Source: a virus (taxonomy: Duplodnaviria > Heunggongvirae > Uroviricota > Caudoviricetes). From it: 25,849 nt of DNA. A program made the translations under genes and the position numbers. Shown here one piece after another: positions 1-25,849 of the stretch. Under the pieces are notes generated by a model. The model saw only the letters and a list, made by a program, of their open reading frames with translations. It had not been told where the DNA came from and made no database searches. The stretch is taken from positions 1 through 25,849 of IMG/VR virus record IMGVR_UViG_3300028146_000009, one strand, 5' to 3'. Numbering within the stretch: the first letter of the stretch is position 1; the number at the start of each line of letters is the position of its first letter.

Positions 1-228
1 ACCTCCTCGGTTGTAGCGCGGGAAAACTCCTCAGTTGAAGCGTGGGGAAACTCCTCAGTTGTAGCGCGGGAAAACTCCTCAGTTGAAGCGTGGGAAAACT
101 CCTCGGTTGTAGCGCGGGGAAACTCCTCGGTTGAAGCGCGGGGAAACTCCTCAGTTGTAGCGCTGGGAAACTCCTCGGTTGTAGCGCGGGAAAACTCCTC
201 AGTTGAAGCGCGGGGAAACTCCTCGGTT
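1..228 (+). repeat. 24-bp direct tandem repeat, 9.5 copies (consensus AACTCCTCRGTTGWAGCGYGGGRA)
   Basis: Units start at 1, 25, 49, 73, 97, 121, 145, 169, 193 and 217 (half unit); no spacers; coding in frame 1. Confidence 0.97.
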
Positions 229-729
229 TCAGGTTTTGAATTTTCATTCATTTTAGTCCTTTCCACTACAGTTGTGCTGAAAAAACTATATCAATATGTA
301 ATTGTAAGGTTAAGATCAAAGGTTTCTATTCCTAAAAAACCTAAAACTGTCACAATTATTGATCATTCTAAAATTGAATTAAAACACGATAAAAAAACAT
401 TCGTAGAATATTATGAATTAGATGCCAAAAAAGTAATTCTTTATAAATCAGTTGATCCAAAAACTCTTTGTGATTTTAGAACTGGAACCATTAAGTATGA
501 AGGAATTGTAGAATGTCCCGATTTTGATTCTTCAAATAAACGCGAATGTGGAGGCGGACTTCATTTGTGTGCAAAACCTTCACAAGCTTTAAGTTTTAAT
601 CAAGGACAACTATTAAAATGTGAAGTTGATTTAAAAGATATTGTGGTTTATTCCAAAAGTATTGAAAAAGTTCGATGCAAAAAGGTTAAAGTTTTAGGAA
701 AATGTGATATTAAAGGGGAACTTTTGTGA
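1..729 (+). CDS. 5'-truncated octapeptide-repeat (NSSV[E/V]A[R/W/L][E/G]) protein with a Cys-containing C-terminal domain; extends the track ORF 274..729 to the window edge
   Basis: Frame 1 is open from base 1 (TSSVVARE NSSVEAWG NSSVVARE ...NSSVSGFEFSFILVLSTTVVLKKLY...) straight into the 274..729 ORF. The C-terminus (KYEGIVECPDFD...CGGGLHLC...KCEVDLKDIVVY...KVRCKKVKVL) is of a type commonly seen after such repeats in phage proteins. Confidence 0.85.
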   Translation, partial: TSSVVARENSSVEAWGNSSVVARENSSVEAWENSSVVARGNSSVEARGNSSVVALGNSSVVARENSSVEARGNSSVSGFEFSFILVLSTTVVLKKLYQYVIVRLRSKVSIPKKPKTVTIIDHSKIELKHDKKTFVEYYELDAKKVILYKSVDPKTLCDFRTGTIKYEGIVECPDFDSSNKRECGGGLHLCAKPSQALSFNQGQLLKCEVDLKDIVVYSKSIEKVRCKKVKVLGKCDIKGELL

Positions 730-938
730 TAATTAAATCATTAAAGGACCCGAACTTTGAAATTGTAGTTCAGCAGTCTGAACAAAACTCGCTCTATAGT
801 GTAACTTTATTAAAAAATGACAGACAAGCAGAATTTCAAGGGAATCTAGATCTTGAAACCGCAATGCAAGTCTTTGATTATTATCTCGATAGAATGCAGC
901 ATAATGATCTAACTGGATGGCAAGGAGCGATTGAATGA
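726..938 (+). CDS. hypothetical protein
   Basis: 70-aa ORF overlapping the upstream stop; no motif recognised. Confidence 0.7.
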   Translation: MIIKSLKDPNFEIVVQQSEQNSLYSVTLLKNDRQAEFQGNLDLETAMQVFDYYLDRMQHNDLTGWQGAIE

Positions 939-1153
939 TTGAACTCTTAAAAATGCGTAAGGATCAATGGATTGTAAAGCGTCAAAATAAATCGTATCCA
1001 ATAAAAAATACTGAATCGGTATTTGTACATCTTATAGCTTTTGGGGTGAATTTTAAGACAATTGAAGATGCTTTTGTAAAAATGGAAATGGATAATTACA
1101 ATTATTGTCGATTTGAAAAAGGCCGGGTAATTCTAGAAAAAAGAAATGACTAA
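935..1153 (+). CDS. hypothetical protein
   Basis: 72-aa ORF with ATGA overlap and GGAG upstream. Confidence 0.7.
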   Translation: MIELLKMRKDQWIVKRQNKSYPIKNTESVFVHLIAFGVNFKTIEDAFVKMEMDNYNYCRFEKGRVILEKRND

Positions 1154-1193
1154 AGTTTTAAAATAATAAACCGATAAGAATTATGAGGTAATT

Positions 1194-1571
1194 ATGACAA
1201 AACTTGTGATTTTAAAAATGATAGTATTTTATGCAAATATTTATGGCGTGGACCCAAAATTGGCCGTAAGCGTTGCACAAATTGAATCAGGATTAAATCC
1301 AAATGCAATCAGTTCAACTTCAGATTATGGTGTATTTCAATTGAACTCTAATAGTTTTCCACAATATTCAAAACAAGAATTATTGATCCCTGAAATCAAT
1401 ATTATTGAAGGAATTAATTATCTTGCTAAAATGAAAAAAGAGTGTAAATTTAAAGATAATAATGAATGGTTAGCTTGTTATAATTTAGGAAAAAGAAAAG
1501 CAAGTAAAATTCATTATCCAAAATTGTGGCCTTATACCAAAAAAGTTCTCACCGCGATGAAGGAAATTTAA
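1194..1571 (+). CDS. soluble lytic transglycosylase (SLT) domain protein
   Basis: AQIES (catalytic Glu), GVFQL, NIIEGINYL and ACYNLG match the SLT motifs; GAGGT RBS. Confidence 0.9.
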   Translation: MTKLVILKMIVFYANIYGVDPKLAVSVAQIESGLNPNAISSTSDYGVFQLNSNSFPQYSKQELLIPEINIIEGINYLAKMKKECKFKDNNEWLACYNLGKRKASKIHYPKLWPYTKKVLTAMKEI

Positions 1572-1572
1572 A

Positions 1573-1884
1573 ATGACAACCAGGATAAGATATAAAAAAG
1601 AATTAGATGGAACTTTAGTAACTAAAATATTTAAAACTCCGAATAATGAAGTTCATGGAATAATTGAACCAAATGGTAAAATTTTTATTCAAAGTCTTGA
1701 TGGAAAAATATTTCAGCAATCAGAGGAACATTATACAAATTTACAAAATGCTAAAAAAGTATTAAAAAAAGCGTTAATTTCATTGGGTTGTAATTTTCAA
1801 GAAGAGGTTCGCCCACAAATTAAAGATCACATAAATGAAGCAGCTAAAAAACAATATGAATCTGAAAATATGGGCGATAAATGA
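1573..1884 (+). CDS. hypothetical protein
   Basis: 103-aa ORF in operon context. Confidence 0.7.
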   Translation: MTTRIRYKKELDGTLVTKIFKTPNNEVHGIIEPNGKIFIQSLDGKIFQQSEEHYTNLQNAKKVLKKALISLGCNFQEEVRPQIKDHINEAAKKQYESENMGDK

Positions 1885-2279
1885 AAAAATTAGCACTTTT
1901 AATATTGCTTTTAATTCCAATCAGTCATTGCGGACCAAATCAAACCACCTTTGATCATGGAACTGTAAACTGTACGACCCAGCAAATAGCTCCTGGAACG
2001 CCGCTAGCGCTCGGTGGCGCGATGATTTCATGTCCAGACGGGACTACAAGCCTAATTTCAAATGGAACGATTATAACACCAATTCAATTTTGTCCGGGAA
2101 GTCCAAATTATCCCAATAGTTTTCCAGAAGTGGGATTTAAATTTGGAACTTCAATCTATGCGGTTTATTCGGCAAATGATGGATTTATGACTTTAATTCC
2201 ACCGGGCCTATATCAATCAAATGCAATAGGATCGAATTGTACATTTACTGTAAATCCAAATGGAACTATAACAAATTAG
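1881..2279 (+). CDS. putative exported protein or lipoprotein, Gly/Pro/Thr-rich beta protein
   Basis: MKK + hydrophobic stretch + Cys17 (MKKLALLILLLIPISHC); several Cys in the mature part. Confidence 0.7.
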   Translation: MKKLALLILLLIPISHCGPNQTTFDHGTVNCTTQQIAPGTPLALGGAMISCPDGTTSLISNGTIITPIQFCPGSPNYPNSFPEVGFKFGTSIYAVYSANDGFMTLIPPGLYQSNAIGSNCTFTVNPNGTITN

Positions 2280-2288
2280 GAGTAAAAA

Positions 2289-2516
2289 TTGCAGACAATA
2301 GAATTCTTTTATGACGATGTGCAAGGCCGCGAATTAAATATTATCGCAACTATTGATGAAGGTCAAATTCATTTTAAAACTTATTTATTTGATAAAAAGA
2401 TTCCTAATGGAAGTTTAACGACTTTAGATTTCAAAAATATTGAAAATTTCATTCGAAAAAATGCCGAGGATAACATTGAATTTGAAAGCGATTATTTTGA
2501 TCGGCAATCAGATTAA
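2289..2516 (+). CDS. hypothetical protein
   Basis: TTG start preceded by GGAG. Confidence 0.65.
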   Translation: MQTIEFFYDDVQGRELNIIATIDEGQIHFKTYLFDKKIPNGSLTTLDFKNIENFIRKNAEDNIEFESDYFDRQSD

Positions 2517-2788
2517 TGGTAAACTATCGAGATGAAATTTTGGATCACATTACAAAAGAGCGTGACTATTACAGAGAACAAACGCAGGAAATAAGGTTTC
2601 GTCGCAATAAAATGTACAAGGAAAGTTTTACTGATGAATGGCAGGAAATTACCGATGCGTATAGGACTGCACTATTTATGAAAATGTACGATCTTTTAAT
2701 AGATAAATTAACGACTGTTCCATTTGATGAACTTTACATCGAATTAGAATCTTTAGAACTTGATAAAATTTTTGAATTGGATAATTAA
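2516..2788 (+). CDS. hypothetical protein
   Basis: TAATG overlap, 90 aa. Confidence 0.65.
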   Translation: MVNYRDEILDHITKERDYYREQTQEIRFRRNKMYKESFTDEWQEITDAYRTALFMKMYDLLIDKLTTVPFDELYIELESLELDKIFELDN

Positions 2789-3007
2789 ATGAATTCATTC
2801 TCAATTGCAGATGTAAAGAAGGCTTTAAAACATTTAGAAGATAAATATAAATCTCTTTATGTAAAAATGGAAATAGATGAAAATAACCGATTGAATTTCC
2901 AAATAATGGATACTGAAGCAAATGCAGTAAAGATTGTAATTTACAGATCAAATGAAGAAGGGGAAGCGACGAAGTTTCCCGAGATAGTGGAGTCAAGAAG
3001 ATTATGA
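2789..3007 (+). CDS. hypothetical protein
   Basis: 72-aa ORF directly after the previous stop. Confidence 0.65.
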   Translation: MNSFSIADVKKALKHLEDKYKSLYVKMEIDENNRLNFQIMDTEANAVKIVIYRSNEEGEATKFPEIVESRRL

Positions 3008-3147
3008 TTATTTTATTAATTGGAATTATTGTGGCTGCGACTTTTTTTAATTCAGCATTTTATGAGTATAGAGTACTAAAAAATACTGATCCTAAAGATA
3101 TCGTAAATGATTGGGTAAATTTGCAATTAAAAAGGAGATATAAGTAA
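3004..3147 (+). CDS. small membrane protein, 47 aa (not in ORF track)
   Basis: ATGA overlap; MIILLIGIIVAATFFNSAFYEYRVLK...RRYK*; N-terminal hydrophobic helix. Confidence 0.65.
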   Translation: MIILLIGIIVAATFFNSAFYEYRVLKNTDPKDIVNDWVNLQLKRRYK

Positions 3148-3269
3148 TGTGTTGGCATAAATGGACAAAATGGTCTAAAACCTATGAATATCCAAATTTA
3201 ATAATTAGATCTTTATGGCAAAAAAGAATTTGTTAAAAATGTGGAAGAGTCCAAGAAAGAATATGTTAA
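3147..3269 (+). pseudogene. small CxHxW...CxxC Zn-binding protein interrupted by an in-frame TAA
   Basis: AAGGAG RBS; MCWHKWTKWSKTYEYPNLIIRSLWQKRIC*KCGRVQERIC*; TAA at 3234-3236 splits the CxxC. Confidence 0.6.
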
Positions 3270-3412
3270 AATATTTTATTTATTCAATTTTAATAAATTT
3301 AGTTCTTTTATATTTTTATAGTATTTTGGTATTAAATCCATTAAAAGCCGCGTCAAAAATTGTAGCAAAAAATTGGTGTGAAATGATGAAAGTTGAGTGT
3401 AAATTTAAATGA
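3263..3412 (+). CDS. small membrane protein (start revised from 3215)
   Basis: MLKYFIYSILINLVLLYFYSILVL hydrophobic helix; start overlaps the end of the upstream ORF. Confidence 0.55.
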   Translation: MLKYFIYSILINLVLLYFYSILVLNPLKAASKIVAKNWCEMMKVECKFK

Positions 3413-3825
3413 GTGAAATAAAATATATTGTAGAGCCAGGACAAAAATTCGGCAATCTTGAGGCCATAATATTTTCTCATTCAAATAAAAGACAGGGAAT
3501 TAGATTTTGGACTTTTAAATGTTATTGCGGAAAAGAATTTACAACAAATTTAACAAGAGTTAGAATTGGAAAAACTAAATCTTGTGGATGCTTAAAAAAA
3601 ACTATTAATAGGGAAAGGCTTCAAATTATACCAGGACAAAAAATTGGCAGGTTAACTTTAATTGACTTTTCCCATCGAGATAATAAAAAACAAAAAATAT
3701 ATAAATGGAAATGCGATTGTGGAAATGAAACTATGGCAAAACTAAGCTGCGTGTATAGAGCGCGAAAAAGAAGCTGCGGGTGTTTAAGAACTGAATATTG
3801 GCAAAAGAATAATAGGATGAAATAA
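3409..3825 (+). CDS. tandem Cys4 zinc-ribbon protein resembling the N-terminal module of HNH/AP2 homing-endonuclease-type proteins
   Basis: Two repeats of PGQKxGxL..I.FSH...KCxCG.E...KxSCGCL; no nuclease motif follows. Confidence 0.75.
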   Translation: MSEIKYIVEPGQKFGNLEAIIFSHSNKRQGIRFWTFKCYCGKEFTTNLTRVRIGKTKSCGCLKKTINRERLQIIPGQKIGRLTLIDFSHRDNKKQKIYKWKCDCGNETMAKLSCVYRARKRSCGCLRTEYWQKNNRMK

Positions 3826-3826
3826 A

Positions 3827-4162
3827 GTGCTTATAGAGCCTATATTTGTTCTTTTTTGTAATACAATTGGAACTGAAACTCAAGGTAATGCCCAAATTCC
3901 ATGTCAAAATGCAATTAATGCAACTTCAATTGAAACTAAAACAACACAAACATTTCAGGAATTAGAATCTTACAGTCAAAATTATGTGTATAAAAATATG
4001 GACCCAACTCTAATTAAATCATTAATAGCTGCCGGGTTTTTAGTAAATTCCTATTCTACTAAAACAGTCATAGCACAATTCCCACTTCAACCTTTCGAAT
4101 TTAATTGCCATGTACAGCCAAATAATGTACAATATGGACTCAAACTGAAAATAGATTTTTAA
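3827..4162 (+). CDS. hypothetical protein, possibly exported
   Basis: GTG start; short hydrophobic N-terminus with Cys. Confidence 0.6.
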   Translation: MLIEPIFVLFCNTIGTETQGNAQIPCQNAINATSIETKTTQTFQELESYSQNYVYKNMDPTLIKSLIAAGFLVNSYSTKTVIAQFPLQPFEFNCHVQPNNVQYGLKLKIDF

Positions 4163-4183
4163 ACTTATTAAAGGAGATAAAAA

Positions 4184-4447
4184 ATGAAAGTAAAAGTTAA
4201 ATGTGAAGAAATTGAAGGCGAGGGACTTTTAGCACTTTTAGGAAAAAGAGTAACACTTTTTTGTATGAATTATATTTATACGGGAGAACTTGAAGGAGTA
4301 AATGATACTTGTGTAAAACTTCGAGACGCTTATATTGTTTATGAAACTGGAGCATTTACGGATACGAACTGGAAAGATGCCCAAAAACTTTCTAAAGAAT
4401 TTTATGTTCAAACCGCAGCAATTGAAAGTTTTGGCGTTGTAAAATGA
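4184..4447 (+). CDS. Sm/LSm-like fold protein
   Basis: AAGGAG RBS; LLGKRVTLFCMNYIYTGELEGVNDTCVKLRDAYIV resembles Sm1, FYVQTAAIESF resembles Sm2. Confidence 0.65.
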   Translation: MKVKVKCEEIEGEGLLALLGKRVTLFCMNYIYTGELEGVNDTCVKLRDAYIVYETGAFTDTNWKDAQKLSKEFYVQTAAIESFGVVK

Positions 4448-4533
4448 CTAGAGGATTAAAACAAAAATACCGATATGGGTCGGGGTCGGGGTCGCGGTCG
4501 GGGTCGGGGTCGCGGTCGTGGTCGGGGTCGTAA
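4444..4533 (+). CDS. 29-aa Ser-Gly/Arg/Trp dipeptide-repeat peptide (not in ORF track)
   Basis: ATGA overlap with the LSm-like gene; MTRGLKQKYRYGSGSGSRSGSGSRSWSGS*. Confidence 0.7.
   Translation: MTRGLKQKYRYGSGSGSRSGSGSRSWSGS
4477..4530 (+). repeat. 9 x NGGTCG hexamer tandem repeat
   Basis: GGGTCG GGGTCG GGGTCG CGGTCG GGGTCG GGGTCG CGGTCG TGGTCG GGGTCG. Confidence 0.95.
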
Positions 4534-4562
4534 AAGGAATCTGGTCTATTAAAAGGGTAATA

Positions 4563-4793
4563 ATGAGTAAACTAAAAGTTTTAGCAAATAATGAGACGGT
4601 TCCTGAAGAACATCCAGGTTCTGCTTTTATTCAAGGATTTATAACTGCTTTCGAATTAATTGATGAAAATCTTGCAGCTGAATTAGTAAAATTAGCAGAA
4701 TTTCAGCCTCACGGCGAAAGATTAATGACTTTAAAGCTTTATAAAGCAAAAATCGCGGGTATTTTAAAGGATATGGAACAAGATTATGATTAA
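4563..4793 (+). CDS. hypothetical protein (start revised from 4518)
   Basis: ATG 4563 after AAGGG; the 4518 GTG lies inside the hexamer repeat of the upstream peptide. Confidence 0.65.
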   Translation: MSKLKVLANNETVPEEHPGSAFIQGFITAFELIDENLAAELVKLAEFQPHGERLMTLKLYKAKIAGILKDMEQDYD

Positions 4794-5565
4794 AAGTGAA
4801 ATTGCATTAAGAATTGAAATGGTGGAAGAATTATTAAAAAAAGGACAAATTAAAACTGCTCAGGAATATTTTAATATTTTGAATCAAAGGCAATTAATGC
4901 CAATGCAAAAATTTAAAAAAGGCGACAAAGTAAAAGCATTGGTAGATGAATCAATTAGGATTCCACTATTAGTTAAAGGTCAAATATTAACAATTGATTC
5001 TTATATTCCAACACTAAATTCTGATTATTTTGTTGTTTTAGAAGAATTCAAAGCAAGCTATCCATGGCATAATTTTAAAGAAAGTGATTTTGAATTAGAA
5101 AGTTTAAATTCGGGTTCGGCATTAAGAACTTATAGTAATACAGTCACTGCAAACGGCGGGATATTACAACCAAGAACTGGTTATCAAGCAAATTCAAATC
5201 CTCAATCATATGGAACTTTAAAAACTAAAGCCGATGCTAAAAAACTTCTAAAACATGAATATGATGATAAAGGATATTCGGAAGATGAAATTCGAAATGA
5301 TTTTAAAACAGTTTTTAATTTAAGTGATGATGAAATCAAAGCGATTATAAAAGAAATTGAAGATGAAAATGCTAAATATCAATACACGTCACAATATATA
5401 AGTTTTAATCCCGGATATTCCATAACTTTACCAAATGGATTATCAGATCTTGAAGGTAAAAAACCTGAAACTAATGGGAATGTATGCATTCATCAGTGGG
5501 AAACTTATACCGGCCTAAGCCATACTGATACTTATTGCAAACTTTGTAATTTGGTTAAAAAATGA
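4786..5565 (+). CDS. multi-segment hypothetical protein (SH3/KOW-like segment, low-complexity linker, C-terminal CxHxW...CxxC)
   Basis: KFKKGDKVK...GQILTID; C-terminal CIHQWETYTGLSHTDTYCKLC. Confidence 0.65.
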   Translation: MIKSEIALRIEMVEELLKKGQIKTAQEYFNILNQRQLMPMQKFKKGDKVKALVDESIRIPLLVKGQILTIDSYIPTLNSDYFVVLEEFKASYPWHNFKESDFELESLNSGSALRTYSNTVTANGGILQPRTGYQANSNPQSYGTLKTKADAKKLLKHEYDDKGYSEDEIRNDFKTVFNLSDDEIKAIIKEIEDENAKYQYTSQYISFNPGYSITLPNGLSDLEGKKPETNGNVCIHQWETYTGLSHTDTYCKLCNLVKK

Positions 5566-6728
5566 AAAATAAACTTTCGAATTCTGCAGCAAATCTCTAT
5601 AATACCTGTGGCCGTAAATATAAATATCACTACCAAGATCGATTACGATCAAAATATATTTCCGGCGCGCTAATTATGGGGAGCGCATTCGACAAAGGAG
5701 TGAATGAACTTTTAACTTCTCGAGATTTGAAAAAAGCAACAGAAATCTTTGATTCAGAATTTGAAAATAATTGGATAAATTCCAAAAAATCATATATACC
5801 AACATCAGAATTCTTGGTTTACGCAAAAAAAGATTTTGATTATGAATTATTAAATGAAAATGATATTGTTCGGCTACAAAAGTTTTATTCTTTTGAGGAA
5901 CATAAACCATTAACTTTATTCAATTATATTTTAGAACAAAAAGAAGAAAAAGGATTTGAAAATTTAGAATTAATTGAAAAGCAATATTATAATTTAGCGA
6001 ATTGGTTATGCTTAAAAAGAAAAGCCCATCTAATGCTACAAGCCTATAATGAAAAAGTTTTACCAAAAATTAAATCAGTGATTGCAGTTCAAAAAGAATT
6101 CAACTTAGAAGGAAAATCTGGGGACACCTTGAATGGATTTATAGATTTAATTGTTGAATGGGAAGATGGTAAAAAATATGTACTAGATAATAAAACTTCA
6201 ACATATGAATACGAGCCCGATTCAGCATCTAAAAGTCAGCAGCTTATTTTATATTTTTATGCAGCAAATAAAGAAGGTTTAAAACTTGATGGCGCGGGCT
6301 TTATAGTTTGCTATAAACAAATTCAAAAGAATCGTATAAAGATTTGCGAAAAATGCGGGAATAATGGAACAGGTGGTAGGCATAAAACTTGCGATAGAGA
6401 ATTCCAAGAAATAGGTAAAATTGAAAAAGAAAGCTATCATAGTGCAGCAAAATTAATAGAAGGTAAAAAAGAAAGATGTAATGGTGCTTGGAAAGAAACC
6501 ATTAAGCCTGAGGCGCGTGTTGAAATCATTTTGAATGAAATTGCCCCCCAATCTCAAAATCTTGTAATACAGACCTTCTTGGGCGCTAACGAGGGTATCA
6601 AAATGGGACATTTCGGACCTAATTTAGATTCTTGTATGAAGTATGGCCAAAAATGCGCCTATTACGATAAGTGTTGGTTTGGGAAAGATGATGAATTAAT
6701 AACTTTGCCGGAAAAGAAAAATGACTGA
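5562..6728 (+). CDS. PD-(D/E)xK nuclease, RecB/AddB/Cas4-like exonuclease
   Basis: GFIDLIVEWEDGKKYVLDNKTS...SQQLILY catalytic motifs; one N-terminal Cys (YNTCGRKY) and three C-terminal Cys (CMKYGQKCAYYDKC). Confidence 0.88.
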   Translation: MKNKLSNSAANLYNTCGRKYKYHYQDRLRSKYISGALIMGSAFDKGVNELLTSRDLKKATEIFDSEFENNWINSKKSYIPTSEFLVYAKKDFDYELLNENDIVRLQKFYSFEEHKPLTLFNYILEQKEEKGFENLELIEKQYYNLANWLCLKRKAHLMLQAYNEKVLPKIKSVIAVQKEFNLEGKSGDTLNGFIDLIVEWEDGKKYVLDNKTSTYEYEPDSASKSQQLILYFYAANKEGLKLDGAGFIVCYKQIQKNRIKICEKCGNNGTGGRHKTCDREFQEIGKIEKESYHSAAKLIEGKKERCNGAWKETIKPEARVEIILNEIAPQSQNLVIQTFLGANEGIKMGHFGPNLDSCMKYGQKCAYYDKCWFGKDDELITLPEKKND

Positions 6729-6972
6729 ACAACTTTTAATTCAATATATTAATAATCTAACAAAAGATTCAGATCTTTTAATTCGAGACAATCTTCATCC
6801 AAAACACATTGAACTCCAACAAATGGTAATTCGAGAAGATATTCCTGAAGTTATAAAGTTTTTAAAGAAAGTTTATAAAGCACTTAATTTTGAAAAATCG
6901 GCAGTCACTGGTCAAATGATGAAAGGTTATTTTGAGGGAATGGAACAAATTAAAAAAGAAATTTATGAGTAA
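6721..6972 (+). CDS. hypothetical protein
   Basis: 83-aa ORF overlapping both neighbours. Confidence 0.65.
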   Translation: MTEQLLIQYINNLTKDSDLLIRDNLHPKHIELQQMVIREDIPEVIKFLKKVYKALNFEKSAVTGQMMKGYFEGMEQIKKEIYE

Positions 6973-7672
6973 AATTTTCTATGCTTTTATAATTACAATT
7001 ATTGTTGCCTTTTTTACATTAAAAACAAATGCCGGGCAAAAAATATTGGTGTTTGAAATTGATACGGGCACTGACGGTTATTCTCACAAAGAAATTAGAG
7101 AACATATTAATTTAAATAATGAAGATCCTTTAAATTATTTCGATGGAAACGGACATGGAACTCATATTGCAGGGCTTCTTTTAAAAGGAGTTTGTTCAGA
7201 AGTTAAATTAAAATCTTGCTCTTGGTTTAAATTAAATGCAAATGGTGATTGGAATGAATATTTAAATTGTGTAAGAATTGCGGGCAGTTTAAAACCGGAC
7301 TTTATAAACATTTCAAGTTCGGGATCAAATTATGATGCAGAAGAATTCCAAATCTTAAAAGAATTAAGCGATGGCGGAACTAAAATTATAGTAGCAAGCG
7401 GAAATAATGGTAAAGATCTTTCTAAAGAAATGAAAGTTTATCCAGCAAATTATGATATAAAAAATTTAATAGTTGTTGGGAATATTGAAGATAATGGCCA
7501 GCGAAGTCTGACTTCGAATTTTGGACTTTCAAATGAAGTTTATGAAAAAGGAGTAAAAGTTTATTCTACTTTGCCCGGAAACAAATGGGGATATATGACA
7601 GGTTCAAGCCAAAGCACAGCCCGGCACACAAATAAGTTACTTTTAGAAAAATGCCAGCAACTAAAAAAATAA
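6965..7672 (+). CDS. S8 subtilisin-like serine protease with N-terminal signal/TM segment (start revised from 6932)
   Basis: EIDTG (Asp), GHGTHIAG (His), ASGNNG (oxyanion Asn), MTGSSQST (Ser); hydrophobic N-terminus. Confidence 0.9.
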   Translation: MSKIFYAFIITIIVAFFTLKTNAGQKILVFEIDTGTDGYSHKEIREHINLNNEDPLNYFDGNGHGTHIAGLLLKGVCSEVKLKSCSWFKLNANGDWNEYLNCVRIAGSLKPDFINISSSGSNYDAEEFQILKELSDGGTKIIVASGNNGKDLSKEMKVYPANYDIKNLIVVGNIEDNGQRSLTSNFGLSNEVYEKGVKVYSTLPGNKWGYMTGSSQSTARHTNKLLLEKCQQLKK

Positions 7673-7860
7673 GATATATAATTGTTTGGGATAAAAATGA
7701 ACTTAATAAAGATGCGAATACAGTGGTTTTTTATAAAACTTATAAGATTGCTGAAGAAAAACGCTTGTTTGTTTCGGAAAAAGAAGGTAGTATATACAAA
7801 GTCGCAATTAATATTCCAAAAGGAGCTAGAGATGGTAAAAAAACAAATCGAAGAAGCTAA
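7651..7860 (+). CDS. hypothetical protein
   Basis: 69-aa ORF filling the gap between the S8 gene and the next RBS-supported start. Confidence 0.55.
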   Translation: MPATKKIRYIIVWDKNELNKDANTVVFYKTYKIAEEKRLFVSEKEGSIYKVAINIPKGARDGKKTNRRS

Positions 7861-8095
7861 AGCTGAAATTAATGGAAATGTAGCCCAACCTGAAGAAAAG
7901 CAAGCAGATCCAGTTCCTAAAAATAAAGCATTTAGCGTACTTTTTGATGAAAAAACTAATAAATGGTTAGCGGTCGAAGTAATTTTTGATTATCAATCAG
8001 GAACTTTAGGCGGAATTCGCGTTGTAGAACAAAATCCTCAGAAATATATTGTAGTTGAAAGACTTCAAGTTCTTGTGAGTCAAAATTTTCTATGA
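7832..8095 (+). CDS. hypothetical protein (start revised from 7682)
   Basis: AAGGAG upstream of ATG 7832 (MVKKQIEEAK...). Confidence 0.65.
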   Translation: MVKKQIEEAKAEINGNVAQPEEKQADPVPKNKAFSVLFDEKTNKWLAVEVIFDYQSGTLGGIRVVEQNPQKYIVVERLQVLVSQNFL

Positions 8096-8289
8096 TACCA
8101 GAATTTAAGGAGCCAAAACTTACAATTACAACATATTTAGCAGTTTTAGTTTATTTTATATTTTCAATTTTTATATGGTTTCCGGTCGGATTATTAATGA
8201 GTTTAGTAAATCCAAAGTTGACAATTATGATATTTGTAATGTATTTTGTAAAGGAAGTTTCACGAATGTATTTGGGGATTAAAGCATGA
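8092..8289 (+). CDS. small membrane protein, two TM helices
   Basis: Two long hydrophobic stretches. Confidence 0.65.
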   Translation: MIPEFKEPKLTITTYLAVLVYFIFSIFIWFPVGLLMSLVNPKLTIMIFVMYFVKEVSRMYLGIKA

Positions 8290-8534
8290 AAAAATTAATT
8301 ATAATTGCCGGACTATTTTTGACCATAGGGTGCACTGATGCTAATAAACTTTCCTATCAAACATTAGGTTCTAAATTCAAAGTAGAATGCTATTCAGGCG
8401 GATCTTTAATTTATTTTGGAGAAACAACAGGACAACACTTGACTTCAGAAGGCGGAACTTTTACATTTAAAGATTCAAAAAATAGAGCAATTGAAATTAA
8501 TGCAAATTGTATTTTTAGTACGGATCTAAAATGA
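8286..8534 (+). CDS. putative lipoprotein
   Basis: MKKLIIIAGLFLTIG-C lipobox-like signal. Confidence 0.75.
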   Translation: MKKLIIIAGLFLTIGCTDANKLSYQTLGSKFKVECYSGGSLIYFGETTGQHLTSEGGTFTFKDSKNRAIEINANCIFSTDLK

Positions 8535-8734
8535 CTGATACTAAATTCAAATATAATGATCATATAATCATAAAATATGGATTTCATCGAGGAATGTCTG
8601 GAAAAGTTCAAAATAGATGGACGACTAAAAAATTATTTAGTGAATTAAAAATTACCTATATGGTAAAAACAGATGTAGGAAATTTAGAAGTTTTTGTAAA
8701 TGAAGATCAAATTGAAATTGTAGGGAGAAAATAA
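8531..8734 (+). CDS. small SH3/KOW-like hypothetical protein
   Basis: KFKYNDHIIIKYGFHRGMSGKV pattern. Confidence 0.6.
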   Translation: MTDTKFKYNDHIIIKYGFHRGMSGKVQNRWTTKKLFSELKITYMVKTDVGNLEVFVNEDQIEIVGRK

Positions 8735-8938
8735 ATGTTCAAATATGGAGATAAAGTAAAAGTTAAAGATGATTTTTATAATAATCCAGTAGGTAGAATT
8801 GTTGGAAGAATAAAAAATTTAGGAATAGAGGGAAATAAATATACTGTAGAAATGATTTTTTCTGGAAATACTCCATATACTGATAAAGTTTATAATGATT
8901 ATTATAAAAAAGATTTAAAGAAAGTTGGTAAAAAATGA
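8735..8938 (+). CDS. small SH3/KOW-like hypothetical protein
   Basis: MFKYGDKVKVKDDFYNNPVGRIV pattern. Confidence 0.6.
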   Translation: MFKYGDKVKVKDDFYNNPVGRIVGRIKNLGIEGNKYTVEMIFSGNTPYTDKVYNDYYKKDLKKVGKK

Positions 8939-9540
8939 ATCGAAGTGAGTCAATTTTAAAACTAGCCCCGGCCCTTTTAAAAGTTCAAAGAGAAATGGGT
9001 GACGCAAAAAAAGGTACAGCAAATACCTACTTTAAAAGCTCTTATGCTGATTTAAATTCTGTGAGAGAAACTGCATTGCCAGTTTTAAATGCAAATGGAA
9101 TCGCATGTTTGCAACCAACGGTAGAAGTTAATATGAAAAATTTCGTAGAAACAGTTTTAGTTCATGAATCGGGAGAATGGCTTTCAAGTTTAACTGAGAT
9201 TAAGAATTCTAAAGGTGATGCTCAAACTGAAGGCTCTGGAATCTCTTATGCTCGAAGATATGGTCTTCAAAGTCTATTAAATATTGGCGCGGTCGATGAC
9301 GATGCAGAAAGTACTATGAATCGCTCTAAACCGGCCCAAGTTGAATCAAAAACAACCCAAACTGTCCAATCCACCACTGAAGTTAAAAAGGGTCCAGGTA
9401 GGCCAGCTAAAGCTGCTGTAGCAGTACCAACCCCGGCACTGGTAAAAGAAACTCCAGTAACAAAACTTCCAACTAAAGTCGCAAATGGATATTCTGGAAA
9501 TGGAACGCATAATCAAACCGTTAATGAAGATGAATGGTAA
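8935..9540 (+). CDS. erf: ERF-family single-strand annealing protein
   Basis: YFKSSYADL, GSGISYARRYGLQSLLNI and DDDAE motifs; low-complexity C-terminal tail. Confidence 0.92.
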   Translation: MNRSESILKLAPALLKVQREMGDAKKGTANTYFKSSYADLNSVRETALPVLNANGIACLQPTVEVNMKNFVETVLVHESGEWLSSLTEIKNSKGDAQTEGSGISYARRYGLQSLLNIGAVDDDAESTMNRSKPAQVESKTTQTVQSTTEVKKGPGRPAKAAVAVPTPALVKETPVTKLPTKVANGYSGNGTHNQTVNEDEW

Positions 9541-9543
9541 GTT

Positions 9544-9643
9544 ATTGCAGCGTCGTGGAAGGACACGAAATGGTAGGTACAGTCGAGAAAGCCCGAAAAG
9601 GCCATGGCTTTCATTTTAGTTGGAATCAAGCCCAACCTGCAAT
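9544..9643 (+). ncRNA. tRNA-like structured RNA, non-canonical
   Basis: ATTGCAG(9544-50)/CTGCAAT(9637-43) closing stem abutting a T-arm-like GTTGG-AATCAAGC-CCAAC (9619-36); D-arm-like CGTCGTGGAAGGACACG; internal GAAAGCC/GGCTTTC hairpin. Confidence 0.65.
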
Positions 9644-9657
9644 TTTTAAGGAATTTT

Positions 9658-10047
9658 ATGACAAAAGATGAACGACTTTATTTAAATGATTTATCCAAAA
9701 AATTATATGGAAAAACTTCACATTGGCAAAAAATGCTAAAAGGTGATAAAAAACCCATGGAAGAAATTCTAGAGGATGGAACTTCAAGGGTTTATACGGG
9801 ACTTCATTATTCAACTATTGAAGAAGTAAAAAAGATTATGGAAGATCTTTCCAAGGAAGAAGATGAATTAAAAGCTAAAAATGAATTGGAAGCAGAGGCA
9901 TTAAAACAAGCCGCTGAAATTAAAGAAAAGGCAGGCCAGCCTGGGCATTTTGTTTTAGATAATGAATCTTTTGATAAATTGGCAGAAGAATTAAAAGAAG
10001 AAAAACATGATCCAGTAATAGATGTTTTAGAAACTGTTGGGGATTAA
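9658..10047 (+). CDS. hypothetical protein with acidic coiled coil (start revised from 9604)
   Basis: AAGGA upstream of ATG 9658; the 9604 start lies inside the RNA element. Confidence 0.7.
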   Translation: MTKDERLYLNDLSKKLYGKTSHWQKMLKGDKKPMEEILEDGTSRVYTGLHYSTIEEVKKIMEDLSKEEDELKAKNELEAEALKQAAEIKEKAGQPGHFVLDNESFDKLAEELKEEKHDPVIDVLETVGD

Positions 10048-10049
10048 AA

Positions 10050-10325
10050 ATGCAGACGCGTGATTTTTGTTTCTGGTTGCAAGGATTTTTTGAAATTTCA
10101 GATTGCGGGCCAAAAAAAGCTGATTCAGCACTTTCTCATAGAGAAGTTGAAATGATTCGAGATCATTTAAAATTAGTTTTCAAACACGATCCAACTATTG
10201 CACAACCAAAGCAAGAAATTTCCCAAACTCCAACAACCGGAGTACAAACTGGGCTTTCTCAAGTTATGCAACAAATTCAAGCCGGGCAATCCTATGGCAC
10301 TACTTTTCAAGGTGCTATCTGCTAA
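10050..10325 (+). CDS. phage hypothetical protein of the FCxWLQGFxE type
   Basis: MQTRDFCFWLQGFFEI N-terminus. Confidence 0.7.
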   Translation: MQTRDFCFWLQGFFEISDCGPKKADSALSHREVEMIRDHLKLVFKHDPTIAQPKQEISQTPTTGVQTGLSQVMQQIQAGQSYGTTFQGAIC

Positions 10326-10951
10326 TGAAAGAAATTATTCCACCAAATAGAACTTTAACTCCAGAAGAATATGAAGCAAAGCTTTTGGAGATTGAAAATA
10401 AGCCAGAAAAAACTGACCCACTAGACGTTCATGCGGCAATGGTTAAATATTATATTCCTCGTTTAAAAATTCAAATTGGTAATCTTTCTAAAAAGCAACT
10501 TCTGACAATGGTTACCGATTTGGCCGGAAGTTCCTATAATGATGAATCAGATGTAAATAAAATTCTAGCAATGTCTAAAGATTTAGGTCTGGGGGCTCTT
10601 CAAAGAGTTCTAACCGGCGCCATTGTAAATCCTTTTGATGAAATTGAACTAAAACTCTCATTTGATAAAGAAAAACGATTATTTCAACTATTTGACAGTT
10701 TATTAACGAACAAGTATTTTAATTGTTTGGTGGTCGGCCTTTCAAATGCGGGTGAAAATAAAAAACAAGAATTAGAAGATTTTATCTTGCATAAAATTGA
10801 TACAAATAGTACTCTATTTAAGAAACGAACTGCTGCTGAAAAAGATAGTTTTTTTACTTCAAATAAACTTTTATGCAGTAAATTTTTAATGATTTTAGTA
10901 AAAACTAACGAATATAGAGAAAGGGAAATAAATGAAGCTATTAAAAAATGA
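10325..10951 (+). CDS. hypothetical protein
   Basis: 208-aa ORF, TAATG overlap. Confidence 0.75.
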   Translation: MKEIIPPNRTLTPEEYEAKLLEIENKPEKTDPLDVHAAMVKYYIPRLKIQIGNLSKKQLLTMVTDLAGSSYNDESDVNKILAMSKDLGLGALQRVLTGAIVNPFDEIELKLSFDKEKRLFQLFDSLLTNKYFNCLVVGLSNAGENKKQELEDFILHKIDTNSTLFKKRTAAEKDSFFTSNKLLCSKFLMILVKTNEYREREINEAIKK

Positions 10952-11099
10952 AGTAAAGCTTTTAGCAAAAGTTAGAGTTTTCTTGGATAATTATGGTAAA
11001 ATGAAATATAAAGATAAATTCTTTGATATTGAAAATAAAAAAGCTGAAGAAATATTTAAAATGACTGAATTAATTACAAAAATCTTAAAGGAGCAATAA
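10932..11099 (+). CDS. hypothetical protein, 55 aa (not in ORF track)
   Basis: AAGGGA upstream; MKLLKNEVKLLAKVRVFLDNYG...ILKEQ*. Confidence 0.55.
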   Translation: MKLLKNEVKLLAKVRVFLDNYGKMKYKDKFFDIENKKAEEIFKMTELITKILKEQ

Positions 11100-11102
11100 A
11101 AA

Positions 11103-11354
11103 ATGGCTGAAGGTCAAAAATCTGTAGCAATTGGACAATTAAGAGAAACGAAGAAAGGCACGAAAGTAATTCGTTTGGGAAATCAAAATCCTGATAAACC
11201 GGACTATGATTATACAGTTGATATTCGAGTAAAAGATCGAACGGGAAAAGTAATTGCAAAAGCTACTAATCCATGGGTAAATTTAATTAATCCTCATCCA
11301 AAAGCACCAGGTTTCATTCTTAATGATTTAAAAATTTTCGTGGATGAAGAATAA
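11103..11354 (+). CDS. small beta-rich hypothetical protein with acidic tail (possible ssDNA-binding protein)
   Basis: AAGGAG RBS; beta-strand pattern, ends FVDEE; located upstream of the primase-helicase. Confidence 0.65.
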   Translation: MAEGQKSVAIGQLRETKKGTKVIRLGNQNPDKPDYDYTVDIRVKDRTGKVIAKATNPWVNLINPHPKAPGFILNDLKIFVDEE

Positions 11355-11361
11355 AAATATG

Positions 11362-11390
11362 AAGTAAGGACTCCTCCTTCCCACTTACTT
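11362..11390 (+). promoter_or_regulatory. hairpin with C-rich anti-Shine-Dalgarno loop
   Basis: AAGTAAG/CTTACTT stem; loop GACTCCTCCTTCCCA. Confidence 0.5.
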
Positions 11391-11394
11391 TGTA

Positions 11395-11448
11395 GCCCCG
11401 TTAAAAGTCACCGCTTCTAGCTTTGAACTTTCTTCGGGGTATTTTTTT
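11395..11448 (+). terminator. intrinsic terminator-like long hairpin plus T-tract
   Basis: GCCCCG(11395-400)/CGGGGT(11435-40) with inner AAAGTCA/TGAACTTT pairing, followed by A and T7. Confidence 0.6.
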
Positions 11449-11453
11449 AAGCT

Positions 11454-11574
11454 AAGCCAGAACCCTGATGCATTGCTATGGGTTTAAAGTAGGGCCATAA
11501 GGACTTGATGTTTTAATAAGGTGTCATGGCGTGTGGCTAGGACTAAACCACTACTTATTAATTCGTGCTGGCTT
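11454..11574 (+). ncRNA. candidate multibranch structured RNA or 5' leader of the primase-helicase gene
   Basis: Nested pairings AAGCCAG/CTGGCTT, AACCC/GGGTT, AAGTAG/CTACTT, GCCAT/ATGGC, TGG/CCA. Confidence 0.45.
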
Positions 11575-11591
11575 TTTAACTTTAAGGAACA

Positions 11592-13523
11592 ATGATGCAA
11601 ATGGCAAATGAAAAATACATCAGATTAGCTAAAAATTTTACAGATCGAGGAATTCTAATTACACCAGATAAAATCAAAGATCACGTAAAGAATCCAGAAA
11701 TTCCACATTACATCTCTCCATATTATTATAATCAAGAACATTTTAATAAATTCAAAGAAACTGGAAGTGTTGCCGGTTTTGAGAATCTTTTTACCGATAA
11801 AATTTGGTGGGACTTTGACTCCAAAGAAAAACTCACTTTTGCTAAAAATGATACTTTAACTTTAATTGAAAGACTTTCCAAACATGTTGATCAAAATAAA
11901 ATTGAAATATTTTTTTCTGGATCAAAAGGATTTCATGTTGTTTTAAACTTAAATCGTGAATTAAATCAAAAACAAGTTAAAAAAGTTGCAATGGATTTCG
12001 CTAAAGATCTCAAAACTTTTGATACTGTAGTTTATAACGAAAATCGCTATCTAAGACTCGTTGGAACGAAACATCAAGAAACTGATTTCTATAAAATCCC
12101 ATTAACATTTGATGAACTAAAAAATCTAAAAAAACCTAGTGATCTTTATGAAAAGGCCAAATCGCCCGCAAAAGACTACAAATCACTTGAAAAAGTAGAA
12201 ATGGATGATTCCTGGTTTGAAATTAAAGAAGTTGAAGCTGAAATTAAATCTCAATCTTTATCAATGGATTTCGATCTTTCCACAAAACCAAGGAATTGGA
12301 AAGCTTCAAAATGGGCATTGATGCAAGGATTTTTCAAAGGCGGTGAAAGAGATAATTCCATGATGGTTTTGTCCGCGACTTTAAAAGCAATGGGCTACGA
12401 TGAAACTCAAACTTATAGTCTTTGTAAAGATGCACTTAAAAAGTCTTGGAAACGCTATGGAGAAGGTGAATTTTCAAAAGAAGATCTATGGAATATTATA
12501 GAGCGCACTTTTTCTAAAAAAGATCTGGGTCAATATTCTGAAAAAACTGACATGTTTCTTCAAAAGAAAGCAGAAGAACTGGGAATTAAAGAACTTACAA
12601 CTTCTGAAATTGTAGACATAAAAGGAGCTTTAAGAATCTATAAAGATTATGCCAAAAATATTTCAAAACTTACTTTAAGAACCGGCATTAAAGAGTTAGA
12701 TGAAAAGCAAAGAATAACTGTTGGAATGGCTTTTGGAATTGTGGCTGCCCCAGGAAGCGGAAAAACCACACTAGCCCTCACAATGCTCCATTCAATGTCT
12801 AAAGAAGGAGAACTTTGTATATTTTTCTCCTACGATATGTATGCACCATTAATTGTCCAAAAAATTATACAGAAGCACTGGAAAGGTAAAGAAAATATTA
12901 ATGAAGTCTTTAAAAAATACGAAGCAAATGATCAAGAATTTGTAGACAAGGTCGAGGCCTTGATAACTTCAGAATATCCTAATGTAAAATTTTGTTTTGA
13001 AACAGGTCAAAGTATTGAAGATATTTATATTGCAATTAGAAATGCAGAACAAACTTATGGAAAGAAATGTAAATTTGTCGTAATTGATTATAATGAACTT
13101 GTGATTTCAGATGTGGCCGATCCAACTCAAGGGTCAAATAAAACTGCGCAACAAGTAAGAGCTATGGCCCAAAAAGAACAACTTTGCGTCCTAAGTCTTT
13201 TCCAACCTTCAAAGGTCACAGGAGATCCTTCCTCTGAAATTATGTCTTATCGCGCAGCAAAAGGTGGCAGTGGAATTGAACAAAGCCTCCGTTTAATGCT
13301 TGGAGTTTCAAGGCCTGGATATGATCCAAATGATCCGGACAATGATAAATTCTTAAATCTTAAAGTATTAAAAAACAATATGGGTCAAATTTTTGCCGTA
13401 GATCTTCATTGGGATGGTTACAAAGGGGAAATTAGATCTTTAACTCCAAGTGAAAAAGTTGAACTTGGAACTTTAAGACAAGCAAAAAAAGATGAAAAGG
13501 CTGGGAATGATGAACCGTGGTAA
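11592..13523 (+). CDS. AEP-type primase (prim-pol) fused to a DnaB-like SF4 helicase
   Basis: WWDFDS (DxD), FSGSKGFH, RYLRLVGTKH; C-terminal Walker A AAPGSGKTT, Walker B VVIDY, SLFQPSK. Confidence 0.88.
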   Translation: MMQMANEKYIRLAKNFTDRGILITPDKIKDHVKNPEIPHYISPYYYNQEHFNKFKETGSVAGFENLFTDKIWWDFDSKEKLTFAKNDTLTLIERLSKHVDQNKIEIFFSGSKGFHVVLNLNRELNQKQVKKVAMDFAKDLKTFDTVVYNENRYLRLVGTKHQETDFYKIPLTFDELKNLKKPSDLYEKAKSPAKDYKSLEKVEMDDSWFEIKEVEAEIKSQSLSMDFDLSTKPRNWKASKWALMQGFFKGGERDNSMMVLSATLKAMGYDETQTYSLCKDALKKSWKRYGEGEFSKEDLWNIIERTFSKKDLGQYSEKTDMFLQKKAEELGIKELTTSEIVDIKGALRIYKDYAKNISKLTLRTGIKELDEKQRITVGMAFGIVAAPGSGKTTLALTMLHSMSKEGELCIFFSYDMYAPLIVQKIIQKHWKGKENINEVFKKYEANDQEFVDKVEALITSEYPNVKFCFETGQSIEDIYIAIRNAEQTYGKKCKFVVIDYNELVISDVADPTQGSNKTAQQVRAMAQKEQLCVLSLFQPSKVTGDPSSEIMSYRAAKGGSGIEQSLRLMLGVSRPGYDPNDPDNDKFLNLKVLKNNMGQIFAVDLHWDGYKGEIRSLTPSEKVELGTLRQAKKDEKAGNDEPW

Positions 13524-13815
13524 ACTCTTTGATATTTTTTTGGGAGAAAATGTTATAATTACAATTGACACTTTAAGTTCTGTAACTCATACTTCAGAAC
13601 ATGGAACTATAATTGAATCTTATCCAACGGAATACTCTGGAATCCTACTGGATTATGATGAAGAAAACTTTTACCTCGGCGATTTAATTTCCGGCGTCCG
13701 AGAGGCGATTCCAAAAGCGCGCAGGATTAATATAAAACTAGATGATGGAATGGAAATTGTAAATAAAGTTTTGGAACAAATGCCAGATCCCCAAACTGAG
13801 GAGGATGTAAATTGA
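13507..13815 (+). CDS. second Sm/LSm-like fold candidate
   Basis: FLGENVIITI...YSGILLDYDEENFYLGD resembles the Sm1 motif (GxLxxxDxxxNxxL) with a long loop insert; start at ATG 13507 or 13510. Confidence 0.5.
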   Translation: MMNRGKLFDIFLGENVIITIDTLSSVTHTSEHGTIIESYPTEYSGILLDYDEENFYLGDLISGVREAIPKARRINIKLDDGMEIVNKVLEQMPDPQTEEDVN

Positions 13816-14135
13816 AAAGAGAAGAACAAATTCAAAAAGCTGCTAAAGAAATAGTTCAACAAACTTTCAAAGTGGTTGATGAATATTTTATAAGTCATGG
13901 TGATGAAGAAATGTATTGGATAAAATTAGGAGCACAATGGGCCGATGAAAATCCAAGATGGGAATTTGAAGGCGCAGATGTACTAACTTCTTTAGATTCT
14001 AAAATTCAAAGTCTTGAAGAAAAACTATTAAAAGCAAAAGAAGCTCTAAAAGAAATATTGGAATTTCATTTTTATGGACATCACGCTAAAAAATTTAAAC
14101 AAATATTAAAAGAATTAAATGACCCCCGAACTTAA
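13812..14135 (+). CDS. hypothetical coiled-coil protein
   Basis: TTG start overlapping the previous stop. Confidence 0.65.
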   Translation: MKREEQIQKAAKEIVQQTFKVVDEYFISHGDEEMYWIKLGAQWADENPRWEFEGADVLTSLDSKIQSLEEKLLKAKEALKEILEFHFYGHHAKKFKQILKELNDPRT

Positions 14136-14385
14136 TGAAAAACTGACCCTCGTTGAATGCGCATTAATCTCCGAAGCAGATTATCTTGAAGTTTCGTATC
14201 AGAATGGGTATATTTATATTTTACTATCAAAACGTGAGTACAAATATTATACTTTAAGTGAAAGAATTTATTCAGTGTTTGAATTATTAAAACTTACGGT
14301 GCCTGAAATTTTATATGAACATCCATTTTTGATTGAAACTTTTAGCGAACCTGAATTAACCAATTTAATGAAAATGTATTTATGA
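14119..14385 (+). CDS. hypothetical protein, possibly BolA-like fold
   Basis: YILLSKREYKYYTLSERIYSVFELL...HPFLIETFSEPE pattern. Confidence 0.5.
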   Translation: MTPELNEKLTLVECALISEADYLEVSYQNGYIYILLSKREYKYYTLSERIYSVFELLKLTVPEILYEHPFLIETFSEPELTNLMKMYL

Positions 14386-14675
14386 AAAAATATTTAATAT
14401 CTAAAAAAGATCAAATTGAATATAAAAATGCTACCGGACTTGATTTAAAAAAAGAAAAACGCCGCACAGGGACTTCAACAGCGATTGCTTTGGAAACTAT
14501 TGCAAAATCTATTAGAAATCCAAACGAAGAAATTAGAATAATTGATCATTTTCCAACTAGACAAGCCGATAAACATTTAATGAAAACAATTTATTATATG
14601 ATTGAATCTTTAAATTTAGTTGGATTTGAATTTAATAAAACTGAATTAACTATAAAATTTAATCTTTATGAATGA
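14382..14675 (+). CDS. hypothetical protein with a degenerate P-loop-like segment
   Basis: RRTGTSTAIAL...IRIIDH. Confidence 0.6.
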   Translation: MKKYLISKKDQIEYKNATGLDLKKEKRRTGTSTAIALETIAKSIRNPNEEIRIIDHFPTRQADKHLMKTIYYMIESLNLVGFEFNKTELTIKFNLYE

Positions 14676-16191
14676 AGAACTTCTTTATGGAAAATCTAAA
14701 ATAAATCGAATCGTAAGCCTGGAGGTTAATGATAATGAAATTGAAATCTTCATTCGTGATGAAAATGGTGATCTTCAAAAACAATATACAACTACTCGCC
14801 ATTGGATTCTAACAAATGATCCAAAATCTCAATGGAAAAAATTAAAAGGAAACAATTATTACCAATATGGATGCCAGTTTGAATGCCGCCGAGAATTTGA
14901 AAAAAAGCGAAGAGATTTAAAAAAAGCTGGTAAAGACATTTATTCCATTTATGATCCAAAAGAAAGTTCAATGGTTCTAAAAGGAATTTGCTATTACAAA
15001 GATCTAAAGCCCTCAGATTTAGCAATTCTTTCATTCGATTTAGAAACTACCGGACTTTTTCATAATAAAGATAGTAAAGTTTTATTAATTTCTAATACTT
15101 TTAGAGATTCAAAGGGGCAAATCATAAAAAAACTATTCTGCTACGACGAATTTCCATGCCAAGAAACAATGCTGCTTGCCTGGTGTGACTGGATTATGAG
15201 AATGGATCCCGATATTATTACGGGGCATAATATAAATAGTTTTGATTTTAGGTATTTAAATTTTATAGCAGATGGGCTTCCATTAAAATTAGGCCGCGAT
15301 AATTCTCCCCTTGAAATTACTCATTATGAATCCAAATTCCGCAAAGACGGGTCCCAAGATCTTCCTTATAATAAATGCAAAATTTATGGCAGGGAGATTG
15401 TGGATACGATGTTCCTCGCATATAAATATGACTTCGCTAGAAATTATCCAAGTTATGGATTAAAACCAATTATTGCTTATGAAAAACTAGAAAAACCCGG
15501 CAGAACTTTTTACGATGCTTCAAAAATCAGGGAAAATTATAAAAATCCTATAGAATGGGAAAAAATTAAGGAATATGCAAAAGATGATGCCGATGATTCT
15601 TTAGCACTTTTTGACCTTATGGCCCCAGCTCAATTTTACCTAGCCCGCAGCATACCTAAATCTTTCCAAGCAATTACTGAAAGTGCAACTGGTAGTCAAT
15701 TAAATTCATTTTTAGTTCGGTCTTATTTACAAAATGGACATTCAATCCCTAAAGCTTCTCAATTAGATAAGGTAAAAGGGGGAATTTCCTTTGGAATCCC
15801 TGGAATCTATTCAAATGTTATTAAAATCGATTTAAAATCTGCTTATCCAAGTCAAATCCTCAGATTCAAACTATTCGATCCTGAGAAAGATCCTGAAGGT
15901 AATTTTTATAAAATGGTCCATCATTTCACATATGAACGATTTGATCTAAAAGCGCAATATAAGGCCACTGGCGATAAATATTTCTCCGACCGGGAGCAAG
16001 CATCGAAAATTGTAATAAATAGCGCCTACGGGCTTATGAACACTCCAGGACTAAATTTTAATAATAGTTCAATTGCAAATAAAATCACAGAAGAAACTAG
16101 ACAAACTATAGAAATGGCATTACAATGGGCTTCAGGTAAAGGAATGGATTTTTATAAGCAATATATGAAAGAAGAGGAAATTGATGTATAA
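14668..16191 (+). CDS. polB: family B DNA polymerase, N-terminal part (3'-5' exonuclease, motifs A and B)
   Basis: ExoI SFDLETTG, ExoII GHNINSFD, ExoIII YAKDDADD, motif A IDLKSAYPS, motif B KIVINSAYG; no motif C. Confidence 0.93.
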   Translation: MNEELLYGKSKINRIVSLEVNDNEIEIFIRDENGDLQKQYTTTRHWILTNDPKSQWKKLKGNNYYQYGCQFECRREFEKKRRDLKKAGKDIYSIYDPKESSMVLKGICYYKDLKPSDLAILSFDLETTGLFHNKDSKVLLISNTFRDSKGQIIKKLFCYDEFPCQETMLLAWCDWIMRMDPDIITGHNINSFDFRYLNFIADGLPLKLGRDNSPLEITHYESKFRKDGSQDLPYNKCKIYGREIVDTMFLAYKYDFARNYPSYGLKPIIAYEKLEKPGRTFYDASKIRENYKNPIEWEKIKEYAKDDADDSLALFDLMAPAQFYLARSIPKSFQAITESATGSQLNSFLVRSYLQNGHSIPKASQLDKVKGGISFGIPGIYSNVIKIDLKSAYPSQILRFKLFDPEKDPEGNFYKMVHHFTYERFDLKAQYKATGDKYFSDREQASKIVINSAYGLMNTPGLNFNNSSIANKITEETRQTIEMALQWASGKGMDFYKQYMKEEEIDV

Positions 16192-16321
16192 TGTATATAT
16201 TACTTACAATAAAAAATATAATCCTACTAAATGGACTATTAATTCCTATAAAGAAGTTTTACAACAAATATTAAATTTAAATAGATATCCAGTAAAATCA
16301 ATAAAAATTGTTAAAAAATGA
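16184..16321 (+). CDS. 45-aa basic mini-protein between the two polB halves (not in ORF track)
   Basis: GAGGA RBS; MYNVYITYNKKYNPTKWTINSYKEVLQQILNLNRYPVKSIKIVKK*; overlaps both polB ORFs. Confidence 0.6.
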   Translation: MYNVYITYNKKYNPTKWTINSYKEVLQQILNLNRYPVKSIKIVKK

Positions 16322-17025
16322 TTTATAATTTCCAAATTTGCAATACAGATACCGATTCAATCAGTTTTTGTACTGAAAATCAAAAATACATTGTAAAAAG
16401 AGCCCGAGAAGAGTTAGTGAAAGAAATTAATGAAATTAGCCCGGAATTTATGGAATGGGCCGATGATGGTTATTATAAAAAATTTATTATCCTAAAAGCT
16501 AAAAACTATATAACCCAAGATGAAGATGGAAAAGTAAAATACAAAGGTTCCGGCCTCAAATCATCCAAACTTGAACCTGCTCTCAAAGAATTCCTGTATA
16601 AAATCATCGATTCCATTTTAAATGAAACCTACAATTATTCTGAAATCTATCAAGAATATGTGAACGAAATTCTAAATTTAAAAGATATAAAACGTTGGGT
16701 GAGTAAAAAAACAATCTCAAATAAAACTATGACTTCTGAACGATCCAATGAGACTAAAATAAAATATGCAATTCAGGGAAAAGAATATGTGGAAGGGGAC
16801 AAAGTATCAACTTATTTTAAAAAAGATGGAAGTTTAAGTCTTATTGAAGATTATAAAAACGATCACGATCCAGAACAACTTCTAGGACGATTATACTCGG
16901 TTTCAAAAATATTTACTGGAAAAGACCAAAAAACACATGGAATTATTCCAAAAGAGACTTTTTTAAACTATTCATTAAAAAAGAACTTTAAATTACTTCA
17001 GGAATTTGGTAATATAAAGAAATGA
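16318..17025 (+). CDS. polB: family B DNA polymerase, C-terminal part (motif C palm and thumb)
   Basis: NTDTDSISF (motif C), KAKNYI, VKYKGS. Confidence 0.92.
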   Translation: MIYNFQICNTDTDSISFCTENQKYIVKRAREELVKEINEISPEFMEWADDGYYKKFIILKAKNYITQDEDGKVKYKGSGLKSSKLEPALKEFLYKIIDSILNETYNYSEIYQEYVNEILNLKDIKRWVSKKTISNKTMTSERSNETKIKYAIQGKEYVEGDKVSTYFKKDGSLSLIEDYKNDHDPEQLLGRLYSVSKIFTGKDQKTHGIIPKETFLNYSLKKNFKLLQEFGNIKK

Positions 17026-17237
17026 CTTTTTGTAAATATTGTGGTGATGAAATTAGAAGTACTGGAGGTTGTATGAAAATCAATTGTCAGCAAATTTCCA
17101 TGGGAATAACAAATCAGACGCAATATAATCAAAATCCTCATAGAACTTGTAATTGTCATCAATGTACTTGGCTTAGAGCTTCACAAATAGATAGAGAACT
17201 AGTTAAACTGAAAATTTTAGGTAATGATGGAGAATAA
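17022..17237 (+). CDS. Cys-rich hypothetical protein
   Basis: CKYCG...C...C and CNCHQC. Confidence 0.65.
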   Translation: MTFCKYCGDEIRSTGGCMKINCQQISMGITNQTQYNQNPHRTCNCHQCTWLRASQIDRELVKLKILGNDGE

Positions 17238-17374
17238 TAAAAATTGCAAAACATGATTGGATTTGTAAAGTTCCACCATTTAAATTTCCTAGAAAATGTG
17301 TAAAATGTGGTCTAAGAGAATTAGCAACTGAAGAAAATGAATTAGAACTTGCTGAAGGTTATGATGAAATATGA
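17227..17374 (+). pseudogene. small CxHxW...CxxC protein broken by one extra A
   Basis: MENNKNCK then, after skipping one A of AAAA 17248-51, HDWICKVPPFKFPRKCVKCGLRE...YDEI*. Confidence 0.5.
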
Positions 17375-18440
17375 TTTAAGTGAATTCGAAAAACTAGTAG
17401 GATCTAGCCACCTAAGAAAGGCTGAAACTGAAGACTTGGTCCTTTATACTTATACCGAATTAACTACTTATGAAAAGTATTGGAATGATTTCACAAGAAA
17501 CTCAAGAGGTTTAATTCTAGAAAAATCTACAGGCCAAGTTGTTGCAAAACCTTTTCCTAAATTTTTCAATCTGGGAGAAATGCCTGAAACCCAACTTCCT
17601 AATCTTCCAAATGAAGCATATAAAGTTTATGAAAAGGTTGACGGATCTTTAGGAATTATTTATTTTCATAAAGGATGGAAAATTGCAACTAGAGGATCTT
17701 TCTCCAGCCCACAGGCTTTAAAAGCCACTGAATTGCTAAAAAAATACGAATTATACTATTTAAGAACCGATTGCACTTTTTTGGTCGAAATTATCTATCC
17801 AGATAATAAAATCGTCGTTAATTATAAAGGTGAAGAAAAATTAGTATTTCTGGGTGGTTATGAAAATGACACCGGAAAAGAATTAATATTCGAAGAATGC
17901 CCGATTAATGGAATGGAATCAGCAAAATCTTACAATTATACAATAAATGAAATGATTGAGTTGCAAAAAACTTTATCAAAGGATCAAGAAGGATTCGTTG
18001 TAAGATTTGAATCTGGGCTTCGATTAAAAATTAAAGGTAAAGAGTATTTAAAAATTCATAAAATTATTTCAAATTTAAGTCCTATAAGTTTCTGGGAAAC
18101 AATGATCGAAGGAAAAGTTCCAAAAGAATACCTCGTTCAAATTCCAGAAGAATTTAAAAAAGACTTTGAATCAATTGTAGAAACTTTAGAAAATAATTAT
18201 GAAATAGTTCAATCAGAATTAATGCAAGATTTTGAAAAACTTCCAATTACCCAAGATAATGATTGTAGAAAACAAATTGGATTATTTCTAAAAACGGATC
18301 ATGATCTAAAGCACCCAGATGGAATGTTCCCGTTTTATTTGGGAAATCATAAAGCTGTAAATAGTTATATAATGAAAAGAATTCGACCACATGGAAATAA
18401 TTTAGAATTAAAGAATCAATCGGACTTCCAATTAGAATGA
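17361..18440 (+). CDS. RNA ligase, T4 Rnl1-like nucleotidyltransferase (ATG start revised from TTG 17349)
   Basis: RGLILE...AKPFPKFFN, motif I EKVDGS, ATRGSF, LVEIIYP, EGFVV, RLKIK. Confidence 0.9.
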   Translation: MMKYDLSEFEKLVGSSHLRKAETEDLVLYTYTELTTYEKYWNDFTRNSRGLILEKSTGQVVAKPFPKFFNLGEMPETQLPNLPNEAYKVYEKVDGSLGIIYFHKGWKIATRGSFSSPQALKATELLKKYELYYLRTDCTFLVEIIYPDNKIVVNYKGEEKLVFLGGYENDTGKELIFEECPINGMESAKSYNYTINEMIELQKTLSKDQEGFVVRFESGLRLKIKGKEYLKIHKIISNLSPISFWETMIEGKVPKEYLVQIPEEFKKDFESIVETLENNYEIVQSELMQDFEKLPITQDNDCRKQIGLFLKTDHDLKHPDGMFPFYLGNHKAVNSYIMKRIRPHGNNLELKNQSDFQLE

Positions 18441-18613
18441 ATAAAATAACTGACCATAATTGTGCTTGGAAAAGTCAAGAAAAATATAATGATATATTTA
18501 ATAAACAATTTTATAAAATAAATACTTATATGTGTGATTTTTTTAAAAAACAAAAAACATATGATTCTCAGGTATATAAATATCCATTTAAAACTTTTAA
18601 AAAGGACGTCTAA
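18437..18613 (+). CDS. hypothetical protein, 58 aa (not in ORF track)
   Basis: ATGA and TAATG overlaps; MNKITDHNCAWKSQEKY...FKKDV*. Confidence 0.6.
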   Translation: MNKITDHNCAWKSQEKYNDIFNKQFYKINTYMCDFFKKQKTYDSQVYKYPFKTFKKDV

Positions 18614-19590
18614 TGGCCGAACATTTTAAAGTGAAATTAATAACTGATTTATCAAAAATTGATAAAACTTTCACATTTCCAACTTCAGATTTCGCGACTT
18701 TAACTCCCGATGGAAAATTTATTCAACTGGAATATGTTGAAGAAGATACAAAAGTTGAACCCTATAAAGTTCGACCGGGGATCTGGGCTATTCAAAAAAC
18801 AATGCAAGGTCTCAAGCTTTTTGAAACCTCTTTCATTGAAGATAAAGTTTTAGAAGAATTCGCACAAACTAAAGATGTGCTGGATAAAATTGACTGCTTT
18901 TTTAATCGATTGCATATTTATAAAAAACGAAATATTGAAGTTCCCATCCGCCGCATGTTACTATATGGCCCCGCAGGGACTGGAAAAACAACCATACTTT
19001 CAGTTTCATCTCGAAAATATGTAAAAGATAATGAAACTGCTGTAATTCTCTGGCATACTGATAAATTTGAATCCTACCAAGTAAAGGATTTTATTAAAGC
19101 TTTTGATTATACGGAAGTTAAGAAACTTATTTTAATTGTGGAAGATATTGGAGGGGTTGAGCAAAAAGAAGTAAACAGACCTTCAGATTCAAGCCTTCTT
19201 TCCCTTTTAGACAATCAAGAAAAGACCTTTAAAATCCCCACAATGATTATTGCGACCACAAATCATCCTGAAACGTTCCTAGGGAACCTTATGAATAGGC
19301 CTGGAAGGTTCTCAGACAAGATTGAGGTCACTTTTCCGGGGTCCAAGGCACGTCAAGCCCTTTTAGCATTTTTCGCGCAAGGTGAGACCATTACGGACGA
19401 ATTAAACACTCTTATTGGATCTGAGAAATGTAAGGAATTCACAGTAGATCATTTAAAGGAAATATTCCTACGATCTGATCTTTATGGGAGAACCCCCCTA
19501 GAAGTAACCCATGAATTATTAGCTGAAATTAAAAAGTATGAAAATGCATTCTCAGGAAAAAATACTCGTATGGGATTTGCAATTGATTAA
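18613..19590 (+). CDS. AAA+ ATPase (classical clade, Bcs1-like Walker B)
   Basis: YGPAGTGKTT, LIVEDI, ATTNHP (sensor 1), RPGRF (SRH). Confidence 0.9.
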   Translation: MAEHFKVKLITDLSKIDKTFTFPTSDFATLTPDGKFIQLEYVEEDTKVEPYKVRPGIWAIQKTMQGLKLFETSFIEDKVLEEFAQTKDVLDKIDCFFNRLHIYKKRNIEVPIRRMLLYGPAGTGKTTILSVSSRKYVKDNETAVILWHTDKFESYQVKDFIKAFDYTEVKKLILIVEDIGGVEQKEVNRPSDSSLLSLLDNQEKTFKIPTMIIATTNHPETFLGNLMNRPGRFSDKIEVTFPGSKARQALLAFFAQGETITDELNTLIGSEKCKEFTVDHLKEIFLRSDLYGRTPLEVTHELLAEIKKYENAFSGKNTRMGFAID

Positions 19591-19783
19591 ATTAAATCAT
19601 GAAGAAGCGCAAGCTTTTAATAAAAAATTTAATCGTAGAAGCTGGAAAATTGTTGAAGAAGATGATTATCGAATGAATGATCATGATTTTAGATTTCAGG
19701 GATTTGAATTTTTAATAAATGAACAAAGAGATCAAATTCAGCCTTATTCCTGCCGGGCAGATTTAGTGGATTTTAATGATTAA
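19583..19783 (+). CDS. hypothetical protein (probable TTG start, revised from 19538)
   Basis: GGGA upstream; removes the long overlap with the AAA+ gene. Confidence 0.5.
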   Translation: MIKLNHEEAQAFNKKFNRRSWKIVEEDDYRMNDHDFRFQGFEFLINEQRDQIQPYSCRADLVDFND

Positions 19784-19985
19784 ATTAAATGAATATAAAG
19801 ATTCTAAAGCAATAAAAGAAACTCAGCGAGAAACGGTGAAGATTATTGAAAAATTAACTAATTGTATAGAATCATTGAAAGATTATTCAAAACATATTAA
19901 TATAATGGAATCTATTAGCATTTTACATAATTCTAGAACCCTTTTTGAAATAAAGTTAGATAAATTAAAAAAGGAAGAAAAGTGA
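19776..19985 (+). CDS. hypothetical helical protein
   Basis: 69-aa ORF in operon context. Confidence 0.65.
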   Translation: MIKLNEYKDSKAIKETQRETVKIIEKLTNCIESLKDYSKHINIMESISILHNSRTLFEIKLDKLKKEEK

Positions 19986-20218
19986 ACTATTGGCGTCAAT
20001 TAAATAAAAAGCAATTTTGGCTAAGCCGCCATCAAGTACAAATACCAAATGGAAAAAAAGTTCAATATACTTGTAGATGTGGAAAAAATAAAGGTATTTT
20101 AATTGGAAAATACTACTATATTATGTTTTGTAATTGCGAACCAGATGGATTTTTAGTAAAAACATTTAATGGTGAGATTAATGATTATAATATTCATACG
20201 ATAGGTTTATTAAAATGA
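19982..20218 (+). CDS. Cys-containing hypothetical protein
   Basis: CRCG...CNC; GTGA overlap, AAGGA upstream. Confidence 0.6.
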   Translation: MNYWRQLNKKQFWLSRHQVQIPNGKKVQYTCRCGKNKGILIGKYYYIMFCNCEPDGFLVKTFNGEINDYNIHTIGLLK

Positions 20219-20394
20219 AAAGAAGTGAAATGGTTGATGAAATTCACCAATATTTGTGGAGTAATTTTCCTACTATTGAAGCATCTGATATTTTAGATAT
20301 TATTGAAAGAAAAGGAATGCTTCCTCCATCAAGAATATTTAAATCAATTCCGTGGGGATTTCAAATGGAATGGGAACCTGAAGATGAAAATTAA
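20215..20394 (+). CDS. hypothetical protein, 59 aa (not in ORF track)
   Basis: ATGA overlap; MKRSEMVDEIHQYLW...KGMLPP...WEPEDEN*. Confidence 0.65.
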   Translation: MKRSEMVDEIHQYLWSNFPTIEASDILDIIERKGMLPPSRIFKSIPWGFQMEWEPEDEN

Positions 20395-20692
20395 TTGGAC
20401 TAAATTAGCAGCCCGCATTCCTAAAAAACTTAAAGCGGGTAAAAATACGTTTGAAATTCAATGGGTTTCCAAATTTCCTGATGATAAAGATCAAATTGGT
20501 GAATCAGATTATAATAATAGAGTTATAAAGTTAATAAAAGGACGAACTTCAAAACAAACAGTTCATACGTATATTCATGAATGTATTCATATATTTTCGG
20601 ATGAATTTAAATTAAAAATAAGTGAAAAACAAACTGAAGGATTGGAAAAAACCTTGCAATTCTGGCTAACTAGTGGTAATATATTCAAATGA
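20384..20692 (+). CDS. HExxH zincin-like metallopeptidase-fold protein (start revised from 20303)
   Basis: GESDYNNRVIKL...HTYIHECIH. Confidence 0.75.
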   Translation: MKINWTKLAARIPKKLKAGKNTFEIQWVSKFPDDKDQIGESDYNNRVIKLIKGRTSKQTVHTYIHECIHIFSDEFKLKISEKQTEGLEKTLQFWLTSGNIFK

Positions 20693-21486
20693 GACCTGAT
20701 AAGGAATCTGGTAATATTTTAAATAAATATATTGAATTAGCAAAAAAATTGGGTAAATTTCCAACTCGAACTGAATTTGAACCAATTGTAAGTGAAAGAC
20801 AGTATAGAAAACATTTTAAAACTTTAACTAATTTAAAAAATTTAGTACTTAAAAATTGCCCAGAATTTGGGGGACTTCCGGAAATAGTTAAAACTCCTAA
20901 AATTTTAATATTTGACATTGAAACTGCTCCAATTTTAGCACATGTTTGGGGACTTTTTGATCAAAATGTGGGTTTAAATCAAATTGAAACCGATTGGCAC
21001 GTTTTAAGCTGGTCCGCAAAATGGCTAGGAGATCCACCATCAAAAGTTATGTATCAAGATCAAAGAAATGCTAAAGATGTAACTAATGATAAAAAAATTC
21101 TAGAGTCTATTAGAGATTTATTGGATGAAGCAGATTTAGTTGTAACTCAAAATGGAATTAAGTTTGATTCTAAAAAATTAAATGCCCGCTTTTTATTTCA
21201 TGAAATTCCATCTCCCAGCAGTTATAGGCACCGAGACACTTTAAGAATGGCCAAAAGACATTTTAATTTTACAAGTTATAAATTAGAATATATGACTGAT
21301 AAATTTTGCAAAAAGTATAAGAAATTAAAGCATAAAAAATTCCCAGGCCATGAATTATGGAAGGAATGTTTAAAAGGAAATAAAGAGGCCTGGAATGAAA
21401 TGTCAAAATATAATAAACATGACGTTTTAGCGACTGAAGAACTTTATAATGTTTTAAAACAATGGGATTTTAGAAAATATTCATGA
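20689..21486 (+). CDS. DEDD/RNase H-like 3'-5' exonuclease with an N-terminal small helical domain
   Basis: IFDIETAP, VTQNGIKFD, DTLRMAK, KYNKHDVLATEELY. Confidence 0.85.
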   Translation: MRPDKESGNILNKYIELAKKLGKFPTRTEFEPIVSERQYRKHFKTLTNLKNLVLKNCPEFGGLPEIVKTPKILIFDIETAPILAHVWGLFDQNVGLNQIETDWHVLSWSAKWLGDPPSKVMYQDQRNAKDVTNDKKILESIRDLLDEADLVVTQNGIKFDSKKLNARFLFHEIPSPSSYRHRDTLRMAKRHFNFTSYKLEYMTDKFCKKYKKLKHKKFPGHELWKECLKGNKEAWNEMSKYNKHDVLATEELYNVLKQWDFRKYS

Positions 21487-21725
21487 AAAAATATAGAAAT
21501 ACTTGGAATTCAAATAACTCTGATTCAGTAAATGAAATTGAAGATTTGAAAAATCGTTTAAAATTTGCTAATAATAAAATTAAAGATATGACCGATTTTA
21601 TAGAATCTTATTTAAAATCTCAACCAACCGATGCCAATGGAAATTATGATAAAATAAATAATTTTCAAGCTTACGAAGCAAAGCAATTACTAGATTTTTA
21701 TAAATATGGTGAAACGGATAAATGA
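21483..21725 (+). CDS. hypothetical protein
   Basis: ATGA overlap; coiled coil. Confidence 0.6.
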   Translation: MKKYRNTWNSNNSDSVNEIEDLKNRLKFANNKIKDMTDFIESYLKSQPTDANGNYDKINNFQAYEAKQLLDFYKYGETDK

Positions 21726-22606
21726 AAAAAACTGAAAAAGAAGAAATTAAAGATGAAACTGTTTATAAACCACTTCAGTATGTAAATATGCCAGAAGTGT
21801 TTCAAAATGCTGCGGGTGTTCCAGGAATTCCCCTTGGATATTCTAGTATGATTTATGGGCTTTCCGACTCAGGGAAGACTGAAATTCTTCTTAAAGTTGC
21901 AAAAGAAGCAATCGCCCAAGATATAAAACCTTATTTAATAATTACTGAAAATAAAATGGATCGAGCCCGGCTTGAAGATTTTGGACTTAAAAATGGTGAA
22001 AATTGCGTAATTGAAGAACAAACTAAAACATTAGAAGCTGTTTATAATTATATTTCAATGCGAGTTCAAGATATTATAAAAGGTCGTATAAAACAAAATG
22101 TCATAGTTTTATGGGATTCTTGGGCCGGAACTTATGCCGAAGGAACTTTTTCTGTCGATGAAGAAACGGGAGAAATTACACAAAAATTTAGTGTTATGAA
22201 AAATGCCCAGGTAGGCGGACTTTATAATCCAATAGTAATGGAAAGAATTTCAAGAACTAGAGAAATTACATGTGATTATTCTTTAGGACTTCTAACTTTA
22301 AATCAAGCCTATACTGCGCCTGCAATTCCCCCAGCTACAATCCCTTCAACAGTTCCTAATGGGGGAAATAAAATCTGGTTCCCTTTAGGGCTTTCTCTTT
22401 CAATTCGAGAAGGTCAAAGATACGAAACAACTAAAGATAAAAAGAAATATAGAGTTGGATTAGTTGCAAAATTAAAAGTTGAAAAAAATCATATAAATGG
22501 AATTTATTCTGAAGGAGAAATTTTACTAGCTGGATCTGAAATGCTAGAAAATACTGAGAAAAATATTAAAGAAATTAAGGAAAAGTTTAAAAATGTCATT
22601 ATTTAA
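21722..22606 (+). CDS. RecA/UvsX-like recombinase
   Basis: GIPLG, Walker A YGLSDSGKT, TENK (catalytic Glu region), VLWDSW, TLNQ, GGNKIWF, KVEKNH. Confidence 0.85.
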   Translation: MKKTEKEEIKDETVYKPLQYVNMPEVFQNAAGVPGIPLGYSSMIYGLSDSGKTEILLKVAKEAIAQDIKPYLIITENKMDRARLEDFGLKNGENCVIEEQTKTLEAVYNYISMRVQDIIKGRIKQNVIVLWDSWAGTYAEGTFSVDEETGEITQKFSVMKNAQVGGLYNPIVMERISRTREITCDYSLGLLTLNQAYTAPAIPPATIPSTVPNGGNKIWFPLGLSLSIREGQRYETTKDKKKYRVGLVAKLKVEKNHINGIYSEGEILLAGSEMLENTEKNIKEIKEKFKNVII

Positions 22607-22988
22607 AACTCCAATTTATTCAGAAGAAGATTTAGAAATATTAAAAAAGCAAGCTAAGGAAAATGCAAAATTAATAGGTAGATTTTTTAAACCTGAGGAT
22701 TTTTTACAAGAAAATCCTACTGAATTTGCATTCAATGTTCCTCAAAGAGAACTTATTGCTAAAATTGCTAATATGAAAATAGTTCAAAATTTCGAACCCA
22801 ATGATTATCAAGATATTGATGAAGAATTACAAAAAGAAATTAATCTTTATGTTTTAGTGGATTCTAGTGGATATATATGCTATACTGGATATTCAGAAGA
22901 ATTAGTTAAATCTTATAAAGAATCTAATGGTTTTAATGATAAAACTGTTATAAAATTAACCGGCTTTTTGCCAGAAAAGGAAAAATAA
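22593..22988 (+). CDS. hypothetical protein
   Basis: 131-aa ORF in operon context. Confidence 0.7.
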   Translation: MSLFKTPIYSEEDLEILKKQAKENAKLIGRFFKPEDFLQENPTEFAFNVPQRELIAKIANMKIVQNFEPNDYQDIDEELQKEINLYVLVDSSGYICYTGYSEELVKSYKESNGFNDKTVIKLTGFLPEKEK

Positions 22989-22989
22989 A

Positions 22990-23196
22990 ATGTCTACAAC
23001 TCCCGCTTCTACCCAATATTATGCAGTCGAACATTCCCTTTTAGTTGAAGTTTTGAATCATTTAGCAAAAGATCCAGCAGCATCTTTGTATTCGAGATTG
23101 AGTCAAGCTCCGAAGGTAGTAACTCAAGAAGCACCCGCTGTAACTCCAGCAACTGAAACTAACACTCCAGCCCAAGGAACAACACCAGCTAATTAA
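22990..23196 (+). CDS. hypothetical protein with a Thr/Pro/Ala-rich tail
   Basis: 68 aa with low-complexity C-terminus. Confidence 0.65.
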   Translation: MSTTPASTQYYAVEHSLLVEVLNHLAKDPAASLYSRLSQAPKVVTQEAPAVTPATETNTPAQGTTPAN

Positions 23197-23207
23197 AAGG
23201 AATTTAA

Positions 23208-23600
23208 ATGTCCGGCATAAGGCACAATGAAGGAAAACCTCCAGTTAATTTAATTTTATCAAAAGCTTTATTAGAAGTTGCAAAAGTTGCTCAATTTGGC
23301 GCCCAAAAATATAACCCCCATAACTACCGTAAAGGAATGCGGTGGTCTTTTTTTATAGATTCAATGTTGAGGCATTTAATAAAGCGGGGGACCGGACAAA
23401 TTATTGATTTTGATGAAACCTGTGAGGGTTGTCAAAATAAAAATTGTAAAGATCATTCAGGATTAAAGCATACAAGTCATATCGCATGGAATGCTTTAGC
23501 ACTTTGTGAATTTGAAGTTGAAAAAATAGGAATTGATGATATTTTTGTCGGTTATAATAAAGAAAATGAAGAGCACTCAGAAAATGCGGCGGGAAGTTAA
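23208..23600 (+). CDS. dATP/dGTP diphosphohydrolase-like protein (DUF5664 family)
   Basis: GIRHNEGKP, AQFGAQKY..HNYRKG, DSMLRHL, SGLKHTSHIAWNALAL. Confidence 0.85.
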   Translation: MSGIRHNEGKPPVNLILSKALLEVAKVAQFGAQKYNPHNYRKGMRWSFFIDSMLRHLIKRGTGQIIDFDETCEGCQNKNCKDHSGLKHTSHIAWNALALCEFEVEKIGIDDIFVGYNKENEEHSENAAGS

Positions 23601-24149
23601 ATGAAGTCTTGTAAAATAGTAAACCGGATCGCGGTAGTCGGCACTCATGGGGCCGGGAAAAGTACTTTAAGCTATCACCTAACTTCTCTTCTAAAGCAGC
23701 ACAATCCGGCTAAATCTGTAATTTGTTTGGAAGAAAATGTAAGAAGTATCGCAAAACTTACAAATAATGATTTAACTTCTTATGATTTTACAAAATTAGC
23801 ATTTCATGAACAAATTTGTAGGGAAATTAAAGCAGCACTCTTATACGATGTAATGGTGGTTGATAGAACTTTACTAGATTATGCAATTTATGGTAAATTA
23901 AATGGACATCATGGATTTTTAGATCAAACTTATACACCATTATTTAGTTTTAATAAAATTTACTTTCTGCGACCTGATAAAAATGATGCTCCAATTGCAG
24001 ACGATGGATTTCGGGACACAAATTTAGAATTTCGTAATAAAGTGGATCAAGAGTTTGAAAAGTTTTTTAAAGAGGGGAAAGAATTTCATCCAATTGAAAT
24101 AAAGACTTCTGAAATTTTTAGCCATGATTATTTAAAGGATTTACAATGA
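23601..24149 (+). CDS. P-loop nucleotide kinase-like ATPase (AAA_28/NadR-like)
   Basis: RIAVVGTHGAGKSTL, VDRTLLDY, DDGFRD. Confidence 0.8.
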   Translation: MKSCKIVNRIAVVGTHGAGKSTLSYHLTSLLKQHNPAKSVICLEENVRSIAKLTNNDLTSYDFTKLAFHEQICREIKAALLYDVMVVDRTLLDYAIYGKLNGHHGFLDQTYTPLFSFNKIYFLRPDKNDAPIADDGFRDTNLEFRNKVDQEFEKFFKEGKEFHPIEIKTSEIFSHDYLKDLQ

Positions 24150-24460
24150 AATTTAAAAAAGGACAACAAGTTATCAGATATTCCGGTCAATCAAGCGGAA
24201 ATGAAACTAAAATGATCATTGGGGATATAGGAATTATTTCTAAAGATCAAGAATTTCCAGGTAAAGTAGAAATTAATGAATTCCCCGGAACTTGTGGACA
24301 TGATCCCTATAGATTATTACGAATTGATAATTTACCGATAAAATTAAAAAAATATATTATTAAAAATGTCAAAGAATTAAATCATGAAGAAACCTATGTG
24401 AGACTTCAAATTCTTTCATCTTTTATTGAAGGATATAAATTAGGAAATGAAAATGCTTAA
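24146..24460 (+). CDS. hypothetical protein with an SH3-like N-terminus
   Basis: MKFKKGQQVIR...IGDIGII. Confidence 0.6.
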   Translation: MKFKKGQQVIRYSGQSSGNETKMIIGDIGIISKDQEFPGKVEINEFPGTCGHDPYRLLRIDNLPIKLKKYIIKNVKELNHEETYVRLQILSSFIEGYKLGNENA

Positions 24461-24773
24461 TAAATTAGCAAAAGAAATTCATGAAAATAATAAAGCTAAA
24501 GGCTTTTATGATGGACCTGAAAGAACGCCTTTAGAATATCATATGCTAATAGTAACAGAACTTGCAGAAGCTTCAGAATCAGTTAGAAAAGGAGAATCTG
24601 ACTATTATTTAGTTGATAGAAAGCCAGAAGGGGAAGCAGTTGAAATCACCGATGCTTTAATTAGAATTTTAGACTACGCCGCATTTAAAAATTGGGACCT
24701 TGATTTTATTATAAAACAAAAACTAGATTATAATAAAACCCGAACTTATAGACATGGTGGAAAGAAACTTTGA
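24447..24773 (+). CDS. MazG-like NTP pyrophosphohydrolase
   Basis: LIVTELAEASE, EAVEITDALIRILD, KLDYNKTR. Confidence 0.85.
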   Translation: MKMLNKLAKEIHENNKAKGFYDGPERTPLEYHMLIVTELAEASESVRKGESDYYLVDRKPEGEAVEITDALIRILDYAAFKNWDLDFIIKQKLDYNKTRTYRHGGKKL

Positions 24774-25216
24774 TCCATTTGGATTCTGTTATATTTTATT
24801 CTATAGGAGCTGCGATTTGTTTTGTGATGGCGGAAATTATAAGACCTAAACCAGTAAATGATGATGTTTTTAATTTAAAACCCGGACAAATGATGGTTCC
24901 AACTTCTTGGAAACAAGATGATCATGAAACACATTCAAAATTACGTCAAGCTTATGAAGAAAAATGGAAAAAAGCAGCTTTAGAAACAATTGAATTAGCA
25001 AAAGAAATGCAAAAACCCCGAACAATAGCGGTGATTAATGACAAAAACACGCCACGCAAAGCCCGACGAGTTTCAAAAAGAACAAATACGCCACTTAAAA
25101 AAAGAAATCAGGCGAAAAGATCAGCAAATTCGAAGCCTAGAAAAGGAACTAGGGTACTCACAGAATACGAGCAAGCGGCAGCAAAACATAAAAGAAACCA
25201 AAGAGTTAGATATTGA
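24770..25216 (+). CDS. membrane-anchored hypothetical protein with a basic tail overlapping the next gene
   Basis: N-terminal hydrophobic helix; the last ~59 codons overlap 25038..25319. Confidence 0.55.
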   Translation: MIHLDSVIFYSIGAAICFVMAEIIRPKPVNDDVFNLKPGQMMVPTSWKQDDHETHSKLRQAYEEKWKKAALETIELAKEMQKPRTIAVINDKNTPRKARRVSKRTNTPLKKRNQAKRSANSKPRKGTRVLTEYEQAAAKHKRNQRVRY

Positions 25217-25319
25217 CCAATGTCAAAATTGTGGCAAAGGCGTTCTAAAATATTCAGATTTAGGAATTAGAACTATAACCATTTGTACAATTTGTTCTTA
25301 CCGGAAAGTAAGTAAATGA
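25038..25319 (+). CDS. coiled-coil plus zinc-ribbon protein
   Basis: Heptad segment, then CQNCG...CTIC. Confidence 0.7.
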   Translation: MTKTRHAKPDEFQKEQIRHLKKEIRRKDQQIRSLEKELGYSQNTSKRQQNIKETKELDIDQCQNCGKGVLKYSDLGIRTITICTICSYRKVSK

Positions 25320-25564
25320 AATTATTTATAGCACATTTAGCAATCATTATTTTAAATTGGGCGCAACCCTTAAATACAGTAACATGGCTAGGTCAAGTTT
25401 CTGATAGAGAAAATGTATTTGAATATGATGGTTATTATAAAGGATGTATAATAGGCTTTACTCATGATATGGAATTGGAAAATCATAAACAAGCTATGAG
25501 TTTTTGCAGAAATAATTTAAAAGAAAAAAAAGAGTACGATAAAGCGCATAAAAATGGCCCTTAA
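25316..25564 (+). CDS. hypothetical exported or membrane protein
   Basis: Hydrophobic N-terminus MKLFIAHLAIIILNWA. Confidence 0.6.
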   Translation: MKLFIAHLAIIILNWAQPLNTVTWLGQVSDRENVFEYDGYYKGCIIGFTHDMELENHKQAMSFCRNNLKEKKEYDKAHKNGP

Positions 25565-25849
25565 AAAACCGAAGTTAACTCAAAAAGAGAAATTTAAGCT
25601 TCTGGAACAAAATGAAGAAGCCTTTGAAAAATACCGCTTAAACTTCGTAAAAGCCCAACTACGCCGCGCAAGTGTATGGAAATGGCCCGCAGCTGGAATT
25701 GCAATGGATAAGGCCAAATTAGACGGTATGTATAAATGTTCGGGTTGCGGAAAGTACTTTTCCCCTAAAAAAGTCAATCGGGACCATATAGAACCAGTAG
25801 AAAATCCAGTCACTGGTTATACTGATTTAGATAATTATGTGAAAAGATT
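25554..25849 (+). CDS. HNH-type endonuclease, 3'-truncated (not in ORF track)
   Basis: MALKKPKL...LRRASVWKWP...YKCSGCGKYF...NRDHIEPV...TGYTDLDNYVKR; open to the window end. Confidence 0.8.
   Translation, partial: MALKKPKLTQKEKFKLLEQNEEAFEKYRLNFVKAQLRRASVWKWPAAGIAMDKAKLDGMYKCSGCGKYFSPKKVNRDHIEPVENPVTGYTDLDNYVKR

Follow-up and report, generated by a model that had tools for sequence, protein, structure and literature searches.

A tRNA-shaped RNA gene downstream of erf in an uncultured phage is a member of a widespread, uncatalogued family of structured RNAs with exchangeable inserts

The stretch of DNA analysed here (25,849 nucleotides; hereafter the window) constitutes the first 25.8 kb of the 89.9-kb genome of an uncultured phage with 33% GC, in which no tRNA genes were found. 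Within a co-oriented block of early and replication genes, a tRNA-shaped non-coding RNA gene (9544-9643, + strand) fills the gap between the stop codon of erf (8935-9540, +; Pfam ERF, PHROG 2324), which encodes a ssDNA-annealing protein and which we regard as context rather than as a partner, and the ribosome-binding site of a 129-aa ORF of no assigned function (9658-10047, +). The sequence-only reading of this DNA had already placed the element in that gap, and the placement is confirmed: it begins 3 nt after the upstream stop and ends 14 nt before the following ATG. An in-frame ATG at 9604, within the RNA, is not the conserved start of the downstream ORF; we take 9658 as the true start, because most of the syntenic homologs begin at the same Met. 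The sequence of 9544-9643 is identical in an independent ENA assembly, which excludes an assembly artefact. A sigma-70-like promoter at 9486-9513 (9/12) does not rise above chance, and the search for a terminator was negative. Elsewhere in the window, a GC-rich tandem repeat of about 24 nt at positions 1-230 continues at the end of the genome, across both ends of the record, being probably a coding repeat at an assembly break, and at 4184-4520 an LSm-like ORF, with no Pfam match and no homolog in the 49 carrier genomes, is followed by GC-rich hexamer repeats.

The anatomy of the window copy is that of a tRNA without its decoding part. A closing, acceptor-like stem of 7 bp (9544-9550 with 9637-9643; all seven pairs show two-sided changes in homologs) is followed by the linker C8-R9 (C9551-G9552; C8 is kept in 218/219 copies of the family described below) and by a D-like arm (9553-9568), in which a 5-bp stem (9553-9557/9564-9568), all five pairs of which covary in our alignment A2, carries a 6-nt GAWGGA loop (9558-9563) with the equivalents of G18 and G19. 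A variable insert of 49 nt (9569-9617) replaces the anticodon and variable arms. It leads to A48 (A9618), and the latter to a T arm (the two together at 9618-9636) with a 5-bp stem (9619-9623/9632-9636) and an 8-nt loop (9624-9631) of the A54 subtype, with one extra base after position 54; no CCA follows the 3' strand of the closing stem. The closing stem, the T-like arm with its 8-nt loop and the absence of CCA thus lie where they had been read in the sequence, as does a centre of about 50 nt without an anticodon loop; the 7-bp hairpin read in that centre (9587-9593/9606-9612) is present but lacks independent support, because the 49 nt by themselves fold at z -0.1, and the folding energy of the whole element (z -1.17) is not above chance either. 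Sequence searches revealed no homologs of the insert 9569-9617, BLAST of the element against phage records yielded chance matches only, none of them to T5-like phages, and E. coli genomes gave no match. Checks with ARAGORN and Rfam had been proposed together with the first reading: ARAGORN calls no canonical tRNA at 9544-9643 under either default or relaxed thresholds, and Rfam matches neither the window element nor any family member, over the window and the carrier loci. A 33-codon ORF that starts inside the insert (9570-9671, +), with AAGGA of the D-loop as its ribosome-binding site, is not a feature of the family, in which such arrangements number 17 against 18.9 expected.

It is practically certain that 9544-9643 is a real member of a conserved family of structured RNAs. 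An 18-nt T-arm pattern retrieved a homolog with a different closing stem, a D-plus-T pattern retrieved 43 viral contigs, and with further T-only and loop-free patterns at least 219 distinct copies were gathered, totals from these patterns being lower bounds. Further copies occur in metagenomes and in bacterial genome assemblies labelled Proteobacteria, Acidobacteriota, Verrucomicrobiota, Bdellovibrionales and Patescibacteria. At least six of the seven closing-stem pairs form in a fixed register in 121 of 132 pattern matches, among which there was no selection for pairing. In alignment A2, 99.1% of the cells are paired (26-43% in slid controls) and 14 of the 17 pairs exhibit two-sided changes, with covariation in all three stems of the frame, counts that should be read bearing in mind that the copies are not phylogenetically independent and that the bases of the patterns are invariant by construction. 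The covariance model R1, built without the window sequence, finds exactly 9544-9643 (69.2 bits, E ~2e-13), which is the only copy in the source genome, and detects unannotated copies in five cultured phages, namely Caulobacter phage DMCA (PQ480021, 25554-25686), Acidovorax AP1, Alcaligenes QDWS595, Iodobacter PhiPLPE (whose copy belonged to the pattern set but not to A2) and Pseudanabaena Pan3. The frame is therefore conserved as an RNA structure, and the family is widespread in phages, uncatalogued and absent from Rfam; a check by covariance model had likewise been suggested at the outset, and the homologs with compensatory changes that it called for exist. Literature searches with the exact motifs of the frame returned unrelated primer matches only, and the openly accessible topic literature contained no description of the family, which may nevertheless be present among the 10,006 viral candidate RNAs of PMC10690425.

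Across the copies the frame comprises, in order, a closing stem of 7-21 bp, C8-R9, a 5-bp D stem with the GAWGGA loop, an insert of 34-186 nt, A48, a 5-bp T stem and an 8-nt T-loop. In tRNA numbering, the D stem corresponds to 10-14/21-25 and its loop to G15, A16, W17, G18, G19 and A20. Closing stems are mostly of 8-9 bp, yet 74/219 reach at least 13 bp; such long stems would pair the leader, and they may hinder RNase P. In long-stem members such as L008, L083, L127 and L128, a small hairpin of the GAAA type recurs immediately before the closing stem; this hairpin is absent from Rfam and suggests an RNA cassette of several units. R9 tends to track the third D pair (G9 with G-C in 191 copies; with A-U, A9 in 9 copies versus G9 in 3), a tendency that resembles the 9:12-23 triple of tRNA, and the pair 14-21 of the D stem covaries between G-C and U-A. 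Among 100 members retrieved with the T-loop left free, its length is 8 nt in 89, 9 nt in 9 and 7 nt in 2; U55 and C56 are present in 87 and A58 in all of the 89 loops of 8 nt, and U54 is the commoner form in these freely sampled loops, while the window copy has A54. The GG of the D-loop was fixed by the search patterns. Since U55, C56 and A58 are kept, we infer that a tRNA-like elbow with G18-U55 and G19-C56 contacts can form, and the strong covariation bears out the proposed tRNA mimic, a conserved one that retains the elbow but no anticodon arm. [quoted passage not shown] N-CCA follows a 7-bp stem in one copy of 219, and CCA is thus not encoded. TCA or CCA after short stems is enriched about twofold (29 against a background of 13.5 +/- 3.4), which makes post-transcriptional addition of CCA possible. 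Two other identities were considered for these arms and rejected. The T hairpin resembles that of the twister ribozyme, but the would-be pseudoknot bases covary within the D stem and Rfam gives no match; the ANGGA of the D-loop, which we took for a possible sponge site for CsrA, is unlikely to be one, being a single site in the wrong register, in carriers that infect Caulobacter and cyanobacteria.

In contrast to the frame, the inserts are highly diverse and fall into 193 clusters among the 219 copies. They are exchanged between phages: two copies (L127 and L129) with flanks identical at 98% on both sides contain unrelated inserts of 126 and 86 nt, another pair (L174/L201; flanks 95% and 98% identical) also has unrelated inserts, and, conversely, the pairs L011/L227, L057/L241 and L030/L184 each share an insert at 92-94% identity within unrelated flanks. 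Recurring inserts also turn up in different T-loop subtypes. Within insert lineages, compensatory changes are in excess (51 against 11.7 +/- 3.1 under a substitution-shuffling null, over 19 pairs counted in both directions) and broken pairs are depleted (63 against 120), which argues that related inserts are conserved as folds. Taken together, all inserts fold only slightly better than their shuffles (mean z -0.42). No helix closes the insert as an anticodon stem would, at any register, and anticodon-like loops are found in 4/219 inserts (0-3 in shuffles), a frequency near the shuffled level that gives no support to the earlier suggestion of a decoy for anticodon nucleases. The inserts contain no reading frame, their lengths being random modulo 3, and no common motif beyond an enrichment of CCGAAA and occasional T-loop hairpins (5 inserts against 0.4 expected). 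Parts resembling tRNA are present within the inserts of L159 (2498-2658, phage Pan3), where they form a nested D/T unit, and of L157 and L019.

The genomic setting of the family is that of an accessory gene. Eight syntenic relatives of the source phage, whose erf is 69-76% identical or which were found via the downstream ORF, lack the RNA at the erf junction: the junction is empty in L001, L281, L283 and one Logan contig, holds unrelated ORFs of 51-69 aa in L276, L279 and L280, and in L278 (3700-3796) is occupied by an unrelated, hairpin-like non-coding spacer of 97 nt. Thus, the RNA occupies a variable slot and is gained and lost independently of its neighbours. Over 119 loci no protein family is common to more than four, and no endonuclease, transposase or reverse transcriptase family is linked to the gene. 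Several homologs abut genes like the window copy does, many sit in free-standing RNA cassettes or tRNA clusters, and 29/219 have a same-strand tRNA within 1 kb, in some cases 9 nt away. There is usually one copy per genome, but a large tRNA cluster in one phage contains two. At L326 (3400-7530, in the 177-kb phage G045), a Ro60 gene lies within a large tRNA cluster and is followed by a family member, a YrlA-like RNA, a match to Sec-like tRNA, additional tRNA-like RNAs of non-canonical form and another member of the family. Neither an LSm-like protein nor a T4-type RNA ligase, which the sequence-only reading had offered as possible binders of the RNA, was found in the 49 carrier genomes (0/49 for each, a weak result as neither search had a positive control that rang).

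A second accessory slot precedes the primase-helicase gene of the window, where a structured RNA module of 120 nt (11451-11570, +) follows a terminator-like hairpin. This module is conserved elsewhere, with two-sided changes in 14 of 31 consensus pairs over 5 sequences, and is not in Rfam. The same slot in relatives contains about 100 nt or, in L281 and L283, an inserted tRNA-like RNA with a Leu-type D arm; the latter RNAs (6021-6275 and 4937-5171, respectively) lack an anticodon and are flanked by T-rich direct repeats. The module is frameless in the window, but in L328, L332 and L334 it is enclosed by a sister frame (in L332 at about 1900-2140, +), which agrees with the main frame in closing stem, linker and 5-bp D stem but carries an extra hairpin within its D loop, has an 8-nt T-loop of another sequence and receives no score from R1; in L331 a T arm alone follows the module. 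The module exists both with and without a frame, so some of the inserts, at least, are RNA modules in their own right. One of its loops recurs in two inserts of the main family.

The explanation that we put forward, with some reserve, is that of an accessory small-RNA gene, in which a processed and stable elbow frame would present an exchangeable folded payload, probably for conflict between phage and host or between phages. Of its parts, expression as a discrete RNA is probable, and we lean towards the frame being a carrier of a functional insert; a role in conflict is the more doubtful element. The RNA would be transcribed within the early erf operon here, and within tRNA clusters or RNA cassettes elsewhere. 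Host tRNA-processing enzymes would release a stable RNA of about 100 nt, with RNase P acting at the 5' end of the closing stem and endo- and exonucleases in the U-rich trailer, and the G18/G19:U55/C56 elbow together with the closed ends would shield the insert. The active part would be the insert, acting most likely as a ligand for a protein or as a decoy in phage-host or phage-phage conflict, a role that would explain its turnover, and the conserved D and T arms probably double as short homology handles for insert exchange. We favour the carrier frame because of the diversity, swapping and covariation of the inserts, the frameless module, the accessory slot, the proximity to tRNAs and the frame of T5 RNA2 (see below). 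On the other hand, insert covariation could mean merely that any insert must be compact, and no target, partner or conserved neighbour was found in the own locus, in the genome or in the 119 loci. It is tantalizing to consider, as a rather unlikely extension, a natural tRNA-scaffold system, in which a non-decoding frame excised and stabilised by the host tRNA machinery would display hundreds of interchangeable RNA effector modules (e.g. decoys or inhibitors of defence proteins), exchanged via the arms, as the RNA counterpart of small anti-defence ORFs in the same slot of relatives.

Alternatively, the frame itself could be the effector and act as a decoy or sink, drawing off host proteins that recognise the elbow or the acceptor-T helix (tRNA sensors, toxins that target tRNA, or enzymes of processing or modification), with the insert as a filler that need only fold. 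We regard this as somewhat unlikely. Conservation is indeed much stronger in the frame than in the insert, the fixed state of the non-canonical C8, A48 and 8-nt T-loop is what one specific binder would predict, and the inserts are on average weakly structured; however, insert lineages persist in unrelated phages with compensatory changes, the insert module of the sister frame exists without it, and the RNA has neither CCA nor a fixed acceptor identity (G3-U70 in 1/219).

The tight placement of the window copy between a stop codon and an ATG, shared by several homologs that abut genes, is what would be expected of a cis-acting processing or punctuation signal, namely a point at which RNase P/E would divide the polycistronic mRNA and thereby tune it, and the tRNA-like YrlA is indeed cut by RNase P (PMC4201824). 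However, the eight syntenic relatives, whose junction is empty or taken up by unrelated small ORFs or an unrelated spacer, contradict the earlier idea that the polycistron needs such a signal, many homologs sit in free-standing cassettes or tRNA clusters, and the conserved inserts would be left unexplained; cleavage may be a by-product, and we consider the alternative improbable. Of similarly low probability is a selfish or near-neutral mobile RNA cassette, spread by recombination through the conserved arms and harmless since it is excised from transcripts. Its strict structural conservation, usual single copy and lack of linked endonuclease, transposase or reverse transcriptase families speak against this scenario, which would otherwise accommodate the patchy distribution, the swapping and the absence of a gene context, as well as the tolerance of laboratory T5 to the loss of rna2, spanned by the T5Mos deletion 30661-38625 (PMC10802454).

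An antisense or guide function of the insert is quite improbable. Hypervariability and exchange do recall immunity-specificity modules, such as the c4 RNA of P1 and the CI RNA of P4, phage RNAs processed by RNase P (PMC5499578), but self-complementary targets do not exceed the shuffled level on the phage side, to which the scan was confined: the longest insert matches are 9.3-9.4 nt versus 9.3 nt in shuffles for the fetched loci of the other copies, and 10 versus 10.6 nt for the window copy against its whole genome; moreover, related inserts keep their pairing via two-sided changes. Finally, an orphan Y RNA (a ligand of Ro60) or an intron-split tRNA is very improbable: the long terminal stems and the D-before-T order resemble Yrn1 of D. 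radiodurans and one carrier encodes Ro60 about 100 nt upstream of a family copy, but Ro60 is absent from the source genome and from 47 of the 49 carriers, the two Ro60 phages each have a separate weak YrlA-like match, the Ro motif is not enriched, and a split tRNA would need an anticodon-stem helix, which the inserts lack at every register.

We hope that the family will offer a testable system, as its frame is fixed, its natural inserts number in the hundreds, some phage pairs are near-isogenic but for the insert, and relatives without the gene exist alongside cultured carriers. Should the inserts be effectors, they would amount to a large and so far unexplored stock of RNA aptamers of phages; in any case, this is a common phage RNA gene overlooked by ARAGORN and Rfam. 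What is new is this conserved, uncatalogued family, while the tRNA-like stable RNAs of phages T5 and T4 are a known but unexplained kind, the two genomes having long been annotated with such RNAs without a function.

Compared with tRNAs proper, the family shares with tRNA-Sec the long D stem with a 14-21 pair and often an acceptor stem of 8-9 bp (tRNA-Sec itself has a long acceptor stem; PMC7609411), and with type II tRNA-Leu the GUG/CAC core, but it differs from both by C8, A48, the 8-nt T-loop and the lack of an anticodon arm and of CCA. A canonical tRNA was rejected, since there is no 5-bp anticodon stem with a 7-nt loop, and C8, A48 and an 8-nt T-loop stand in place of U8, Y48 and 7 nt, only the elbow bases being as expected; tmRNA was rejected on the rarity of G3-U70, the lack of CCA and of a tag frame, and the negative ARAGORN result. 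YrlA/Yrn1 (Rfam RF02553) is an elbow mimic as well, and its long terminal stem has a parallel in a third of the members; however, in YrlA T precedes D, a GNCGAAN0-1G Ro motif is present and the Ro60 gene lies within 4 kb (PMC4201824), whereas here D precedes T and the Ro motif in the terminal stem is not above expectation (4 versus 4.9). The c4 RNAs of P1/P7 and CI of P4, small RNase P-processed phage RNAs with a specificity part, provide an analogy of mode of action only: they have no T-loop (PMC5499578) and find their targets in their own genome, and the window family has neither a self-target nor a match to Rfam C4.

Closer relatives may be sought among the stable RNAs of phages without an assigned function, i.e. 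T5 RNA1 and RNA2 and T4 rnaC and rnaD (species 1 and 2), of which RNA1 and rnaC possess a T arm and no anticodon arm. In T5 RNA1, a Leu-type D arm follows U8, as opposed to C8 and the covarying 5-bp D stem of the window family, and R1 gives no score to RNA1, to rnaC and rnaD, or to the Leu-arm RNAs of L281 and L283. Hence, of the Leu-like D-arm originally read in the window, the D-like arm stands, but it is not simply a shortened Leu arm: the 5-bp stem after C8-R9, as in T5 RNA2, has one pair more than had been drawn and carries a 6-nt loop. T5 RNA2 (rna2, T5s06; NC_005859, 32959-33083), annotated as a "tRNA-like stable RNA with unknown functions", is the closest known RNA, similar in kind and a putative relative. 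It has a closing stem of 7-8 bp, C8-G9, a 5-bp D stem with a GA-U-GG..A loop, a long insert where the anticodon arm would be, a G-C-N-G-G T stem preceded by A, and no encoded CCA, and it is the best non-member match of R1, at its annotated coordinates (15.3 bits, E 0.26, compared to 57-69 bits for members in the same search). Nonetheless, its D-loop of 8 nt and canonical T-loop of 7 nt differ from the 6 and 8 nt of the window family, and its insert is maintained from one T5-like phage to another (418 records), whereas the window family swaps inserts.
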